A stretch of 64,000 bases of DNA from an uncultured Gemmatimonadota bacterium (lineage in GTDB: Bacteria > JAAXHH01), in contig OX638340.1 of NCBI GenBank assembly GCA_951812955.1, positions 2,784,001 through 2,848,000 of the forward strand. The letters are read 5' to 3'. Numbering within the stretch: the first letter of the stretch is position 1; every line of letters starts with the position of its first letter. The translations under genes and the position numbers were made by a program. The notes beneath the pieces were generated by a model. The model had not been told where the DNA came from and ran no database searches. It saw only the letters and a program-made list of their open reading frames with translations. Shown here piece after piece: positions 1-64,000 of this stretch.

Positions 1-592
1 ATAAACCGGGCGTGGCTTCTACCGGCGATCCGGATGATCGCGTATTCGACCCCACCTGGTCGAACATCATCTGGCGCAGTTCGTCGATTCCCTGCTGCCG
101 GGAGGCGATTACGGGGACGATCGGGACCTTAAGTTGATCGGAGAGCGCGTCCAGGTCGATGTGGACGCCGCTGCTGACGGCGTTGTCCATCATGTTCATG
201 GCCACGGCGACGGGGATTCCGAGGTCGATGAGCTGAGTGACCAGGTAGAGGTTACGGTTGAGATTCGAGGCGTCCGCCACGACCACGATGAGCCGGACGT
301 CCAGGTCCTCGTCCGCTTCTCCGATCAGCACCTCCCGGGCGATGGAATCGTCGAGGGACTTCGGGGTAAGGCTGTACATTCCCGGCATGTCGTGCAGACG
401 TAGCGAGCCGCCGTCAGGACCCGTTACGATGCCCGTCTTCTTTTCCACGGTCACGCCGGGATAGTTGCCGGTTTTCTGGCGGAGTCCGGTCAGTGAATTG
501 AACACGGACGTCTTGCCGGTATTCGGATTACCGACAAGGAGCACGTCGATGACGGATTCACGGGCTGCGAATGTATCGGTTGTTTCGGCCAT
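1..592 (-). CDS. feoB: Ferrous iron transport protein B, N-terminal GTPase domain (5' part only; gene runs off the window start)
   Basis: Minus-strand translation from ATG at 592..590: MAETTDTFAARESVIDVLLVGNPNTGKTSVFNSLTGLRQKTGNYPGVTVEKKTG...DMPGMYSL. This matches the FeoB G-domain (G1 GNPNxGKT, G3 DxPG). Not in the ORF track because it is open at the window edge. Confidence 0.85.
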   Translation of the reverse strand, partial: MAETTDTFAARESVIDVLLVGNPNTGKTSVFNSLTGLRQKTGNYPGVTVEKKTGIVTGPDGGSLRLHDMPGMYSLTPKSLDDSIAREVLIGEADEDLDVRLIVVVADASNLNRNLYLVTQLIDLGIPVAVAMNMMDNAVSSGVHIDLDALSDQLKVPIVPVIASRQQGIDELRQMMFDQVGSNTRSSGSPVEATPGL

Positions 593-807
593 GGCCAGGG
601 TTTGGATCAGAATGGAACGGTGTCGCGATCGGATGTGGAAACCCGATGCGTCCGGATCGGACCAATATAACGCGGTACAATCAAAAAGGGAACAAAAAGC
701 AGTCCAGGAGCTCGCGAAACTCACCCGTCGATAAGGCGATATTGGTACGCCGGTAAATAACATGGACGTGGCCGGACTGGCAGGCAAATACCCGTGTCTG
801 ATTGTCT

Positions 808-2067
808 TTATCCTGGGCGAGCAAGGTGTGGCTCTTCATCGAATGCTCCCGTTGTATCGAATTCCTCCGTCGAATCAAATTCTTCTGTCGTATCGAATAC
901 CCTCGTTGGATACCGGGTTTCCTGCTCCTCCTGGCGTCGAGAGGCTTTGAATCTCCGAAATCGTCTCCATGCCAGGGAAAGACCGGTCCATACCAGGACC
1001 ACGGCGCCGGCTGACGCCACGCCCGCGATGAGCTGACCGAACCATCCGGCCGCTTCGCCCGTGTGTATCCAGCGCAGCCAGGTGCGGATCTGCCGTCCCA
1101 TGTTCAAGCTGGTGAAGGGTATCCATTCGACCACCCCTGCATCGCTCGTGGATACGGTGAGCGTCGATCGAGTCAGCGGAATGCGGTTGTCCATTTCAGA
1201 AACGGTCAGCGTGGTGGTTTCCGCGCCTTCTTTCGGCAGGTTCAGCGTGATGTACGCCCATTCCGGTACCTGCCTGCGCGCCGCGTCCAGAAAAGATTCG
1301 GAGGGAGCGACCGGCAACGGCGTGGTTTCATCCCCGGGCGTTGCCGGTTCAGACGCGGTTTGCGCTGCCCGTTGGGGCGGTTCCGTACCCGTAAGCGTGT
1401 AGACCAGGTCGCCCGCCCAACGATAGGAAATGACGACCCCGCTCAGCGAGATCAGGAAGAGGGCGGGAAGACACCAGAATCCGAAGGAATTGTGCCAGTT
1501 GAAATCCCGGTTTTTCCCCTTGATTTTGAAGTTCGGTACGAAGACTGCCTTGAACGCCGCCCATGTCCACCGGCGGGGCCACCAGATGTACAGACCCGTG
1601 ATGGTCAACAGGCAGAACGCCAGGTTGCAGGCACCCGTAACCGCGCGGGCGACCGCCCGGTTTTCGCCTTCCGCGCCGAACCAGCGGTGCCAGTACATGA
1701 TCTCCCGGAGGAAATCGCGGACGGCAATGTTTCCTTCGCCCCGAACATCCCCGGTATAGGGATCGACGAAGACGGTTTTCGCGCGGCCGTACCGCACGAC
1801 GTACGCCTCGGCCGGATCCGGACGTATGGTAACGGAGGCTGGCTCCGCTTCGGGATCGGCGTTCCGGACCGACGTGAGCACTGCGTCCATATCCATCCGC
1901 GCGGCGCCGGGATGGGGAGGATGGACCGTGGCGTAATTCCGGTTGGCGTAATCGACGATCTGACTCTGGAATGTGAGCAGCACGCCGGTTACCGACATGA
2001 ACAGGATGACGACGCCGGTGACGACGCCCGACGAGAGGTGGATCCAGAAGATGGTTTTTCGAATCAT
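808..2067 (-). CDS. PepSY-associated TM-helix protein (PiuB-like putative iron-uptake reductase/accessory membrane protein)
   Basis: 419 aa. N-terminal PepSY_TM pattern (MIRKTIFWIHLSSGVVTGVVILFMSVTGVLL), multiple TM segments, and C-terminal acidic FDTTEEFDSTEEFDTTGAFDEE repeats. Sits between feoA and feoB. Confidence 0.65.
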   Translation of the reverse strand: MIRKTIFWIHLSSGVVTGVVILFMSVTGVLLTFQSQIVDYANRNYATVHPPHPGAARMDMDAVLTSVRNADPEAEPASVTIRPDPAEAYVVRYGRAKTVFVDPYTGDVRGEGNIAVRDFLREIMYWHRWFGAEGENRAVARAVTGACNLAFCLLTITGLYIWWPRRWTWAAFKAVFVPNFKIKGKNRDFNWHNSFGFWCLPALFLISLSGVVISYRWAGDLVYTLTGTEPPQRAAQTASEPATPGDETTPLPVAPSESFLDAARRQVPEWAYITLNLPKEGAETTTLTVSEMDNRIPLTRSTLTVSTSDAGVVEWIPFTSLNMGRQIRTWLRWIHTGEAAGWFGQLIAGVASAGAVVLVWTGLSLAWRRFRRFKASRRQEEQETRYPTRVFDTTEEFDSTEEFDTTGAFDEEPHLARPG

Positions 2068-2237
2068 AATGCCCCGCGGTTATTCGATGGAATTGACACC
2101 GAGAACCAGGGGGCTTATATTCAAATACAGGCCGGGACCGGATTGTACTCGCCAAACGTACGTATCCCCCTGGTCCAGGGACTATCGGGGAGAGCCGGCC
2201 AGCCGAACCGATAGTCCTTTTTTTATTACCCTTCAGT

Positions 2238-2501
2238 TCAGATTCTTTCCACCAAAACCGAACGAGCCTCCGCGCATCGAATAGACAGGTGATAGTTCCG
2301 TACGCGTATCTCGATAGGGTCACCCATCGGTGCACGCTTGATCAATTCTACGGTCGTGCCCGGAAGCAGCCCCAGTTCCATCAGGTGCACTTCTTCCCCC
2401 GCCGTGCCCTTGATCTGCCTGATCGTTCCTTTTTCGCCAGGCTTCAGTTCATCCAGGCGAATCGTCTGCGCCGTTGTACTGGTAAAGAGTTCGGAGTGCA
2501 T
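2238..2501 (-). CDS. feoA: Ferrous iron transport protein A (FeoA domain)
   Basis: 87 aa with an SH3-like FeoA pattern (LDELKPGEKGTIRQI...LMELGLLPGTTVELIKRAPMGDPIEIRVRNYHLSIR). Confidence 0.8.
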   Translation of the reverse strand: MHSELFTSTTAQTIRLDELKPGEKGTIRQIKGTAGEEVHLMELGLLPGTTVELIKRAPMGDPIEIRVRNYHLSIRCAEARSVLVERI

Positions 2502-2671
2502 GGGTTATCTCGTGTCAGAGGGTCCTATGCCGGTACTAGCTACGGAACTGAAAGGTGTTATCCGAATAGGCAGGATCTCCTGTCGGTGGAATCGATCCGT
2601 TATAGTATGAATTTGACCTGACACGACGGTCTCCTTAAAACCCGCCGCCGGTCTACCGAATACCTCGTTCC

Positions 2672-3202
2672 TCACGCAGACTCCGATCGGATTACCAGGC
2701 ATTCACCCACTTCCTCGCATACCGCGCAGGAATCGAAATCGCAGATTGACAGCACGTTGGCGTCCCAGTAGGACTTGAGGAACGCCTTGCCGTGGGGGTC
2801 GTCCGAAAGGAGGAACTGCAGGAAGAGCAGTAACCGTTCCCCCGTCTTCGTACTGATCAGGTGCTCGATCTTGCACGCGTCGATTTCCGCCTGATCCGCG
2901 TCGATATGCAGGACGCCCTTGAGAAAGGCGATGAGGATCTGCCGGTGCGACCAGACCGACTGCGCCAGCCGGTTTCCCTCTTCCGACAGCAGGAGAAACC
3001 GGTTCCGGTCTTCCTCGAGATATCCCTTCTCCCGGAGCGACTTGATCATGATCGACGCGCTGCCGGGCGTGATGTGCATTTCCCGGGCGACATCCGACAC
3101 GCGGGCGTATCCCTGGTCCTCGATCAACTGCTGGACCGTCATCAGGTAGTGCGCGCCGCTGTGCGTGATCTCGTTGTGCTCGAATTCTCTCCAGACATCC
3201 AT
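2672..3202 (-). CDS. DtxR/MntR-family metal-dependent transcriptional repressor
   Basis: ORF 2672..3247. The likely start is the internal Met (MDVWREF..., minus-strand ATG at 3202..3200). There is an N-terminal HTH (ARVSDVAREMHITPGSASIMIKSLREKGYLEE) and a C-terminal metal-binding/dimerisation region typical of DtxR, directly upstream of feoA. Confidence 0.7.
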   Translation of the reverse strand: MDVWREFEHNEITHSGAHYLMTVQQLIEDQGYARVSDVAREMHITPGSASIMIKSLREKGYLEEDRNRFLLLSEEGNRLAQSVWSHRQILIAFLKGVLHIDADQAEIDACKIEHLISTKTGERLLLFLQFLLSDDPHGKAFLKSYWDANVLSICDFDSCAVCEEVGECLVIRSESA

Positions 3203-3327
3203 AATCCTGTTCGATTCGTTATGGCAACCATCGTGTTGCCGTCGCATAGAAATGTTTGGCTACTCAAATATGACTTTGCATTATATAACCTTCCGTTGGG
3301 GTGTCAAGAAAAAAGAAGGCGAGCAGT

Positions 3328-3335
3328 GTTTTTTT
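3328..3335. repeat. Left copy of 8-bp target-site duplication GTTTTTTT flanking the IS
   Basis: GTTTTTTT immediately precedes the left terminal inverted repeat. An identical octamer immediately follows the right IR at 5875..5882. Confidence 0.7.
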
Positions 3336-3357
3336 CGCAATGACAAGTTTTGTACTT
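3336..3357. repeat. Left terminal inverted repeat of IS (22 bp)
   Basis: Exact reverse complement of 5853..5874. Confidence 0.8.
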
Positions 3358-3431
3358 GACGGGCGGACCGGGCCATGGTATATTGAGGGTAGATAAGGAC
3401 AACAAACCATTTACCCTGTTGGAGTTATACC

Positions 3432-4307
3432 ATGAACTTGCACGAAGTGTTTACCCGATTCCCCGATCAGAAAGCCTGTATCGACCACCTGGAAGCGATC
3501 CGTTTTGCAAACGGCGCATATTGCCCGTTGTGCGGGAGCATGGAGAACGTCCGCCGGTCCAACCTGAAAAGCCGTGTCGGACGCTGGAACTGCCATGACT
3601 GCAAATCCTCGTTTAACGTCCTATCCGGTACGCCGTTATCCGGTACGCATATCCCGTTGCCCCGATGGTTCGCGGTCATGGCCCTGATGGTCAATGCCAA
3701 GAAGTCGCTGTCGAGCCACCAGTTGGCGCGGGATCTCGGATTGACCCAGCCTACGGCCCTGTACATGCAGGAACGCCTACGGGCGGTTATGGCATCCGAT
3801 CAAGCCGGTATGCTGGCCGGCATCATCGAAGCGGACGAAACCTACGTGGGCGGACGCCCGCGCAAGCAGAACAAGCGCGACGATTCCCCGACCGGCGGAC
3901 AGGGTAAATCGGACAAGACCCCGGTAATCGGCGCAGTCGAACGAGATGGCAAGGTCGTGGCGAAGATCGCCGATGACATGACCGGCAAGGGCGTGCTGAA
4001 CTTCATCCAGACCGCCGTAAGTCCGGCGGCTCAGATACTGGTTACCGATGAGAACAAGGCATATCGGGCGGTACGCGGCATGATGGCGCACAGCGTGATC
4101 AATCACCGTTACGAGTACGTCAACGGGCCGGTACACACGAACACGATTGAAGGGTTTTGGAGCCTGTTAAAACGGGCGTGGTACGGCAGTCATCACAAGT
4201 ACACGGTCGGACGTATGCCGTTGTTTATCGCGGAAGCGGCTTGGAAGTACAACCACCGGAAAGACGGATGCGCGTGGGACAGTTTCACGCGTGCATTGTT
4301 CGCGTAG
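3432..4307 (+). CDS. IS1595-family (ISXO2-like) DDE transposase
   Basis: 291 aa. N-terminal zinc ribbon (CPLCGS...WNCHDCKSSF), an HTH, then the IS1595 hallmark IEADETYVGG, plus DENKAYRAV and HTNTIEGFWSLLKR motifs. Confidence 0.85.
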   Translation: MNLHEVFTRFPDQKACIDHLEAIRFANGAYCPLCGSMENVRRSNLKSRVGRWNCHDCKSSFNVLSGTPLSGTHIPLPRWFAVMALMVNAKKSLSSHQLARDLGLTQPTALYMQERLRAVMASDQAGMLAGIIEADETYVGGRPRKQNKRDDSPTGGQGKSDKTPVIGAVERDGKVVAKIADDMTGKGVLNFIQTAVSPAAQILVTDENKAYRAVRGMMAHSVINHRYEYVNGPVHTNTIEGFWSLLKRAWYGSHHKYTVGRMPLFIAEAAWKYNHRKDGCAWDSFTRALFA

Positions 4308-4325
4308 ACAGGAACTCGTTTTCGC

Positions 4326-5576
4326 TTAGACGGGCGATAAGATACTCCATAGGCCGGTCGCCCTTGATCTTGTTGCAATGACCACATAGCAGTTGCAGGT
4401 TGCCGATATGACCCCCCCCCCCTTCGACTGTGGCACGACATGATCGACCTCGAAATGCCGGTAATCGAACGAGTATTTACACCCGTTGCATTGCCCCTCT
4501 TGCTCTCCGAACAGGATATGCTTCGTCTCCCTGTTCTTGTACATCACGTCCAGCACGCCCTCTTGCTTCGGTATATCCTTCCGGTGGATGATATCCCCGA
4601 ACAGCCCGTGATGATCCCGTAGACGATGCTCCACGAGTTCCACGGCCTTCTCCGACAGGTCGATCCCCGCCCATTGCCTCAAGTGCGTTTCAGCCGAAAC
4701 ACACGCGGTAGCGCATCCACAGAACGGATCCAAGACCACGTCGCCCTCGTTGCTGGATGCAAGGATGATGCGTTCCAACAACGCAAGGGGCTTCTGGGTT
4801 TTGAACCCCGTATATTCCTTACCTCTGAGGAAGGGTATATGCGTAATCCAATCTTCAGGAAACTTGCCATTTGGGTTTAGTTCGCAAATCCCTGAAGATG
4901 GTCTCCCAGAACCCAAAGACGATTTAGCGTAGCCCGACCGATTTCGGGATGATTCAGCGTATGGAAGACGTATCGGATCGACGTTGAACGTCCACTGGTC
5001 GGTCTTAGCGTAGAAAAGTATAGTATCGTGCGCCCTCGACAATTGCCGTTGCCTGTTACCGGCCATTCGAGAATAACACCATACAATCTCGTTTCGGAAG
5101 CCAGACCGCCCGAAAACTACATCCATGAGCGTTTTAAGGTAGTGGCTGGCCGTCGGGTCGCAATGCAGATATATCGACCCCGTAGACTTCAATACGCGGC
5201 GCATCTCGATCAAACGCACGGCCATCATGCACAGATACGATTGTGTGTGTTTCCCATGCGCCAAGCCCGCCGTTTCCACTACTCGATACAATGCCGGTTC
5301 CGTGTCTGCGATCAGTCCCATCCAGGCCACATCCAGGTCGGAGAGGGTCCATGTATCCTTGAACGCGGCCCCGGCCGCCTTGCTGCCGATGGGCGCCGCA
5401 TAGTTCCGGTTCGAGTTGAACGGCGGATCAAGGTATATCAGGTCCACGGATTCGGAGTTCATGCCGCGTAGAATGTGCAGGTTGTCGCCCGTCCATATGG
5501 TACGGTTGACCCAGTTAGGAGCAGCCATAGACGCCCTTTCGACAACGGCCCCGAAGTTCCCCCCGGAGCCGTTCAC
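4326..5576 (-). CDS. DNA methyltransferase (beta-class N6-adenine/N4-cytosine, motif IV DPPF before motif I) fused to a C-terminal HNH nuclease domain; HNH frameshifted at a poly-G tract
   Basis: 416 aa. Contains WTGDNLHILRGM...SVDLIYLDPPFNS (motif IV) and TQKPLALLERIILASSNEGDVVLDPFCGCATA (motif I region). The C-terminus CNGCKYSFDYRHFEVDHVVPQSKGGG is the start of an HNH motif. The rest of the motif (HIGNLQLLCGHCNKIKGDRP) is in another frame downstream of the G11 tract. With 9 or 12 Gs the ORF would extend to about 4285. Confidence 0.75.
   Translation of the reverse strand: MNGSGGNFGAVVERASMAAPNWVNRTIWTGDNLHILRGMNSESVDLIYLDPPFNSNRNYAAPIGSKAAGAAFKDTWTLSDLDVAWMGLIADTEPALYRVVETAGLAHGKHTQSYLCMMAVRLIEMRRVLKSTGSIYLHCDPTASHYLKTLMDVVFGRSGFRNEIVWCYSRMAGNRQRQLSRAHDTILFYAKTDQWTFNVDPIRLPYAESSRNRSGYAKSSLGSGRPSSGICELNPNGKFPEDWITHIPFLRGKEYTGFKTQKPLALLERIILASSNEGDVVLDPFCGCATACVSAETHLRQWAGIDLSEKAVELVEHRLRDHHGLFGDIIHRKDIPKQEGVLDVMYKNRETKHILFGEQEGQCNGCKYSFDYRHFEVDHVVPQSKGGGVISATCNCYVVIATRSRATGLWSILSPV
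4412..4422. repeat. Homopolymeric tract C11 (G11 on the coding strand) inside the HNH domain coding region
   Basis: Direct count of 11 consecutive C at 4412..4422. The frameshift between the two halves of the HNH motif coincides with it. Confidence 0.9.
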
Positions 5577-5670
5577 CGCGTGATTGTGGATTGTTTGTGA
5601 ATAAATCGGGGTTGCGCTGCCCTGTCAAGCGTAACGTACACGGTAGTCGGGTTCGTGCCTAATCTCATAC

Positions 5671-5718
5671 ATAGTTAAAGGACCGGAGATCATGCACGAT
5701 CCCCGGTCCTTTAACTAT
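5671..5718. promoter_or_regulatory. Perfect 16-bp-arm inverted repeat (ATAGTTAAAGGACCGG / CCGGTCCTTTAACTAT) with 16-nt spacer, upstream of the methyltransferase-HNH gene
   Basis: Arms at 5671-5686 and 5703-5718 are exact reverse complements. Spacer is AGATCATGCACGATCC. Located about 95-140 bp upstream of the passenger gene start (5576) and inside the IS. Candidate operator/controller site; function not demonstrable from sequence. Confidence 0.45.
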
Positions 5719-5852
5719 AGTCCTCTGCGATCTAACCGTCAATCGGCTCTATCAGTCCGGACGGCGATACTTTCCTGCATCAACCACGGCCCATACCATG
5801 ACTACGAGCGGAACGGCGTACCGTCAACATTACGGGCGGAGGGTTGCGCGGT

Positions 5853-5874
5853 AAGTACAAAACTTGTCATTGCG
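5853..5874. repeat. Right terminal inverted repeat of IS (22 bp)
   Basis: Exact reverse complement of 3336..3357. Confidence 0.8.
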
Positions 5875-5882
5875 GTTTTTTT
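5875..5882. repeat. Right copy of 8-bp target-site duplication GTTTTTTT
   Basis: Identical to 3328..3335 and immediately abuts the right IR. Confidence 0.7.
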
Positions 5883-5966
5883 TCGCGGGGCGGGTGCGAG
5901 GTGGGTACGTACGCGCACAAGCGTGCGCGCGTTCCGTAGTTGTGCTAAAAAGGAGTTGAATGTATT

Positions 5967-8321
5967 TTGTATCATAGGAGTTCTATGCCCCGTAAACTAC
6001 ACCGGGACCTCGGCATGACGAATACGATACCTTTTGCGGAACTTTCGGACCGGCTCAAGGACGACGATTTGCCGGAGATCCTGGTTCGGGATCATCTCGA
6101 CAGGATGGAGCCGGCCTATTTCGAGCGTTACGAGCCCGGGGTGATCCGTAGCCACATCGCGATGATCAGCCGGCTGGGACCTGAGAACGCCGCGGAGATC
6201 GAGGTAGAACCCCTGGGCGATTCGACGTGGCGGCTAACCGTCGTCGCTTTCGACAACCTGTCGGTGATGTCCATCCTGTCGGGACTCCTGGCGACCAGCG
6301 GATTGAGCATTCGCCGCGGGGACGTATTCACCTACGTGGACGCGGAACCGGCAAGCGATGCTCGCAAGCGGTCCCGTCGCCCTCAACGGCGGCGGCGCGT
6401 CGGTTCGGGCGCTCCGGCCGCTCCGCAGGGCATCACCTCGTCGTCGTTGCGTTCCCAGCGAAAGATCGTAGACGTATTCCGCGTGCACGCGCCATCGGAG
6501 TCGCCGTCGGACTGGCCCGCCGTTACGCGGGAAATCAAGGACGCCATGGGCAACCTGCGGTCGAACAGCGCCGGGGCGTTGCAGAGAAGGCTCAACGAGC
6601 GCGTCGTGGATTACCTCCGTCACGAGCGGGACGCGGAGCACTCCTCCATGTTCCCGGTGCATGTGGGGATCGACAATGATACCGTGTCCGGGGCGACCCG
6701 GCTCGACATCACGGGGCAGGACACGCCGGCGTTTCTGTACGCCCTTTCTACCGCCCTGGCCCTGCGCAATATTAACATTCGACGAATCGATATCGCGGCC
6801 GCCGGGATACAAGTGCAGGATACGCTCGAGGTGACCGACCGGCGGGGATCGAAAATCACCGATCCGCGGAAACTTCAGGAACTGCGATTCGTTATCACGC
6901 TCATCAAGCAGTTCACCCACCTGCTGACCCGGGCGCCGAATCCCGCCCAGGCCCTGGAACACTTCAATCAATTGATCGACCAGGTCCTGGCCAACGTACA
7001 GTCCGGCCGGGCGATGGAGGAGATGTTCGACCAGTTGGAGAAGCAGGAAGTAATCAGCGCGATGGCAAAGATTTTCGGCACGAGCGATTTCCTGTGGAAG
7101 GACTTCCTCAGGATGCAATACAAGAACCTGTTCCCCGTGCTGCAGGACATCAGGGTGGTGGGTATCGTAAGGTCGAGGGAGCAGATGGAAAGCGAACTGG
7201 CCGCGCGGTTGTCCAGGGTCGGAAGTTACGCCCGCCGCAAGGAACTGTTGAACCGGTACAAGGATAAGGAGATGCTGCGGATCAGCATGCGCCAGATCCT
7301 GGAGAATAACGAGGACATCCAGGCCTTTTCCCATGAACTCACCACGCTGGCCGAGGTGGTCCTGGAATCGGCCTTCGAGATCTGCGACCGGGAGCAGCGC
7401 CTTCAGTACGGTGGCCCGCTTTTGCCGTCCGGCGAGCCCTGCGTCTTCAGTATCTGCGCGCTGGGAAAATGCGGCGGCCGGGAACTGGGCTGGGCTTCAG
7501 ATATAGAACTGATGTTCGTTTACGCGGGACAGGGCACTACGCAAGGCCCCCAGGCCGTGTTGAATTCGGAGTATTACGAGCGTCTCGCGCGCATGATCTG
7601 CGGCACGATCGAATCACGGCGAGAGGGCCTGTTCGAGATCGACCTCAGGTTGCGGCCCTATGGCGACAAGGGTGCGCTGGCGTCGTCCCTGGAGAAGTTC
7701 AACGCGTATTTCAACGAAAAGGGAGGCGCTTTGCCCTACGAGCGCCACGCCCTGATCAAGCTGCGCGCCATCGGAGGCGATCCGGTCCTGGGCGCCGCCG
7801 TGGAAACAGCCCGCGATACATTCGTGTACAACGACGCCCCGGTCGACGGCAGGTCGTGGACCCACCTTCGCGAGCGTCAGAACGACGAACTGGTCGAAAC
7901 CGGCGCCATCAACGTCAAATACAGTTACGGTGGATTGATCGACATCGAGTATTACGTACAGGATCTGCAGATCCTCTACGGTGCTACGAACCCCTCTGTG
8001 CGCGGTCCGACGACCCTGGAGGCCATGGACGCCCTCAGCCGGGCCGGATACCTTGCAGACGAAGCGCGCAGCATGCTGGAACGGGCGTACGGGTTCCTTG
8101 TCAGGCTGATCAACGCCCTACGCATGGTACGCGGAAACGCAAAAGACCTGGTCCTTCCGGAAAAGTCGTCCCAGGAATTCCTGTTTCTCGCCCGTCGCCT
8201 CGGATACGAGGAGGGGAGCGGACCGGGACCGGACGAACAACTGCGGCAGGACATTGAACGGAACATGGAATGGGCGGCCATGGCGATGAGAACACGGTTC
8301 GTCCATAAGCTGTTCGACTGA
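5967..8321 (+). CDS. GlnD/GlnE-family nucleotidyltransferase with two N-terminal ACT-like domains (PII uridylyltransferase / GS adenylyltransferase-like)
   Basis: 784 aa. Nucleotidyltransferase motif FSICALGKCGGRELGWASDIELMFVY (GlnE/GlnD type GSxxxxExxxxSDIDL) followed by a GlnE-like helical C-terminal region. Two ACT-like regulatory segments in the N-terminal 300 aa. Confidence 0.55.
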   Translation: MYHRSSMPRKLHRDLGMTNTIPFAELSDRLKDDDLPEILVRDHLDRMEPAYFERYEPGVIRSHIAMISRLGPENAAEIEVEPLGDSTWRLTVVAFDNLSVMSILSGLLATSGLSIRRGDVFTYVDAEPASDARKRSRRPQRRRRVGSGAPAAPQGITSSSLRSQRKIVDVFRVHAPSESPSDWPAVTREIKDAMGNLRSNSAGALQRRLNERVVDYLRHERDAEHSSMFPVHVGIDNDTVSGATRLDITGQDTPAFLYALSTALALRNINIRRIDIAAAGIQVQDTLEVTDRRGSKITDPRKLQELRFVITLIKQFTHLLTRAPNPAQALEHFNQLIDQVLANVQSGRAMEEMFDQLEKQEVISAMAKIFGTSDFLWKDFLRMQYKNLFPVLQDIRVVGIVRSREQMESELAARLSRVGSYARRKELLNRYKDKEMLRISMRQILENNEDIQAFSHELTTLAEVVLESAFEICDREQRLQYGGPLLPSGEPCVFSICALGKCGGRELGWASDIELMFVYAGQGTTQGPQAVLNSEYYERLARMICGTIESRREGLFEIDLRLRPYGDKGALASSLEKFNAYFNEKGGALPYERHALIKLRAIGGDPVLGAAVETARDTFVYNDAPVDGRSWTHLRERQNDELVETGAINVKYSYGGLIDIEYYVQDLQILYGATNPSVRGPTTLEAMDALSRAGYLADEARSMLERAYGFLVRLINALRMVRGNAKDLVLPEKSSQEFLFLARRLGYEEGSGPGPDEQLRQDIERNMEWAAMAMRTRFVHKLFD

Positions 8322-8406
8322 TATGCTCGACGGACGACTTTCAACAGACGCTTACGACTGAGGCTTTCGACGGACGGCTCTGATTTTCACTACCTGGAAT
8401 GGCACA

Positions 8407-11400
8407 ATGAATCTGCGGCAAAACAAAATGAAGGTGGCATTGGTCCTGTCGGCCTCGTTGATCATGGCCGCGAGTCTTGCCGTCCTCATCCTGCTGAGTA
8501 CCGGCTGGGGCATGAACCTGGTCCGCCAGGCCGTGTTGCGGAATGTCCAGGAACGGCTCAACGGGCAGATTACGATCGAACGGATCGAGCTTGGTTTGAA
8601 GACGCACCTGGCGGTGCGGGGCGTATCTCTAGCCCTGGCGGAAAACCAGGGCGGCACGGAAGTCATGGGAGCGGATGAAATCCGGATTGGCTTCAACGCC
8701 TGGGACGCCCTGGTCGATGATGCGCCTCTCTACAGCGTCGATATCGACGGATTCCGCATGGCCTACTTCGAAGATGCCGCGGGGAGCGGGAAGAATACTC
8801 TGGACCTGCTGCTGGAGAGTCCGGCGCGCGGCGCGGAAGCGGCCGGGTCGTCTGAGGGAGAACAGTCCGGCCTGCCGATCGATCTGCGCGACCTGCGGAT
8901 CCGGAACGGACAGTTCCGCTATTTCGACCCCGCGGATTCCACGGCGGTGAGCGCCGGGGAAGTCGGTTTCCGCGGTGCCCTGCTCCAGCCGTTCAAGGTG
9001 GATGGCGAAATAGCCGCGGGGCATGTGGCTTTCAATATAGGAGGCTATGAAGACGCCGTCACGAATATGGAAGCGGCCGTTTACTTCGAAGAGGATGCCC
9101 TGACCATTCACGATCTGACGATGGAATTCGCCTATGGCCCCCCGATAGCGTTCCACGCGACCGGCGAGATCTCGACAGCGCGCGGGAATCCCGCCACACT
9201 GGATTTCGCCGCGAACGGACAGGTAGGCGCCATTCTGCGCGTCATAGGTTTTGAGAACGACATGCCCGGGATTTTCAGCATGACCGGGTCGCTGCGAAAC
9301 AGCCTTTCCGACCCCGACGTGAAGACCAGATTCATCTCGCCGGTGGTGCGAACGGAGTACGGCCCGTTCAATCTGGCCGCGGTGGACATGGCATATGGGC
9401 AGCATGTACTCACGGTAAGCCGGTTCCGGGGTAAGCATGAGGCCGGATGGATATCGGGAAGGGGCCTGCTCGATTTTAGCGGGGAATCAACCGGATACCG
9501 CCTGCAGTTGGAGTCTCCCGGAATCGCACTCCACGCATTGCCGCCGGTCCTCGCCGACAGCGGGAGCGAATTGGAGGGAGACGTGGGTCTGGCCTTCGAA
9601 ATGGAAGGAAGAGGGTTCGACGGCCCGCCTCGCCGGGCGGATCTGAACGCTTCTTCCTCCCTGGTGAGCATAAACGGCCTGCCGTTGCGGGAAGTCACGG
9701 CAATGGCCGAGTACCGCCGCGGACTGCTCTGGGCCGACCTTAGGGAAGCGTCTTTCCGGGCCGACGCCGAAGGCCGGCTCGGTACGGATGGAGAACTCCA
9801 GCTGACCGGTTCGGTCGACGTGAATGACATTGGAAACCTGCCCCCTCCGCTGGACATCGCCGGGCTTCGAGGTACGGCCAGACTGGATACCTACCTGCTG
9901 GGCACGCTGCGGCGGCCGACCGTCCGACTGGCCGGTTGGGTCAGCGAAATGGCCTATGGCGATGTCCCGTTCGGTGAGACGAAGATCGAGGGATTCCTCG
10001 ACGAAGTACGCAACCTGACGATCAATGCCGTGCTGGACAGGCTGGAGATCTATGCCAGGACGAGCCTGGCCGGGGACCCGGCCGTCACCGGTTATTTCAA
10101 CCTGCATGATCTCAGACTCGGCGATTACCTCTGGGACGATCCCGGCTGGGGGCTGGATGCCATCCTTCGCATGCAGGGCGATATTTCCGGTACCGTTCAG
10201 CAGCCTGTCGTTACCGGAAAGGGTACTGTACGGAGCCTGGTGATCCGAAACGAAGACCTGGGCGGCACCGATCTGGACATGACGATTACCAGGGACCGCC
10301 TGGAATTCTCCATGACGCGAAACCCAGGACCTACTGTTTCGGCGGAAGGGTCCATCGAGCTGACCGGGCAATACCCCTACGATTTGCGGCTCGAACTTCT
10401 TCAGACTTCGCTGTCTCCGCTCCTCTCCATACTCTCCAAAAAACCGATTGAGGGCGGCACCGGCACGTTCAGCGGGAACATACATGCCGTGGGACTGGCC
10501 GGATATCCGGACCGGTCCACCGTAACGGTCTCCCTCGATTCGCTGGGTATCCTGATGGACGGCCGCGAACTGCATTTCGCCGCTCCCTCCACCGTGAAAC
10601 TCGAGAACCAGGTCGTTACCGTGGACGAATTCAGACTGACGGGTGATTTCGGCGAGGTAACGGTCAACGGTACGGCGAGTCTGGCCGCCGAAGGCCGGGT
10701 CGACCTCGAAACCGTTCTGGAGGGCGTACGGCTGGAGTTTTTCTCGCCTTTCCTTGTGTCCGACGGTACGTTCAGCGGCTCCACGGATGGGGTGATCTCC
10801 CTGAGTGGGACCCCGGCCGTCCCCAGGATCAACGGCCTGTTTACTATTTCGGACGTGAGTTACACATTGAACGAAAAAACGAACCTCCTGGGTACGGTGA
10901 CCGGATCGGTGCTCTACTCAGACCGGTCGATCAAGGTCCCCGTCCTGTCCCTGCATACCCTGCTGGGATTGTCGGAGATCAATCTGACCTATCCCATCGA
11001 TCTCGGGTGGGCGCCGGGCGGTCAGCCGGAATCACCTCCGCCCGGTGACAGATACGCGGCCGCCCTGGTCATGGATAACCTGGCCGTAGCGCCCCTGAGG
11101 GAGTTCTTCGAGGTGGTGCCGGCCGATCTGGACGGATACATCAAGGGCAGGATCGACATGAACGGCTCGGTCCGGGACCGGAGCGATCTGGCGGGGAACG
11201 TGGCACTGGATTCACTGAAGCTGTTCGGCCTGCAAAACGAGTTCGTCAATACCCATCCGGTCAGTCTGCAATTCGACGGGACCCATATCCATATGGATTC
11301 GCTGTCCGCCGTGATACGCAATAAAAACCAGCCCGATGACGAGCGGGGCCGCCTTACGTTGAACGGCCGCCTGGCGTACGGCATCGGCGGGACCGAAACG

Positions 11401-13119
11401 GGTGAGTCCGATTTCACCATCCGGGGCGAGGCCTTCCGTATGGACGCCGTCATGGCGCTTACGAATCTCGACCTGCCTCTGGGGGGTAACGTGAATACCC
11501 GGATCGAAGTCACCGGACCGGCATCCGCCCAGGTCATTGACGCCCGCGTTTCCGTGGATCAACTGAGATACAACGAGGCCGTCCTGGACAGCGTAGCCGC
11601 CCATATGGTGCATAGCGGTGGGGAAATCGACATCCGGGATCTGCGAATCCGCAAGGGGGACGATACCATCACCGCCCACGGCATCATACCCTTGGACACC
11701 GGCCGCGACGAACGGACAGGTAATGCGGCCGGATCGGGGGATATCGCCCTGACCGTGGAAGGAGAGGACGTCGACCTGTCGTTCCTGAGTGGTATTGTCT
11801 ACGATCTCGAACGCATCGAGGGTAAGGCCGACATCCGCCTGTCCATCGGTGGAACGCCATCTGCTCCACGGTCGGTTGGCCGGATTTCCGTGCGAAACGC
11901 GGCGCTGCGGTTCCGTGAGATCGAGCCGATGTTCCGGGCCGGCGAACTCGAGATTGAAGTCGACGGAAGTGCTTTCAAGTTAAATCCGGTTGCGATCCGC
12001 GCGGGTGACGGCACGGTCCGTTTGTCCGGCGACATCATGACGGATAATCTGTCCTTTGCCGAAATCAAAGCATATGCCGATTTCAGTCAGGCTGAAGTGG
12101 AGCGCCTCGGTTCGGCATTGCTCGTAATCGACGGATCGCTGGCCTGGACCGGAACCCGGGATCGTTCACGGGTTTACAACGTGGCCGACCCGCTCGTCAT
12201 AAGCGGAGTGGTCATGCATCCGCTTAATCTGGGTGAATTACTGCTCGACAACGCGATCATACGTCCGCAGGACGCGCCCGACCCATTCCTGGAAAGCATC
12301 GCGTTGGACATCGCCGTGGACGTGACCAATCTGGATGTCGAGAACAACGTCGCCCAATTGACCGTCGAAGGGGGCGTGGCCTTCGGCAATACGGCGCAGA
12401 ATCCCCTGGTGACCGGAAATGCCATCGCCAGGGAAGACGGACTGATCAAGTACCTCGGTACCACCTTCGAACTGGATGCCGGCCGGATCGACCTGACCAG
12501 GCGTGTGCCGCTGGAGAGCTTCACCGCGTTGATCGAGTACCCTGTGGCACAGCTCGACCCGGTGCTCACCATACAAGCCCGAGCCCCCCGCGTGCGGGAC
12601 ATATATGGGACCGATTACGAAGTGGAACTGCTCGCGTCAGGACCGGTATCGACGGTAACGCCTCAGTTACGGGCGGTGCCGTTCGACGAATCCAGTCCGA
12701 CCTACTGGGCTTCCGGGCCGCTGGCCGGTCCCGAGGTCATATCCCTGTTGACTTTCGGCATGGCCGGACTCACCTCCCTGGGCACGCCGGATGCGATGGC
12801 CGGTATGGGAAGCAGGGCTATTTTGATGGCCACCGGGGCATCGGCGGAGCGGTTTTTGAAAATCGACCAGGTCCAGATCGAGGGTGATCTTTTCTCGGGA
12901 GGCGGCGACGAAACCGGATCGCCCGCGCAGATTACACTAAGCAAGCGGATCAACCGGCGCGCCCGGGTCAGCTACACCCGTCTGTTCGAATCTTCGGAAT
13001 ACACGTTGCGGGTAGGATACCAGTTGACGGATTTCGTGTTCATCGAGACCTTTTCCGAACAACTGGGCGAACATCCTCAGAATGGGATAGACCTCCGAGT
13101 TAAATTCCGATTTCGCTAA
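8407..13119 (+). CDS. tamB: Translocation and assembly module protein TamB (AsmA-like, DUF490 C-terminus)
   Basis: 1570 aa. N-terminal signal-anchor (MKVALVLSASLIMAASLAVLILL), long beta-rich repeat body, C-terminus ...RVSYTRLFESSEYTLRVGYQLTDFVFIETFSEQLGEHPQNGIDLRVKFRFR matching the TamB C-terminal signature. Confidence 0.75.
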   Translation: MNLRQNKMKVALVLSASLIMAASLAVLILLSTGWGMNLVRQAVLRNVQERLNGQITIERIELGLKTHLAVRGVSLALAENQGGTEVMGADEIRIGFNAWDALVDDAPLYSVDIDGFRMAYFEDAAGSGKNTLDLLLESPARGAEAAGSSEGEQSGLPIDLRDLRIRNGQFRYFDPADSTAVSAGEVGFRGALLQPFKVDGEIAAGHVAFNIGGYEDAVTNMEAAVYFEEDALTIHDLTMEFAYGPPIAFHATGEISTARGNPATLDFAANGQVGAILRVIGFENDMPGIFSMTGSLRNSLSDPDVKTRFISPVVRTEYGPFNLAAVDMAYGQHVLTVSRFRGKHEAGWISGRGLLDFSGESTGYRLQLESPGIALHALPPVLADSGSELEGDVGLAFEMEGRGFDGPPRRADLNASSSLVSINGLPLREVTAMAEYRRGLLWADLREASFRADAEGRLGTDGELQLTGSVDVNDIGNLPPPLDIAGLRGTARLDTYLLGTLRRPTVRLAGWVSEMAYGDVPFGETKIEGFLDEVRNLTINAVLDRLEIYARTSLAGDPAVTGYFNLHDLRLGDYLWDDPGWGLDAILRMQGDISGTVQQPVVTGKGTVRSLVIRNEDLGGTDLDMTITRDRLEFSMTRNPGPTVSAEGSIELTGQYPYDLRLELLQTSLSPLLSILSKKPIEGGTGTFSGNIHAVGLAGYPDRSTVTVSLDSLGILMDGRELHFAAPSTVKLENQVVTVDEFRLTGDFGEVTVNGTASLAAEGRVDLETVLEGVRLEFFSPFLVSDGTFSGSTDGVISLSGTPAVPRINGLFTISDVSYTLNEKTNLLGTVTGSVLYSDRSIKVPVLSLHTLLGLSEINLTYPIDLGWAPGGQPESPPPGDRYAAALVMDNLAVAPLREFFEVVPADLDGYIKGRIDMNGSVRDRSDLAGNVALDSLKLFGLQNEFVNTHPVSLQFDGTHIHMDSLSAVIRNKNQPDDERGRLTLNGRLAYGIGGTETGESDFTIRGEAFRMDAVMALTNLDLPLGGNVNTRIEVTGPASAQVIDARVSVDQLRYNEAVLDSVAAHMVHSGGEIDIRDLRIRKGDDTITAHGIIPLDTGRDERTGNAAGSGDIALTVEGEDVDLSFLSGIVYDLERIEGKADIRLSIGGTPSAPRSVGRISVRNAALRFREIEPMFRAGELEIEVDGSAFKLNPVAIRAGDGTVRLSGDIMTDNLSFAEIKAYADFSQAEVERLGSALLVIDGSLAWTGTRDRSRVYNVADPLVISGVVMHPLNLGELLLDNAIIRPQDAPDPFLESIALDIAVDVTNLDVENNVAQLTVEGGVAFGNTAQNPLVTGNAIAREDGLIKYLGTTFELDAGRIDLTRRVPLESFTALIEYPVAQLDPVLTIQARAPRVRDIYGTDYEVELLASGPVSTVTPQLRAVPFDESSPTYWASGPLAGPEVISLLTFGMAGLTSLGTPDAMAGMGSRAILMATGASAERFLKIDQVQIEGDLFSGGGDETGSPAQITLSKRINRRARVSYTRLFESSEYTLRVGYQLTDFVFIETFSEQLGEHPQNGIDLRVKFRFR

Positions 13120-13173
13120 ACCTCTATCTTTGCTTGAAGAAACGACAGGGCACCAGACGGTCAGGCGATTCAC

Positions 13174-15048
13174 ATGGTAGAAGGTATGCGTCTTTCCTCG
13201 AAGTCATCCGGTTCCACACGGTGCGGGCCCAATCCATACTGGATGAGGTACCTGGTTGCGGCCTGTCCGCTCCTGGTCCTGTCGATCCTGGTCGCCGCTC
13301 CGGCGCATCCCCAACAGTCCCTCATCGTCGACCGCATCCTGATCGAAGGCAATGCGGCCATCCCGGAAGACCGGATTCTCGATCTGATCGAGACCAGAAC
13401 GGACGGGATACTGCGCAGCGGAAGGATGAACAACGCCGTATGGCGGACCGACCTGGACGCGATCGGGAGTTTCTACATGAACAGCGGATTTCTGGAAGCC
13501 CGGATCCGGTACATTCGCGAGCGTATTGAAGCGGATCGGATCGAGTTGAGGATCGTTATCGACGAGGGCCCCAGATACACCGTGCGCGCGGTCAATCTGC
13601 ATGGCTTCGGATTCCTTGCCGAGGATGAGATCAGGCAAAGCCTTCTGACGAGGGAAGGCCAGGTATTCTACCGGCTGTTCACCGCGACGGACAAGCGCTA
13701 TATCCAGCGTCTCGGCGACCGCAGGGCATTGCTCGACATGACGGTTGACTATCAAGTCGTGCAGCATCCGGAAGATCATACGGTGACGGTCAATTTCCTG
13801 GTCGTCGAAGGCCATCCGATCCGTGTGGGCGACATAAGGGTCGGGGGTCTGAGGAAGACGCAGCGAAACGTGGTGATCCGTGAATTGGAGATCGAATCGG
13901 GAGAGCTGTACGATAACGGGAAAATATCTTTGAGCCAGACCCGGCTCTTCCAGACGGGATTGTTCCGAAGCGTGCGCCTGTCACCCGTGGAAAGCGACAC
14001 CGCCGCCAACGTGCGGGACCTGGTGGTGGAGGTTACCGAACTGCCCGGGGGGGAGGTGAGCTTCGGCGCCGGGTTCGCCTCGGCCGAACACTTCAGGGGC
14101 AGCTTCAGCGTCGCCTACCGGAACTGGCTGGGGCAGGGGATCACCATCGGCTCCAACGGTCAGATCAGCTCGCTATTGCAGCAAGTGGACACCGGAATCA
14201 CGCAGCCGTGGTTGTTCAGGACCCGGACGACGGGCATACTGCGGGCGTTTTACCGTCGTGAGGACCGGACCAGCCACTCCGAGCGCGAAGTAGGAATGTC
14301 CGTAGCGGTCAACCGCGAACTCTCCCGCACGTACCAGAGTCAACTGATCTATACCCTGAAAAACATCGAAGTTTCATCGCTCAGCGAGGAATTGACCGAA
14401 CTGCTTCGAAGCGGTTCGGAACCGGACAGCCTCCGGACCAGGCGCGAGGGCAGTCTGACCGGGGTCGTTACCTACGACACCCGGGACGATATCCTGAACC
14501 CGACGAGGGGATTCTACGGACAATTCCAAAGCAGCCTGGCCAGTCCGCTGCTCGGCAGTTCCACCCAGAATCGCAACTCGGTACTGACGATTATTGCCGT
14601 AGCCCGCAAATACCTGTCCGTTCCCAACGCCCCGGATTTCTCCACTTCCCTGACGTTCAGCTACGTGAAGGCGCTGGACGATAACCGGGTGCCCCTCGAT
14701 CGGAAACTCTTTATCGGCGGCGACCGGTCGGTGCGGGGTTTCAGGATCAACCAGATCGGCCAGCCCGATGGCGGACTGATCGCCATCAGCGCACAGAATG
14801 AAGTCCGTATTCCATTTCCCCTGTTTAGCCTGGCCGTGTTCGCGGACTGGGGCGGAGTTGGAAAGACAGTGGACACTTTCAGCTTCGACGATCTCCTCCT
14901 GGGCTACGGCGGCGGAATAAGGGTAAATTCGCCGATCGGGCTGATTCGAGGCGACGTGGGATTTCACAATCAAAGCAAGATCGACGTGCCAAATTCGAGA
15001 AAGTACGACCGGACCTTCTTCTACTTCGGCCTCGGCCAGGCGTTTTGA
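13174..15048 (+). CDS. Omp85-family outer membrane protein assembly factor (TamA/BamA-like; POTRA domains plus bacterial surface antigen barrel)
   Basis: 624 aa. The likely true start is MRYLVAACPLLVLSILVAAPAHP (about 13243; signal peptide). POTRA-like segments (LIVDRILIEGNAAIPEDRILDLIETR...), C-terminal barrel ending FFYFGLGQAF. Immediately downstream of tamB. Confidence 0.7.
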   Translation: MVEGMRLSSKSSGSTRCGPNPYWMRYLVAACPLLVLSILVAAPAHPQQSLIVDRILIEGNAAIPEDRILDLIETRTDGILRSGRMNNAVWRTDLDAIGSFYMNSGFLEARIRYIRERIEADRIELRIVIDEGPRYTVRAVNLHGFGFLAEDEIRQSLLTREGQVFYRLFTATDKRYIQRLGDRRALLDMTVDYQVVQHPEDHTVTVNFLVVEGHPIRVGDIRVGGLRKTQRNVVIRELEIESGELYDNGKISLSQTRLFQTGLFRSVRLSPVESDTAANVRDLVVEVTELPGGEVSFGAGFASAEHFRGSFSVAYRNWLGQGITIGSNGQISSLLQQVDTGITQPWLFRTRTTGILRAFYRREDRTSHSEREVGMSVAVNRELSRTYQSQLIYTLKNIEVSSLSEELTELLRSGSEPDSLRTRREGSLTGVVTYDTRDDILNPTRGFYGQFQSSLASPLLGSSTQNRNSVLTIIAVARKYLSVPNAPDFSTSLTFSYVKALDDNRVPLDRKLFIGGDRSVRGFRINQIGQPDGGLIAISAQNEVRIPFPLFSLAVFADWGGVGKTVDTFSFDDLLLGYGGGIRVNSPIGLIRGDVGFHNQSKIDVPNSRKYDRTFFYFGLGQAF

Positions 15049-15108
15049 ACGGCGTAACCGGTCAAGTTTCCAAAATCGAGATGCCGCGAAGTCGCTGGGA
15101 GATGGGGC

Positions 15109-15699
15109 TTATTCGAGATTGGCATGGCGATCGAACATGTCGCCTTCGGTTTCATCGAGCCGCGCCATGATCAGCAGGACGCCGGCATCGAGAACCACAC
15201 CGAGGCTCTGTTCGAACAGCGTGCCCATCGGCTGGCGGGACTGGAGTTCCCGGTCGCCCGACACTTTCGTAGATTTCGGCGTAGGCGCTGGTATGACGAC
15301 GACGATGTCCGCCATCCGGGCGACGGGAGACGCGGAATCCGCGGTCGCTAACGCAACGCGCGCGCCGGCCTCGGCGGCTTTACCGGCATAGTGGACCAGC
15401 CGTTCCGTCACGCCCGATCCCGATCCGATCAGCAGCAAATCTCCCGATCCGATCGCCGGCGTGGTTGTTTCGCCCACCACGTGGACGGGCAGACCGAGTT
15501 GAGCAAGCCGCATGGCGAAGCTCCTCATGACCAGCCCGGAACGTCCCGCTCCTGCGACAAAGACCCGCCGGGCCTCGGTGACTTCCCGTGCCAGCGCTTC
15601 GACCTCTTCGCAGGAGACCTGGTTCAGAGTCCGCCGTATCTCGTCGAGAACTGTCCGCCGGATGTCGTCAAATGGGGAAGGGGATTTCTGGTTATTCAT
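15109..15699 (-). CDS. hxlB: 6-phospho-3-hexuloisomerase (SIS domain)
   Basis: 196 aa with SIS-domain motifs (VFVAGAGRSGLVMRSFAMRL..LLLIGSGSGVTERL). Overlaps hxlA by 8 bp. Confidence 0.75.
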   Translation of the reverse strand: MNNQKSPSPFDDIRRTVLDEIRRTLNQVSCEEVEALAREVTEARRVFVAGAGRSGLVMRSFAMRLAQLGLPVHVVGETTTPAIGSGDLLLIGSGSGVTERLVHYAGKAAEAGARVALATADSASPVARMADIVVVIPAPTPKSTKVSGDRELQSRQPMGTLFEQSLGVVLDAGVLLIMARLDETEGDMFDRHANLE

Positions 15700-16345
15700 C
15701 GATTCGATCCATGACCTCCCTGATCCGTCGGATAGCTTGGCCGGGATCGGCGTTTCCGGTAACGTAACCTCCTACGATCACGATATCCGGTTCATGGGGA
15801 ACCAGGCGCTCGATCATCCTGGGATTCAGTCCACCCGCGACGGCCCGCCCCGCCCGTTCAACAACCGCGTTGACCCGGTCGAAACCTTCCAGGGTCCGCT
15901 CGGGATCGCTCTGCCCCTGGTTGTCAAAAGCCGTGTGCACACAGATGTAGTCCAGCCCGGACAGATCCAATTCGCGGGCCAGGAAGACGGCCTCGTCCAC
16001 TTCGCGTGCGGCGATCAGGTCGGCCATGATCTGGCCGCCGGACCGCTTCGCCCGTTCACAGGATTCTCGAAGCGTAGCCTGGTGGGCCGTCCCAAGCACG
16101 GTAACGATATCCGCTCCCGCATCGAATGCGAGGCCCGCTTCCATAGCGCCGGCATCCACGATCTTGAGATCCGCCAGCAACTTCCTGTCGGGATATTCCC
16201 GCTTGATCTCGGAGATGATGTCGATCCCGTAACGGATCAGCAGGGGGGTTCCGAGCTCGATGATGTCCACGTGGACGGCGGTCTGCTCCAACAGGCGGCG
16301 AACCGCCCCCGCTTGAGGCTTGTCCAGGGCGAGTTGGAGCAACAT
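15692..16345 (-). CDS. hxlA: 3-hexulose-6-phosphate synthase (OMP decarboxylase fold)
   Basis: 217 aa. MLLQLALDKP...VDIIELGTPLLIRYG... and ...IVIVGGYVTGNADP... are typical HPS/KGPDC-family motifs. Paired with hxlB. Confidence 0.75.
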   Translation of the reverse strand: MLLQLALDKPQAGAVRRLLEQTAVHVDIIELGTPLLIRYGIDIISEIKREYPDRKLLADLKIVDAGAMEAGLAFDAGADIVTVLGTAHQATLRESCERAKRSGGQIMADLIAAREVDEAVFLARELDLSGLDYICVHTAFDNQGQSDPERTLEGFDRVNAVVERAGRAVAGGLNPRMIERLVPHEPDIVIVGGYVTGNADPGQAIRRIREVMDRIDE

Positions 16346-16401
16346 GATGGCCGGGCTCGCTTGGAGGAGGCGGACTTCGCATCCTGTCCGCCTGACCTGA
16401 T

Positions 16402-17178
16402 TTATTCCGGGTGGTCGCCGATACAGACCCGGAGCAGGTTAGGGTGTCCCGGTATATCCTTCGTACCGGCGCCGTAACCGATTTTTCTCAACACCATCTT
16501 TGGCGGAACACCGTGCCCGTCGGCCGTGGCTTTAAGAAACGCGGCGCCGGTCGGAGTGACCAACTCACCCTCGATACCGGTGTGGTAAACTGGCATGTCC
16601 CGCATCAGTTCCAGCGCGCCCGGGGCGGGTACCGGCATAAGACCGTGTGCACAATGGATAAAGCCCCTTCCCATCGGCAGCGCCGAGGCGTACACCATTT
16701 CTATGTCAAGCAGGGCCAGGCCTATGCATGCGCCCACGATGTCGACGATGGCATCGACCCCGCTGACTTCGTGCAGGTGGACCTCCCGTTTCGAAATGCC
16801 GTGTACCTTGCTTTCCGCCGTCGCCAGATGATCGAATACCTGGATCGCCCGCCGCCTGACAGCTCCGTCAATCGTGCTGCCTTCGATTATGGAAGTCAGA
16901 TCTTCGAGGTGCCTTGCTTCTCCGTGGTCGTGGTAAGGCCCGTCCTCGCCGGGTCCCTCGATGATTTCACGACCCTCCGCGGTCTGGACGATGACGTCGA
17001 CCTTGGTCCCGGCGATGTATTGCCGGGTCACTGTTTTCCGGGTGAGCCGATAACCGTCGAGAGGAAGTTTTTGCAGTTCGCCGCTCAGCGCGTCGAAATC
17101 CAGGCCGGCGTCCACCAGTGCGCCGAGGATCATATCGCCGCTGATTCCGGAGAAACAGTCGAAGTACGCTATGGCCAT
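16402..17178 (-). CDS. LarC-family (DUF111) nickel-insertion protein, N-terminal domain only (LarC1-like)
   Basis: 258 aa beginning MAIAYFDCFSGISGDMILGALVDAGL, the conserved DUF111/LarC N-terminus. It ends ...LLRVCIGDHPE, where full-length LarC continues with a C-terminal CTP-binding domain. No LarC2, LarB or LarE in the window. Confidence 0.6.
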   Translation of the reverse strand: MAIAYFDCFSGISGDMILGALVDAGLDFDALSGELQKLPLDGYRLTRKTVTRQYIAGTKVDVIVQTAEGREIIEGPGEDGPYHDHGEARHLEDLTSIIEGSTIDGAVRRRAIQVFDHLATAESKVHGISKREVHLHEVSGVDAIVDIVGACIGLALLDIEMVYASALPMGRGFIHCAHGLMPVPAPGALELMRDMPVYHTGIEGELVTPTGAAFLKATADGHGVPPKMVLRKIGYGAGTKDIPGHPNLLRVCIGDHPE

Positions 17179-17258
17179 GCATCCGCCCCATACATAAATG
17201 ACCGGACGATCTGAGTAAATCGTCCGGCCATGAGAAACTACAGAATAGGCTGGTCCGG

Positions 17259-17996
17259 CTACCTGCGGGAGTCGCCGTCGGCATTCGTTTCACCGCCCGT
17301 TTCCCCGGCGTCGCCCGCGTCACCCGCGTCCGCACCGCCGTCGGCATTCGCTTCACCGCCAGCGTTCCCGGTGTCGCCCATGCCACCCGTGTCCGCGCCG
17401 CCGTCGGCATTCGCTTCACCGCCAGCGTTCCCGGCGTCGCCCATGCCACCCGTGTCCGCGCCGCCGTCGGCGTTCGCTTCACCGTCAGCGTTCCCGGCGT
17501 CACCATCATCGCCAACCCCTTCGGTCATTTCCTCTTCGGTCATTTCGGCTTCTTTCAATTCCAGGGCGACGAGCAGTTCATCCACGTCTTCGGGCCAGGC
17601 TTCGTTCATTTCCAGCGCGATCGTCAGTTGATCGGCAACGAGTTCCATGGCCTCTTCCGCGATGCCCATTTCTCCCAGGCTTTCCTTAAAACTCTTCCCG
17701 TCGTACTCGATCTCACCCCCGGCGACCAATGTGAATTGGGCCAGCAGGTCCGCTTTCCACGCATCCTGGTCGACCCCTTCGAGTTGGCCCTTCAACTGCT
17801 CTTCTTCCACGGCCGCGTCGACGAAATCATCGATCACGCCCATAATCATTTCTTCACCGCCCAGGCGGTCATAGAGGGGACCGTCCATCACCCATTCCAT
17901 GTTCGGGTCGTCATGCTGGGCATGCAGGGGTGCGGCGGTACCGATCAGCAGGAATAGCGCGGGAAGCGCCACGGAAGTCAAAGCCATGCGAATCAT
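17259..17996 (-). CDS. Secreted truncated-globin-like protein with C-terminal acidic 21-aa tandem repeats
   Basis: ORF 17259..18074. The likely start is MIRMALTSVALPALFLLIGTAAPLHAQ (signal peptide) preceded by an AAGGAG RBS. The segment LYDRLGGEE..FTLVAGGEIEYDGKSFKESLGEMGI parallels the 2/2-hemoglobin pattern, but the proximal-His position is Leu/Glu. The C-terminus has GGADTGGMGDAGNAGGEANAD repeats. Confidence 0.5.
   Translation of the reverse strand: MIRMALTSVALPALFLLIGTAAPLHAQHDDPNMEWVMDGPLYDRLGGEEMIMGVIDDFVDAAVEEEQLKGQLEGVDQDAWKADLLAQFTLVAGGEIEYDGKSFKESLGEMGIAEEAMELVADQLTIALEMNEAWPEDVDELLVALELKEAEMTEEEMTEGVGDDGDAGNADGEANADGGADTGGMGDAGNAGGEANADGGADTGGMGDTGNAGGEANADGGADAGDAGDAGETGGETNADGDSRR
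17277..17513. repeat. 63-bp intragenic tandem repeat (about 3.7 copies)
   Basis: Unit GTCGGCATTCGCTTCACCGCCAGCGTTCCCGG(T/C)GTCGCCCATGCCACCCGTGTCCGCGCCGCC. Copies start at 17277, 17340, 17403 and 17466. Encodes the acidic 21-aa repeat of the secreted protein. Confidence 0.85.
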
Positions 17997-18159
17997 TTGG
18001 TATTCTCCTTGTTCCCCGGTCGGGGCGCGTTGTTTCAATCCAGACCCAGTTACTCGCCGTATTTCGTCGTACACGTCAACGGGGTTTTACCGGAAGATAG
18101 TGGTAAACCTTTAAAAAATCAACGAATTCTCCCCTGGGCCGACTGGATCGGGTACGCGT

Positions 18160-18990
18160 TTACAGGAGACAGGTGTCGATTACATGAGCGACACCGTCCG
18201 CGTCGTTGGTCGGCGCGACCAGGTCCGCCGCGCGCCGAACCGTGTCCGGCGCGTTCCCCATGGCGACGCCGAGTCCGGCGTATTCGATCATGTCCAGGTC
18301 ATTGAAGTTGTCGCCGATGCTGATCATTCGCTCGGATCCGATACCGTAGCGTTCGCCGAGGAATGCGAGGGACTTCGCCTTGGACACGCCGGCAGGTACG
18401 ATTTCCATGCACCAGTAGTCGCCCACCAGGGTGCTTCGCGACAGGATAATGCCGATCCGGTCGCCGAATTCAGCCAGTTCCGCCTTCAGCTCATGCATGG
18501 ACGATCCCCTTCCGGCCACGGCGATCTGCGCAGGGTCCCGGCTGAGCACCTGTTCCAGGCCGTCCACCTGAAAGACCTTGTCTGCGTTGGCCTCCAGGTA
18601 GCGTTCCCGCCAGCCGTTCGCCGAGCGGGGCAGTTCAACCCAGATGTACCGGCTTTCCGGTACCGGTTCGTAAACGAGGGGATCGTGTCCGCGCCGTTTG
18701 CAGAAATCAACCAGGTCGACTGCCAGTGCCCGCGGCATGTTTACCGCCCTGAGCAAAGGACCGTCGAGGGATTCGAGTATGAGCGCGCCGCTGTGGAAGA
18801 TCAGCGTCGTGGAAGGCGGTACCTTTTCCGCCGCGGCCCGGCCGGAGTTGAGGCTTCTCCCGGTGCAGAGCGCCACGCGCTTTCCCGCCGAGACGGCTCT
18901 TCGAAGGGCCTGGAGCGTTCCGGCGGAGATCTCGCGCCGGGACGTCAGCAGCGTGCCGTCGATGTCGATGGCGATCAGGTCGTAGGACAT
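18160..18990 (-). CDS. Cof-type HAD-IIB family hydrolase
   Basis: 276 aa. Has MSYDLIAIDIDGTLL (motif I DxDGT), a ...GDNFNDLDMIEYAGLGVAMGNA motif IV, and a cap typical of the Cof subfamily. Confidence 0.75.
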   Translation of the reverse strand: MSYDLIAIDIDGTLLTSRREISAGTLQALRRAVSAGKRVALCTGRSLNSGRAAAEKVPPSTTLIFHSGALILESLDGPLLRAVNMPRALAVDLVDFCKRRGHDPLVYEPVPESRYIWVELPRSANGWRERYLEANADKVFQVDGLEQVLSRDPAQIAVAGRGSSMHELKAELAEFGDRIGIILSRSTLVGDYWCMEIVPAGVSKAKSLAFLGERYGIGSERMISIGDNFNDLDMIEYAGLGVAMGNAPDTVRRAADLVAPTNDADGVAHVIDTCLL

Positions 18991-19008
18991 TTCCGAGGTT
19001 CTTTCGGG

Positions 19009-19836
19009 TCAGGGTATGAAGCGCTCGATAGCCCGGGCGACGCCGTCGTCGTCCACGGAAGCCGTGACATGGTCCGCAAGGGCGCGGACTTCGGGTGGTC
19101 CGTTTCCCATGGCCACGCCCAGGCCCGCCACGTCGAGCATTTCCAGGTCGTTCAGGTTGTCTCCCACCGCCATGACCTCGGTGAGATCGATCCCGAGTAG
19201 CTGGGCCAGTCTGCGCAGTCCGTCGCCCTTGGACACGCCAAAAGGCATGACCGTGATGACACTGTAGCAACGATCCCATGGACTGATTTCGAAGACCACG
19301 CTCGTGTTCGGAAGATGTGCCCTGATGTGTGATTCCCGGCATCTGACCCGTTCGTTGCGCTCGGCGACCGTTATGCAGGTGACGTCCTGCCCGAGATAGT
19401 CGCACAGGTCGTCCACCCGGTGAACGCGGTCGGCGTTCTGCGCGGCGTAGTCGATAAACGCGTGGTTGTCCGGATCTAAGGAATCATAGTAGAAGTATCG
19501 CACTTCAGGTAGCGGGCCGTACACGATGGGATGAAACCCGATGCTGCGAAACACGCGCACGGAATCCATCGCGAGATGATTCGAAAGGTGTCGCAAATAC
19601 CTGGCGCGACGATTGGGGGCGTCGTAAATCATGGCGCCGTTGTTCAGCACGTACGGTACGTTCAACGGTAGATGCCGCACGGCCTCTTCAGCGGATGGCA
19701 GGCTACGCCCCGTGCATACCGTGACGAAGACGCCGCGGCCGACCGCGTGCCGCACCGCGTCCGCCGTGGCGACGGTCATGACCTTTCTTCCGTCGATCAG
19801 CGTGCCGTCGATGTCCAGGGCGAGGAGACGATACAT
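19009..19836 (-). CDS. Cof-type HAD-IIB family hydrolase (paralog, tandem)
   Basis: ORF 19009..19956 trimmed to start at MYRLLALDIDGTLIDG. The upstream 40 codons of the track ORF overlap the tRNA genes and the terminator. Ends ...GDNLNDLEMLDVAGLGVAMGNG. Confidence 0.75.
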   Translation of the reverse strand: MYRLLALDIDGTLIDGRKVMTVATADAVRHAVGRGVFVTVCTGRSLPSAEEAVRHLPLNVPYVLNNGAMIYDAPNRRARYLRHLSNHLAMDSVRVFRSIGFHPIVYGPLPEVRYFYYDSLDPDNHAFIDYAAQNADRVHRVDDLCDYLGQDVTCITVAERNERVRCRESHIRAHLPNTSVVFEISPWDRCYSVITVMPFGVSKGDGLRRLAQLLGIDLTEVMAVGDNLNDLEMLDVAGLGVAMGNGPPEVRALADHVTASVDDDGVARAIERFIP

Positions 19837-19849
19837 GATATAACGGATT

Positions 19850-19880
19850 AAAAAAAACGGAGACTTATGGAAAGCCTCCG
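19850..19880 (-). terminator. Rho-independent terminator downstream of the tRNA-Met/tRNA-Val pair
   Basis: On the minus strand: stem CGGAGGC / GTCTCCG (7 bp with one G-U) and loop TTTCCATAAGT, followed by T8 (the plus-strand A8 at 19850-19857). Confidence 0.55.
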
Positions 19881-19906
19881 CCTTTCGTTTCAGACCTTGT
19901 ACCCGA

Positions 19907-19980
19907 TGGGCGCTAGTGGACTCGAACCACTGACCTCCACGATGTGAGCGTGGCACTCTAACCGGCTGAGCTAAGCGCCC
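19907..19980 (-). tRNA. tRNA-Val (anticodon CAC)
   Basis: Minus-strand sequence GGGCGCTTAGCTCAGCCGGTTAGAGTGCCACGCTCACATCGTGGAGGTCAGTGGTTCGAGTCCACTAGCGCCCA. Perfect 7-bp acceptor stem, UAGCUCAG D-loop, GGTTCGAGTCC T-arm, anticodon loop CUCACAU. CCA is not encoded. Confidence 0.8.
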
Positions 19981-19986
19981 GGCAAA

Positions 19987-20060
19987 TGGGCCCGCCAGGA
20001 CTCGAACCTGGGACCGTCCGATTATGAGTCGGATGCTCTAACCAACTGAGCTACAGGCCC
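19987..20060 (-). tRNA. tRNA-Met (anticodon CAT); could alternatively be the lysidine-modified tRNA-Ile2
   Basis: Minus-strand GGGCCTGTAGCTCAGTTGGTTAGAGCATCCGACTCATAATCGGACGGTCCCAGGTTCGAGTCCTGGCGGGCCCA. Anticodon loop CUCAUAA. 1-72 is paired, so it is not an initiator. Met versus Ile2 cannot be resolved by eye. Confidence 0.75.
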
Positions 20061-20148
20061 ATGTTTGCGACCCAGTCAGCCTACCCGACAGATTGGATCA
20101 ATATAGGCGAACGGGGGGGCATCGTCAAGCAAAAGATGGGGGTGAAGC

Positions 20149-21915
20149 TCAATCTCCCCGGGCCGATTGCAGCAGGACTTTTTCCTGTTGCTTGAGCTCC
20201 ATGTAAGTGGCCATGGCGTCGTTCAATTCGTCGCTTCGCCCACCCTTTTCCATCTGCTTTATCTGTTCCATGAGTCGGGCCATGCTTTCCTTGAGCCGTT
20301 TCTGTTTTATCCGGATGATATGGTCCCGGGCTCTTTGTTCAAGGTTTACGCCGGAGTCCGATGCATTGATCAGTTCCGTCATCATCCGTGCGGCCTCGTC
20401 ATCGCCGATGGTATCGATCAGGCCGGAAAGGTCGTACGTTCCCTCGCCGCCCAGTCTCGCGAAACACAGCTCGACGATCCGGCGGTACAGGGGGTGCTTG
20501 AAATCCCGAGGTTCCAGTTGGTTTTCGACGAGTTCGGCTATGGCCCGGCCGTCGAGCATGAGTTGCACCAGGTCCCGTTCCACCATCGCGTCGCCGTCCG
20601 GCGCCCCCTCGGCTCGAGGCGCTCGGCGATCGCGTTGCACGGCGCCCGGGCTGCGCAGTTCGGAGGCCAGCAATCCCTGCAGTGCCGGAAACCGGCGTTC
20701 GGCTTCTTCCCGGTACGTTTCCCGGTGGACCAGGTTCGTTGTTTTTCGGATGAGTTCGGTCAGCGTACGAAACACTTCCTCCCGGTCGCCCGAACCCTGG
20801 AGGTTGGCGTGGTGTCCCATGAAATCGGCGATGGAATCGGCGCTGTCGACGAGTTTCATGAACCCGTCCGGCCCGTGTTCTCTCACGTAGGAATCGGGAT
20901 CGTAGTCTTCCGGCAGGCGTACGATCCGGGTCCACAGCCCCGATTCCACGAGGGGTTCGATCGCGCGCCAGGTCGCCCTCACCCCGGCCTGGTCGGAGTC
21001 GTAGACCAGAAACGCCTGCTGTCCGTACCGCGCCAGGAGCCGGGCCTGTTCCCGCGTCAACGCCGTTCCGCAAAGGGCGACCGCCCCGTGGATGCCCTGC
21101 TCGTACAGGCCGAGCAGGTCCATGTATCCCTCCACGACGAGTACCCGTCCCCGTTGCCGCAGCGCATCCCGGGCCTGGTACAGTCCGTAAAGCACCTGGC
21201 TCTTGCGGTAGATGGGGGATTCCGACGAATTCAGATACTTGGGCTGGTCCTCGTCGGAAAGCGCTCTCCCGCCGAATCCGACCACGCGGCCACTGGGCGC
21301 CTGAATGGGAAAGATGAGCCGTTTCCTGAAGGCATCGTAGGTACGCTGCTCGCCGGTCTTGGCCAGTCCGGCCTTAACGAGCAAGGCCGCGTCGATGCCC
21401 TGATTCCGGGCCGCGTTCAGAAGGTCGTTCCATGAATCGGGCGCGTAACCGAGCCCAAAGGACTTGACCGTCTCTTCGGATAGCCCGCGTCGTTCGGTGT
21501 AACGCCGGACGATCGAATCGCGGCCGGCGTTGAGCAGGCGTTCGTGGAAGAACCGGGCGGCGAACCGGGTTACCTGCGCGAGGCTTTCCGCCTCGCTTCC
21601 GGCCTCGCGCTGCCGGTACGTATCGGGTATGGTGATATTGAGGCGGCGGGCGATGTGGCGGACCGCTTCCACGAACGTGACGTTTTCGTGCTCCATGAGG
21701 AAGGAGAATACGTTGCCGCCCTTGCCGCATCCGAAACAGTGGTAAATCTGCCGTTCCGGGTTGACGCTGAAGGAAGGGGTCTTCTCGTCGTGAAACGGAC
21801 AGAGTCCCTTGTAGTTTTTACCCGCTTTTCGCAGCGTGACGTAGTCGGAGACGACGTCCACGATGTCCGCTTGCGACCGGATCGAATCGATGAGCTCTTC
21901 CGGTATCCGCGCCAA
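20149..21915 (-). CDS. dnaG: DNA primase
   Basis: 588 aa. N-terminal zinc-binding domain (CPFHDEKTPSFSVNPERQIYHCFGCGKGGNVFSFLME), TOPRIM core (LVVEGYMDLL), C-terminal helicase-interaction region. Confidence 0.9.
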   Translation of the reverse strand: MARIPEELIDSIRSQADIVDVVSDYVTLRKAGKNYKGLCPFHDEKTPSFSVNPERQIYHCFGCGKGGNVFSFLMEHENVTFVEAVRHIARRLNITIPDTYRQREAGSEAESLAQVTRFAARFFHERLLNAGRDSIVRRYTERRGLSEETVKSFGLGYAPDSWNDLLNAARNQGIDAALLVKAGLAKTGEQRTYDAFRKRLIFPIQAPSGRVVGFGGRALSDEDQPKYLNSSESPIYRKSQVLYGLYQARDALRQRGRVLVVEGYMDLLGLYEQGIHGAVALCGTALTREQARLLARYGQQAFLVYDSDQAGVRATWRAIEPLVESGLWTRIVRLPEDYDPDSYVREHGPDGFMKLVDSADSIADFMGHHANLQGSGDREEVFRTLTELIRKTTNLVHRETYREEAERRFPALQGLLASELRSPGAVQRDRRAPRAEGAPDGDAMVERDLVQLMLDGRAIAELVENQLEPRDFKHPLYRRIVELCFARLGGEGTYDLSGLIDTIGDDEAARMMTELINASDSGVNLEQRARDHIIRIKQKRLKESMARLMEQIKQMEKGGRSDELNDAMATYMELKQQEKVLLQSARGD

Positions 21916-21966
21916 GGCGCTCCCCCGCGTTCCCCCGCCGGTTCCGGGCGGGACTGTTCAAGGTCC

Positions 21967-22548
21967 TCACACCAGGTCGCACGCCTCGGGCGGCATCCAG
22001 TGCGCGTCCCGGTTCTCCCATTTGACGTTGCACCCGATGGGATTGGTGAGCGGCGTCCTGACCGGACGCCCCGCCGTCACGTCGTCAAGGGCTGCTTCCA
22101 GGTCGTTCGCCGTTATGCCGTCCGCGTCTCTGGGACTGTCGACGCCGCGGCCGGTATAGACCAGGCTGCGGTCCGGGTCGAATACATAGAAGTGGGGTGT
22201 TCTGAGGGCGCCATACGCCCGCGCGACATCCTGGGACGCGTCGCGCACGTAGACCCAGGGGAAGCGATGGACATTCATCCGGGAGACCATATGATCGAAA
22301 TCGTCGTCGGGATGCGTGACCTCGCTGTTGGAATTGATCCCGACGAACCGGACTCCGCGGGAGGCATACCTTTCCGCGGAAACGCGGGTGACCTCGTCGG
22401 AACCGGTTACGAAGGGACAGTGGTTGCAGGTGAAAAACACCACCAGCGTCTCCGCGGCGGAGAAATCGTCCAGGCTGTAGGTCCTGCCGTCCGTCGCCGG
22501 AAGCGAGAACCCCGGCGCGGTTTCACCCAATTGCAGCGTAAAGGCCAT
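21967..22548 (-). CDS. Thioredoxin-fold family protein (AhpC/TSA-like redoxin)
   Basis: ORF 21967..22596; the likely start is [26 protein letters not shown]. Has a CxxC motif FTCNHCPFV. Confidence 0.6.
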
Positions 22549-22649
22549 GATCACCCTCCTGTCGAAACGATGTAACGCAATAACGAAGACGCACACCCCG
22601 GCTTGCGCGGTTCGAACCGGTTCGCCGCGGCGTCATCCCGCGAAAGCGC

Positions 22650-25130
22650 TTAATCTCTCATCTCCACGATGGTTACCCCGGTCCCCCCATCGCGCTCTTC
22701 GGCGAAATGGGACGATTTGACCAGGGGATGGTGTTGCAGAAACTCCCGGATCGCGCTGCTCAGGGCCCCGGTACCCTTTCCGTGCAGGATTCGGATTTCG
22801 TTGAGGTCATCGAGGGCGGTCCGGTCGATGCAGCGGTCCACGGCGTCGATGGCCTCCCTGGCGCGATAACCCCTCACGTCCAGTTCCGACAGGGGATCGC
22901 GGGGACGGTCCACCTGTACTTTGACGCGATTCGCGGTAGTCCCGGTTGAGGCCGCCGGATCGGGTTTGTGGAGACTGACTTCGGACCTCCGCGCCGTGAT
23001 CTCCATCCTGCCGGTCTGGATGCGCAGGCGGTCTCCCTGGTCCTGGAGTACCCTGCCCGCCTGCCGCAATGACTCCAGCCATACCTCGTCGCCCGCCGAG
23101 ATCACCTCCCCACCTGTGCGTTCGGGAACGGTATCCCTGGAATCCCCTCCGGCGCGTTTTGGAACCCGGTCCCCGGTATCCGCGTCCGCCGCGGCCGTAT
23201 CGGTATCAATGGCATCGAGCATGCTCTGAAGCAGAACGCGCTGGTCCCTGACCGCCTTGTGTGATTCCTCGACAGCCCCGGACGCGGCCTGTTCCCTGCG
23301 GACCTCGGCCACTGCCCGGTCGATGGCGGCCTGGGCGTCTTTCAGCATCCGGTCCATCTTCTCGCGGCTGGAATCGATCACGTCGCGTTCTTTCTGCTTG
23401 TATGAAGCGATCCGGTCTTCGTAGGACCGTTTCAAGGCATCGAGTTCAACGCGAAGCCGGTCCGCCTGCTCCTGCGCGGCGACGAGCTGTTCGTGCTTCC
23501 GGTCCACGTCCGTGATCAATTCGTCCAGCCGCCGTTCGGGGGTCCCCATGTACCGGGCGGACCGCACGAGGACTTCTTCGGGCATGCCGAGCCGGCGTCC
23601 GATCTCGATGGCGTAGCTGGCCCCCGGGATGCCCTGCCGGAACTGGTAGGTCGGCGCGAGGGTTTCGACGTGGAAGACCATCGATCCGTTTTCCACCCGA
23701 CCGGTCCGGTTGGCGAAGGCCTTGAGCGCGTCAAGGTGGGTCGTCGCCGCCGTGACGGTCCCCCGCAGGGTAAGCGATTCCAGGATGGACATGCCCATGG
23801 CCGCCCCCGCTGAAGGGTCCGTGCCGGCCCCCAGCTCATCGAGGAGCACCAGGGTGTGTTCGTCGGCGTCTTCCAGGATGGTGCGTATATGCCCCATGTG
23901 GGCCGAAAAGGTACTCAGATTCGCCTCGATCGACTGCTCATCCCCGATGTCCGCGAAGATGGAATCGAACACGGCGATATCCGTGTCGTCGTCAGCGGGT
24001 ATGTGCAAACCGGCCTGCGCCATCATGGTCAGGATTCCGATGGACTTCAGGGCGACCGTCTTGCCGCCCATGTTGGGACCGGTAATCACGAGCGTTCGCA
24101 TGGCTTCGCCGATTTCCAGGTTCAGCGGAACGACCGCCTCGCACTGGTCCGCCTGTTGAAGGATGGGATGCCGTGCGTTGCGCAGGATAACGCGGCCGTC
24201 GGAATTCAGCCTCGGCGGTGCTGCCCGCAGGTCAATCGAAAGCACGGCGGCCGCGTGATAGAAGTCGAGCTGGCCCAGGAGGCCGTAGGAAACGGCTATG
24301 GAATCCGCCTGACGGTGTATCTGGTCGGTCAGGGTTAACAGAACGCGTTCGATTTCGCGGCCTTCCTCCACGATCAGTTCGCGCAGCCGGTTGTTGAATT
24401 CGACGACACCCATGGGTTCGATGAATACCGTGGCGCCGCTCGCGGACTGGTCATGGACCACGCCCTGGACCTGGCCGCGGTGATCCATGCGTACCGGGAC
24501 CACGTACCGCCCGTCCCGCATGGTGATGACCGGGTCCTGCAGCGCCCGGGCTCCTGTTTCGGACTGAACGAACCGCTGAAGCCAGTTTCGCGCGCGTTCC
24601 CGCATGGTCTGTTGATCCGCGCGGATCCGGCGCAGCGCGGGACTGGCGTGATCGCGTACGTTGCCGTCGGCGTCGATCGCTTGCCCGATCGACGTTTCGA
24701 TCTCCTGGAAATCTCCCAGCCCGGATGTGAGGGACCGGACATGGGGCTCGGTGGAACGACTCCTCAACCGCAGGCCGAATGCCCGCATGAGGCGGCTTAC
24801 ACGGAGGGTGTCCGCCACGTCCAGCAGGACCTTCGGATCCAACATGGCACCGGCCGCGCCGGCCTGTTCCAGGGCCTGGCCAATGTCTTTGATGCCTCGC
24901 AGGGGAACGGTTTCCCGCTTGTCGAGGAATCCCCGCATCTCGGTGACGGTCTGGAGGTTCTTCCGGATTACGCCGATCTCGTTTGCCGGATCCAGGGACA
25001 TCGCCCGGCGATGACCCTGAACGGAGACCGTCCTTTCCGATACCATCGTCCTGACGGCGTCGAATTCCAGGACCTGCAGCGTGTGGGGAGGTATTCCGGG
25101 TTTCATGTTCGGTCGTTGGTGATTCGCCAC
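22650..25130 (-). CDS. mutS2: Endonuclease MutS2 (MutS domain V ATPase plus C-terminal Smr domain)
   Basis: 826 aa. Walker A GPNMGGKTV, ...DELGAGTDP..., C-terminal Smr (LDVRGYRAREAIDAVDRCIDRT...ILHGKGTGALSSAIREFL). An alternative start is MKPGIPPHTLQVLEF at about 25106. Confidence 0.85.
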   Translation of the reverse strand: MANHQRPNMKPGIPPHTLQVLEFDAVRTMVSERTVSVQGHRRAMSLDPANEIGVIRKNLQTVTEMRGFLDKRETVPLRGIKDIGQALEQAGAAGAMLDPKVLLDVADTLRVSRLMRAFGLRLRSRSTEPHVRSLTSGLGDFQEIETSIGQAIDADGNVRDHASPALRRIRADQQTMRERARNWLQRFVQSETGARALQDPVITMRDGRYVVPVRMDHRGQVQGVVHDQSASGATVFIEPMGVVEFNNRLRELIVEEGREIERVLLTLTDQIHRQADSIAVSYGLLGQLDFYHAAAVLSIDLRAAPPRLNSDGRVILRNARHPILQQADQCEAVVPLNLEIGEAMRTLVITGPNMGGKTVALKSIGILTMMAQAGLHIPADDDTDIAVFDSIFADIGDEQSIEANLSTFSAHMGHIRTILEDADEHTLVLLDELGAGTDPSAGAAMGMSILESLTLRGTVTAATTHLDALKAFANRTGRVENGSMVFHVETLAPTYQFRQGIPGASYAIEIGRRLGMPEEVLVRSARYMGTPERRLDELITDVDRKHEQLVAAQEQADRLRVELDALKRSYEDRIASYKQKERDVIDSSREKMDRMLKDAQAAIDRAVAEVRREQAASGAVEESHKAVRDQRVLLQSMLDAIDTDTAAADADTGDRVPKRAGGDSRDTVPERTGGEVISAGDEVWLESLRQAGRVLQDQGDRLRIQTGRMEITARRSEVSLHKPDPAASTGTTANRVKVQVDRPRDPLSELDVRGYRAREAIDAVDRCIDRTALDDLNEIRILHGKGTGALSSAIREFLQHHPLVKSSHFAEERDGGTGVTIVEMRD

Positions 25131-25139
25131 CGGCCAAAG

Positions 25140-25754
25140 TTAACCGCTTCGGACCGGTAGCGCGGGACGTTCGTCCGACAATGCGCGCGGTTGACCGGGG
25201 TCGGCCGGCGCGGGGGGTGCCTGGGTGGAACGCAGATATCGCTCCAGTTCCTCCATGAAAGGCGGGGAACCGGGTTCCAGTCGGTCCATTACGGAATCGA
25301 TGATGGTCGGGATGATGGTCATGGCCTCCGGGGCAAGGGACGATCGGTCAATCTCCGCCCTGGCCGTACCGGTGAACGGCATGAATGCATAGAGGATCAA
25401 CAAAAGGCTCGAGATGACATATCCCCGCGCACCCCCGATCAACATGCCGGCCAGGCGGCTGAGCAGGGACCTGGAACCGGCCCGGAAAGACCGGCCGGCC
25501 GCGCCGGTTACAGCGTTGGCCAGCGCGAGCGACAGTATCAGGCAGGCGAACAGGCTGAACCAGTGCAGCCAGCCGGGGGGTAAGCCCGTCAGGCGGCCGA
25601 GGAGACCGGACACGAGACCGAACTGGGTCAGGGCGATGACCAGGGCCGAGACGATCCCCGCCAGGTCCAGCAGGCTCCTGGCAGGACCCTTGCGGAAGCC
25701 GGTAGCCGCCTGGTAAAGGACGAGGATCACGATGGCGATATCGATCCAGTTCAT
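25140..25754 (-). CDS. cvpA: CvpA-family membrane protein (colicin V production protein homolog)
   Basis: 204 aa. N-terminal MNWIDIAIVILVLYQAATGFRKG and four TM segments typical of CvpA. Confidence 0.7.
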   Translation of the reverse strand: MNWIDIAIVILVLYQAATGFRKGPARSLLDLAGIVSALVIALTQFGLVSGLLGRLTGLPPGWLHWFSLFACLILSLALANAVTGAAGRSFRAGSRSLLSRLAGMLIGGARGYVISSLLLILYAFMPFTGTARAEIDRSSLAPEAMTIIPTIIDSVMDRLEPGSPPFMEELERYLRSTQAPPAPADPGQPRALSDERPALPVRSG

Positions 25755-25835
25755 GGCATCAAAACACGGAAAGCCTCTCCGGGGTTTCGGAGAGGCTTCG
25801 CAAGAGGACCGGCGCTGACCGCAATCAGAAAGGGA

Positions 25836-26318
25836 CTATACCGTCCGCTCGGTCTGCCCGGTCTGCGTGGTTCCCATGGTCAGGCATTCCCGCACGATGT
25901 GGTTGACGAGCCTGCCGTCCGCCCGGCCCTTGACTCGAGGCATGACCGCCCCCATGATCCTGCCCAGGTCTCCCGGCCCCGCGGGGCCGGCCCGGTCGAT
26001 GACATCCCTTACCACGGATCTGATCTCTTCTTCGGACAACTGATCCGGCAGGTAGGACGCGAGGATCTCGAGTTCTTCATCGGCCTGTGCGATCAGGTCC
26101 TTACGATCGCCCTTGACGGCGAACTCCCGCGCTTCTCTCCGAGACTTGATCAGGGAGGAGATCACTTCGACCGTTTCCTCGTCCGGCAAATCTTTGCCCT
26201 TTGCGATCTCCCGGTTCTTGATCTGAGCGCGTATCATGCGGATCAGACCGAGACGTACGGTCTCCCGGTTCCTGAGCGCGGATTTCATATCTTCCGCCAA
26301 ACGCTCTGTTAGCGCCAT
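25836..26318 (-). CDS. GatB/YqeY domain protein
   Basis: 160 aa. MALTERLAEDMKSALRNRETVRLGLIRMIRAQIKN matches the YqeY family. Sits between rpsU and the downstream genes, as in many rpsU operons. Confidence 0.75.
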   Translation of the reverse strand: MALTERLAEDMKSALRNRETVRLGLIRMIRAQIKNREIAKGKDLPDEETVEVISSLIKSRREAREFAVKGDRKDLIAQADEELEILASYLPDQLSEEEIRSVVRDVIDRAGPAGPGDLGRIMGAVMPRVKGRADGRLVNHIVRECLTMGTTQTGQTERTV

Positions 26319-26335
26319 GACCCGCTCCGGTTTGA

Positions 26336-26533
26336 TCAGTATCTTTCCTGCTGGAGCCGCTTCTGATTCTTCCGCTTCGCCGCGTTCAGCTTGCGCTTGC
26401 GTTTCGCGCTCGGTTTCTCAAAATGCTGATGCTTGCGTATTTCAGACATGATGCCGACTTTCTCGCAAGTCTTGGTAAAACGACGCAGGGCCTTTTCGAA
26501 CGGTTCTCCTTCCCTGACACGAATACCTGGCAT
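26336..26533 (-). CDS. rpsU: 30S ribosomal protein S21
   Basis: [28 protein letters not shown]... with a lysine/arginine-rich C-terminus. ORF 26336..26539, with the start taken at MPGI. Confidence 0.9.
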
Positions 26534-26688
26534 CCTCACACCCCCTCTCTCGCCACTCGAATCGGGTGAACCAAGTCTTACTCTCCGTCTCTATTCCAAC
26601 CTTTCCAATATGCCATGGGCCGGTTGAAATAGCAAGGAGTTTAATTCGTTCGATCCCGGTACCCACCCTTCGTCCGGCCCATCGCCGT

Positions 26689-27048
26689 TCAAGCGGCCAG
26701 TTCGGGCATTTGGCGTCCCCCGAGCAGATGCATATGGAGATGAAATACGGTCTGTCCCCCGTCCCGGCCGCAATTGACGATCAGCCGGTACCCGCCGTTG
26801 TGAATTCCGGCGTCCCGGGCGATCCGGTTCGCCGCCGCGGTGAGCCGGCTCATGATCCCGGCCGTATCGCCGCCCAGGTCGGCGACCGTTTCGATATGCG
26901 CTCGCGGTACGACAAGCACGTGCACCGGCGCCGCGGGATTTATGTCCCGAAAGGCCACGACGTGTTCGTCCTCGTAGACGAATTCGGTCGGGAGCGTTCC
27001 GGCAATTATGCGGCAGAACAGACACTCGGACATGGTATCGTCCTCCAA
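26689..27048 (-). CDS. HIT-family (histidine triad) nucleotide-binding protein
   Basis: 119 aa. CLFCRIIAGTLPTEFVYEDEHVVAFRDINPAAPVHVLVVP...HLHMHLLGG (HxHxHxx histidine triad). Confidence 0.8.
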   Translation of the reverse strand: MEDDTMSECLFCRIIAGTLPTEFVYEDEHVVAFRDINPAAPVHVLVVPRAHIETVADLGGDTAGIMSRLTAAANRIARDAGIHNGGYRLIVNCGRDGGQTVFHLHMHLLGGRQMPELAA

Positions 27049-27091
27049 TGCTTGGCGCGCGACGCGGTACGGTGACGCCCACCGGCCGTTT

Positions 27092-27835
27092 TCACGCGGA
27101 ATCGAGGGCCGCCATAAGCAGAGCCAACCCCGCGATGGAGGCCGTATCGGCCCGTAGGCGCGAGCGTCCCAGCGAAACCGATTGCATGCCGGCTTCCCGG
27201 GCCATATCGAGCTCCTCCCGGGCGAAACCCCCTTCGGGACCGATCATCAACAGGATGCGCCTTGCTTCCACGACCAGGCACGATGTGAGCGCCGGCCCCG
27301 TTCCCCTTTCTTCTTCCGAGGCGATCAGGGCCAGGTCGTAGGATGACGCGGTGCCCACGACTTCCTGCAGGCTCATGACCGGGACAATCAGCGGCAGCCG
27401 GGCGCGCAGCGACTGTTTCATTGCGCTCAGGGCGATACGCCGCCAGCGTTCCAGCCGTTGTCCGCCCGGTTCGCCTCCGCCCGCCACCGTGCGGGAACTG
27501 CGCATGGGTATGATGCCGGCAACGCCCAGTTCCGTCGCTTTCTCGACGACCGTGTCCAACCGCGGCCCCTTGAGCAGCGACGGGACGAGCGTCACTTCGG
27601 CCGATCCCCCCTCGCCGTCTCTCCGGCGGTCGAGAATCTCGATTTCCACCTCGGGTTTCATGCGGACGAGCACGCCTTCGTAGATCCAGCCTTCGCCGTC
27701 CACGAAATGCACGGAGTCCCCTGGTTTCTTGCGCAGTGCGCGCGCCAGGTGATTCCGTTCGTCCCCGTCCGGAACGAAAGCCGAGTTCCCCACGATCTGG
27801 TCCGGAGGTACATAACTGAATTCCATCATATCCGC
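27092..27835 (-). CDS. rsmE: 16S rRNA (uracil1498-N3)-methyltransferase RsmE family
   Basis: ORF 27092..27889. The likely start is MADMMEF... It has a PUA-like N-terminus and a SPOUT C-terminus (GPEGGFAREELDMAREAGMQSVSLG). Confidence 0.7.
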   Translation of the reverse strand, partial: ADMMEFSYVPPDQIVGNSAFVPDGDERNHLARALRKKPGDSVHFVDGEGWIYEGVLVRMKPEVEIEILDRRRDGEGGSAEVTLVPSLLKGPRLDTVVEKATELGVAGIIPMRSSRTVAGGGEPGGQRLERWRRIALSAMKQSLRARLPLIVPVMSLQEVVGTASSYDLALIASEEERGTGPALTSCLVVEARRILLMIGPEGGFAREELDMAREAGMQSVSLGRSRLRADTASIAGLALLMAALDSA

Positions 27836-27855
27836 CATTCGCCCGGGCCGCCGGG

Positions 27856-28743
27856 TTAACCGGGCGGCCTGCCGGCCGCGCCGGCCCACCAGACTCCCAG
27901 GGTCTCCCGCTCCAGCAACGCGAAACCATGGTCTTCCAGCGCCGTTTCAAATGCCCTGGCTTCCTCGATGAGCAAACCGGAGAGGATCAACTCGCCGTCG
28001 GGGTGAAGAAGGGCTTTGAAGCCGGGAAGCATGGCGGTCAGACTGGATGCGCCGATGTTGGAGACGATGATCCGGTATTGTCCGCCGACCGAGGGATGGT
28101 CCAAGCGGCCGGCATAGGTATCGACCCGGCCGGCCATCCCGTTCAGCCCGGCGTTTTCCAGCGCGTTTCCGATGGTCTCGGGATCGATGTCGATGCCCGT
28201 TGCCCTGGAGGCGCCCAGGAGCGCCGCGGTGATGGAAAGTACGCCGGATCCCGATCCCACGTCGAGCACCCGGTCGCCCGGCCGTATCCGTTTTTCCAGT
28301 TGCCGAAGGCAAAGCTGCGTGGTTTCGTGCCCGCCCGTACCGAATCCGGCGCCCGGGTTGATCCGGACTACGAGAAGGCCATCGGAACGGGTCACCTCGG
28401 ACCAGGGCGGAGCGACCAGGAGCCGTTCCGATACCCGCACGGGCCCCAGCTGTGTTTTCCATTGCCCGGCCCAGTCGGCTTCGGACACCCTGCGCGTGGC
28501 GATCCGGCATTCTCCGTCCACCATGCCCAGTTCGCGAAGCGCATCCCAGAGGCGGGAGATCCGGTCGATCTTTTCGTTCACGCCGGGCCGGTCGGGCCAG
28601 AACCCGGTAAGGCATTCCGATCCGGTGGCGGGCGGACCCGCGGACTGAACGACCCCGGTGGCGCCCAGTTCCCAGAACGCGTTGGCGATCGCCTCTTCGG
28701 ATTCGGGCGTGGTGGCTATGGTTATTTCGACCCAGTGACGCAT
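27856..28743 (-). CDS. prmA: Ribosomal protein L11 methyltransferase
   Basis: 295 aa. ...GAGFGTGGHETTQLCLRQLE...VLDVGSGSGVLSITAALLGA... is the PrmA SAM-binding signature. Confidence 0.8.
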   Translation of the reverse strand: MRHWVEITIATTPESEEAIANAFWELGATGVVQSAGPPATGSECLTGFWPDRPGVNEKIDRISRLWDALRELGMVDGECRIATRRVSEADWAGQWKTQLGPVRVSERLLVAPPWSEVTRSDGLLVVRINPGAGFGTGGHETTQLCLRQLEKRIRPGDRVLDVGSGSGVLSITAALLGASRATGIDIDPETIGNALENAGLNGMAGRVDTYAGRLDHPSVGGQYRIIVSNIGASSLTAMLPGFKALLHPDGELILSGLLIEEARAFETALEDHGFALLERETLGVWWAGAAGRPPG

Positions 28744-28792
28744 AGGCGAGGGATGGGCGGCATTCGAACCGGGTCCGCGTTCCCGCAGCGGT

Positions 28793-29944
28793 TCAGTCGC
28801 CGAACAACTCTTCCCTGATCCGGTTGAAGAATCCCCGGTCGTTCTCCGGCGTCTTAGTCCTCCCGCTGTCCAACCCGGACAACTCCCGGTACAGTTCCTT
28901 TTCCCTGCCGGACAGTTCGGTGGGCGTCCAGACGATGACTTTCACGAGCTGGTCGCCCTGGCCGTACCCGTTCAGGTGGGGCATGCCCTTGGCGCGCAAC
29001 CGGAAGACCTTGCCGAACTGGGTGCCGGGAGGAATGGTAAGGCGTACCTTGCCCGTAAGGGTCGGGACCTCCGCCTGGTCGCCCAGGGCCGCCTGGCTGA
29101 AACTGAGGGGCAACACGTAAACGATGTCGTCGTCCTGGCGTTCGAAGAACTCGTGGGGTTCCTGTTCGATGACGACGAGCACGTCTCCGGCCGCTCCGCC
29201 GCGGACACCGGCGTGGCCCTGTCCCTGGAGGCGCATGTAGTTCCCGTCGCCGGCGCCGACCGGGATATCCACCTTGACCGTGACCGTCTTCATCTGCCGC
29301 CCCTGTCCCTCGCACGTGCCGCAGGGCCGGTCGATCGTCTTTCCCTGGCCCTGGCAGTTCGGACAGGTCGTGACGTTCATCACGACACCGAAGAGGGAGG
29401 ACGCGCGTTGCTGGACCTGTCCCTGCCCGTGGCAGGTCGGACAGATTCGCACGCTGTTAGGTTCGGCGGCGCCGCTGCCGTCGCACGGCTCGCAGGGCAT
29501 ATACCGCTTGATGCGGATCGTCTTGCTGACGCCCCGGGCCAATTCCTCCAGGGTCAGCTTCAGGTTTACCCGGAGATCCGTGCCCCGGTTGCTTGCCCTT
29601 CCACGGGTCCGACCGCCGAAGAAGTCACCGAAAATACCGCCCAGGTTTCCCAGAATGTCTTCGAAATCCCCCGCGTGGGAGAAATCCGTCCACTGGAAAC
29701 CGCCCGATCCGAAGTCGCCCGCCACGCCCTGGTGGCCGAACTGGTCGTATCGCGTGCGCTTTTCCGGATCGCTGAGTACCTCGTAGGCTTCGGCGGCCGT
29801 CCTGAATTTCTCTTCGGCCGCCTCGTCGCCCGGGTTCCGGTCCGGATGAAACTGCATGGCCAGCTTCCGGTACGCCTTCTTGATCTCGTCCTCGGATGCC
29901 GAGCGCGCAACGCCCAGGGTATCGTAGTAGTCCCGTTTATTCAT
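28793..29944 (-). CDS. dnaJ: Molecular chaperone DnaJ
   Basis: 383 aa. J-domain (DYYDTLGV...[15 protein letters not shown]), G/F region, four CxxCxGxG zinc-finger repeats, and a C-terminal domain. Confidence 0.9.
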
Positions 29945-30749
29945 CTTCAGCGGAATCCCGTATCCGACCGTTGTCCCGGTCCGGCGTTTTCGCCGGCGTG
30001 CGCGTCACGATGACCTTGGCCGCGCGAAGGACCTTTTCGTTGAGTGTGTAGCCCTTTTCGACCACGTTGATTACCGTGTCGGCCGGATGTTCTTCGTTAT
30101 CGACGGCCATGACGGCTTCGTGCAGCGTGGGATCGAAGGGCGCGCCTTCAGCGGTGATCTCCTTCATGCCCGCCTTCACCAGTTTTTCCAGGAACTGCTG
30201 GCGGATCATCTCGAAACCCTGGGCGAAGGACCGGGTTTCATCGGATGTCTGCGGCGCCTGGAGGGCCCGTTCTATGTTGTCCAGTATGGGCAGCAACTCG
30301 GTGATCAGCGATTCCCCGGCGTTTTTAACCAGCGCGGTGAATTCGCGCCCGGTGCGCTTCTTGTAGTTGTCGAACTCGGCGGCCAGGCGCACCAGACGAT
30401 CCTTGTAGCGCAGGGCCTCCTCGGCCAGTCTGGCCTGTTCATCCCCGGGCGCGTCCTCGGAGGCGCCGACAGGCTTCTCCCCGGGGGCGGCTGCTCCTTC
30501 AGGCGCGTCCTCGGAGGCGCCGACAGGCTTCTCTCCGGGGGCCGCTTCTCCTACTGGTGCGTCCTCGGCGGTCCGCCTTGCCCGGTCCTCCGCCGCGGTC
30601 GCCGGTCCATTTCCCGGTCCGGCGCGACGGTCCGTCCCCGGTCCGGAATCCGACCCGGCTCCGGATTCGCTCTCGTGCGCGGTAGTCTCCGTCGCTTCGA
30701 CTGCTTCTTCCTGTGTACCTGCGACTTCGACTTCTTGCTCCTTGCTCAT
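29937..30749 (-). CDS. grpE: Nucleotide exchange factor GrpE with an extended repeat-containing N-terminal region
   Basis: 270 aa. GrpE core ...[24 protein letters not shown]...[12 protein letters not shown]... preceded by [13 protein letters not shown]-type repeats. Confidence 0.85.
30448..30575. repeat. 54-bp intragenic tandem repeat (about 2.3 copies) in grpE N-terminal region
   Basis: Copies start at 30448 and 30502, with a partial copy at 30556. Encodes an 18-aa repeat. Confidence 0.75.
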
Positions 30750-30879
30750 GACTCGAATTTCCCCTTACAGGATGAAAGGCCCGTTCCTTTGCCGGCGTGT
30801 CCCGTCCGGTACCAAAAGGAAGCGGGCGTGATCACTCACGTCCGCTGGAATACCGATCCGGGGCGAAAACAGACCTGTT

Positions 30880-31908
30880 TCACGCGAACTTCATATTCAG
30901 ATACCGCGCCGTATACCCGACGACGGACATCAGGCGCGCATAGGGCATGCGGGTCGGTCCGATGACCCCGATAATGCCAGCCATGTCGCCAATTCGATAG
31001 GTCGAAGTCACCACGCTGCAGGACTTTACTTCGTTCTGTCCGTTCTCCCGTCCGATGGTGACGGCGATCCGGTTTTCGTGATGGCGCTCGCTCAGCCAGT
31101 GGGCCACCGTACGCTTGTGCTCGAGGAACTGAAGCAGCGACGAGAGCTTCGTGTAATCCGTCACGAACTCCGGCTGAGAAACGATATAGGTCGTACCCCC
31201 GATATGGGTTTTCTCGTTCTCCTCGAAATCGAAGAGGTAATCGCTGTACTGGATGAACAGCTGGACGATCTTCCGCTTGGACTGCGGCGCGTCCTCCAGG
31301 CGTTCATCGAGCTGCCCCTTGATCTCCCTGAGGGAGCAGCCGTTCAATCGCTCGTTCAGGAACCAGGTGGCATCGGCGAGCCGGTCCGCGGGAATTTCCG
31401 CGTCGAGTTCGGCGACGATGCTCCTGACCAGTCCGGAAGTGAGGGTCAGCACCAGCAGCACCTTCCGGTGGGCCACCGGTATGAATTCCACGCGTTCGAG
31501 TCTGCCGTCATACAACTTCGGCGCCAGCGCCACACCGACTTCCCTGCATACCAGTCCGAGTATGTGCGCGGTATGGCTCAGAAGCTCCTGGACGCTCAAC
31601 CAGTCGTTTTCAAGCTCGAGATGGATCCGTTCCCTATCCCGCTTGGCGATGGGGCGCACGCGGAGGAGGGTGTCCACGTAATACCTGTAGCCCTTGTCCG
31701 TCGGAACACCGCCGGACGAGGGATGAGGGCGGGCGATGTACCCGGCGTCTTCGAGGTTCACCATGGCATTGCGCACCGTCGCCGGACTGACGGCGTGGGG
31801 CGACTGGCTGGCTATCGACTTGGAACCAACGGGCTGGCCCGTGGAAACATGGTGTTCAACCAGGCTTCGGAGAATATCCTTGTCCCGGTCGGTCTGAAGT
31901 GTATACGC
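30880..31908 (-). CDS. hrcA: Heat-inducible transcription repressor HrcA
   Basis: ORF 30880..31992. The likely start is MAYTLQTDRDKDILRSLVEHHVSTGQPVGSKSIA (HrcA N-terminal wHTH signature). Lies upstream of grpE-dnaJ. Confidence 0.8.
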   Translation of the reverse strand, partial: AYTLQTDRDKDILRSLVEHHVSTGQPVGSKSIASQSPHAVSPATVRNAMVNLEDAGYIARPHPSSGGVPTDKGYRYYVDTLLRVRPIAKRDRERIHLELENDWLSVQELLSHTAHILGLVCREVGVALAPKLYDGRLERVEFIPVAHRKVLLVLTLTSGLVRSIVAELDAEIPADRLADATWFLNERLNGCSLREIKGQLDERLEDAPQSKRKIVQLFIQYSDYLFDFEENEKTHIGGTTYIVSQPEFVTDYTKLSSLLQFLEHKRTVAHWLSERHHENRIAVTIGRENGQNEVKSCSVVTSTYRIGDMAGIIGVIGPTRMPYARLMSVVGYTARYLNMKFA

Positions 31909-32262
31909 CATGACGATCCTGAAACCTGTATTGGGAAGTGCCATGCACGGCGAAGGTTCGGCAGTGGGATGAACCTCGTCCGGACCACGCAACGCAAATC
32001 GGCGTCCGGCGCCCGTATGCGGCTGAAGGACGCGCTCGAAATCCGTTACTGTATTTACGAATCAGGTCCGCTCGTGTCAAGCGAAAAGCTGTGCGCCGGC
32101 CGGGCCTTTCTCCCCTTCTCTCAATGACTTTTCCTTGACTGAAAGGGGGTGTGGCGGCTATATTCCGGGATCGCGTTCCAGGCATTGAACAACCCCTCGG
32201 AGTAGCGTCACGATACCGGTCGCAGGAACGTAGACCGGATCGGAGACGGCCGGGGTTGCGCA

Positions 32263-32919
32263 ATGCGGAGAACGCGACGCGGCCAGTCGCTGGGGGATGT
32301 CATGCTGAGTTCGAAAGTGAAGACCTGGTACGTGAACATGCTGGGACCCTTCGTCCGCACGTCCGTTCGATTCGGGATTCATCCCAACGCGTTGACGATG
32401 CTAGGCTTCGGGATCACCCTGGCTTCGGCCTGTCTCTTCGGACTGGGTGCCTTCCGGTGGGCGGGGCTGGTCATGTTCATCGGCGGCAGTTGCGACGTAT
32501 TGGACGGGCATCTCGCCCGGGAGACCGGGACGCGAAGCACCTTTGGCGCGCTCCTCGATTCCACCCTGGACCGCTATGCGGAGATCGCCGTATTCGTCGG
32601 CATCATCGCATTCTATCTTTTTAACGCGGCCGAGGGCGGATTGAGCGCCTACTGGGTGCTGGCTTCCGTGATGGCCATCAGCGGTTCCCTGATGGTGAGC
32701 TACGTACGGGCCCGCGCGGAGGGGCTCGGGCAGGAATGCACCGTCGGACTCATGCAGCGGCCGGAGAGGATCATCTGTCTCGGACTGGGCGCCTTGCTCG
32801 GAGAAACGTACCTGCCCGTGGCGCTGGTCTTGATCGCCGTGGTGTCGAACATCACGGCCTTCTCGCGTCTGTTCTACATCCGCAAGAAGTCTGAGGAGCT
32901 AAGGAGTACGGACCCATGA
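32263..32919 (+). CDS. CDP-alcohol phosphatidyltransferase family protein
   Basis: Signature D(x)2DG(x)2AR...G(x)3D(x)3D (CDVLDGHLARETGTRSTFGALLDSTLDRYAE) plus multiple TM helices. An alternative start is MLSSKV at 32302. Confidence 0.7.
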   Translation: MRRTRRGQSLGDVMLSSKVKTWYVNMLGPFVRTSVRFGIHPNALTMLGFGITLASACLFGLGAFRWAGLVMFIGGSCDVLDGHLARETGTRSTFGALLDSTLDRYAEIAVFVGIIAFYLFNAAEGGLSAYWVLASVMAISGSLMVSYVRARAEGLGQECTVGLMQRPERIICLGLGALLGETYLPVALVLIAVVSNITAFSRLFYIRKKSEELRSTDP

Positions 32920-34613
32920 GAACCCGGACCAGAAGAATCGCCTTCATCGGACTTTCGGTTATTGTCCTGCTAGGCGCCGGATGGCTGCTCAATCAAGACC
33001 GCGTGCAGGCGGTTGGGGAGCAGCAGTACGATCTGAACTTGCTGACGCAGGTCGTGGAGCGCATACGCGCCAAGTACGTGGACGACCTGAACGAGGGCGA
33101 AGCGATTGACGCGGCCATCCGCGGCATGCTGGGCACGCTGGATCCCTATACCGAGTTTCTGGAGAAGAAGCAGAACGACGAAATGAAAATGATGCAGATC
33201 CAGGGGAAGTACGGTGGACTCGGCATCAAGATCACCAAGCCCAGGGAGGAAAACGCCCTCGTCGTCGTTGCGTTGTTCGACGACACGCCGGCCTTCGACG
33301 TCGGTCTGCAGACTGGCGACCGCATTGTATTGATCGAAGACCGGTCCACGGCCGAGATCGACGTTTCTCAGGCTGCGGATCTCCTCAGGGGCAGCCCGGG
33401 TACCGACGTGAAGATATCGGTCAGCCGGGAGGGGGAAGACGAATACATCGACTATACCCTGACGCGGGCCATCATAACCATACCGGTGGTTCCTTACGTT
33501 GGGATGCTGGATAACGATATCGGGTACATCAAGCTGAACCAGTTCACCGAAGAAGCCGCCAGGGAGATCGAAACGGCTTTGAATCGACTGAAAGACCAGG
33601 GCGCCCGGGGATACCTGCTAGATCTGCGCGGCAACCCGGGGGGACTGCTGGAGCAAGCCGTCGGCGTCGCGGGGAAGTTCCTGGAAGAGGACCGGCTCGT
33701 CGTATACACGATGGGGCGTCCCGGCACCGAACGGAGATCCTATCACGCTTCCGATAGCTATACACTCGTAGATGCGCCGCTGGTGGTCCTGGTCGACCGG
33801 TACAGCGCCAGCGCTTCCGAGATCGTCGCCGGTGCCATCCAGGACTGGGACCGGGGGATCGTGGCCGGCCGGCCGACTTTCGGCAAGGCCTCGGTGCAGC
33901 AGATTTTCCCCATGAACAAGGGCACCGCCCTGAAGATCACGACTGCGCGGTATTACACGCCAAGCGGCAGGTTGATCCAGAAGATCAAGGAAAGCCGGAT
34001 CAATCCTTTCGCTCCGCAAGCCGCTGCGGTCGAACCGGACGTATCCGAGGAGACGGAAAGGGAAACATACAGGACGGAAGGCGGGCGTACCGTGTACGGC
34101 GGAGGCGGGATCACGCCGGACGTCGAGTTCGATGTACCCACTTACCCCGCCCTGGTCCAGGCGCTGAACAATCAGAGTCTCTTCATCAAGTTCGCTTCGC
34201 ACTACGTGACGGGCAATCCCGACGTCGACCAGGCGACCTTTGACGTGACGGACGAAATGATCGGCGACTTCCGCCGGTTCGTCGAAGCACGTTCCTTCGA
34301 GTACACCTCCGTGGCGGAGCAGACGCTGAATGAACTGGAGGAAATCGTCCAGGACCGGACGGCTTCCACCGAGGTGCTTGAATCGCTCGCCGACCTGAGG
34401 CGGAAGCTGATCCGGCAGCATGAGCAGGAATACCAGAGGCACAGGGAATTGCTCGTGGCCCGGATCGGGACCGAGATCAGCGCGAGGCTCTGGGGAACGG
34501 CGGGACGGTACGCCTTCGCCACGAAACACGACCCCCAGATCATTACGTCTCTGGAGATACTGGCAGACGAAGAAAAGTACCGGGATCTGCTCGGAGCCGT
34601 CCCGGAGGAATAG
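32916..34613 (+). CDS. ctpA: Carboxyl-terminal processing protease (S41 family, PDZ domain)
   Basis: 565 aa. PDZ region plus an S41 core (GYLLDLRGNPGGLLEQAV...VVLVDRYSASASEIVAGAIQD...GRPTFGKASVQ). Confidence 0.85.
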   Translation: MRTRTRRIAFIGLSVIVLLGAGWLLNQDRVQAVGEQQYDLNLLTQVVERIRAKYVDDLNEGEAIDAAIRGMLGTLDPYTEFLEKKQNDEMKMMQIQGKYGGLGIKITKPREENALVVVALFDDTPAFDVGLQTGDRIVLIEDRSTAEIDVSQAADLLRGSPGTDVKISVSREGEDEYIDYTLTRAIITIPVVPYVGMLDNDIGYIKLNQFTEEAAREIETALNRLKDQGARGYLLDLRGNPGGLLEQAVGVAGKFLEEDRLVVYTMGRPGTERRSYHASDSYTLVDAPLVVLVDRYSASASEIVAGAIQDWDRGIVAGRPTFGKASVQQIFPMNKGTALKITTARYYTPSGRLIQKIKESRINPFAPQAAAVEPDVSEETERETYRTEGGRTVYGGGGITPDVEFDVPTYPALVQALNNQSLFIKFASHYVTGNPDVDQATFDVTDEMIGDFRRFVEARSFEYTSVAEQTLNELEEIVQDRTASTEVLESLADLRRKLIRQHEQEYQRHRELLVARIGTEISARLWGTAGRYAFATKHDPQIITSLEILADEEKYRDLLGAVPEE

Positions 34614-34664
34614 GGAGACCGGTTATCGGCAGGCAAACACCCCGGCAACATGCACGCAGGCTGC

Positions 34665-34746
34665 GCGAGGGTGGCGGAACTGGTATACGCGCTGGATTTA
34701 GGATCCAGTGGGGCAACCCATGGGGGTTCGAGTCCCCCCTCTCGCA
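34665..34746 (+). tRNA. tRNA-Leu (anticodon TAG), long variable arm
   Basis: GCGAGGGTGGCGGAACTGGTATACGCGCTGGATTTAGGATCCAGTGGGGCAACCCATGGGGGTTCGAGTCCCCCCTCTCGCA. 82 nt, closely parallel to canonical bacterial tRNA-Leu. Anticodon loop UUUAGGA. Confidence 0.85.
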
Positions 34747-34897
34747 TCACGCCCGGGATCCTGGTTGCTTGGCCCCGGAGTCCCGGCGCTTTTCCGTTGA
34801 CATAAACCCCTCTCCACAGTTAATTAACTCGGCTTGTCGAACGGCGTTCGGGTTGATACGAGTCCGCGGCCCGATGCGGTAAAACCGACGGGCTTGT

Positions 34898-36172
34898 ATG
34901 CGCGAGGCGCACGGAGGAAATGGCTTGAACTACACGGTATCCGAACCCAAACCCTGGAAACGCGTCCTGGAGATCGAAGTGCCCTCCGATGCGATTCAAT
35001 CCGAACTGAACGCCGCCTACGCGCGTTACAGTAGAGAGGTGCGCCTTCCCGGGTTCCGCCGGGGCAAGGTTCCACTCAGTGTGCTCAAGGCCCGTCTCGG
35101 CAATGAAATCCGGGCGGAAGTGCTCGAGAAGAAAATACCTGAATACCTGAACAGCGCCCACGAAAAGGCCGATATCAAGCCTATTAGCCAGCCCGTGATC
35201 GAAGAGATAGAATTCGACGAAGGACAGGACCTCAAACTCCGGGCCAGTGTGGAAGTCAAGCCCGCCATAGAATTGAAGCAATACAAGGACCTGCGGGTGA
35301 ACCGGCGGACCGTGAACGTGACCGACGAGGATATAGATCAGCGGCTGGAGGGGTTGCGGGAACGATACGCCAGCGTGGTGAACGTCGATGGTGCAGCGGA
35401 ACGGGACCACTTCATCCGGGCCGATATTCAGCATGCGGACAACAGCGGCGTGCCGATCATCGGGCGCAAGGAGGAGAACCAGTTTTTCCAGATCGGTTCC
35501 GGCCGCCTTGGAGAGGATTTCGACACCCAGTTGACCGGGGTCAGGGCCGACGAGGACCGTACCGTCCGGACCACGCTTCCGTCCGACTACCCCGACGAGA
35601 ACATGGCGGGCGGGGAAGCCTGTTTTATCGTGAGTGTCCGTGAGGTCATGGAAAGACAATTGCCGGACGCGGACGACGATTTCGCCGTGGACATCGGCAT
35701 GGAGAGCCTGGACGCCCTGAAACAGTCGATCAGGGAGGAAATCGAGCGGGAACCGGACCGGGAATTGCGCAACGACCTGGTCACGCAGATCGTGGAGGCC
35801 CACGATTTCGAGGTGCCCGAATCCATGATGACCGCCTATCTCGACCAGGTGGTGGCGGACGCGCGCCGTACCACGCGGGATCAGGACGAAGTCGACGAGA
35901 ACGCCCTTCGTCAGCAGTACCGGCCCGTGGCGAACAACCAGATCATGCGCCATCTCATCCTGGACGCCATCGGCGAGCAGGAAGGGCTGGCGGTGGATCA
36001 GGAGGAAGTGGATGAGCGGCTGGAGGCCGTCGCGGCGCGGGGCCAGGCCTCTGTCGACCAGGTTCGCAAACTCTTCCGTGAAAACGGGAGGCTGGAACGC
36101 ATCGAAGCGGATCTCAGGGAGGAGAAGGTCGTTGAGTTTCTCGTGCAGCACGCCGACATACAAGCGGAGTAG
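34898..36172 (+). CDS. tig: Trigger factor
   Basis: 424 aa. N-terminal ribosome-binding domain (GFRRGKVPLSVL), PPIase-like middle domain, C-terminal arm. Precedes clpP-clpX-lon. Confidence 0.85.
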   Translation: MREAHGGNGLNYTVSEPKPWKRVLEIEVPSDAIQSELNAAYARYSREVRLPGFRRGKVPLSVLKARLGNEIRAEVLEKKIPEYLNSAHEKADIKPISQPVIEEIEFDEGQDLKLRASVEVKPAIELKQYKDLRVNRRTVNVTDEDIDQRLEGLRERYASVVNVDGAAERDHFIRADIQHADNSGVPIIGRKEENQFFQIGSGRLGEDFDTQLTGVRADEDRTVRTTLPSDYPDENMAGGEACFIVSVREVMERQLPDADDDFAVDIGMESLDALKQSIREEIEREPDRELRNDLVTQIVEAHDFEVPESMMTAYLDQVVADARRTTRDQDEVDENALRQQYRPVANNQIMRHLILDAIGEQEGLAVDQEEVDERLEAVAARGQASVDQVRKLFRENGRLERIEADLREEKVVEFLVQHADIQAE

Positions 36173-36193
36173 GCCGACATACAAGCGGAGTAG
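36152..36193. repeat. 21-bp tandem duplication (x2) including the tig stop codon
   Basis: GCCGACATACAAGCGGAGTAG at 36152-36172 and again at 36173-36193. The TAG stop is duplicated. Confidence 0.9.
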
Positions 36194-36205
36194 AAGGAGC
36201 GTCTC

Positions 36206-36829
36206 ATGTTAGTACCGATGGTGATCGAACAGACGGGCCGCGGGGAACGGGCCTACGACATCTACTCTCTGCTGCTGAAGAACCGCATCGTCTTTATCGG
36301 TATGCCGATCGACGACACCATCGCGAACCTGGTGATCGCCCAGTTACTCTATTTGCAGTACGAAGACGCCGAGAAGGACATCAAACTGTACATCAACAGC
36401 CCCGGTGGCAGTATCACTGCGGGTCTGGCCATTTACGACACCATGCAGTTCATCCAGCCCGACGTGGAGACTTACTGCCTGGGCATGGCCGCCAGCATGG
36501 GCGCCTTTCTCCTCACGGCGGGCGGTGCCGGGAAACGGTACGCCCTGCCCTATGCGCGTATCCTGATCCACCAGCCTTCCATCCCCCACATGGCCGGAAC
36601 GGCGAAGGATATCGAGATCCAGGCCGAGGAAATGCTGCGCATGAAGCGGACCATGAATGAGATCATGGCCCATCACACCGGACAGTCCGTGGACAAGATT
36701 GAATCGGATACCGACAGGGACTTCTGGATGTCGCCGGAACAGGCCGTGGAGTACGGACTGGTGGACCACGTGGTCGAAACCGCCGCTTCAAAGGCCATCG
36801 CCGAATCGCTGAACGGCAAAACCGCCTAG
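36206..36829 (+). CDS. clpP: ATP-dependent Clp protease proteolytic subunit
   Basis: 207 aa. ...[11 protein letters not shown]...[20 protein letters not shown]...[11 protein letters not shown]... (catalytic Ser/His/Asp context). Confidence 0.95.
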
Positions 36830-36838
36830 GACGGGATC

Positions 36839-38086
36839 ATGAAGAAGCGATCGACGCCGCGGGACCTCCGCTGCTCCTTCTGCAACAGAAACTCCGACGA
36901 GGTGGAACGCCTCATCACGGGTCCGAACGTGTACATCTGCAACGAGTGCATCCTGATGTGCAACGGGATCCTGGCCGAGGAAATGAGCCGCAGCACCCTG
37001 TCGACCGTCGAGGATCTTCCGCTGCCCACGGAAATCAACGAGGCGCTGGACGAATACGTCATCGGCCAGGAGCAGGCCAAGAAGGTCCTTTCCGTGGCCG
37101 TATATAACCACTACAAGCGCATTCAGCACAGCGCCTCCCAGGACGACGTGGAGCTCGAGAAGAGCAACATCCTGCTGGTCGGTCCCACGGGTACCGGGAA
37201 GACGCTCCTTGCCCAGACGCTGGCGAAGATGCTCCACGTGCCTTTCTGCATCGCGGACGCTACGGTGCTCACGGAAGCCGGTTACGTGGGCGAAGACGTG
37301 GAGAGCGTGCTGGTCCGGCTGCTCCAGGCCGCGGACTACGACGTGCCGAAAGCCGAAAGCGGCATCGTCTATATCGACGAGGTCGACAAGGTGGCGCGCA
37401 AGTCGGCCAACCCCTCCATCACCCGCGACGTGTCGGGAGAAGGCGTGCAGCAGTCCCTGCTCAAAATGCTGGAGGGCACCATCGCCAACGTACCCCCGAA
37501 GGGCGGACGGAAACACCCGGAACAGAACTTCGTCCAGATCAACACGCGGAACATCCTCTTCATCTGCGGCGGCGCCTTCGACGATCTCGACCAGATCATC
37601 GAGCGGCGGACCGCGGAAGGCACCATCGGATTCGGCGGCGTGTCGAGAAACCCCGCGGGACGCAACACGGGCGAACTCCTCGCCCGGGTCGAACCGGACG
37701 ACCTGCTGCAATACGGACTCATCCCCGAGATCATCGGCCGGCTGCCCGTGATCGCCACGCTGGGCGAACTGGACGCCGAGGCGCTGATGGAAATCCTGCT
37801 CAAGCCGAAGAACGCCCTCGTAAAGCAGTACCAGCGACTGCTGGAATTGGAAAACGTCAAGCTGACCTTCACGGACGAGTCGCTCACGGCAGTGGTAAAC
37901 GAGGCGATGGACAAGAAGACCGGCGCGCGGTCGCTGAGGTCCATCCTCGAGGATGTGATGCTCGACGTGATGTTCAACGCGCCGACGCAGGAAGACCTGA
38001 GGGAAGTGGTCATCACCGAAGAAACCGTCACGGAAAAATCTCCCCCCGTCTACGTACAGGACAAAGAAAGCAAGCAAAGCGCCTGA
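36839..38086 (+). CDS. clpX: ATP-dependent Clp protease ATP-binding subunit ClpX
   Basis: 415 aa. N-terminal zinc binding (CSFCNRN...CNECI), Walker [16 protein letters not shown], Walker [10 protein letters not shown]. Confidence 0.95.
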
Positions 38087-38131
38087 CCTGACCCCTACCC
38101 CGCGGACCTTCCACTCGAACCGGCGGCGAAA

Positions 38132-40558
38132 ATGTCTCCCATGATTACCCTGAAGCGCAACGATCCCATTACATTCGACGACAAGCTGCCGCTCATTCCC
38201 CTCCGCGAGGTGGTCGTTTTTCCTTACATGGAATACCCCCTCATTATCGCGCGGGACGCTTCCATCAAGGCCCTTGAACACGGCGTCAACAACGACCGGT
38301 TGCTCTTCCTGACCGCCCAGCGCAATCCCGACATCGAAACCCCCGAAAAGGGCGATGTGCATCGAACGGGGATCGTGGCCCGTATTCTGCAGGTGGTGAA
38401 ACTTCCGAACAACTTGATCCGGGTTCTCGTCGAGGGGATCGTCCGCGCAAAGGTCGTCCGGTTTCTGTCATCGGATCCCTATATGCGAGTGAAAATCGCG
38501 CTGGTCGAGGAAACCGACGACAACCAGGCCGAGGTGCAGGCGAGACTGCGGACGGTCGTGGATCAGTTCTCGGAGTACATAAAGCTGAACCAGCAGGCGC
38601 CCGACGAGATACTGCTGTCACTTCAGAACATGGACGACGCCCAGCGCCTGGCGGACACTATGTCGGCCTTCATCCAGCAAAGCCCCCAGGTGAAGCAGCG
38701 GCTCATCGAGGCGCCGTCGATTATCGAGCAACTCGACGAGTTGGCGGCCATCCTGGCGACGGAACTGGAGATCCTGGAGATCAAGAACCATCTCGACGGC
38801 GAGGTCCGGGACCGAATCACCAAGTCTCAGCGGGAGTTCTTCCTCCAGGAACAGATGCGTGTGATCAAGCAGGAACTGGGTGAACTGGAGGAGTTGCCGG
38901 AAAACCTGGGCGGGCTGGCGCAGCAGGTAGCGGATGCGAAGATGCCCAAAGAAGCCCACGAAAAGGCCATGACTGAACTGGAAAAACTCCAACAGATGCA
39001 TCCGACCTCCCCCGAAGCGACGGTGATCCGCAACTACCTCGAATGGCTCGTCGAAGTGCCGTGGAGAAAACGTACGCGGGACCGCCGGGATATCGGCCGT
39101 GTGGAGTCCGTGCTCGACGCCGATCACTACGGGCTGGAAAAACCGAAGGAACATATCCTCGAGTACTTGTCGGTCATCCAGCTGACACGGCACCTGAAGG
39201 GACCGATCCTGTGCCTGGTCGGTCCCCCGGGCGTGGGCAAGACGTCCCTCGGTCGTTCGATCGCGCACGCCATGGGCCGGAAATTCGTCCGCATGTCCCT
39301 CGGCGGCGTGCACGACGAGGCCGAGATAAGGGGCCATCGCCGGACCTATATCGGTTCCATGCCTGGACGGATCATCCAGGCGATGCGCCGCGCAGGGACC
39401 GTCAATCCGGTGATCCTGCTCGACGAGGTGGACAAGCTGGGGCGGGACGTGCGCGGCGACCCCGCGTCGGCCCTGCTGGAAGTGCTGGATCCCGAACAGA
39501 ACAACGCCTTCAACGACCACTACCTCGAAGTGGATTACGATCTGTCCCGCGTGCTGTTTCTGACGACGGCCAATACGACGGACACCATCCCCCCCGCGCT
39601 GAACGACCGCATGGAGATCCTCGAGCTGCCCGGTTATCTCGAAACCCAGAAACTGGCCATCGCACAGGGATTCCTGGTGCCGAAACAGATCGAAGCCCAC
39701 GGACTGAAAAAAGAACGCGTCACGTTCAGGAAGGACGCCCTGCTGGGCATCATCCGGGAATATACCCGCGAAGCCGGCGTCCGGGGCCTGGAACGGCACA
39801 TCGCCGCGATCTGCCGCAAGCTGGCCCGCAAGGTGGTGGAAGGCAGTGCACGGAAACGGATGCAGGTTACGCGCAAACAGCTTTCAAACTACCTCGGCGT
39901 TCCGCGCTACCTGGACTCCGAAGTCATGAAACAGGATTCGGTGGGCCTTGCCACCGGGCTTGCATGGACGCAGTCGGGCGGGGACATTCTCTCCATCGAG
40001 GTCAGCGTCCTGAACCGCCGCGGTTCGGGACGGCTGACGCTGACCGGCCAACTGGGGGAAGTGATGCAGGAATCGGCCCACGCGGCGCTTACCTATGCCC
40101 GGTCCAGGGCCGCGTCACTGGGACTCGAGCCGGACTTCTACAAGAACGTCGAGATCCACGTGCACATGCCCGAAGGCGCGATCCCAAAGGACGGTCCGTC
40201 CGCCGGGATCACCATCGCGACGGCGCTCTGCTCGGCGCTGACCGGCGTGCCGGTTCGTTGCGATATTGCCATGACGGGCGAAATCACGCTACGGGGCAAC
40301 GTGTTACCCATCGGCGGCCTGAACGAGAAACTGATTGCCGCGCTCCGGGCCGGGATCAGGGAAGTGTTGATACCGCTCCGAAACCGGAAGGACCTGGTGG
40401 ATGTCCCGCCGGAGGTGAAGGGCGAGATCGAAATCTGTCCCGTATCGACCATGGACGAAGTTCTGAAACGAACCATGGGCATTCAGGTCGTGGAATCCCC
40501 CGTACCCGGGCTGATCCCCAGTCCGTCCGTCGCGCAGCCGGCCATTAAGCCAGTCTAG
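38132..40558 (+). CDS. lon: ATP-dependent Lon protease
   Basis: 808 aa. LON N-domain, AAA+ ([15 protein letters not shown]), protease domain with catalytic [10 protein letters not shown]. Confidence 0.95.
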
Positions 40559-40640
40559 CCGTCCGGCCCTCGCAGGCCTAGCCGTCCGTCGCGCAGCCGG
40601 CCATTAAGCCAGTCTAGCCGTCCGGCTCTCGCAGGTCTCC
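40523..40640. repeat. 59-bp tandem duplication (x2, near identical) spanning the lon stop codon and the tsaE 3' end
   Basis: Copy 1 is 40523-40581 and copy 2 is 40582-40640, e.g. CCGTCCGTCGCGCAGCCGGCCATTAAGCCAGTCTAGCCGTCCGGC(C/T)CTCGCAGG. Confidence 0.85.
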
Positions 40641-41150
40641 TCCTGGGTACCTCAGAGCTCGGGAAACATCTGCTTCCAGATCGGAAACCAGGTTTCCGGC
40701 GCCGGTGATCTCCAGCATTCTCCCCGTGCCTTCTCCGATTTCGATATGGACCGTGATCGCGCTGGAGGGCATGATCTCCGGGAATTTGTCTCCCCATTCA
40801 ATGAGGCAGACACGAGTGTCCACGTACTCGTCGAAACCGAGATCCAGCACCGAATCCGCGCTGTCCAGGCGGTAAAGGTCGAAGTGGGCCACCGGAACCC
40901 GGCCGTCGTATTCGTTCACGAGGGTGAAGGTGGGACTCGTTACAGGTTCGCCGATGCCGAGCCCAACGCAGATCCCCTGTATGAAACAGGTCTTCCCCGC
41001 GCCGAGATCGCCGGACACCCGCACCGTGTCACCCGGTTCCAGCCAATTGGCCAGGCGCCCTCCGATCCGTGCAGTCTGTCCCGGACCGTCCGACCTGAAA
41101 CTGCGCTGTTCCCGATGGACCGGCGTGTCCGAATGAATAGGATCGCTCAC
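40614..41150 (-). CDS. tsaE: tRNA threonylcarbamoyladenosine biosynthesis protein TsaE (YjeE P-loop ATPase)
   Basis: 178 aa. P-loop SGDLGAGKTCFIQGI, ...SPTFTLVNEY..., HFDLYRL. Its 3' end lies within the duplicated 59-bp segment. Confidence 0.75.
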   Translation of the reverse strand: MSDPIHSDTPVHREQRSFRSDGPGQTARIGGRLANWLEPGDTVRVSGDLGAGKTCFIQGICVGLGIGEPVTSPTFTLVNEYDGRVPVAHFDLYRLDSADSVLDLGFDEYVDTRVCLIEWGDKFPEIMPSSAITVHIEIGEGTGRMLEITGAGNLVSDLEADVSRALRYPGGDLREPDG

Positions 41151-42415
41151 CCGATTTCCTTCAATCCGCCCATGTAGGGAACCAGTACCTCAGGAATACG
41201 GATGCTTCCCCGCACGGTCTGATAGTGCTCGATCACCGCGATCAGGGTCCGCGCCATGCCCATGCCCGATCCGTTCAGGGTATGTACGAACCGGCTCTTG
41301 CCGGCCTTGTCCCGGTAACGGATCCCGCTTCTCCGCGCCTGGAAATCCTCGAAGTTGCTGCAGGAGGAGACCTCTAGCCACCGGTTCACGCCGGGCGCCC
41401 AGGCTTCCAGGTCGTAGCATTTGGCCGCCGCGAAACTCAGCTCTCCCGTGCACAGCGCCACCACGCGGTAGGGGATGTTCAGCAATTGCAGCACTTCTTC
41501 CGCGTCGTTGACCAGCGTTTCCAATTCGTCGTACGAAGTCTCGGGCCGCACGAACTTGACCATCTCCACCTTGTCAAACTGATGAACCCGGATCAGCCCC
41601 CTGGTCTCCCGCCCGTAGGATCCGGCTTCGCGGCGAAAACAGGGGCTGTAGGCCGTGTAGCGGATCGGCAGGTCGTCCTCCGGGAGTATTTCGTCGCGGT
41701 GCATGTTGGTAACCGGCACCTCCGCCGTGGGGATGAGGAACAGGTCGTCCATGTCGGTGCGGTACATGTCCTCTTCCATCTTCGGCAACTGACCGGTGCC
41801 GAACATGCTCTGGCGGTTTACGATGTAGGGCGGTATGATTTCCGTGTACCCGTGCTTCCGGATGTGGAGGTCGAGCATGAACTGGATCAACGCCCGCTGC
41901 AGCCGGGCGCCCTCACCCTTGAAGAGGACGAAGTGACTGCCCGATATCTTGCCCGCCCGTTGAAAGTCGATGATGTCGAGCGCTTCCCCGATGTCCCAGT
42001 GGGCCTTGCGTTCGAATTCCACTTCGGGCGTGTCGCCCCAGTGACGCACCTCCACGTTGGCGCTTTCGTCGGCGCCGACCGGCACCGTGGGATGGGGTAT
42101 GTTGGGCAGGCGCTCAAGTATGGCCTGCAGGCTGTCCTGGAGACCCGCCAGATCCGCGTCTATACCCTTGATCCGCGTGGACACCTCACGCATTTCCGCG
42201 ATCCGTTCGGAAGCGTCTTCGCCGTCCCGTTTCATGCGCGCGATTTCGTCGGACACGGTGTTCCGCCGCTGCTTGAGCGACTCGACCGTCTGCAGCAGTT
42301 CCCTCCGCCGCTCGTCCAGGTCGAGGAACCGGTCGACGTCGACCCGCTCGTTCTTGTTCGCGGCCGCCTGTCTTACCGCTTCTGGGTTTTGCCTGACGAA
42401 CCGCTGGTCTAACAT
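41147..42415 (-). CDS. serS: Seryl-tRNA synthetase
   Basis: ORF 41147..42469. The likely start is MLDQRFVRQNPE. Coiled-coil N-arm, then class II motifs (...FRREAGSYGRETRGLIRVHQFDKVEMV...). Confidence 0.9.
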   Translation of the reverse strand: MLDQRFVRQNPEAVRQAAANKNERVDVDRFLDLDERRRELLQTVESLKQRRNTVSDEIARMKRDGEDASERIAEMREVSTRIKGIDADLAGLQDSLQAILERLPNIPHPTVPVGADESANVEVRHWGDTPEVEFERKAHWDIGEALDIIDFQRAGKISGSHFVLFKGEGARLQRALIQFMLDLHIRKHGYTEIIPPYIVNRQSMFGTGQLPKMEEDMYRTDMDDLFLIPTAEVPVTNMHRDEILPEDDLPIRYTAYSPCFRREAGSYGRETRGLIRVHQFDKVEMVKFVRPETSYDELETLVNDAEEVLQLLNIPYRVVALCTGELSFAAAKCYDLEAWAPGVNRWLEVSSCSNFEDFQARRSGIRYRDKAGKSRFVHTLNGSGMGMARTLIAVIEHYQTVRGSIRIPEVLVPYMGGLKEIG

Positions 42416-42547
42416 ATTCCCTCCGTGACCGGTCGCGCCGGTCGAACGGGCCGCTTTCCTTGTAACCATGGGTTGTTTTAACGCTACAAATCACGGTAAA
42501 ATAGGAGGATGTCACCGTTCCCGGCAAGCAGAAACGTCGTAAGCCTG

Positions 42548-42641
42548 CCGAAGGGCACGGCATGCGCGGAAGGACCGTCCCGGTTCGCCGCCTACCGAAG
42601 GGCGCGGCATGCGCTGGAAGGACCGTCCCGGTTCGCCGCCG
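42548..42641. repeat. 47-bp intergenic tandem duplication (x2, a few mismatches)
   Basis: CCGAAGGGC(A/G)CGGCATGCGC(G/T)GGAAGGACCGTCCCGGTTCGCCGCC at 42548-42594 and 42595-42641, between serS and the downstream hypothetical gene. Confidence 0.85.
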
Positions 42642-42703
42642 AACGTCGGACTTGGCAGGAGATCTCTCGTCGGCACGTGCGGAACGCCGGCCCAGCCGGA
42701 AGG

Positions 42704-43513
42704 TCAGCGGTCTCTGAACTCCAGCATGCCCCAGTGGCACATGGCGAAGTCGTACTTCACCGGGTCTTCCGGGTCGAACCTTCTCAACGCCCGCGTGACT
42801 TCCTCGGCCATTTTCCAATCCGCCTGCCGCCTGGACGTGAGGCCCAGCCGCCTGGAAATCCGAGCAACGTGGGTGTCGATCGGCATCACCAGGCGGGCGG
42901 GCGAAATACTCCGCCAGAGGCCCAGGTCCGGGGCTTCCCGCCGAACCATCCAGCGGACGTAGAGGTTCATCCGCTTGCAGGCGCTTCCCGATCTCGGGGA
43001 GGGTAACAGGTAGCGGATCCCCGTTTTCGTCCGGTGCCGATCCGTTAGAAGGTCCTCCTGGGCGAAGCCGAGGAGCGTGTCGGTGAAATGGCTCAACGCG
43101 GGACCCGTATGGGGGTCCGATGCGCGATGTCCCGCGGCGAACAGCGCGCCAAGGGAGCCATGGCGCAGCAGGGCCTTCTGCATAAGCTCGGCCAACAGCG
43201 ACAGGTCGCTTCCCCGCGTCCACCGGTATACGAACCCGTCGAATCGACCTCCGTCCCGCCTCGGGTCGAAACCCATGACGAAATCCCGGGGCGCGTCTCC
43301 CATCCTCCTCAATGCTTCGACGGCCGCATCCGTGATGGTTTCCGCCCGGCCGTAAGCCAGCGAGGCCGAGACCAGGCCGGCGATCTCCTGGTCTTCAGGA
43401 CGGTCGAAGCGTCTTACCACTTCGACCGGGTCGGTCGAAATCATCGAAAGATCGAATAAACGGTACAGTTCTTCCAACCGGTTTCCGATCTTGGTCCTGT
43501 CGATACGCGGCAT
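42704..43513 (-). CDS. Conserved hypothetical protein (resembles the TIGR02757/DUF2400 family)
   Basis: 269 aa with no catalytic motif recognised by eye. The family assignment is from memory of the MPRIDRTKIG...YGRAE... pattern and should be treated as tentative. Confidence 0.45.
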   Translation of the reverse strand: MPRIDRTKIGNRLEELYRLFDLSMISTDPVEVVRRFDRPEDQEIAGLVSASLAYGRAETITDAAVEALRRMGDAPRDFVMGFDPRRDGGRFDGFVYRWTRGSDLSLLAELMQKALLRHGSLGALFAAGHRASDPHTGPALSHFTDTLLGFAQEDLLTDRHRTKTGIRYLLPSPRSGSACKRMNLYVRWMVRREAPDLGLWRSISPARLVMPIDTHVARISRRLGLTSRRQADWKMAEEVTRALRRFDPEDPVKYDFAMCHWGMLEFRDR

Positions 43514-43686
43514 TGCGGAGCGTCCGTGTCTACTGGCCAGGTTACGATGCCTTGAGTCCGGTTAAGGGATGGCATAAGCGGCTTGACTTTAATATATTGT
43601 ATGTCGCGATTCCCGTAACCCGATTCGTGCCGTTGATGAGCCGTGCCGGACGAGTACGGCCGTGGACAGGCTGAGAGGCGTCCTAC

Positions 43687-44697
43687 ATGAACCCCGAGCA
43701 GCTGCTTCGGCAGATTGAGCAAGGCCGGATCGATGCGGTGTACTTCTTCACCGGCGACGAAGCGTACCGCAAGGAAGAAGCCGTGGACGCGCTGGTCGCC
43801 CGTGTCGTCGAACCGGGCACGGAAGCATTCTGCCTGGACGTGCTTCGCGGCGACGAGTGCGATGCCGCGGCCATATTGACCGCCGCGTCCCTCGTGCCCA
43901 TGATGGCCGAGCGCCGGGTCGTCGTCGTAAGGGACTTCCACAAGTTGCCTCAGAAGGATCGGGAAGCCGTCGCGGATTACGCGGAGCGGCCCGTGCCCAC
44001 CGCGGTCCTGGTGCTCGAGACGCCTCGGGTGAATCTGAAGACCAAACTTAACGCACGGCTGGCGTCGTCGTCGGTTTCTGTAGTGTTCTACCCCCTGTTC
44101 CCCGAAAAGGTTCCCCCCTGGCTTCAGCAGCACGCGAGACGCTACGGTAAGCGGATGACGCCCGAAGCAGCGCACCAGTTGCAGGCCATCGTGGGATCGG
44201 ACCTGGGGGAACTGGCCGGAGAGGTGGAGAAACTGGCCGTGTTCGTCGGCGGCCGGGATTCGATTGCGGCCGGAGACGTGGAAAGTTCGCTCGGACCCGT
44301 TCGCGCGGGTTCGGTTTTCGACATCGCCGAGGCCGTCGGCGAGAAGGACCTCGCCCGGGCGCTGGATGCCTACGAGCGCGCGATGGACGCAGGAGACGCG
44401 CCCCAGGCCATCGTGGCGCTCTTCGTCCGCCACCTGGTGATACTCTGGAAGATCCGGTTCCTGAAACGGGATCGCCGGACAGACGACGAAATCAAGAAGC
44501 AACTGCAGCTGGGATGGGGGTTCAACCGGTTTTACAACCGCTACTCCGCACAATCCAGGCTCCTCTCGGGACGGGATCTGCTGAGCGGGTTCGAGGCACT
44601 CTACGAAGCCGATACATCCCTTAAATCCAGCGCGTTGCCCCCCGAACTCGTCATGCGTCGGCTCTTGTATACTTTATGTACCGGCCAGGCGGCTTAG
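43687..44697 (+). CDS. holA: DNA polymerase III delta subunit
   Basis: 336 aa. ...VYFFTGDEAYRKEEAVDAL... and ...AAILTAASLVPMMAERRVVVVRDFHKL... are typical of HolA. Confidence 0.75.
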   Translation: MNPEQLLRQIEQGRIDAVYFFTGDEAYRKEEAVDALVARVVEPGTEAFCLDVLRGDECDAAAILTAASLVPMMAERRVVVVRDFHKLPQKDREAVADYAERPVPTAVLVLETPRVNLKTKLNARLASSSVSVVFYPLFPEKVPPWLQQHARRYGKRMTPEAAHQLQAIVGSDLGELAGEVEKLAVFVGGRDSIAAGDVESSLGPVRAGSVFDIAEAVGEKDLARALDAYERAMDAGDAPQAIVALFVRHLVILWKIRFLKRDRRTDDEIKKQLQLGWGFNRFYNRYSAQSRLLSGRDLLSGFEALYEADTSLKSSALPPELVMRRLLYTLCTGQAA

Positions 44698-44856
44698 TTC
44701 CGGTCGGGCAAGCAGACAAACCAGGCATCGACGACCGGCCGGGCAGGCAAGCAAACAGGCAGGCGGACAAATCACACAGGCCAGCCCTGTAGGGTTCACC
44801 GGGCAAATCAGGCATCGACGGCCGGAGGGACGGATAGGCGCAAGCGCGCCGCGTAA

Positions 44857-45846
44857 ATGAACACGACCGAAGGTATCGTAATCAGGGAACACCGGGGCGT
44901 ATTCGACGTGGAAACCCCACACGGGATCTACGCCTGCGCGTTGCGCAGCAGGATGAAGAAAGCGCTGATCTATCCGGAGCGGGACAACCAGCATCACTCC
45001 GTGGAGCAGGTCGGCCGTATCGGTACCGTGAATCCTGTCGCCATAGGGGATCGCGTGCGCTTCGTGGAGGACCAGGGGGAGACCGGCGCCATAGAGGAAG
45101 TGCTTCCGCGCCGCACCAAACTCTCCCGACTCGCCCCCGGCAAGCGGCGCATGGAACAGATCATGATCGCCAACGCCGACTATCTCGTCGTCGTCTTCTC
45201 GGTGAGGGACCCGAACCCGAATCTGCAGTTGCTGGACCGTCTGCTCGTGGCCGCGGAAGCCGGCAACCTGGCCCCGGTCGTCTGCCTGAACAAGATCGAT
45301 CTGGCGGAAGACGGGGATCCGGATCTCGCTGGTATCTACGAACGGTGCGGTTACCGCGTCATCCGGGCCAGCGCGGTGACGGGGAAAGGGGTCGACCTGC
45401 TGAAGGCAACGCTGCGGAACAGGATTTCCGCGATCGCGGGTCCGTCCGGTGCGGGGAAGACATCCCTGCTGAACGCCATGCAATCCGGCCTGGGACTTCG
45501 GGTTCGCGAGGTGAACCGGACGACGGGCCGGGGCCGGCACACCACCACTTACCTCGCCGCGCACAAGCTCGATGCAGGAGGCCTGGTGATTGACTCACCG
45601 GGGATCCGGGAATTCAGCCTGTGGGACGTCTCGCCACGCGAGCTTCCGGAGTTGTTCCCGGAAATGCGTGGCCATCTGTCGGGCTGCAGGTTCCACGACT
45701 GCACGCACGTCCACGAACCGGACTGTACCCTTCGGGACGCCCTCTCGGCGGGCGCCGTATCCCGGGAGCGGTACGAAAGCTACGTCGCATTGCGAAACGA
45801 ACTGGCTGGCGGGCGGAAGGCGGGCAGGGACGGCCTGCCGGGTTGA
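44857..45846 (+). CDS. rsgA: Ribosome small-subunit-dependent GTPase A
   Basis: 329 aa. Circularly permuted GTPase (VVCLNKIDL ... GPSGAGKTSLLNA ... DSPGIREF) and C-terminal zinc knuckle CRFHDCTHVHEPDC. Confidence 0.85.
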   Translation: MNTTEGIVIREHRGVFDVETPHGIYACALRSRMKKALIYPERDNQHHSVEQVGRIGTVNPVAIGDRVRFVEDQGETGAIEEVLPRRTKLSRLAPGKRRMEQIMIANADYLVVVFSVRDPNPNLQLLDRLLVAAEAGNLAPVVCLNKIDLAEDGDPDLAGIYERCGYRVIRASAVTGKGVDLLKATLRNRISAIAGPSGAGKTSLLNAMQSGLGLRVREVNRTTGRGRHTTTYLAAHKLDAGGLVIDSPGIREFSLWDVSPRELPELFPEMRGHLSGCRFHDCTHVHEPDCTLRDALSAGAVSRERYESYVALRNELAGGRKAGRDGLPG

Positions 45847-45882
45847 CCAGGTGGCAGGGACGGCCTGCCGGGTTGACCGGGC
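45823..45882. repeat. 30-bp tandem duplication (x2) including the rsgA stop codon
   Basis: GGCAGGGACGGCCTGCCGGGTTGACC(AG/GG)GT at 45823-45852 and 45853-45882. Confidence 0.85.
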
Positions 45883-45921
45883 CTATCGGACCTGTCCAGT
45901 TTGACCAGGCCTGCAGGAAAA

Positions 45922-46392
45922 TCAGAAGCCGATACCACGGTCCGCGTCCGCGCGGATCCCGGCAAAAGTGATCGGCGCGTCCAGCGACAGATCCATTTCC
46001 CGGCCCGTGATGAGCCGCTTCGACCGTATCAAGACGTTCAGGTGGTTGGGCAGGTGCGTCTCGTCGAATCCCGAGACTTTTCCGATTTCTTCCTGCTGGA
46101 CGGTGACTGCGTCCCCGCACAGAAGCAGGCCCGCCTCCGAGACCTCCACGAAGCCGATGTAGGCGGTCCGGTTCACTTCCGATCCCGGTTCGGCCCCTTC
46201 TTCGTCGGTGCAGACGAGTTCCAGGACATCTCCCCGTCTTACCGCCCGGGAAAGCTGGGGGATCAGTTTCAGTCCCCGGTCCTCCGAGGTCAGGTCCAGG
46301 ACGGCGAAGAGACGAGCCGACAGCTCCGTCTTGCTCGAATAGTGCGTCCGCTTGACCTTGCCTTCTACGTGAGGATCCCTGGACCCCGCCAT
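45922..46392 (-). CDS. Hypothetical protein
   Basis: ORF 45922..46467; the likely start is MAGSRDPHVEG. No motif recognised. Sits between rsgA and dacB. Confidence 0.4.
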   Translation of the reverse strand: MAGSRDPHVEGKVKRTHYSSKTELSARLFAVLDLTSEDRGLKLIPQLSRAVRRGDVLELVCTDEEGAEPGSEVNRTAYIGFVEVSEAGLLLCGDAVTVQQEEIGKVSGFDETHLPNHLNVLIRSKRLITGREMDLSLDAPITFAGIRADADRGIGF

Positions 46393-46426
46393 GTTCGGCT
46401 CCTTCCGGTAAGTTGTTTCTCGCAGG

Positions 46427-47916
46427 TCATTTCCGACTGAACTCCGCCAGCAGGGCCCCGATCTCATCCTGCGTTCGCCGGGCCGTCGACGCCGAGCCTA
46501 CGAAGTTGTTCATCATGATCGAGAAGACCAGGGGTTCGCCGTCCCGGGTGTGGACGTAGCCGCTCAGGCAACTCACGCCGGTCAGAGTCCCTGTCTTTGC
46601 CCTGAGATTTCCCATGGCCGCCGTGTCCTTCATCCGGTTTCTCAGGGACCCGTCCACTCCGGCGACGGGTAACGCCTCCAGGTAGCTGCGGCCGATCTCG
46701 GGATCGTGGTACGCCGCCGTCAGCAGTTCCACGATCTGGTCGGGAGACACGTAGTTGTACCACGAAAGGCCGGAACCGTCCGCGAACCGGTAATCGGCGG
46801 GATCCAGGCCGATGTAGTCCGTCAGGACCCGCCGCAACACCGCCAGGCCGTCGGCGGACGAGCCCGGATCGCCCGTCGCGTGACGTCCCATGGTCTTCAC
46901 GAGCAGCTCCGCCGTCAGGTTGCTGCTGTGCTTGAGCAAGCGGGCCAGGGCCCCGGTAACCGGCGGTGACCGGTAGGACGCCACCGTCCGGGCGCGCGTC
47001 GGCGTGATTCCCCTGCGTACCGGTCCCGCGACGCGGATGCCGCGGGCCTGCAGCATGTCCCGGAACAGTTTCCCCGCGTAAATTCCGGGTTCTTCGACGG
47101 ACCGGTAGTATGCCCGTTCACCCTCATCCATGCCGATCCGGCCGGATATCCTGATCCTGTTGGACAGCGACGGCCAGTCCCGCTCGACCATGAGCGGCTC
47201 GGCGGACGAAGTATCCCCCGCGGCGACCGTCAGGGCCCGGATTTCGAAAGTAACGGCCGTCGTCGGCGGTTCGACCCGGACCGTTGCGGGCGCGCCGACG
47301 GCGGTGCCGGGCGATATGCCGATCTTCACGCTGTTGCCGTTCACCGAGAGCGCGTTCAGGGAGGCGGAGTAACTGTGCTGCACGTCGTCCCACATCCATC
47401 CTTCTCCGTAGGGTATGCCGTCCAGGTACGCATCGTCGACGACGATGTCGCCCGCGATGACCCGTGCCCCGCTCGATCCGGCGACGCGGCCGGCGAGGCT
47501 GTCCAGGTGCGCCGATTCCAGCATGGGATCTCCGCGCCCGAGCAGGTACAGCGAAGCGTGTAGCGTGTCGCCGCTGACATAAGCGTCACCGTCTGCGAAT
47601 ACGCTCGTCAGGTAGCGATAGCCGGGGCCCATGGTCTGCAGAACGCCCAGGGCGGTGAACAGCTTCGTATTGGACGCGGGATGGAACAGTCCGTCGGAAT
47701 GCCGGGAGAAGAGTATCCGGCCGGTGACCGGCGACGCGACCTTCACGCCTATAGTCATGGGGGCCAGGCCGGGACGGTCCAGGATCTCACGCAAGTCGTC
47801 CGCCAGGCGCCGCTCAGGTCCGGAGGGCGCCCCGCGGAACTGCAGCGGGCCGCCGCATGCGGTTACGAGCAGGGCCAGGATCAGCGACAGAATTCCGGTG
47901 GAGGCGGGTAACGTTT

Positions 47917-47920
<4 letters not shown>
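46427..47920 (-). CDS. dacB: D-alanyl-D-alanine carboxypeptidase/endopeptidase (PBP4, S13 family), lipoprotein signal
   Basis: 497 aa. Signal peptide with LVTACGG lipobox. SxxK context ([11 protein letters not shown]), plus SDN and KTG (AKTGTLTG) motifs. Confidence 0.8.
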
Positions 47921-49242
<1,322 letters not shown>

Positions 49243-49300
49243 GTGACCCCGTTTTTACTTTCTGCAACCGCTACTTTTTTGAAAAAAATGAAATAAAATG

Positions 49301-49329
49301 TTGACTAAGAATCGGGCCGAATATATACT
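49301..49329 (+). promoter_or_regulatory. Near-consensus sigma70-type promoter (TTGACT-17 bp-TATACT) about 590 nt upstream of the TonB-dependent receptor gene
   Basis: TTGACT at 49301-49306, a 17-nt spacer, TATACT at 49324-49329, within a 678-bp low-GC intergenic region. The organism's sigma-factor preferences are unknown, so this is tentative. Confidence 0.35.
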
Positions 49330-49919
49330 TATAACTCGCTAAACGGAGCATAGTTAAACACATCCGAACCATAGCCAGCGCAACACCTTATGCGGGGCCG
49401 TGTACAATGTCAAGGAAGATTTGGCGGCAGACGCGGGTGTGCAATGGGTATGATAGCGCGATGGATACGGACCGTGTTATGCAATTCGTTTCAGACCATG
49501 ACGAAGGATGAAGTTATTTTCGTGTTATTCGTCGTACGCAACCATTCCACGCAGATGGCAGAATTCGGCCAATGGTCTCGTATTGCTTAGAGTCCCATAG
49601 GGTTTCGGATTCAGCCAGGTGCGCGGTGGCGGAACGCTGGAAATCTGGCACGTTGTTTGCATTTGAAGGTTACTCGGATTCCTCGAACTCAAAATCGGTT
49701 TTTCGTTGCGTGTTCATGCCCTTGCACGCGACGGTTTGTATGTCGTTTCTTATGTAAAGGTATTTACGATTATCTATATTTATACGATTGCCCCACTACC
49801 ATCGCTGGAGGGAGGTGAGTGTCACGGAGTAAGGTTGTAGAATTCAAAGTCGAGAGAGCAATACTACGATACCGTCAGCAGGCCGGGGCAAGCTGACAAT
49901 AATCAGAAGGGCTCTGTTA

Positions 49920-52900
49920 ATGAGGAGTGAATTGATGTCTATAACAATTTCACGAGCTTTGCGCTTCGCATTCGCTTTCGCGTTAGTGCTCAGCATCTCG
50001 ACGGATGCACTGGCGCAGTTGTCGCTGGGTAAAGTTTCCGGTGTCGTGGTCGACAGTGAGACGCGGGAACCGCTGCCGGCAGCCAGTGTCCAAATCGAGG
50101 GCACGGTTTTGGGTGCGATGGCGAATGACATGGGCGAGTACTTTATTCTTAACGTACCGCCCGGCAACTACACCGTGGTGGTGAACGTCATCGGTTATGT
50201 CCCGGTGCGTGCCATAGGTACCGAGGTACACGCCGACTTGACCACGACGATGCACTTCGAGCTGGATTCGACGATTCTCGACTCCGCCGAAGCGGTCGAG
50301 GTCGTGGCGACACGGGATCTGGTCGAGAAGAGTCTCACTTCCACCCGGACCATCGTGGCGGCCGAGGAAATCCAGGCGCTGCCGGTGACCAGCATCGCCG
50401 AAGTGGTTCTGACCACGGCGGGCAGTTTCGGCGGCCGGCTCCGCGGCGGCGAAGCCAATCAATCGCAGACCACGCTGGACGGTTCAACAGTGACCGGGCA
50501 GCGAACTAATGAAAGTCAGGCGTTTGCGATCAACCCCTACATGATCCAGGAACTCGAGGTCAAGACGGGAACGTTCAACGCCGAGTACGTGAACGCGTTG
50601 GCCGGGATCACTTCGGTGGTTACCCGTGAAGGCGGTGCGAGTTACAACGGTAACTTCGAATACCGCACGTTGGGCCAGAAGGGTCTGAATTGGGCCAAGC
50701 CGCCCGAACTCGACATCGTGGACGCGTACCGCGCCGGAACCTGGTCGGAAGCCGACTTGCGCAAGGTCATTCAGGACGCGATCGACAAGACGAACGAGTT
50801 CAACAGTGATCCCGCACGCGCGGAGGACGGACTCAGGATGCAGGATCCCTTCGACGTGCTGGACATGACCGGAGCCCCGGATAGCTGGTCCGCCATCTAC
50901 AAGCGGGACAACTATTATTGGGATTACGACCGCGTCATTCCCGAACCCGAAGCCATCACGTGGTCCTACCTGACCGACGGATTGCCGGAAGCCCAGGCCA
51001 ATAGTTTCGCGGTGGACCGGTCTTTCCATCCTGATAAATACAACCAGTTCGCCCAGAACAACCGGACCGAGAAACGTCCGGTACAGATTGACTTCGGTAT
51101 GGGCGGTCCACTGGGCGACAAGCTGAACTGGTTCGCGTCGGGACGTTTCGCGGAGAGTTGGGGTCGCAATCCCGACGATTACATCCGTGTGATGAACTCC
51201 TTCATCAAGATGACCTACCGGCCTACCGTCAGCACCAAGGTGACCATGTCCGGACTCATCGAAGACACGGGTTTCTTCAGCAAGAAGGGCCAGCGGGGCT
51301 CAGCCAGCGTCGGCGGAACTTTCGACCCCGGTGCCTCGAACTATGGTTGGAAGTACAATAAAGAAGGTCTCAACCAGAATTTCGGCGGCCGAGTGCATGT
51401 GAATGCGTCGTTTACCCAGACGCTCAGTCCCCGTACCTTCTACGAGATCCGGTTTAGCCACCTGCGCGAGTACAACGAGCGCTATAATCCCAAGTACGGC
51501 AAGGAACCGCTGCCGTCCCTCACCGACGCGTTCATCCACTCCGTTGGATATTCGCCGCTCGAGCAGGGTAGCGGCACGCAGGTACCTTATATCCTGTACG
51601 GCGATGAGGCTTACTCCTCGATCGATTTCGGTAACTACACGAGTCGACGCCCGTTCAAGACCGACGTCAGCTTCGCCATTACAAGCCAGGTCACCTCGAA
51701 TCACCAGTTCAAGGGCGGCTTCGGTGTTGTGATGAATGATTATGAAGAGAACACGCGCGGTCCAGCCCGTGGAAACGCCGTGACGCTCTTCAACGATCTG
51801 AATCGGGATCCAACTGCCAGCGTACTGCCCCTCGCAGGACGCCAGGCTCACGTGTATCCGTTCGAATTATTCGCGTACATGCAGGATCGGATCGAGTACG
51901 GAAGCCTTGTGGTAAACGCGGGAGTGCGGCTGGACATGTTCGACGCCAACGCCAACGCGATCAATCCTTATCGTCCGCGTCCGGGCCCCGATCCCGAACA
52001 CGACGATCCGGAATACCGCACGCTTGCTCCGTCGATGAAGACGGGTCTCGCGCCGCGCCTGGGTATCTCCCATCCGATCACGGATCGCGCCGCGCTGCAT
52101 TATTCGTACGGTATCTTCAACCAGCGTCCCTCGCTGGAGAACCTGTTCACCGGTCTGGTTCAAACCTCCTCGTTTGAGCGCAACCACGGAAACCCGGATC
52201 TGCCGTTCCAGAAGTCCACGAACTACGAAATGGGTCTGCAGGCCGAGGTCTATCCCGGATACTATCTGGACGTTACCGGTTATTTCCGGGATGTTAACAA
52301 CCTGCCGCTGGTATGGCTCTTCGCGCCGGACGTAGCCTTCATCGGCGGTTCGCAGCGCGAAATCTCCATCCTGCTTCCGACTTTCGCACAGGATACGCGG
52401 GGACTCGAGGTGTCGTTACGGCGCCAGATGGCCAATCGGTTCTCATTGCGGGCCAATTACACCCTGGCCTTCACATCCAATCTGACCACGCCCCAAACGG
52501 TCCGTGAACGCGGCGGCGAGACGGTGCTCGTGTTCTCCGACTTCGTGGACGGAACACCGACGCCCGATACCTACATCCGCGAATTCACCCAGTTCGACCG
52601 ACGACATCGGATCGTAACGAACCTCCTGGTCGAGCTGCCCTACGGCATCAGCGCTTCTGTACTGACCAAGGCGCAGAGCGGCAACCAGTACCGCACGTCC
52701 AGCGAGCAGGCAATCGATCCGCTCGGTTTGCTTGCCGCATCGCAACGCTCGCCCTGGACGTGGACGAGCGACCTGTACGCCCAGAAGAATTTCGATCTGG
52801 GTAACGTACGCCTCGGCGTGTTCGCCCAGGTCAATAACATCTTTGACCGAGTGAACATCTACAGCATCACCGGTGGCTCTAACAACGCGAGCGGCGACCG

Positions 52901-53012
52901 CTGGCAACGCCGGGGAGATCCCGTCGGTCTCACAGGCGGTCCTGTGGGCGGAATCGGCACGCAGGCCAACGGTCCTCGTGACATCTGGTTGGGTCTCAAC
53001 TTAGCATGGTAA
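49920..53012 (+). CDS. TonB-dependent receptor with N-terminal carboxypeptidase-regulatory-like domain (SusC/RagA-like)
   Basis: 1030 aa. Signal peptide (FAFAFALVLSISTDALAQ). GKVSGVVVDSETREPLPAASVQIEG...YFILNVPPGNYTVVVNVIGY is a CarbopepD_reg-like domain. Followed by a plug region (..TRDLVEKSLTSTRTIVAAEEIQALPVTSIAEVV) and a long beta-barrel. Confidence 0.75.
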   Translation: MRSELMSITISRALRFAFAFALVLSISTDALAQLSLGKVSGVVVDSETREPLPAASVQIEGTVLGAMANDMGEYFILNVPPGNYTVVVNVIGYVPVRAIGTEVHADLTTTMHFELDSTILDSAEAVEVVATRDLVEKSLTSTRTIVAAEEIQALPVTSIAEVVLTTAGSFGGRLRGGEANQSQTTLDGSTVTGQRTNESQAFAINPYMIQELEVKTGTFNAEYVNALAGITSVVTREGGASYNGNFEYRTLGQKGLNWAKPPELDIVDAYRAGTWSEADLRKVIQDAIDKTNEFNSDPARAEDGLRMQDPFDVLDMTGAPDSWSAIYKRDNYYWDYDRVIPEPEAITWSYLTDGLPEAQANSFAVDRSFHPDKYNQFAQNNRTEKRPVQIDFGMGGPLGDKLNWFASGRFAESWGRNPDDYIRVMNSFIKMTYRPTVSTKVTMSGLIEDTGFFSKKGQRGSASVGGTFDPGASNYGWKYNKEGLNQNFGGRVHVNASFTQTLSPRTFYEIRFSHLREYNERYNPKYGKEPLPSLTDAFIHSVGYSPLEQGSGTQVPYILYGDEAYSSIDFGNYTSRRPFKTDVSFAITSQVTSNHQFKGGFGVVMNDYEENTRGPARGNAVTLFNDLNRDPTASVLPLAGRQAHVYPFELFAYMQDRIEYGSLVVNAGVRLDMFDANANAINPYRPRPGPDPEHDDPEYRTLAPSMKTGLAPRLGISHPITDRAALHYSYGIFNQRPSLENLFTGLVQTSSFERNHGNPDLPFQKSTNYEMGLQAEVYPGYYLDVTGYFRDVNNLPLVWLFAPDVAFIGGSQREISILLPTFAQDTRGLEVSLRRQMANRFSLRANYTLAFTSNLTTPQTVRERGGETVLVFSDFVDGTPTPDTYIREFTQFDRRHRIVTNLLVELPYGISASVLTKAQSGNQYRTSSEQAIDPLGLLAASQRSPWTWTSDLYAQKNFDLGNVRLGVFAQVNNIFDRVNIYSITGGSNNASGDRWQRRGDPVGLTGGPVGGIGTQANGPRDIWLGLNLAW

Positions 53013-53100
53013 ATCCAACGCGGGAAGACGCGCAGTTAAAAGGTGTCTTCCCGCCAGGTTGGCGACGTTCGCAGAACGTTGCCGGCATAAGGAGGTTCAT

Positions 53101-56100
53101 TTTGAAGAAATGGCGTCGATATGTAACAGCCGGAGCTGTCGTGTTTACGACGGCGATCGCCTTGGGGGTCGCACAATACCTCACGGCGTTGCCGGACGCA
53201 CCGGCAAGATCCTCGGCGACTCAGGGGTCTCCGATCCCGAACGAACTCGCCCTGGATTCAAGGCAAGATGCCTATATCGGCGGTCAGACCTACATGGCCG
53301 TCATGAATTCGGAACTTACCGACACCTACACTGGCGTGGGCTGGCGGGGTTCGGGCCGTTCCATGAGTCCCACGATGGGCTTTCCTTCGTACACCTTTCC
53401 CGCAGGTGGGTTGGACGCGCCGCTATGGGCGTCGGCTATGGGTATCACGGCTTATCAGCCCAACGCTGTGGCCGGTATGCCCATCAGTCGCGCCGAAGGT
53501 GATTTCATCGGCACCACCAACGTCTATCGCGCGCCGCCTCATCAGCGTGAACAGGCCCCGCAAGGCTTCTGGTCAGATCAGGGCGGATCGAGCAGCCCGG
53601 GTTTTGCCGGTGGAACCGTGGGACCGGGTGGTTACCGTGAGCCCTTCATAACGGAAACGACCTTCAATACGAACGCGGGTATTCGGGTCCAGCGTCAGTC
53701 GTACAGCTTCAGCTACGGCTACGGCCATACGAATGACTTCATCCTGTTGCGTCACGTGCTGAATGTTCACGGTGAGGTAGACGTAAATCAGGATGGTATG
53801 TTAGAAGAGGGTCAGAATGGCGGAGTTACGATCAGGAACTTCCTGATCATTTTCAACTATGACTTCGACATTCCCTGGACCAACAACCCCCTCCTGACCG
53901 GTGGGGCGATCGGCGGCGGTACAGGCGGTGACGACAAGCAGCCACCTGCCATGTTCAGCCGAGTGATGCCTCGCGCCGTACCGGAGGGGCTGATCAATTC
54001 GGGCCGATACAACCAGGCTCCGTACAGCGACCGGTTCTATTCCGGCCTGGTCACCATGTTCGACGAGGACGATCCGGGTCATCCGGGCATCGACTCCTAC
54101 GTATGGAACACGACCAACGGTAACTTCAATCCGTTGCACGTGGGCGAAGCTTCGTTGATTGTGCTTGAAGGCTCCGGCGATGAAGATCCGCTCGGGGACT
54201 TGAACAACGCCGCTGCGCTTGATATCTACGATGCGCCTTCAGTCGGCCTGTTCAATACCCATGAATGGTGGATCGCTGACCTGAGAACTGTTTTCGGATG
54301 GTACGAGGGTTCGCTTACCAAGTACCTGGAGAACAAGACGGTCAACGTGCCTGGCGGCAGCAGCGCACCGCATCCGGATCTTTTCACCAGTGGCAGTCCG
54401 CTTGAAAGAAATACCGATATCAGTACCTGGACCGCCAAGACGCAGGCTGGTGGATCGGCCGAGGGCATGGGCCTGAAGTGGGGCGACCCGCGCAATCTGA
54501 CCCAACCCGGCAATCCTGGTACGGCCGCCATAGGTCTGCAGCCAGGTCAGTACGATAGCATCACGCTCTTCGATCTCGATGGCGTGTTTGCCGGCATCGT
54601 GCCTGATCCGTACAACGGCAGCGACACGAAGGACGAGACCTCCGGCGCCGGTTGCATCCGGAACGCTCTTGGCTGGGGACCCTACACCAAGGCACCCGGC
54701 GAAGATCTTAGCATCTGGCATGTTGACCTGATAGGGGCCGGTAAAGACGGCGCCTACGACGTTTACCTCCGCGCGCAGGACGTCTGGATGCAGCGGAAGT
54801 ACAACATGGCCAACAACACGTACTACTGGGACGGTTCCAACGACCGCATCATCCCCGTGTATAACGCGGATGGTTCCATCGCTCGGGACGGTGCCGACGA
54901 AGCCATGACCGTTACGCACAACTTCGGTCGCGGTGCTGCCAGCGGCGCGCTGTTCCATCCGGCGCCTCCTCCTACCCTGTCGGTCTTCCCGACCGCCAAC
55001 GGTACGATCGCGCTGGCGTGGGCCAACAATGCGGAAACGGCTATCGATCCGGGCCGGGGCGTTGTGGATTTCGCGAAGTACCGCGTGTACCGCGCTTCCG
55101 GTTTCATCGATCAGTTCCCGACCGCTACGGTCGCCCATGAAGTCGGTTACAATAGTACGGTGATCCCGCCGAATCTCGGTCTGAGCGAAGGTGCGTCCGC
55201 GATTACGGACGTGACCGATCCGACGACCGCAGCGGTAAAGCAGGGCCATCCGTACGCCCGGTTCATCCATGAAGGCCTTACGCTCGGTGCCGACTACAAC
55301 ATCGGTCGGGTATACGACTTCGTGGCTGACGACCTGGTTAAGCGCTTCGCGGCGCCTAACTTCTCGGGACCGTACGTCCAGATCGCTGAATTCGGCGGTG
55401 GCGGCGGCAATCAGACCAACAGCCTGAATCCGCCAGAATCCGTATCGTATCCGAATCCGTATCCGGCGGGAAGCAGGATTCCGGGCTTCGAGGATGATTT
55501 TATCGAAACCACGCCGAGTTCGACACAGATCGTTCAAGCGAACAACGACTTGGGCGCCACGACGGCTATCGCGACCAGTTTCTCTGATCGCTATCCTGAT
55601 GCAGTCGGATCAGGCGATGCGCAGATTACCAGTGTCGGCGGTATTCTCGCGGATCCCCGCCTGGTCGGCAAAAGCGGTTATATGTTCGAAGATCGTTCGG
55701 TGCTGATTGGGTTCAGCTACTGGTACTACGTGGCCGCGGTAGATAACGAAAGCGCGCAACAGCACGATTTCGACAACTACGTAGCCGATCAGGGCTCGTC
55801 CCAGCGGGTAATCACCCGTACCATCAACGGGCTCGAGAGTTTCTACACGATGAACGCAAACGGGACGGATGGACGGTGGCACGGTCAGTATCCCTACCGG
55901 GGTCTGTCAGTGGGGCCGCAGGTACCGGGACAGGACGTCGTTCCGACGACCGTGGCTCGTAACGAGGTGGCAGGCGGTGTGGCGGAATTCGAAAATCTGA
56001 TGACCGTCGCCCCCAACCCCTTCGTTTTCCAGGCCCAGTGGGATCTGGCAACGAAGTCGCAAACCGTCAAGTTCTTCAACGCTCCGGTACCATCCCGCAT

Positions 56101-56305
56101 CACGATCTTCGACTCGGCCGGCCTTCAGGTTAAGCAGTTCTCAGTGCCTGGCGACCAGACCACGACGATCGGCGGTGTGACGGACTGGGATCTGAAGAAC
56201 GATTCCAACGTACCTGTTTCCAGCGGTCTGTACATCTGCGTGGTCGAAGCCGAAATTGGCGGCGTGAGCTACGCGAAAACGTTGAAACTCTACGTCCGGC
56301 GGTAA
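53101..56305 (+). CDS. Large secreted protein of unknown function with a T9SS-type (Por secretion) C-terminal sorting domain
   Basis: ORF 53006..56305. The likely TTG start at 53101 comes after an AGGAGG RBS (LKKWRRYVTAGAVVFTTAIALG signal/anchor). No catalytic motif recognised. The last ~80 aa (VAPNPFVFQ...ITIFDSAGLQVKQF...WDLKNDSNVPVSSGLYICVVEAEIGGVSYAKTLKLYVRR) match the conserved pattern of T9SS type-A C-terminal domains. Confidence 0.6.
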
Positions 56306-56369
56306 ACTTCGGTAAAGTCCCGCGCCATGCGTCATAGCGCGGGACGGTCCGATTCAGGGAGGTTATCTA

Positions 56370-57353
56370 ATGAAAGTATTTGTACGCTGGGGCGTGGTTA
56401 CCGGATTGCTGATGGCACTGTCAGCGCCGGTACATGCTCAGGTTTCCAAGGGTGGAACCGCCGCGACGAAATTTCTGACGCTTGATTCCAGCGCTCGTGT
56501 CGCGGGTGTTGCATCCTCTGCCACATCCTACACGGATCTTGGCGCTTTCTCTGCTCTGACGAATCAAGCCACCATGGTGTTCGTCGAGGGTAGAGGAGCA
56601 GTCGGCGTTTCCTATACACCGTATTTCGCGGAAATGACGCTGTTCAGTGCCGGTCTGGTGTGGAATCTCGGCGATAACGGCGCCGTGGGTCTGAGTGTGC
56701 ATTCGCTGCTTTCGGGCGACATACCCTATACCACATCCGGTGATCCGACGGGTCAATTTGCCACAGCTGGCCAGAACTTTTCCGTGTCTGACCTGGCCAT
56801 CGGTCCGAGTTATGCGCGTCGACTGACGGATTCATTCGCCGTCGGCGGATCGTTGAAGTATATCTCGGAAGGCACGAGCGGCGCTGGAGATGACGACCGT
56901 ACCAGCACAGCGGTCGCGGTGGACGTGGGTACGATTTACACCACGGATTTCCGTAATTTCCGTATAGGCGCCTCGTTCCAGAATTTTGGTCCGGACATGC
57001 AATTCATCGATGAATCGAGTGCTCGCGACCAGTTGCCTACGACGTTCCGTATCGGTTTTGCCGCTGAGCCGGCCGAACTGCCGACGGGAAGCGTGATGCT
57101 CAGCGCAGAGCTGTGGAAACTCCGCGAGTACGATTCAGTACTCAATCTGGGTATCGAGTGGTGGGTTAACGATTATATCGCGGGACGGGTTGGCTGGAAA
57201 GCCGGATACAGCGGCGGCCAGGATGAAGGCGTATCCGCCGGCGCAGGTCTCCGGTTCAGCCAGGGTGAATTGAGTCTCAACGTTGATTACGCGTATACGC
57301 AGTTTGAACTTCTGGACGATCTGCATCGCGTGTCCGTAGGTGTGGGCTTCTAA
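56370..57353 (+). CDS. PorV/PorQ-family (UPF0164-like) outer-membrane beta-barrel protein
   Basis: 327 aa. Signal peptide (LMALSAPVHAQ). N-terminal TAATKFLTLDSSARVAGVASSATSYTDLGAFSALTNQA parallels the PorV-family FLxIxxxARxxGMGGAxxA...NPAGL signature with substitutions. Alternating beta-strand pattern, C-terminal aromatic residue. Confidence 0.5.
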   Translation: MKVFVRWGVVTGLLMALSAPVHAQVSKGGTAATKFLTLDSSARVAGVASSATSYTDLGAFSALTNQATMVFVEGRGAVGVSYTPYFAEMTLFSAGLVWNLGDNGAVGLSVHSLLSGDIPYTTSGDPTGQFATAGQNFSVSDLAIGPSYARRLTDSFAVGGSLKYISEGTSGAGDDDRTSTAVAVDVGTIYTTDFRNFRIGASFQNFGPDMQFIDESSARDQLPTTFRIGFAAEPAELPTGSVMLSAELWKLREYDSVLNLGIEWWVNDYIAGRVGWKAGYSGGQDEGVSAGAGLRFSQGELSLNVDYAYTQFELLDDLHRVSVGVGF

Positions 57354-57409
57354 ACAAAAGGCCAGAGCGTACGGATGGATGTAAGAATATCGTTAGTTTG
57401 AAGTACCAG

Positions 57410-57443
57410 GAGAATCCCTCAGTCCGTTTGATGAGGGATTCTC
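57410..57443 (+). terminator. Candidate hairpin (12-bp perfect stem GAGAATCCCTCA / TGAGGGATTCTC, 10-nt loop) between the PorV-like and cytochrome genes
   Basis: Perfect inverted repeat followed by a weak U tract (TTATGT). Could be a terminator or attenuator. Confidence 0.35.
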
Positions 57444-57450
57444 TTATGTA

Positions 57451-59379
57451 GTGAAAGAATTGAGGACGCTGATGGGATTGAACGTGAGACGAAATATCAC
57501 ATACTGTTATGCATTAAAGTTTGTTGTAATCGTTTGTATGGCGGCTGCCTGTGTGTTGACCGGCCTGGACGCCATGGCCATACAGTTAAGCGGCACAGTG
57601 ACCGATGGGAAGGATCCCGTGCCGGGTGTCCGAGTTCGAGAACACGGTAAACCGAATTTCGTTGTGACCGATTCAGAAGGCAGATTCACCCTCAACATCA
57701 CCGAAGAACCCGTGCAGCAGTACGCCATAACGGCCGGTAAGGAAGGCTGGTTGAACGGCGGGGTCATGGTGGATCGAAAAACATCATATACGACGATTAT
57801 TATACAAAAAGTACCTGAAGAAATAGACACCTCGTACGATTTCATTACCCCCCACAAATCCCTGGTCGATCTGCGCGAGGAGCCGGAAGAGCTGGAGAGA
57901 CTCCGCGCGCAATCGCACACGGGCTTCGAGGAGGGGTGCAACCTCTGTCATTTCGAGCCGACCTGCTACCTCTGCCATAGAGATCTCTACGATCAATGGA
58001 GCACTTCGCAACACGCGAAGGGTGTCGACAACCCGTGGACGTTGAATCTTTACGATGGTACTGATGCGGACGGGAACGAAAACGTGGGACCGGGATTCAG
58101 GCTGGATTTTCCTGACGAAGCCGGAGAATGCGCCGATTGCCACGCGCCGTCAGCAGCTGTCGACGCGCCAGGGAAGACCGACTTGAAGGTAGTATACAAT
58201 CGTTCGCTGGCTTATCCGACCGTCCAGGACTACAAGACGCTCGAACGCATGGAATACGAAAGACTTGCCGGCTCGGTCGATGCCGCGGGAATTCACTGCG
58301 ATTTCTGCCACAAGATTCAAAATGTGGAAGTCAATGATCACGCGGGGGTAAATGGATCCATCACGCTGAACCTGGTGGCCATGGAAGAGGAAAAGCAGGC
58401 CCGGCTCATCAAGGGGAAGTTCCCGCCGATATTCGTGTACGGACCCTATGACGATGTTATAAATTTCACCCCATTACCGGGTTCATCCAACACCTCACCC
58501 ATGGTGGCGAGCTACAATCCGATCTACACGAGCAGCGACTACTGCTCCGCCTGCCACCAGCACAAAAACAAGCACGGCCTTCCGTTCATGGATACGTACC
58601 AGGAGTGGAAGGATAGTCCCTATTCCGCCATGGGCATAGAATGCCAGGACTGCCATATGAAGCCGGAGTCCGACGGTTTCACCTTTGGTTCTTTCGTGAA
58701 CGGCGACGCGGAGAAGTTCTGGACACCCATCGGATACCGGGACCCGACAACCGTTAAAACGCATGGGTTTCCGGGGGCCACAGAGACGCTCCTGCCGAAC
58801 GCCGCGACCCTGGCCATCAATTCCGTTGTTTCCAATGGACTGTTGACGGTGACCGTTGACGTGCGTAACGTCAATACGGGGCACCATATACCTTCGGGTA
58901 TCACCATCAGGAATATGCTGTTGCTCGTTACGCCCGTTCTGGCGAATGGAGATACCTTGCGTTACGTGGGGGACCAGCGTGTTCCGGTTTACGGCGGCGA
59001 AGGCGACCCGGCCGAAGGAAATTACGCGGGCTACCCGGGTAAGGGATTCGCCCTGGTTTTCGGTGATGACGCCGGCAACACCCATGTCATGGACTGGCAG
59101 GCGACCCGCATTGTCGAGGACACGCGAATCAAGGCGCGAGAGGCAGATCGTTCCGTATATACATTTGAAGTACCATCGGACATCGAGCGCGTGGATGTTC
59201 ATACGGATCTGATTTATAGAAGAGCATTCAAACCGTTGGCCGATCTCAAGAAGTGGACGCAGAAGGATATGAACGTGGCGTCGGACATCACCACGGTAAG
59301 GCCAGTTGGACAACTCGAAGTTTCCACTCCTTCGAAAGGACTGAGCCTCCGCGATCGTATCAGATCCTACTTCGATTGA
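57451..59379 (+). CDS. Hexaheme c-type cytochrome with N-terminal carboxypeptidase-regulatory-like (transthyretin-like) domain
   Basis: 642 aa. Six CxxCH motifs (CNLCH, CYLCH, CADCH, CDFCH, CSACH, CQDCH). N-terminal signal/anchor, then GTVTDGKDPVPGVRVREHGKPNFVVTDSEGRFTLNI (CarbopepD_reg-like). Confidence 0.7.
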   Translation: MKELRTLMGLNVRRNITYCYALKFVVIVCMAAACVLTGLDAMAIQLSGTVTDGKDPVPGVRVREHGKPNFVVTDSEGRFTLNITEEPVQQYAITAGKEGWLNGGVMVDRKTSYTTIIIQKVPEEIDTSYDFITPHKSLVDLREEPEELERLRAQSHTGFEEGCNLCHFEPTCYLCHRDLYDQWSTSQHAKGVDNPWTLNLYDGTDADGNENVGPGFRLDFPDEAGECADCHAPSAAVDAPGKTDLKVVYNRSLAYPTVQDYKTLERMEYERLAGSVDAAGIHCDFCHKIQNVEVNDHAGVNGSITLNLVAMEEEKQARLIKGKFPPIFVYGPYDDVINFTPLPGSSNTSPMVASYNPIYTSSDYCSACHQHKNKHGLPFMDTYQEWKDSPYSAMGIECQDCHMKPESDGFTFGSFVNGDAEKFWTPIGYRDPTTVKTHGFPGATETLLPNAATLAINSVVSNGLLTVTVDVRNVNTGHHIPSGITIRNMLLLVTPVLANGDTLRYVGDQRVPVYGGEGDPAEGNYAGYPGKGFALVFGDDAGNTHVMDWQATRIVEDTRIKAREADRSVYTFEVPSDIERVDVHTDLIYRRAFKPLADLKKWTQKDMNVASDITTVRPVGQLEVSTPSKGLSLRDRIRSYFD

Positions 59380-59478
59380 CGGGTTTGGCATGTGCAAGTT
59401 GTCGATACGTACATCGGCACCTGGACAACCTGTTCAGATGCCGGGATTCCCGCCCTGATTCGGTAACCTCACGAGCAT

Positions 59479-61095
59479 ATGCGCAATATCCTTCTCGCAG
59501 CCTTTCTGCTTTACACCCCTCTGCTTACGGACACCGGTCCATACCTCACGTACATTTCCACCGTCCGTCAGGATGAATCGTCCAGGCAAATTTCGCCCGA
59601 GGATGAGAGCCGTCTGCTTGAAGACGTGATGTATTTCCGGCAGCAGATTGAGCAGAACAGGAGCGAACCCGCCAACTACTTCAATCTGGGTCTCGCGGCC
59701 GTTGCCCTGGACAAGCTGGCCACGGCGGAAGCGGCATTCCAGGTTGTCACCAGTTTGCGCCCCGGAGATGTCGACGCTCATTTCAACCTGGGTATGGTTT
59801 ACGCCCGGCAGGACCGGTACGACGAGGCGATCAAGGCATTCAGCCGAGTTGTGGAAATGGATCCCGAGCGTGCAGAACCTTACTACAACCTCGGCCGGGC
59901 CTATCAGATATCTGGAATGCTGGTGGAATCCATAAAATCTTTTGTTAAGGCAACGACGCTGGACCCCGACAACAGCCTGTTTCAGTACGGTCGGGGGACA
60001 ACGGAAGAGAAGATGGGCGCCCTGGGGGAGGCCGCCGTTTCCTATTCCAATGCCATATCCATCGATCCGGAATTCGTCGACGCCCGGTATGCGTTGGGAC
60101 GCGTACTGTTGGATCAGCGGAAATTCCAGGAAGCCCGGGATGCCTTTCGCGAAGTGCTGCGCGTAGATTCCGGCAAGGCGGAGGCATACTGCCAACTCGG
60201 TGTGATCGCGCTGAGCGAAGGCCGTGTCGACGATGCGGTCCGGGCGTATGAGAACGCCAGGCAGATAGATGAAGCATCGGTGGAGGCCATCGCGGGAATT
60301 GCCCAGGCTTCGTTGCGTGCGGGACAGACTGAACGGGCGGTATCGCTGTACCAGCAGGCCTTAACGATAGATTCAGAATCGCCTACCCTGCATTACCATG
60401 CGGGCACGGCTTTCGCGGCCGCCGAGCGCTATGAAGAAGCGTTGGACGCCTTTGCGGGTGCGATAGAACGCTATCCGGAGTATCCCGAGCCCTACCTGTC
60501 GATGGGTAACACGCTCAACGCCCTGGGGAGGGGGGATGACGCCGGGCCGTTTCTCGAAGCGTTCCAACGGCTCAACGCGTTCAAGGAGGAGTTGTCGCAG
60601 GCGGAAGCCTTGGTACGCCTGAATCCGCGGGTAGCGGAGGTACATTACAACATGGCAACGGCCCTGACCCAGCTGGGCCGGTACGAGGATGCCGTGCGGG
60701 AATTTCGGATCGCCACGGAACTGGCGCCTCGTTTCGTTCACGCCTATAACAACCTCGGCGTCGCCTATGTTCAACTCGGCAAGTTTGACGAAGCCCGCGG
60801 CGCCTACCAGCAATCGATCCTGCTGGATTCGACCTACGTAGAGGCCTATACGAACCTGGCATGGCTCTTTGCCGAACACGGCGAAAACCTGGACCGTGCC
60901 CTGGAGCTGGCCGACAGGGCGGTCGAGATGGCTCCTACGGTCGTCTCCTACGAAACGCTGGCGGTCGTGCGGAACGCGGGAGGGGATTATGCCGGGGCCG
61001 ATGCGGCTATGCGGAATGCAATCCGTATCGAACCTGATAACGAGGTATTGCGGCAACGTTGGGAGCGGATCAGGCAGGAAAGGAACGGATCATGA
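59479..61095 (+). CDS. Tetratricopeptide-repeat protein
   Basis: 538 aa. N-terminal signal-like segment, then about 12 TPR units (e.g. YFNLGLAAVALDKLATAEAAFQVV, HFNLGMVYARQDRYDEAIKAF, YYNLGRAYQISG...). Confidence 0.8.
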   Translation: MRNILLAAFLLYTPLLTDTGPYLTYISTVRQDESSRQISPEDESRLLEDVMYFRQQIEQNRSEPANYFNLGLAAVALDKLATAEAAFQVVTSLRPGDVDAHFNLGMVYARQDRYDEAIKAFSRVVEMDPERAEPYYNLGRAYQISGMLVESIKSFVKATTLDPDNSLFQYGRGTTEEKMGALGEAAVSYSNAISIDPEFVDARYALGRVLLDQRKFQEARDAFREVLRVDSGKAEAYCQLGVIALSEGRVDDAVRAYENARQIDEASVEAIAGIAQASLRAGQTERAVSLYQQALTIDSESPTLHYHAGTAFAAAERYEEALDAFAGAIERYPEYPEPYLSMGNTLNALGRGDDAGPFLEAFQRLNAFKEELSQAEALVRLNPRVAEVHYNMATALTQLGRYEDAVREFRIATELAPRFVHAYNNLGVAYVQLGKFDEARGAYQQSILLDSTYVEAYTNLAWLFAEHGENLDRALELADRAVEMAPTVVSYETLAVVRNAGGDYAGADAAMRNAIRIEPDNEVLRQRWERIRQERNGS

Positions 61096-61120
61096 ACCAA
61101 TACAGTGGAAGGAGAAGCGG

Positions 61121-62248
61121 ATGAAGCGGGTGAAGTCCAGGGTGTTGCCGCTCCTGGCGGCGGCACTTGTGATGGGTTGCGCGGAAGCGGACGATGACGG
61201 GATGTGGCGTGGCAGAACGGAAGTGGTCGCGGGAGCCTCAAGGGTCATAAGCGATGCGCCAATCCGGCACTCACCCGATCAGACGGCAGACGTCACGCTC
61301 GAAGAGGACCTGGTGATTGATGGCGGCGAGGACCGGTCGTTCTCGTCGGTTTTCGGGATCACCACGGATCGGAACGGCAACATTTACGTGGCCGACTCGG
61401 AACAGAAGCGCATACAGAAGTTCGATGAAACCGGTTCGTTTCAGACGTCCGTAGGGTCGTCGGGCGTGGGACCGCTGCAGTTCAAATCTCCTGTGGATAT
61501 GGTGCTTGACAGCGAAGGGCGGTTGTTCGTACTGGACAGCGAACTCGACCGGGTCACGGTATTTAATCCGGACCTGAGTTTCGCCGACATCTGGCAAACG
61601 CAGGTTACGAAGCCCCGCCGCATACGTATAGACACCGAGGGTAACGTGCTTGTCTTCGTCATTACACAGCATGATCTCATCTACAAATTCAGTCCGAACG
61701 GCGATCCGATTGCGAAGTTCTACAATCCCATGGAAACCATGCGGCGTACCGGAACCCTGACAGAGTTCATTGCATATTCCGACGCGGCCATGGAGTCTAC
61801 AGAGGACGGGTACGTCGTCGTTTCCGCAAGACACCCCTACAAGATAAGTAAGTTTGACCGGGTAAACGGACTGGAATTGGAATTTTACCGGACCACTTCC
61901 TTTGATATGAAGCCGCTGGGACGGTGGACGAACACGCAGCATCCACCTCCCGTCGGCGTGTCCGGCGGCCTGGCCGTACTGCCCGACGGACGCATCATGA
62001 ACACCATACAGTACCAGGAATTCGAACAGGTGGGGTTGAACACCATGGGCATGCCCCAGTTGAAAATGACGAAAATGGATCGATGGTACGATTTTTTTAC
62101 TCCGGATGGCAAATGGGAAATGACCGCACAGTTCGCCGTGAGCGGAGTTCCCATGCACGTGGACCGGCAGGGCCGTATCTATTTCGCTGATTTGGCCGAA
62201 GACAGAGTCGTCAGGTACAACTTTGTTTTTCCTGAGGAGTACAACTAG
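61121..62248 (+). CDS. NHL-repeat (six-bladed beta-propeller) lipoprotein
   Basis: The track ORF 60869..62248 overlaps the TPR gene, so it was trimmed to ATG 61121 (RBS GGAAGGAG). MKRVKSRVLPLLAAALVMGC lipobox. NHL-like repeats (NGNIYVADSEQKRIQKFDETG; GRLFVLDSELDRVTVFNPD). Confidence 0.6.
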   Translation: MKRVKSRVLPLLAAALVMGCAEADDDGMWRGRTEVVAGASRVISDAPIRHSPDQTADVTLEEDLVIDGGEDRSFSSVFGITTDRNGNIYVADSEQKRIQKFDETGSFQTSVGSSGVGPLQFKSPVDMVLDSEGRLFVLDSELDRVTVFNPDLSFADIWQTQVTKPRRIRIDTEGNVLVFVITQHDLIYKFSPNGDPIAKFYNPMETMRRTGTLTEFIAYSDAAMESTEDGYVVVSARHPYKISKFDRVNGLELEFYRTTSFDMKPLGRWTNTQHPPPVGVSGGLAVLPDGRIMNTIQYQEFEQVGLNTMGMPQLKMTKMDRWYDFFTPDGKWEMTAQFAVSGVPMHVDRQGRIYFADLAEDRVVRYNFVFPEEYN

Positions 62249-62775
62249 TGCGCGTCATCCTGACAGGAATCCTTCTGACGATTACGGCCCTGGCTTGCGA
62301 AATGGCTCCAGAGGAAGAGCAGGTGGCCGGGGGCACATTCGTCGGCTATACATTTTCCGAACAGGCCGTCGTCGACACCGCGCTCGATATGGAAGCTGGA
62401 TATACACTGACCTTCAAAGCCTACGATCTTGGCGGCGACGCGCGGTTCGTGGTCTATGTCCAACGGAAGATCTCGGGCGAGTATTATGCCGGGGTTGTTA
62501 GGCTGGGCATCGTCGATCCGCAGGGCAACGTATACACGTACTACCACAGCGCCGAAGCCGAAGCCATAGACCGTCCGATCATGTGGACCCGGCGCGTGCC
62601 GGGCGTACACAACGTCGAAGTCGAGTTCAACGTGCGCGGAGACCAGAAGGTGCGTACCTCCTTCGAAGTCCCACTGATAAGGGAACCGGTATCGGGCTTT
62701 CTCGTCGCCGGCGTCAGTCTGGGCGTTTTGGTCCTCGCGGGCTTGACCCTGGTACTCATAAGAAGACGCCGTTGA
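62248..62775 (+). CDS. Small lipoprotein with C-terminal TM anchor, unknown function
   Basis: 175 aa. GTG start overlapping the previous stop. LLTITALAC lipobox, C-terminal hydrophobic segment plus RRRR. Confidence 0.45.
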   Translation: MRVILTGILLTITALACEMAPEEEQVAGGTFVGYTFSEQAVVDTALDMEAGYTLTFKAYDLGGDARFVVYVQRKISGEYYAGVVRLGIVDPQGNVYTYYHSAEAEAIDRPIMWTRRVPGVHNVEVEFNVRGDQKVRTSFEVPLIREPVSGFLVAGVSLGVLVLAGLTLVLIRRRR

Positions 62776-62821
62776 CACGACGCTGATCGGTCGCATGGAC
62801 GCTGGGAGGATCGGTAGTCTC

Positions 62822-64000
62822 ATGCATGCTTTATTCAGGGTTGCGGCGTCCCCGTGTTCCCGATTTAGGGCGTCCCCGTGTTCCCGGTTTGCGGTATTCT
62901 TCCTTTTCCCGTTTCTTTTCCTTTCCTGCGACCTTTCCAATAGCCCTCCGGATGCGACGCGCCCGGAGATGCTCTTCACGGACATCGCGCCTTCCTCCGG
63001 AATCTCGTTCCGTCATGCCAACGGGAAGACCGGCCAATACTACTTCCTTGAAACGGTGGCGTCCGGTGGTGGATTCGTCGATTACGACGGGGACGGCGAC
63101 CTCGACATCTACCTGCTCAACGGCTCGGCCATCCCGGGTTTCGTGCCGGACCTGCCCCTGTCCAACGCGCTTTATCGCAACGAAGGAGACGGATCCTTCA
63201 CGGACGTGACCGATCAGGCCGGCGTGGGAAATCCGGACGGTTACGGGATGGGCATGGCCGTCGCGGATTACGACAACGACGGCGACGACGACCTGTTCGT
63301 CACGAACTATGGGGAGAACATCCTCTATCGCAACGAGGGGAACGGGACTTTCCGCGACGTGACCGGCCGGGCGATGCCGCCGTTACCCCGCAGTCCGATG
63401 TTTTCGACCAGCGCGGCGTTCCTGGATTACGACCGGGACGGGCACCTGGACCTCTACGTGTGCGCGTACGTCGAATTCGACTTCGAAACCAACAAGCGAT
63501 GCATCCGGGACGGCATCCAGTCCTACTGCGGACCCGATATCTATGATGGGGCGGCCGATCTGCTTTACCGGAACAACGGCGACGGGACTTTTTCTGACGT
63601 ATCCTCGGAGGCGGGTATCGCCAATCCGGACGGAAAAGGACTCGGAGTCGTGGGGGGCGACTACGACGGCGATGGCTGGACGGATATATTCGTAGCCAAC
63701 GACCTGACGCCGGATTTCCTTTACCGGAACAACGGCGACGGCACGTTTACGGACATGGCGCTGCTGGCGGGCGTGGCCTATGGCGAGGATGGCGTCGCCC
63801 GGGCAGGCATGGGGGTAGATTTCGGAGACTACGACCGGAACGGGACGCCGGACATCTACGTGACCAATTTCTCCCTGGAACCCAACTCGTTGCACCGGAA
63901 CAACGGAAACGGCACGTTTACCGAAACCACCTTCGGTGCGGGCGTGGGCAATACCACGCTTCTTTCCCTGGGTTTCGGTACGGCCTTCAAAGATTTCGAC
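62822..64000 (+). CDS. CRTAC1/ASPIC-UnbV-family FG-GAP repeat lipoprotein (3' end beyond window)
   Basis: Not in the ORF track because the frame is open to the window end (the track's 62826..63209 is a different frame). Translation: MHALFRVAASPCSRF..FAVFFLFPFLFLSCDLS (lipobox), then repeated ...DYDGDGDLDIYLLNG..., ...DYDNDGDDDLFVTNYGENILYRNEGNGTF..., ...LYRNNGDGTF... units typical of FG-GAP/VCBS CRTAC1-like proteins. An alternative start is ATG 62795. Confidence 0.65.
   Translation, partial: MHALFRVAASPCSRFRASPCSRFAVFFLFPFLFLSCDLSNSPPDATRPEMLFTDIAPSSGISFRHANGKTGQYYFLETVASGGGFVDYDGDGDLDIYLLNGSAIPGFVPDLPLSNALYRNEGDGSFTDVTDQAGVGNPDGYGMGMAVADYDNDGDDDLFVTNYGENILYRNEGNGTFRDVTGRAMPPLPRSPMFSTSAAFLDYDRDGHLDLYVCAYVEFDFETNKRCIRDGIQSYCGPDIYDGAADLLYRNNGDGTFSDVSSEAGIANPDGKGLGVVGGDYDGDGWTDIFVANDLTPDFLYRNNGDGTFTDMALLAGVAYGEDGVARAGMGVDFGDYDRNGTPDIYVTNFSLEPNSLHRNNGNGTFTETTFGAGVGNTTLLSLGFGTAFKDFD
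62843..62890. repeat. 24-bp in-frame tandem duplication inside the signal-peptide coding region of the CRTAC1-like gene
   Basis: GCGGCGTCCCCGTGTTCCCGATTT / AGGGCGTCCCCGTGTTCCCGGTTT. Encodes AASPCSRF / RASPCSRF. Confidence 0.85.

Follow-up and report, generated by a model that had tools for sequence, protein, structure and literature searches.

The locus analysed here raises the question of what kind of mobile element carries a methyltransferase-nuclease gene between its ends, and whether that gene is whole in the copy seen. Within the window, which is the complete stretch of 64,000 nucleotides (64 kb) that was analysed, the element spans positions 3336–5874 (2,539 bp) and is present in one copy. 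It is bounded by 22-bp terminal inverted repeats, the left one at 3336–3357 on the plus strand (CGCAATGACAAGTTTTGTACTT) and the right one at 5853–5874 on the minus strand, which are exact reverse complements (22/22 matches); the repeat 22-mer occurs only these two times in the window even with up to three mismatches allowed, with 0.00 occurrences expected by chance. Directly abutting the repeats are two copies of the 8-bp sequence GTTTTTTT, at 3328–3335 on the left and 5875–5882 on the right. Perfect repeats and an AT-rich 8-bp duplication had both been claimed in the preliminary description of this DNA, and both hold up, the repeats as unique in the window and the duplication through the comparison with an empty site that the same description had proposed.

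The host genome is that of a sponge-type Gemmatimonadota; the insertion lies in a T-run, kept in relatives, within the intergenic space between a DtxR-like and a GlnE-like gene. L174, a relative with conserved synteny and about 92% nucleotide identity, has no element and a single GTTTTTTT; its sequence reads GCAGTGTTTTTTTTCGCGGGGC, in which the left and right flanks of the window run together across one copy of the duplicated 8 bp. BLASTN aligns window positions 699–3335 with L174 positions 2320–4902 and window positions 5875–9372 with L174 positions 4895–8361, such that the two flank alignments share exactly 8 bp in L174 and no other inserted sequence is seen; the site is likewise empty in L175, L176 and L177. 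Because the site in L174 is uninterrupted and has GTTTTTTT once, the insertion is genuine, and window 3336–5874 is a single insertion of an IS1595-family element with 8 bp duplicated. The alternative that the repeats and flanks belong to a bigger repeat that does not move, or mark the edge of a prophage or island, with the GTTTTTTT match a coincidence, could draw on the low complexity of GTTTTTTT, the conserved T-run and the single window copy, but it can safely be dismissed, being refuted by the clean 2,539-bp insertion at the empty site, where the two flanks share exactly 8 bp, and by four related elements at unrelated loci that have the same 5′-CG(C/G)AAT termini and 8-bp duplications of their own. 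The suggestion that the insertion is recent can only be loosely bounded, given that the nearest empty site is in a genome about 92% identical and that the window holds no second copy.

The transposase gene (3432–4307, plus strand) is predicted to encode a full-length IS1595-family enzyme of 291 amino acids, which is the most frequent length among its nearest homologues. The protein matches NCBIfam NF033547 (IS1595 family) with 170.9 bits against a cut-off of 75, over positions 2–215 of 215, and Pfam PF12762 at 1.7e-35 over positions 1–153 of 153; its N-terminal zinc ribbon matches PF12760 at 2.9e-09 (37.2 bits, cut-off 25.4). All three are well above their curated cut-offs and agree with the first identification of an ISXO2/IS1595 transposase from its zinc ribbon and EADETYVGG block. 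The zinc-ribbon motifs are CPLC at residue 31 and CHDC at residue 54, and the DDE-type core is marked by the blocks EADETYVGG at 133, LVTDENKAY at 203 and HTNTIEGFWSLLKR at 235, which with LFIAEAAWKYN parallel the IS1016/IS1595 signature given in PMC12561309.

A transporter IS (tIS), in the usage of ISfinder and TnCentral (preprint 10.1101/2021.05.26.445724; reportedly also Siguier, Gagnevin and Chandler 2009), is a single IS with a passenger inside its own repeats, and the class has been described for IS1595. IS1595 membership is defined by a DDE transposase, a zinc ribbon, inverted repeats and an 8-bp (7–9 bp) AT-rich duplication, all of which are present here, and there is one transposase gene, one repeat pair and a passenger within. 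The element is an IS1595-family tIS, of a class already known, and the IS itself is ordinary. Its putative mobility has indirect support from the empty site and from the related elements at other loci. It shares with other IS1595 tIS the zinc-ribbon DDE transposase, the one repeat pair, the 8-bp AT-rich duplication and the internal passenger, and differs in that the nearest annotated plasmid relatives of its transposase, found by a plasmid search, are ISPepr2-like and no more than 36% identical, too distant to give it a subgroup name. The remark in the preliminary description that IS1595 members may carry passengers is in keeping with this; its term 'composite' does not apply. In a composite (compound) transposon the cargo lies between two copies of an IS; the present element, with a single IS, is similar to such a transposon only as mobile DNA that includes a non-transposition gene. 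The IS1595 subgroups named in ISfinder are ISPna2, ISH4, IS1016, IS1595, ISSod11, ISNwi1 and ISNha5; the termini of the element (CGCAATG...) are not known to correspond to the end consensus of any of these.

The passenger is convergent with the transposase gene. As sequenced, its open reading frame runs from 5576 to 4326 on the minus strand (416 amino acids) and ends out of frame; spread over two frames, the gene at 4285–5528 (minus strand) would encode a beta-class (Type III Mod-like) N6-adenine methyltransferase with a C-terminal four-cysteine HNH domain. An N6_N4_Mtase domain is predicted at 4632–5447 on the minus strand (Pfam PF01555, 2.8e-42), with a DPPF motif IV near the N-terminus and a DPFCGCAT motif I near the C-terminus, both conserved in the alignment. 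The putative target-recognition region is the variable centre, at about residues 151–240, and is mosaic, with 27–40% identity vs 83–100% in the flanking parts. The HNH nuclease motif occupies 4354–4490 (minus strand), where the frameshift splits the catalytic D-H from the N-L-Q-L-L-C-x-x-C-N half. When the frame is repaired, the protein matches PF01844 (3.5e-10) and PF14279 (7.3e-10) and keeps all invariant residues of the alignment, including H363, N376 and cysteines 347, 350, 381 and 384. The convergent 1.25-kb methyltransferase-HNH passenger first described is thus present as to the frame at 4326–5576, which lies inside the repeats as does the whole of 4285–5576, but its HNH motif is divided between two frames, a feature that the preliminary description does not mention.

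The nearest solved structures to the methyltransferase are M.MboIIA, M.BceJIV, CcrM, RsrI and EcoP15I Mod, and its top PADLOC model is a Type III methyltransferase. PADLOC and PHROGs recognise each domain separately and have no model of the methyltransferase-HNH fusion; sequence and fold searches of solved structures gave matches to the methylase core only, none spanning both domains, and were uninformative for the HNH. The gene is like the single-chain enzymes (Type IIG/IIC, MmeI, Eco57I) in having methylase, recognition and nuclease in one polypeptide, and differs in having a beta-class methylase followed by a C-terminal HNH, with restriction activity putative; the single-chain enzymes known so far pair a gamma-class methylase with a nuclease of the PD-(D/E)XK type. 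The beta-beta-alpha-metal HNH fold is used by some restriction enzymes, and is shared by this gene with HNH-type restriction endonucleases (e.g. KpnI). By its domain content, the cargo is a predicted stand-alone, single-chain, restriction-modification-like gene with a swappable central recognition region. A literature search found no description of such a methyltransferase-HNH fusion as IS1595 cargo.

The association of this cargo with IS1595 elements extends beyond the window. The four related elements at other loci have different AT-rich 8-bp duplications (GTTATTTC, CGATAAAT, TAGATGAA and AACAGGAA), and the 5′-CG(C/G)AAT terminus is common to these and the window element. A mismatch-tolerant search with the window repeat core recovered the ends of L001–L004 only; the ends of L005–L008 and L089 were found de novo and are unlike those of the window except for the 5′-CG(C/G)AAT tip. 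The proposal that the element disseminates a methylase/nuclease module is supported, with cargo of the same type in four further related elements and with 18 of 80 unrelated methyltransferase-HNH loci adjoining IS1595-type transposases, which are the sole conserved neighbour of the fusion across the 80 loci. The closest relative (96% in the transposase) carries unrelated cargo, and therefore cargo has been swapped within the lineage; neither the alternative cargo of L001 nor the small open reading frames upstream of the methyltransferase in L003 and L090 had a Pfam or PADLOC match. Sponge symbionts of many phyla very commonly have the fusion in their genomes, and a metagenome scan with the repaired passenger protein returned two loci only.

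The frameshift in the window copy lies at a C11 homopolymer at 4412–4422 (G11 on the coding minus strand), which covers the codons K-G-G-G of the HNH motif and is the sole G/C run longer than 7 nt in the 64 kb. It sits between the catalytic histidine and the remainder of the motif, and is out of frame at 11; a length of 9 or 12 would restore the frame and move the end of the gene to 4285, with a 23-bp overlap with the 3′ end of the transposase gene. As sequenced, this copy should yield a methyltransferase with a dead tail. The description of the element as 'intact' is not borne out, since the HNH is out of frame and the annotated product is truncated: the public entry (P0121, 416 amino acids) contains the methyltransferase Pfam domain only, and a caution for annotation is that the record lists it as an ordinary protein.

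Comparison with relatives reveals two patterns. First, the run at the HNH site is a recurrent breakpoint among related lineages. It is G9 in L005–7 (+1) and G8 in L008 (−1), both out of frame; L090 has G10 and a deletion that begins at the run, with loss of the HNH and of the 3′ end of the transposase gene; L091 has an uninterrupted G9 in frame; and in L089 the run is interrupted as GGC GGC GGC and the gene is intact. The lengths seen between lineages are 8, 9, 9 (in frame), 10 and 11. Runs of at least 8 nt are broken in 4/5 lineages, and all 71 copies with runs of 6 nt or fewer are in frame (Fisher p = 3.9e-6). In three lineages the stretch after the frameshift is free of stops and indels, with every conserved residue still in place. 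About ten further family copies lack the HNH or have it disrupted by other routes; for example, L056 and L068 have their frameshifts at other positions, and in L083, L084 and L087 the gene is truncated. Secondly, in 80 independently sampled GTDB loci, 10 of the 19 G/C runs of at least 8 nt fall in the methyltransferase-HNH gene zone (17% of bases, p = 5e-4), and seven are in the 120-nt 5′ zone (1.4% of bases, p = 4e-9). Six loci have 5′ tracts, three of them OFF (L029, L030, L069) and three ON or probably ON (L051, L087, L022), as judged from assembled homopolymer lengths. Phage methyltransferase homologues have no such long runs in 98 kb of gene zone.

Several explanations of the broken frame have to be weighed, of which programmed slippage is the least persuasive. 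On this view the out-of-frame run would be functional as it stands: transcriptional or ribosomal slippage on the G-run would give, from a single mobile gene, mostly methylase alone and a small share of the full methylase-HNH, such that protection would run ahead of restriction. Programmed frameshifting produces the transposase in the IS1 relatives of the IS1595 family, and a 2009 study by Siguier and colleagues reportedly links IS1 and IS1595 in its title. The four of five long-run lineages that are out of frame and otherwise undamaged would suit such recoding, as would the run itself, which is long enough for RNA-polymerase slippage. However, the shifts needed differ by lineage (+1, −1, and +2 or −1), as would not be expected of a single tuned recoding signal, and we regard programmed slippage as quite improbable.

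An assembly artefact is less easily put aside, albeit unlikely. In that event the real tract would be 12 (or 9) C and the passenger intact, with a homopolymer-length miscall in a long-read assembly. Homopolymer length is the main residual error of long-read assemblies of metagenome-assembled genomes, for which single contigs are typical; the source here is a single contig of 3,813,436 bp, probably long-read, and 12 read as 11 would suffice. Beyond the run the other frame is open with every invariant HNH residue kept, as if the gene were intact. Against a miscall, L005–7 (in three assembly records) and L008, whose contig names resemble those of short-read assemblies, are out of frame at that codon position too, the deletion at the site in L090 cannot be a length miscall, and the deposited annotation itself carries the truncated product. 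A miscall in the window would in any case leave the pattern across the family untouched.

A third possibility, doubtful but with the most in its favour, is plain decay: the HNH would be costly or useless after transfer, and the run a mutational hot spot that leads one way to nuclease pseudogenes and an orphan methyltransferase. The copies whose HNH is missing or disrupted in unrelated ways fit this as well as they fit switching, as does the irreversible deletion in L090, which also took the end of the transposase gene, and the run of the intact L089 is broken by synonymous GGC codons as if it had been stabilised. Decay leaves unexplained, however, the enrichment of G/C runs at the 5′ ends of intact members and their absence in the phage homologues, and it sits poorly with post-frameshift segments that have stayed free of stops and indels in three lineages and with the uninterrupted in-frame G9 that persists in L091.

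The best explanation as a whole, to which we give a probability of about 0.6, is the insertion of an IS1595 tIS with restriction-modification-like cargo, frameshifted at G11, in which slippage would uncouple the nuclease and such runs would act as phase-variation switches. In keeping with what other family members do, the zinc-ribbon DDE transposase would bind the 22-bp ends and attach them to cuts staggered by 8 bp in AT-rich DNA; its transcription probably starts from a promoter that overlaps the left repeat. Polymerase slippage on the run would repeatedly separate the methylase from a nuclease that is costly, and may also rejoin the two; in the wider methyltransferase-HNH family of sponge symbionts, the runs would act as contingency switches. 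Homopolymer slippage is the accepted mechanism in phase-variable restriction-modification systems (reviewed in PMC12707154). As in the phasevarions treated there, a long repeat internal to the open reading frame sets the frame, and in-frame and out-of-frame alleles are found among relatives. The gene also resembles phase-variable Type III mod genes in its beta-class m6A methyltransferase with conserved termini and a highly variable central recognition region; such genes are reportedly the subject of a 2020 account of 'phasevarions' by Seib and colleagues. There are several differences: the nuclease is a fused HNH and not a separate Res subunit; in the clade of the window the tract disables the nuclease alone and leaves the methylase frame whole; the window gene rides on an insertion sequence, and its hosts are sponge symbionts vs host-adapted pathogens; and switching in the methyltransferase-HNH genes is something we infer from sequence. 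A switch in the 3′ domain is not in the classical position, which counts against reading it as a switch. A literature search found nothing relevant on phase variation in sponge symbionts.

The point of interest is the cargo, a fusion repeatedly linked to IS1595, with a mosaic recognition region, and rich in slippage-prone homopolymers at positions that would decide whether the whole protein, or the nuclease alone, gets made. We read it as a slippage-prone and possibly phase-variable Type III Mod-like methylase-nuclease that IS1595 elements appear to have spread among sponge symbionts. More tentatively, we speculate that it forms a horizontally mobile, homopolymer-switched, single-gene restriction-modification and epigenetic system, with IS1595 transfer between phyla, swapping of the recognition region by recombination, and switching of the whole protein by tracts at the 5′ end or of the nuclease alone by the tract at the HNH site, the latter as in the window copy. 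If so, populations would mix restricting, methylating-only and silent cells. Such a system would be the first example of a 'mobile phasevarion', and also the first in which phase variation separates restriction from modification within a single polypeptide, in a non-pathogen symbiosis. Were switching real, sponge microbiomes would join host-adapted pathogens in having phase-variable methylation and restriction, with the switchable gene mobile, which would bear on the balance among defence, self-damage and gene exchange in dense communities of symbionts that face heavy phage pressure.

Predicted promoters are present at both ends of the element. A sigma-70-like promoter directed toward the transposase gene matches the consensus at 3356–3384 on the plus strand (TTGACG, 17 nt, TATATT, with TG), and its −35 extends into the inner end of the left repeat. 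A second, directed toward the methyltransferase-HNH gene, matches at 5714–5742 on the minus strand (TTGACG, 17 nt, TATAGT). The 276-bp region upstream of the methyltransferase gene contains a palindrome at 5671–5718, with 24-nt arms and a 22-bp stem; it has no second copy in the window and was not found in the 177 loci, and inspection of promoters and terminators led us to reject it as a canonical terminator. The RNA fold of this palindrome has a z-score of −4.6, and the −10 of the second promoter overlaps it.

The element at window positions 3336–5874 (2,539 bp) is bounded by perfect inverted repeats, with 3336–3357 (CGCAATGACAAGTTTTGTACTT) being the exact reverse complement of 5853–5874. The 22-mer occurs at just these two sites in the 64-kb window at three or fewer mismatches (0.00 expected), and both copies are abutted by the direct repeat GTTTTTTT (3328–3335 and 5875–5882). 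Between the inverted repeats are a plus-strand ORF of 291 aa (3432–4307), encoding the transposase, and a convergent minus-strand passenger ORF of 416 aa (4326–5576), in line with the preliminary description. Its assignment of the transposase to the IS1595 family also stands, as the protein scores 170.9 bits on the NCBIfam IS1595 model (cut-off 75), matches the Pfam ISXO2-like DDE domain end to end, matches the IS1595 zinc ribbon, and contains conserved blocks (EADETYVGG, LVTDENKAY, HTNTIEGFWSLLKR and LFIAEAAWKYN) that parallel the IS1016/IS1595 catalytic signature given in PMC12561309. A length of 291 aa is the most frequent among thousands of transposase homologues. Facing the transposase gene is a promoter-like site (TTGACG, 17 nt, TATATT; a consensus match only) that extends into the inner end of the left repeat. 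The element is thus a bona fide IS1595-family transporter IS (tIS) with an intact transposase, belonging to a cargo-carrying class that is already known; because it has one IS rather than two, "composite" is the wrong term for it. The transposase would be expected to move the element as its relatives do.

The insertion site can be reconstructed from relatives of the flanking DNA. The GlnE-like neighbour has homologues at 81–95% identity, one of them named as coming from a Gemmatimonadetes MAG, and the gene order on their contigs is that of the window (FeoB, PepSY, FeoA, DtxR, then GlnE and TamB), with a mere ~230–260 bp separating the DtxR-like gene from the GlnE-like one. The closest relative, the empty-site locus L174 (~92% DNA identity), has the intergenic sequence ...GGCGAGCAGTGTTTTTTTTCGCGGGGC..., which is both window flanks joined exactly with a single GTTTTTTT. 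In BLASTN alignments, window 699–3335 corresponds to L174 2320–4902 and window 5875–9372 to L174 4895–8361, such that the two share exactly 8 bp in L174. This overlap excludes both a chance low-complexity match of GTTTTTTT and the possibility that the repeats belong to a larger repeat; the element is a real insertion with a proven 8-bp duplication, as first proposed from its flanks. AT-rich 8-bp direct repeats are produced by IS1016/IS1595 elements (PMC12561309).

Several other features of this region were noted. A sigma-70-like promoter matching the consensus at 12/12 positions (TTGACA, 16 nt, TATAAT; window 3280–3307, minus strand) faces the DtxR-like gene, with the insertion site ~20 bp upstream of it; the GlnE-like gene, which is divergent, now has the IS between itself and this promoter region, and the insertion may change how either gene is regulated. 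The GlnE-like protein (window 5967–8321) is ~780 aa long with one GlnE nucleotidyltransferase domain and a GlnD_UR_UTase domain; its distant homologues (41–46% identity) are ~1,200–1,290 aa, and the short form is kept in the 81–95% relatives. Between the FeoB-side and PepSY-side alignments L174 has ~290 bp (2027–2319) without a window counterpart (around window 700), an indel unconnected with the IS.

Four groups of related elements were found among the comparison loci. The L001 and L002 elements (2,214 bp, duplication GTTATTTC) share the window's inverted repeats and have transposases matching at 96%; those of L003 and L004 (2,598 bp, CGATAAAT) match at 81% and carry an intact 418-aa methyltransferase (MTase)-HNH protein with 52% identity to the window's; those of L005–L007 (2,335 bp, TAGATGAA) match at 67% with an MTase at 76% identity; and that of L008 (2,345 bp, AACAGGAA) matches at 65% with an MTase at 67% identity. 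All have a 5'-CG(C/G)AAT terminus, and each has a duplication of its own, so making 8-bp AT-rich duplications is characteristic of the lineage. The transposase and cargo histories conflict, which shows that elements exchange cargo. The L001 (7905–10118) and L002 (37–2250) elements combine a 96% transposase and the same repeats with a wholly different cargo, two unrelated ORFs of 166 aa (with a signal-peptide-like N-terminus) and 82 aa, neither of which Pfam or PADLOC assigns to a family; the resemblance to the window ends at the transposase stop codon and restarts at the right repeat, and the entire cargo segment has therefore been swapped.

The cargo of the window's element is a Mod-like methylase-HNH gene. 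With its frame restored, the product contains an N6_N4_Mtase domain (2.8e-42) and, C-terminal to it, an HNH domain (3.5e-10). Its motif order (DPPF first, DPFCGCAT late), its nearest structures (M.MboIIA, M.BceJIV, CcrM, RsrI and EcoP15I Mod) and its best PADLOC model (Type III MTase) point to a beta-class N6-adenine methyltransferase, and the core of the AlphaFold model of P0123, an intact IS-borne relative (pLDDT 74), matches those same methylases. Relative to its closest relative the window protein is 83–100% identical in residues 1–150 and 241–360 and 27–40% identical in residues 151–240, and the window's version of this middle segment is found in more distant proteins. A variable middle between conserved flanks is the allele pattern of Type III mod genes, which the passenger resembles in this respect. 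The fusion would behave as a compact restriction-modification-like module. The region upstream of the methylase gene is unusually long (276 bp) and includes a near-perfect palindrome (5671–5718; 24-nt arms, 22-bp stem, RNA fold z = -4.6) that extends into the -10 element of a promoter-like site, has two GATC sites inside, and is found in the window's element only.

In the deposited sequence the passenger is out of frame, and here the earlier interpretation, although largely right, erred in treating the cargo as intact. The window has a single G/C run of more than 7 nt, C11 at 4412–4422 (G11 in the coding direction). It sits at codons K-G-G-G of the HNH motif, with the catalytic D-H on one side and the N-L-Q-L-L-C-x-x-C-N half on the other. 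A run of 11 loses the frame, while 9 or 12 would give a complete HNH, with the ORF ending at 4285 and its last 23 bp lying within the transposase gene. The deposited annotation lists the 416-aa truncated form (P0121), and the alignment-invariant residues downstream of the run are all still coded in the other frame. Related copies vary at the same site: the three assembly records of L005–L007 agree on G9 with a +1 shift, L008 has G8 with a -1 shift, and L090 has G10 joined to antisense transposase sequence; L091 (G9) is in frame and intact, as is L089 with an interrupted GGC GGC GGC. The L090 fusion shows that a deletion begins at the run. At L090 ~1590–1640 the run directly abuts transposase 3'-end sequence in antisense (peptide WLYFHAAS, the antisense of AAWKYNH), and loss of the C-terminal half of the HNH and of the last part of the transposase gene leaves the element dead. 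Among the 120 closest proteins only four lineages (the window, L005–L007, L008 and L090) are broken at this run. In the 97 gene copies with DNA, all 71 with a run of at most 6 nt are in frame, and four of the five lineages with at least 8 nt are broken (Fisher p = 3.9e-6), showing that breaks recur at the HNH-site run.

Long runs are enriched in the family as a whole. The 80 MTase-HNH loci from GTDB (706 kb) contain 19 G/C runs of at least 8 nt, ten of them in the MTase-HNH gene zone (17% of bases; p = 5e-4) and seven in the ~80 nt preceding the conserved N-terminal motif (1.4% of bases; p = 4e-9); none is present in the 98-kb gene zone of 80 viral-contig loci, whose homologues are mostly methylase-only. 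The 5' tracts place an upstream ATG out of frame in L029 (G12), L030 (C9) and L069 (G9) and in frame in L051 (C14); read from GTG starts, that of L087 (G9) is in frame and those of L022 (C9 and C11) probably so. By analogy, this distribution is the layout of contingency loci. Phase-variable restriction-modification systems have homopolymer slippage as their accepted mechanism (PMC12707154). Run length would act as an on/off switch for the nuclease alone or for the whole protein. A possible though doubtful alternative is that a costly nuclease decays one-way at a mutational hot spot; the HNH is lost or disrupted by other routes in about ten more of the 97 copies. Somewhat less probable is that the assembly behind the window, probably a long-read one, has the homopolymer wrong by one base. 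Programmed slippage ranks below both and is improbable.

Two further tracts involve transposases. In L087 the IS1595 transposase ORF (3110–4003) stays open through the G9 run into the start of a methyltransferase gene without a stop; this methylase is without an HNH domain, and whether a transposase-methylase fusion or separate proteins are made may depend on tract length. In L083 a 56%-identity IS1595 transposase match stops at residue 144, exactly at a G10 (8242–8251), so transposases too may be subject to homopolymer frameshifts.

What the element adds to the known tIS class is its slippage-prone cargo and the spread of that cargo among sponge symbionts. In the same 80 GTDB loci (one genome per species), the host taxa are overwhelmingly typical of marine sponges and span many phyla (Poribacteria, Poriferihabitaceae, Dehalococcoidia, Latescibacterota, Binatia and others). 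The sole conserved neighbour is an IS1595-type transposase, present in 18/80 either upstream on the same strand or downstream and convergent, which argues that the gene probably works alone. Tandem paralogues occur at some loci, with three copies in L035 (6–3702), four in L057 (2472–7480) and two each in L079 and L082; three of the L057 copies are identical over 60 nt at the HNH site, which suggests that array copies may recombine or shuffle with one another. Adjoining the MTase-HNH gene of L031 is a 627-aa ORF (5944–7827, minus strand), the N-terminal part of which looks by eye like a Type I specificity (HsdS) subunit; an IS1595-type transposase lies at its end, and the ORF may reflect a fusion or else a call that runs too far.

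Follow-up and report, generated by a model that had tools for sequence, protein, structure and literature searches.

A run of eleven G residues splits the catalytic motif of the HNH nuclease in a fused methyltransferase-HNH (MTase-HNH) gene that is carried by an insertion sequence (IS), and it leaves the methyltransferase domain of the same protein intact. The copy studied here lies in a 64,000-nucleotide stretch of DNA from an uncultured Gemmatimonadota bacterium, referred to below as the window, and is nuclease OFF. Comparison with related alleles suggests that the nuclease switch is unstable and possibly reversible, and not an isolated error. We put the chances at about even that the G-run is a hypermutable, contingency-type tract that would turn the nuclease off while sparing the methylase.

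The tract and the protein that it divides

The tract is C11 on the plus strand at 4412-4422, corresponding to G11 on the coding minus strand (4422-4412), where the surrounding codons read ...CAG TCG AAG GGG GGG GGG GTC ATA TCG.... It is the sole G/C homopolymer longer than seven residues in the whole 64 kb. G/C runs of 4, 5, 6 and 7 residues occur 312, 71, 19 and 3 times, respectively, and none is found between these and the 11-mer. An i.i.d. model predicts 0.17 G/C runs of at least eleven residues in a stretch of this size, and the expectation is estimated at about 0.01 when the observed decay of run counts is extrapolated. The unaltered open reading frame (4326-5576, minus strand; 416 amino acids from GTG 5576) comprises the intact methyltransferase, the first HNH half and an out-of-frame tail of 31 amino acids, and terminates ...DHVVPQSKGGGVISATCNCYVV..., the same as database protein P0001. 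The tract is a slippage-prone repeat inside the reading frame, and its length sets the frame. With 11 G residues the HNH second half is out of frame, while with 9 or 12 residues the frame runs on as HIGNLQLLCGHCNKIKGDRP... until TGA 4285-4287. The restored product, 429/430 amino acids counted from GTG 5576, agrees with the first-pass annotation, which had predicted a continuous fusion of about 430 residues ending near 4285. The true start is probably ATG 5528, giving 413/414 amino acids; this start is favoured by the homologues, which begin with M-A/G-x-P-N-W.

The corrected translation, whose comparison with protein profiles had been proposed as a check, behaves as expected for such a fusion. 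With 12 G residues it matches Pfam N6_N4_Mtase (PF01555; 2.8e-42) over residues 28-299, covering 219/221 model positions, and it matches Pfam HNH along the full model (1-47/47, 9.4e-12), so that the 11-nt tract does divide a genuine HNH motif. The beta-class N6/N4 DNA methyltransferase domain (4632-5447, minus strand) is composed of the DPPF motif, a variable central segment and the DPFCGCAT motif; both motifs are invariant in 82 relatives, and the domain is untouched by the frameshift, as the same annotation had held. The first HNH half, CNGC...FEVDHVVPQSK (4423-4490, minus strand), provides the first CxxC and the catalytic D-H, and its residues C348, C351, D363 and H364 are likewise invariant across the 82 relatives. 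The second half, followed by a C-terminal helix, HIGNLQLLCGHCNKIKGDRPMEYLIARLSENEFLSTRTMHA* (4285-4411, minus strand), is in the frame of 9 or 12 G residues. After correction of the frame the motif reads CxxC...DH...N...CxxC-N with an end-to-end model match, whereas in the DNA as sequenced it is split.

The tract encodes a Gly-Gly-Gly turn of the HNH domain. In the AlphaFold model of a relative (P0003), the Gly codons are located in the loop between β1 (..DH) and β2 (LQLLC), and the distance from the D-H codons to the N-L-Q codons is exactly 45 nt in every in-frame relative. Even though 9 or 12 G residues both restore the frame in the window allele, neither gives the canonical loop: nine leave the HNH loop one residue shorter than in the relatives, while twelve give the right length but place a Gly where at least 90% of the relatives have Asp.

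Based on these domains, the protein is a candidate single-chain, Type IIC-like restriction-modification (R-M) enzyme. Its methyltransferase domain can be aligned, in sequence and in fold, with the beta-class enzymes MboIIA, M.BceJIV, RsrI and CcrM (PDB relatives), while its HNH part matches Pfam HNH and HNH_5 and, weakly, the IscB/Cas9 HNH models. The protein scores far under every NCBIfam family cut-off, and PADLOC and NCBIfam give generic methyltransferase matches and nothing more specific. No full-length MTase-HNH fusion is present among 72,556 PLSDB plasmids, no solved structure in the PDB has the two domains fused, and we found no characterised member in the literature or the PDB and no description of the fusion in the searchable literature.

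The IS1595-family element

The gene was described in the first-pass annotation as an IS passenger, and the boundaries of the element confirm this. The complete element (3336-5874) is 2,539 bp long and consists of an IS1595-family transposase gene and the MTase-HNH passenger. The transposase (3432-4307, plus strand) is intact, with a Zn ribbon and a DDE domain (Pfam PF12762, 1.7e-35, and PF12760, 2.9e-9), and scores 170.9 bits against the NCBIfam model transpos_IS1595 (cut-off 75). The terminal inverted repeats have 29-nt arms that are 90% complementary (left, 3336-3364; right, 5846-5874), and arms of a related kind (CGGAAT...CTTGAC) flank the elements of four relatives (L001, L004, L018 and L019). 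An 8-bp target-site duplication, GTTTTTTT, lies on either side of the element (3328-3335 and 5875-5882). The insertion site, which is intergenic (dtxR-like/glnE-like) in the chromosome of a sponge-associated Gemmatimonadota bacterium, is empty in 10 related sponge-associated Gemmatimonadota contigs, and the element minus one copy of GTTTTTTT gives the empty site of these relatives. Since the element is missing at the same site in the 10 contigs, the insertion is recent. The DDE transposase with its Zn ribbon, the inverted repeats, the 8-bp duplication and the evidence of mobility are all features of IS1595 membership. In this otherwise intact element, with its methyltransferase domain, transposase, inverted repeats and duplication, G11 is the only lesion.

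The restored 3′ end of the MTase-HNH gene overlaps the 3′ end of the convergent transposase gene by 23 nt. A promoter-like site facing the transposase gene (3356-3384, plus strand) begins within the left inverted repeat. Upstream of the MTase-HNH gene, a second promoter-like site, TTGACG-17-TATAGT (5742-5714), leads into a 48-nt near-perfect palindrome (5671-5718; ΔG −43.5 kcal/mol, z −4.6), the two together occupying 5671-5742 on the minus strand. Both lie within about 220 nt that are unique to the window copy of the IS. No RNA family of Rfam is found inside the element.

IS1595-family elements with passenger genes are known as 'transporter IS' (Siguier et al. 2009, as cited in PMC3129680). 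The likeness extends to a DDE_Tnp_IS1595 domain with an N-terminal Zn ribbon, short terminal inverted repeats, an 8-bp duplication and, within the repeats, one gene without a role in transposition. The passenger here is an MTase-HNH gene that is constant across the clade, even though the elements are just 69-80% identical in DNA. No IS1595 element with an MTase-HNH passenger is described in the searchable literature, outside which the paper of Siguier et al. 2009 lies.

Tract alleles and the fate of the nuclease

Runs of G8 to G11 occur at this site in six lineages, five of which are out of frame. The OFF alleles are AA-G11-T in the window, AA-G9-AT in L001-L003 (three short-read assemblies; L002 is from SAMEA3642063), AA-G8-C in both L004 and L036 (short-read sample SAMN22237331), and an allele in the frame of AA-G10-AT in P0363, which is deduced from the protein only. 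The one ON allele, AA-G9-C, belongs to L020 (short-read sample SRR22586458). Some 20 relatives whose G runs do not exceed five residues are all in frame, with the 45-nt spacing unchanged, and loss of frame is associated with a long G run (Fisher p = 9e-5). One protein cluster at 90% identity includes a pair of ON alleles as well as two OFF alleles that differ from each other. The related alleles thus have the length polymorphism, with ON and OFF states, of a phase-variable tract, the nearest ON/OFF pair being L020 and L036 at a dS of about 0.45; no ON/OFF pair that differs at the tract alone is found among the relatives. The suggestion that the run is a site of slipped-strand mispairing stands as far as a mutational hot spot is concerned, given G8, G8, G9 and an inferred G10 in the other OFF lineages. 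It fits the exact allele of the window less well. The family consensus at the tract is AAG GGG GGG GGN GAT CAT, and slippage alone does not produce the window allele, in which the A of the Asp codon is missing.

A miscounted homopolymer in the window copy only, the true sequence being G12 or G11 followed by A, would be another explanation of this allele, and one extra base does give a full HNH match. Long-read chemistries have difficulty with G runs of eleven bases. The window probably comes from a long-read assembly, judged from the size of the source contig (3.81 Mb) and the naming of related assemblies; related genomes have contig names in long-read style, and one 5x contig of that kind has broken genes. 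However, coding sequence makes up 94% of the remainder of the 64-kb window, where no further gene is obviously broken, and the canonical codons require a missing A rather than a G, which would be atypical of a homopolymer error. In addition, a like frameshift in the same run is present in short-read assemblies of SPAdes and MEGAHIT style that have only 8-9 G residues, a length at which miscounts are rare. Sequencing error, which the first-pass annotation had raised as an alternative, is therefore unlikely to account for the family, and for the window copy we consider it improbable, if less so.

The part of the gene that follows the tract provides a further test of the alleles. In every OFF allele whose DNA was seen, the tail after the tract is free of stop codons. 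In the HNH frame its dN/dS is 0.06-0.13, OFF-OFF pairs included, about as low as in the expressed upstream part (0.04-0.25), while in most comparisons dN/dS exceeds 1 for the other two frames, including those that are actually translated. Judged from these ratios, purifying selection still acts on the out-of-frame HNH tail, as the switch model predicts, and the downstream coding sequence is kept functional despite the OFF states.

Selection on the tail even in OFF alleles would also be expected if a −1 ribosomal frameshift or transcriptional slippage produced the methyltransferase alone together with a minor full-length MTase-HNH protein. G GGG GGG can formally be read as an X XXY YYZ heptamer, and in the window the HNH frame is reached by a −1 shift. 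Such recoding is nevertheless very improbable here. There is no stable RNA structure 3′ of the run relative to shuffled controls (z = 0.6 and −0.1), the shift that is needed varies from −1 in the window, L004 and L036 to +1 in L001, and an in-frame allele exists. The best-documented cases of RNA polymerase slippage are on A/T rather than G/C runs. With no stimulatory structure and a register that is not conserved across lineages, the run does not qualify as a programmed ribosomal frameshift site.

A more serious alternative, though still an unlikely one in our judgement, is that the tract is a mutational hot spot, a chance G-run built from GGG Gly codons, which is subject to one-way decay with neither reversion nor adaptive switching. 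Once the IS is established, the nuclease would be dispensable or toxic, and independent recent losses would leave an orphan methyltransferase. Codon usage makes such runs common: GGG accounts for 30-50% of the Gly codons in MTase-HNH genes, so that G8-G9 is expected at an estimated 16% or so of K-G-G-G sites. Because GGG is a frequent Gly codon, the evidence for selective upkeep of the tract is weak, and the case for strong codon-level selection on it is weakened for the same reason. The state of the alleles also fits repeated irreversible loss, since OFF alleles are the majority (5/6); if tract length followed a free random walk, 2/3 would be expected, and the observed proportion is compatible with that (p = 0.35). 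The window allele, moreover, lacks the conserved Asp codon as well, and many N-terminally truncated fragments of the MTase-HNH family are on record, suggesting frequent decay.

There is no in-frame form of the window allele among 5.8 billion clustered proteins, and a protein database search gave no ON variant of the L001 or L004 alleles. The protein clusters of the window methyltransferase (P0001) and of the transposase have one member each, and the relatives obtained in the scan of GTDB species representatives were all at 50-66% identity. Tract-anchored patterns, one of which was frame-agnostic, had no match in two scans of JGI metagenomes or in one of IMG/VR, and a protein search with the C-terminal 155 amino acids gave short fragments and no further tract alleles.

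Against one-way decay stand the stop-free OFF tails with dN/dS values close to those of the upstream part, which would require all of the losses to be very recent, and tract lengths that depart in both directions from the in-frame values. The remainder of each element is also intact: each of the OFF elements L001 and L004 has a full-length transposase gene and a perfect 8-bp duplication of its own, so in these it is only the tract that is damaged.

The contingency-type tract, to which we return as the preferred reading, would work as follows. The run sits in the codons of a Lys-Gly-Gly-Gly turn between two β-strands of the HNH fold, where slipped-strand mispairing in replication would alter its length. 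Homopolymers become more unstable when mismatch repair (mutS/mutL) is lost; of such genes the window has a MutS2/Smr gene only. An out-of-register length would cause translation to stop shortly past the first HNH half, and this OFF state would combine an intact methyltransferase with a dead nuclease, harmless to the cell. A further change in length could then restore the nuclease on a genome that is already methylated. In the window the element is newly transposed, and its nuclease is OFF. Slippage as the mechanism, reversibility, the enzymatic activities and any benefit are all points that we infer. The window allele itself fits this model imperfectly, since a +1 slip would yield KGGGGH, in which Gly replaces the conserved Asp, and with a −2 slip a loop that is otherwise invariant would become shorter.

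Relation to known systems and significance

Phase variation of R-M systems through slippage has been reviewed (PMC12707154). Homopolymer switches are known in fused R-M genes, one of which toggles a C-terminal domain: in the Type IIG enzyme JHP1272 of Helicobacter pylori, a second tract governs translation of the C-terminal domain (PMC3936762). JHP1272 / HP1353-HP1354 and the Type III mod genes likewise have a poly-G/C tract of at least 8 residues in an R-M reading frame, whose length shifts the frame. However, these enzymes are MmeI-like Type IIG or Type III Mod proteins of a host-adapted pathogen, whereas the present gene combines a beta-class methyltransferase with a C-terminal HNH domain, is IS-borne and belongs to an uncultured sponge-associated Gemmatimonadota lineage, and any switching of it is proposed from sequence comparison. 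Unlike the H. pylori tracts, the one described here cuts the catalytic motif of the nuclease, so that cleavage alone would be expected to switch.

R-M units bounded by inverted repeats, with an 8-bp duplication and an empty site in a related genome, were reported by Furuta, Abe & Kobayashi 2010 (PMC2853133), and the window element shares these three features with them. According to the accessible text of that paper, the units have separate R and M genes and belong to a collection from which cases with linked mobility genes had been screened out, whereas the window element encodes one fused enzyme and its own transposase.

A bolder possibility, which we regard as improbable, is that the element is a self-mobilising, single-gene R-M 'addiction' transposon with the poly-G tract as its safety catch. 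Hypermutation would hold a large share of copies nuclease-OFF, and an OFF copy entering an unmethylated genome could establish itself and methylate the chromosome. A slip back into frame would then arm the nuclease, which would stabilise the element or defend the host. The tract would thereby take the role that controller (C) proteins have in classical Type II systems, and swaps of the central target-recognition segment between copies might diversify specificity.

Most documented cases of homopolymer switching in R-M genes come from a few host-adapted pathogens, and the gene described here is a candidate example that comes from an uncultured lineage of sponge symbionts and is carried by a transposable element. 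For annotation, a 'DNA methyltransferase' of this family with a truncated C-terminus should have its tract checked before it is called an orphan methylase or an assembly error. The position of the tract is such that only the dangerous half of the fused enzyme would be toggled. If confirmed, this would be one way for a single-gene R-M enzyme to move safely between genomes on an IS. Sponge symbionts are enriched in both R-M systems and mobile elements (PMC5649159), and a confirmed switch would add a mechanism to that enrichment.

The tract and its reading frames

As sequenced, the MTase-HNH gene of the window runs over 4326-5576 on the minus strand, ends in FEVDHVVPQSKGGGVISATCNCYVV and matches its database protein, P0001, at 100%. 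The tract, eleven G at 4422-4412 on the minus strand, reads AAG GGG GGG GGG GTC ATA, with GTC GAT CAT GTC GTG CCA CAG TCG before it and TCG GCA ACC after it. No other G/C homopolymer in the 64 kb exceeds 7; runs of 4, 5, 6 and 7 number 312, 71, 19 and 3, and the next is the 11-mer. With 9 or 12 G, the frame runs on as HIGNLQLLCGHCNKIKGDRPMEYLIARLSENEFLSTRTMHA to a TGA at 4285-4287, and Pfam gives the 12-G protein an N6_N4_Mtase match (2.8e-42, residues 28-299) and an HNH match that spans the model end to end (9.4e-12). Everything in the first-pass annotation of the tract is there: a run of 11 between the two HNH halves, the second half in another frame, the fusion restored by 9 or 12 residues, and a methyltransferase left whole.

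The family consensus at the site is AAG GGN GGN xxx GAY CAY, and across 82 relatives the Asp-His pair after the Gly codons is conserved at 90% or more. Compared with AA-G11-AT-CAT, the window's AA-G11-T-CAT lacks the A of the Asp codon and not a G, so this allele has undergone either a run-lengthening missense change and then a slip, or the deletion of one base beside the run. After a +1 slip the sequence would be KGGGGHIGN, Gly replacing Asp; after a -2 slip the loop, otherwise invariant in length, would be shorter. The in-frame form of this allele may be impaired, and no in-frame version of it occurs in the protein database. The 3.81-Mb contig and the sister assembly names (ptg...l, ctg..._75x_c) point to long reads, from which a run of 11 is not reliably counted, and broken genes occur in a 5x contig of that type. 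Coding sequence takes up 94% of the rest of the window, where no further gene is obviously broken and no second long homopolymer is present as an error control; an assembly error confined to the window copy appears improbable.

Tract length and selection among relatives

In all of the approximately 20 in-frame relatives with DNA, a distance of exactly 45 nt separates the D-H codons from the N-L-Q codons, the encoded pattern is D-H-x-x-P-x-x-K/R-G-G-x-D-H-x-x-N, and the longest G run at the site is at most 5. At least 8 G are found at the site in six lineages of the IS-borne clade. In the OFF state, in which the HNH half is out of frame after the tract, are the window allele (AA-G11-TCAT, 44 nt), three loci sharing AA-G9-ATCAT (L001, L002 and L003, 43 nt) and two with AA-G8-CGATCAC (L004 and L036, 44 nt each), while L020 (AA-G9-CGATCAT, 45 nt) is ON, with a continuous frame. 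The sixth, the protein P0363, known from its peptide KGGGIISRIGNC only, has the frame of AA-G10-AT and is OFF. The tract lengths of other copies, a check proposed in the first-pass annotation, are therefore G8, G8, G9, G9 and a protein-inferred G10, against G11 in the window. One 90%-identity cluster contains both states, P0007 and P0362 being ON and P0364 and P0363 OFF.

The OFF to ON ratio is 5/1 with the tract and 0/20 without it (Fisher p = 9e-5), and the HNH domain is absent from 3 of the best 120 full-length matches, all three of which are tract alleles. Because OFF is tied to the tract in this way, the tract is a recurrent and specific breakpoint in IS-borne MTase-HNH genes. The first-pass annotation also considered a homopolymer sequencing error. 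The AA-G9 of L001, L002 and L003 is identical in SPAdes-style-named and MEGAHIT-style-named contigs and in a third assembly; since four OFF alleles come from apparently short-read assemblies and have only 8-9 G, the pattern in the family is not dismissible as an artefact, and that explanation is left with its small chance for the window copy. The tract is very probably a genuine hypermutable site, at which the nuclease of this family is knocked out again and again.

Between lineages, dN/dS over the 31-40 codons downstream of the tract is 0.06-0.13 in the HNH frame in every pair, OFF-OFF pairs included (window and L001, 4 synonymous and 2 non-synonymous changes; window and L004, 11.5 and 4.5). 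In the other two frames, including those translated in OFF alleles, it is 0.84-2.35 and above 1 in most comparisons; in the expressed part upstream of the tract it is 0.04-0.25. In the OFF alleles with known DNA, the HNH frame is free of stop codons. The OFF states are therefore either each very young or transient. The rest of the OFF elements looks intact, with full-length transposase genes and perfect duplications in L001 and L004 and a full-length transposase gene in L036. One-way decay at a mutational hot spot would fit the surplus of OFF alleles and the lost Asp of the window allele, but every loss would need to be very recent; it is unlikely, if less so than an assembly error. Programmed recoding at the tract is highly improbable, since downstream structure is absent (z = 0.6 and -0.1) and the shift needed differs across lineages. 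The OFF fraction of 5/6 agrees with the 2/3 expected from a free random walk of tract length (p = 0.35). Because GGG makes up 30-50% of the Gly codons in MTase-HNH genes, evidence for selective maintenance of the tract itself is weak.

The transposase and its passenger

The MTase-HNH gene is, as first proposed, the passenger of an IS. The 291-aa transposase gene (3432-4307, plus strand) encodes the Zn ribbon and DDE domains of IS1595 and reaches 170.9 bits with the NCBIfam IS1595 model (cut-off 75). Inverted repeats of 29 nt (3336-3364 and 5846-5874) enclose it and the convergent MTase-HNH gene, with a perfect 8-bp duplication, GTTTTTTT, on both sides; the window holds one copy. In ten of ten related contigs, retrieved by exact look-up of the neighbouring FeoA, flanks are 92-98% identical to the window and the DtxR-like and GlnE-like genes are adjacent without an element, the empty site being GAGCAGTG-T8-CGCGGGG. 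Because removal of the IS and one duplication copy recreates exactly this site, the insertion is precise, recent and lineage-specific. The host is Gemmatimonadota-like, its Lon protease sharing 92-93% identity with proteins named 'MAG: Gemmatimonadetes bacterium'. One empty-site relative is part of MKWU00000000, a metagenome assembly of the sponge Aplysina aerophoba; R-M genes are enriched among the symbionts of this habitat (PMC5649159).

The IS has a run of T as its target (3328-3335/5875-5883; G-T8 in most relatives). Near 11100 on the reverse strand of the ten contigs (L026-L035), its length and preceding bases vary (L034 and L035, for example, have fewer T), which makes this intergenic run, too, either unstable or miscalled. 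The PepSY_TM gene by feoA/feoB (window 808-2067, minus strand; 10436-11850 in L026-L035) encodes 401-468 aa among relatives and is missing from L028; L027 and L035 have an additional 131-aa ORF called between it and feoB. A sigma-70-like promoter, TTGACG-17-TATATT with upstream TG (3356-3384, plus strand), starts inside the left inverted repeat and is directed at the transposase gene; its CTTGAC also terminates the inverted repeats of related elements. About 220 nt upstream of the MTase-HNH gene (within 5577-5845) are absent from the 2.3-kb relatives. At 5671-5742 (minus strand), a promoter-like TTGACG-17-TATAGT leads directly into a near-perfect palindrome of 48 nt that includes two GATC sites (dG -43.5 kcal/mol, z -4.6). 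The palindrome has no Rfam match and no further copy in the fetched loci, and could be an operator or 5'-UTR hairpin.

The closest MTase-HNH homologues, P0002, P0003, P0006, P0010 and P0364, each adjoin a convergent IS1595 transposase 65-67% identical to that of the window, and the short contig of P0007 terminates in an IS1595 transposase fragment. In L001, L004, L018 and L019 the gene pair lies within related 25-28-nt inverted repeats; two of these loci are 2.3-kb contigs made up of the IS alone, and L001 (TAGATGAA) and L004 (AACAGGAA) have their own perfect 8-bp duplications. Related elements are only 69-80% identical to the window IS in DNA, by which measure the pairing is old. MTase-HNH genes at 50-55% identity adjoin a distant IS1595 transposase in L007, L008 and L021, and often have none within 3.5 kb. 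The 14-kb contig L021 has two such genes (regions 446-1923 and 4001-8485), each near fragmented transposase ORFs (71, 136 and 148 aa), apparently decaying copies of a distantly related element. L022 (3001-7239) has two tandem paralogues, a small ORF and then, truncated where the locus ends, a third N6_N4 methyltransferase gene, with no transposase within 3 kb; it shows that the fusion is also found in chromosomal arrays outside IS elements. The IS variant at L036:2315-6196 has a left end of the L020 type (2315) and a right end that matches it (6196). Its left end and its MTase-HNH gene are separated by an additional N6_N4 methyltransferase gene of 488 aa (2359-3825); no matching 8-bp duplication was seen, and the variant may be a composite or recombinant element. 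The C-terminal 155 aa as query found more than 100 proteins of 144-271 aa (P0242-P0361) with the MTase end and HNH only, many on Mb-size contigs and some representing 20-57 member sequences; they reflect either frequent disruption of the N-terminal half within the family or short proteins that are independent.

The central MTase segment (4790-5075, minus strand; residues ~151-245), presumably the part that recognises the target, has a mosaic make-up. Compared with P0002, the window protein is 89%, 34% and 97% identical in its N-terminal, central and C-terminal parts, and its centre is closest (61%) to P0004, P0005 and P0008, which are less similar in their flanks. Specificity modules therefore appear to be exchanged between IS copies.

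A candidate switch of the nuclease half

Homopolymer switches in R-M genes are classical, and canonical MutS/MutL mismatch repair would affect homopolymer stability. The window encodes a MutS2/Smr-type protein (MutS_V and Smr; 22650-25139, minus strand). Such switching has been reviewed (PMC12707154), and the closest likeness is to H. pylori JHP1272/HP1353-54, where production of a C-terminal domain likewise depends on one tract (PMC3936762). Passenger genes in IS1595 elements (Siguier 2009, as cited in PMC3129680) and R-M units with flanking inverted repeats and 8-bp duplications (PMC2853133) are already known. No characterised member of the fused beta-class MTase-HNH enzymes was found in the searchable literature, no solved structure was found, and PLSDB has no plasmid copy. 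The combination of a fused MTase-HNH, constant as passenger of an IS1595 clade, with a tract switching the nuclease only appears to be new.

The AlphaFold model of P0003, an in-frame relative, has a mean pLDDT of 81.8 and places the Gly codons in the loop of the beta-beta-alpha-metal fold between beta1, which ends in the catalytic D-H, and beta2 (LQLLC). A slippage-prone run in this loop would truncate the protein after the first CxxC and D-H, so that the helix, the second CxxC and the Asn are lost while the methyltransferase stays whole. The phase-variable switch of the first-pass annotation is favoured by the recurrent tract frameshifts and the two states in one cluster, and disfavoured by the window allele without its Asp-codon A. 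A contingency-type switch is the best single explanation of the tract, with an even chance of being correct. Cleavage would be lost and methylation kept, the non-lethal direction for an R-M enzyme, and from general R-M biology the regain of cleavage on a methylated genome would also be safe.
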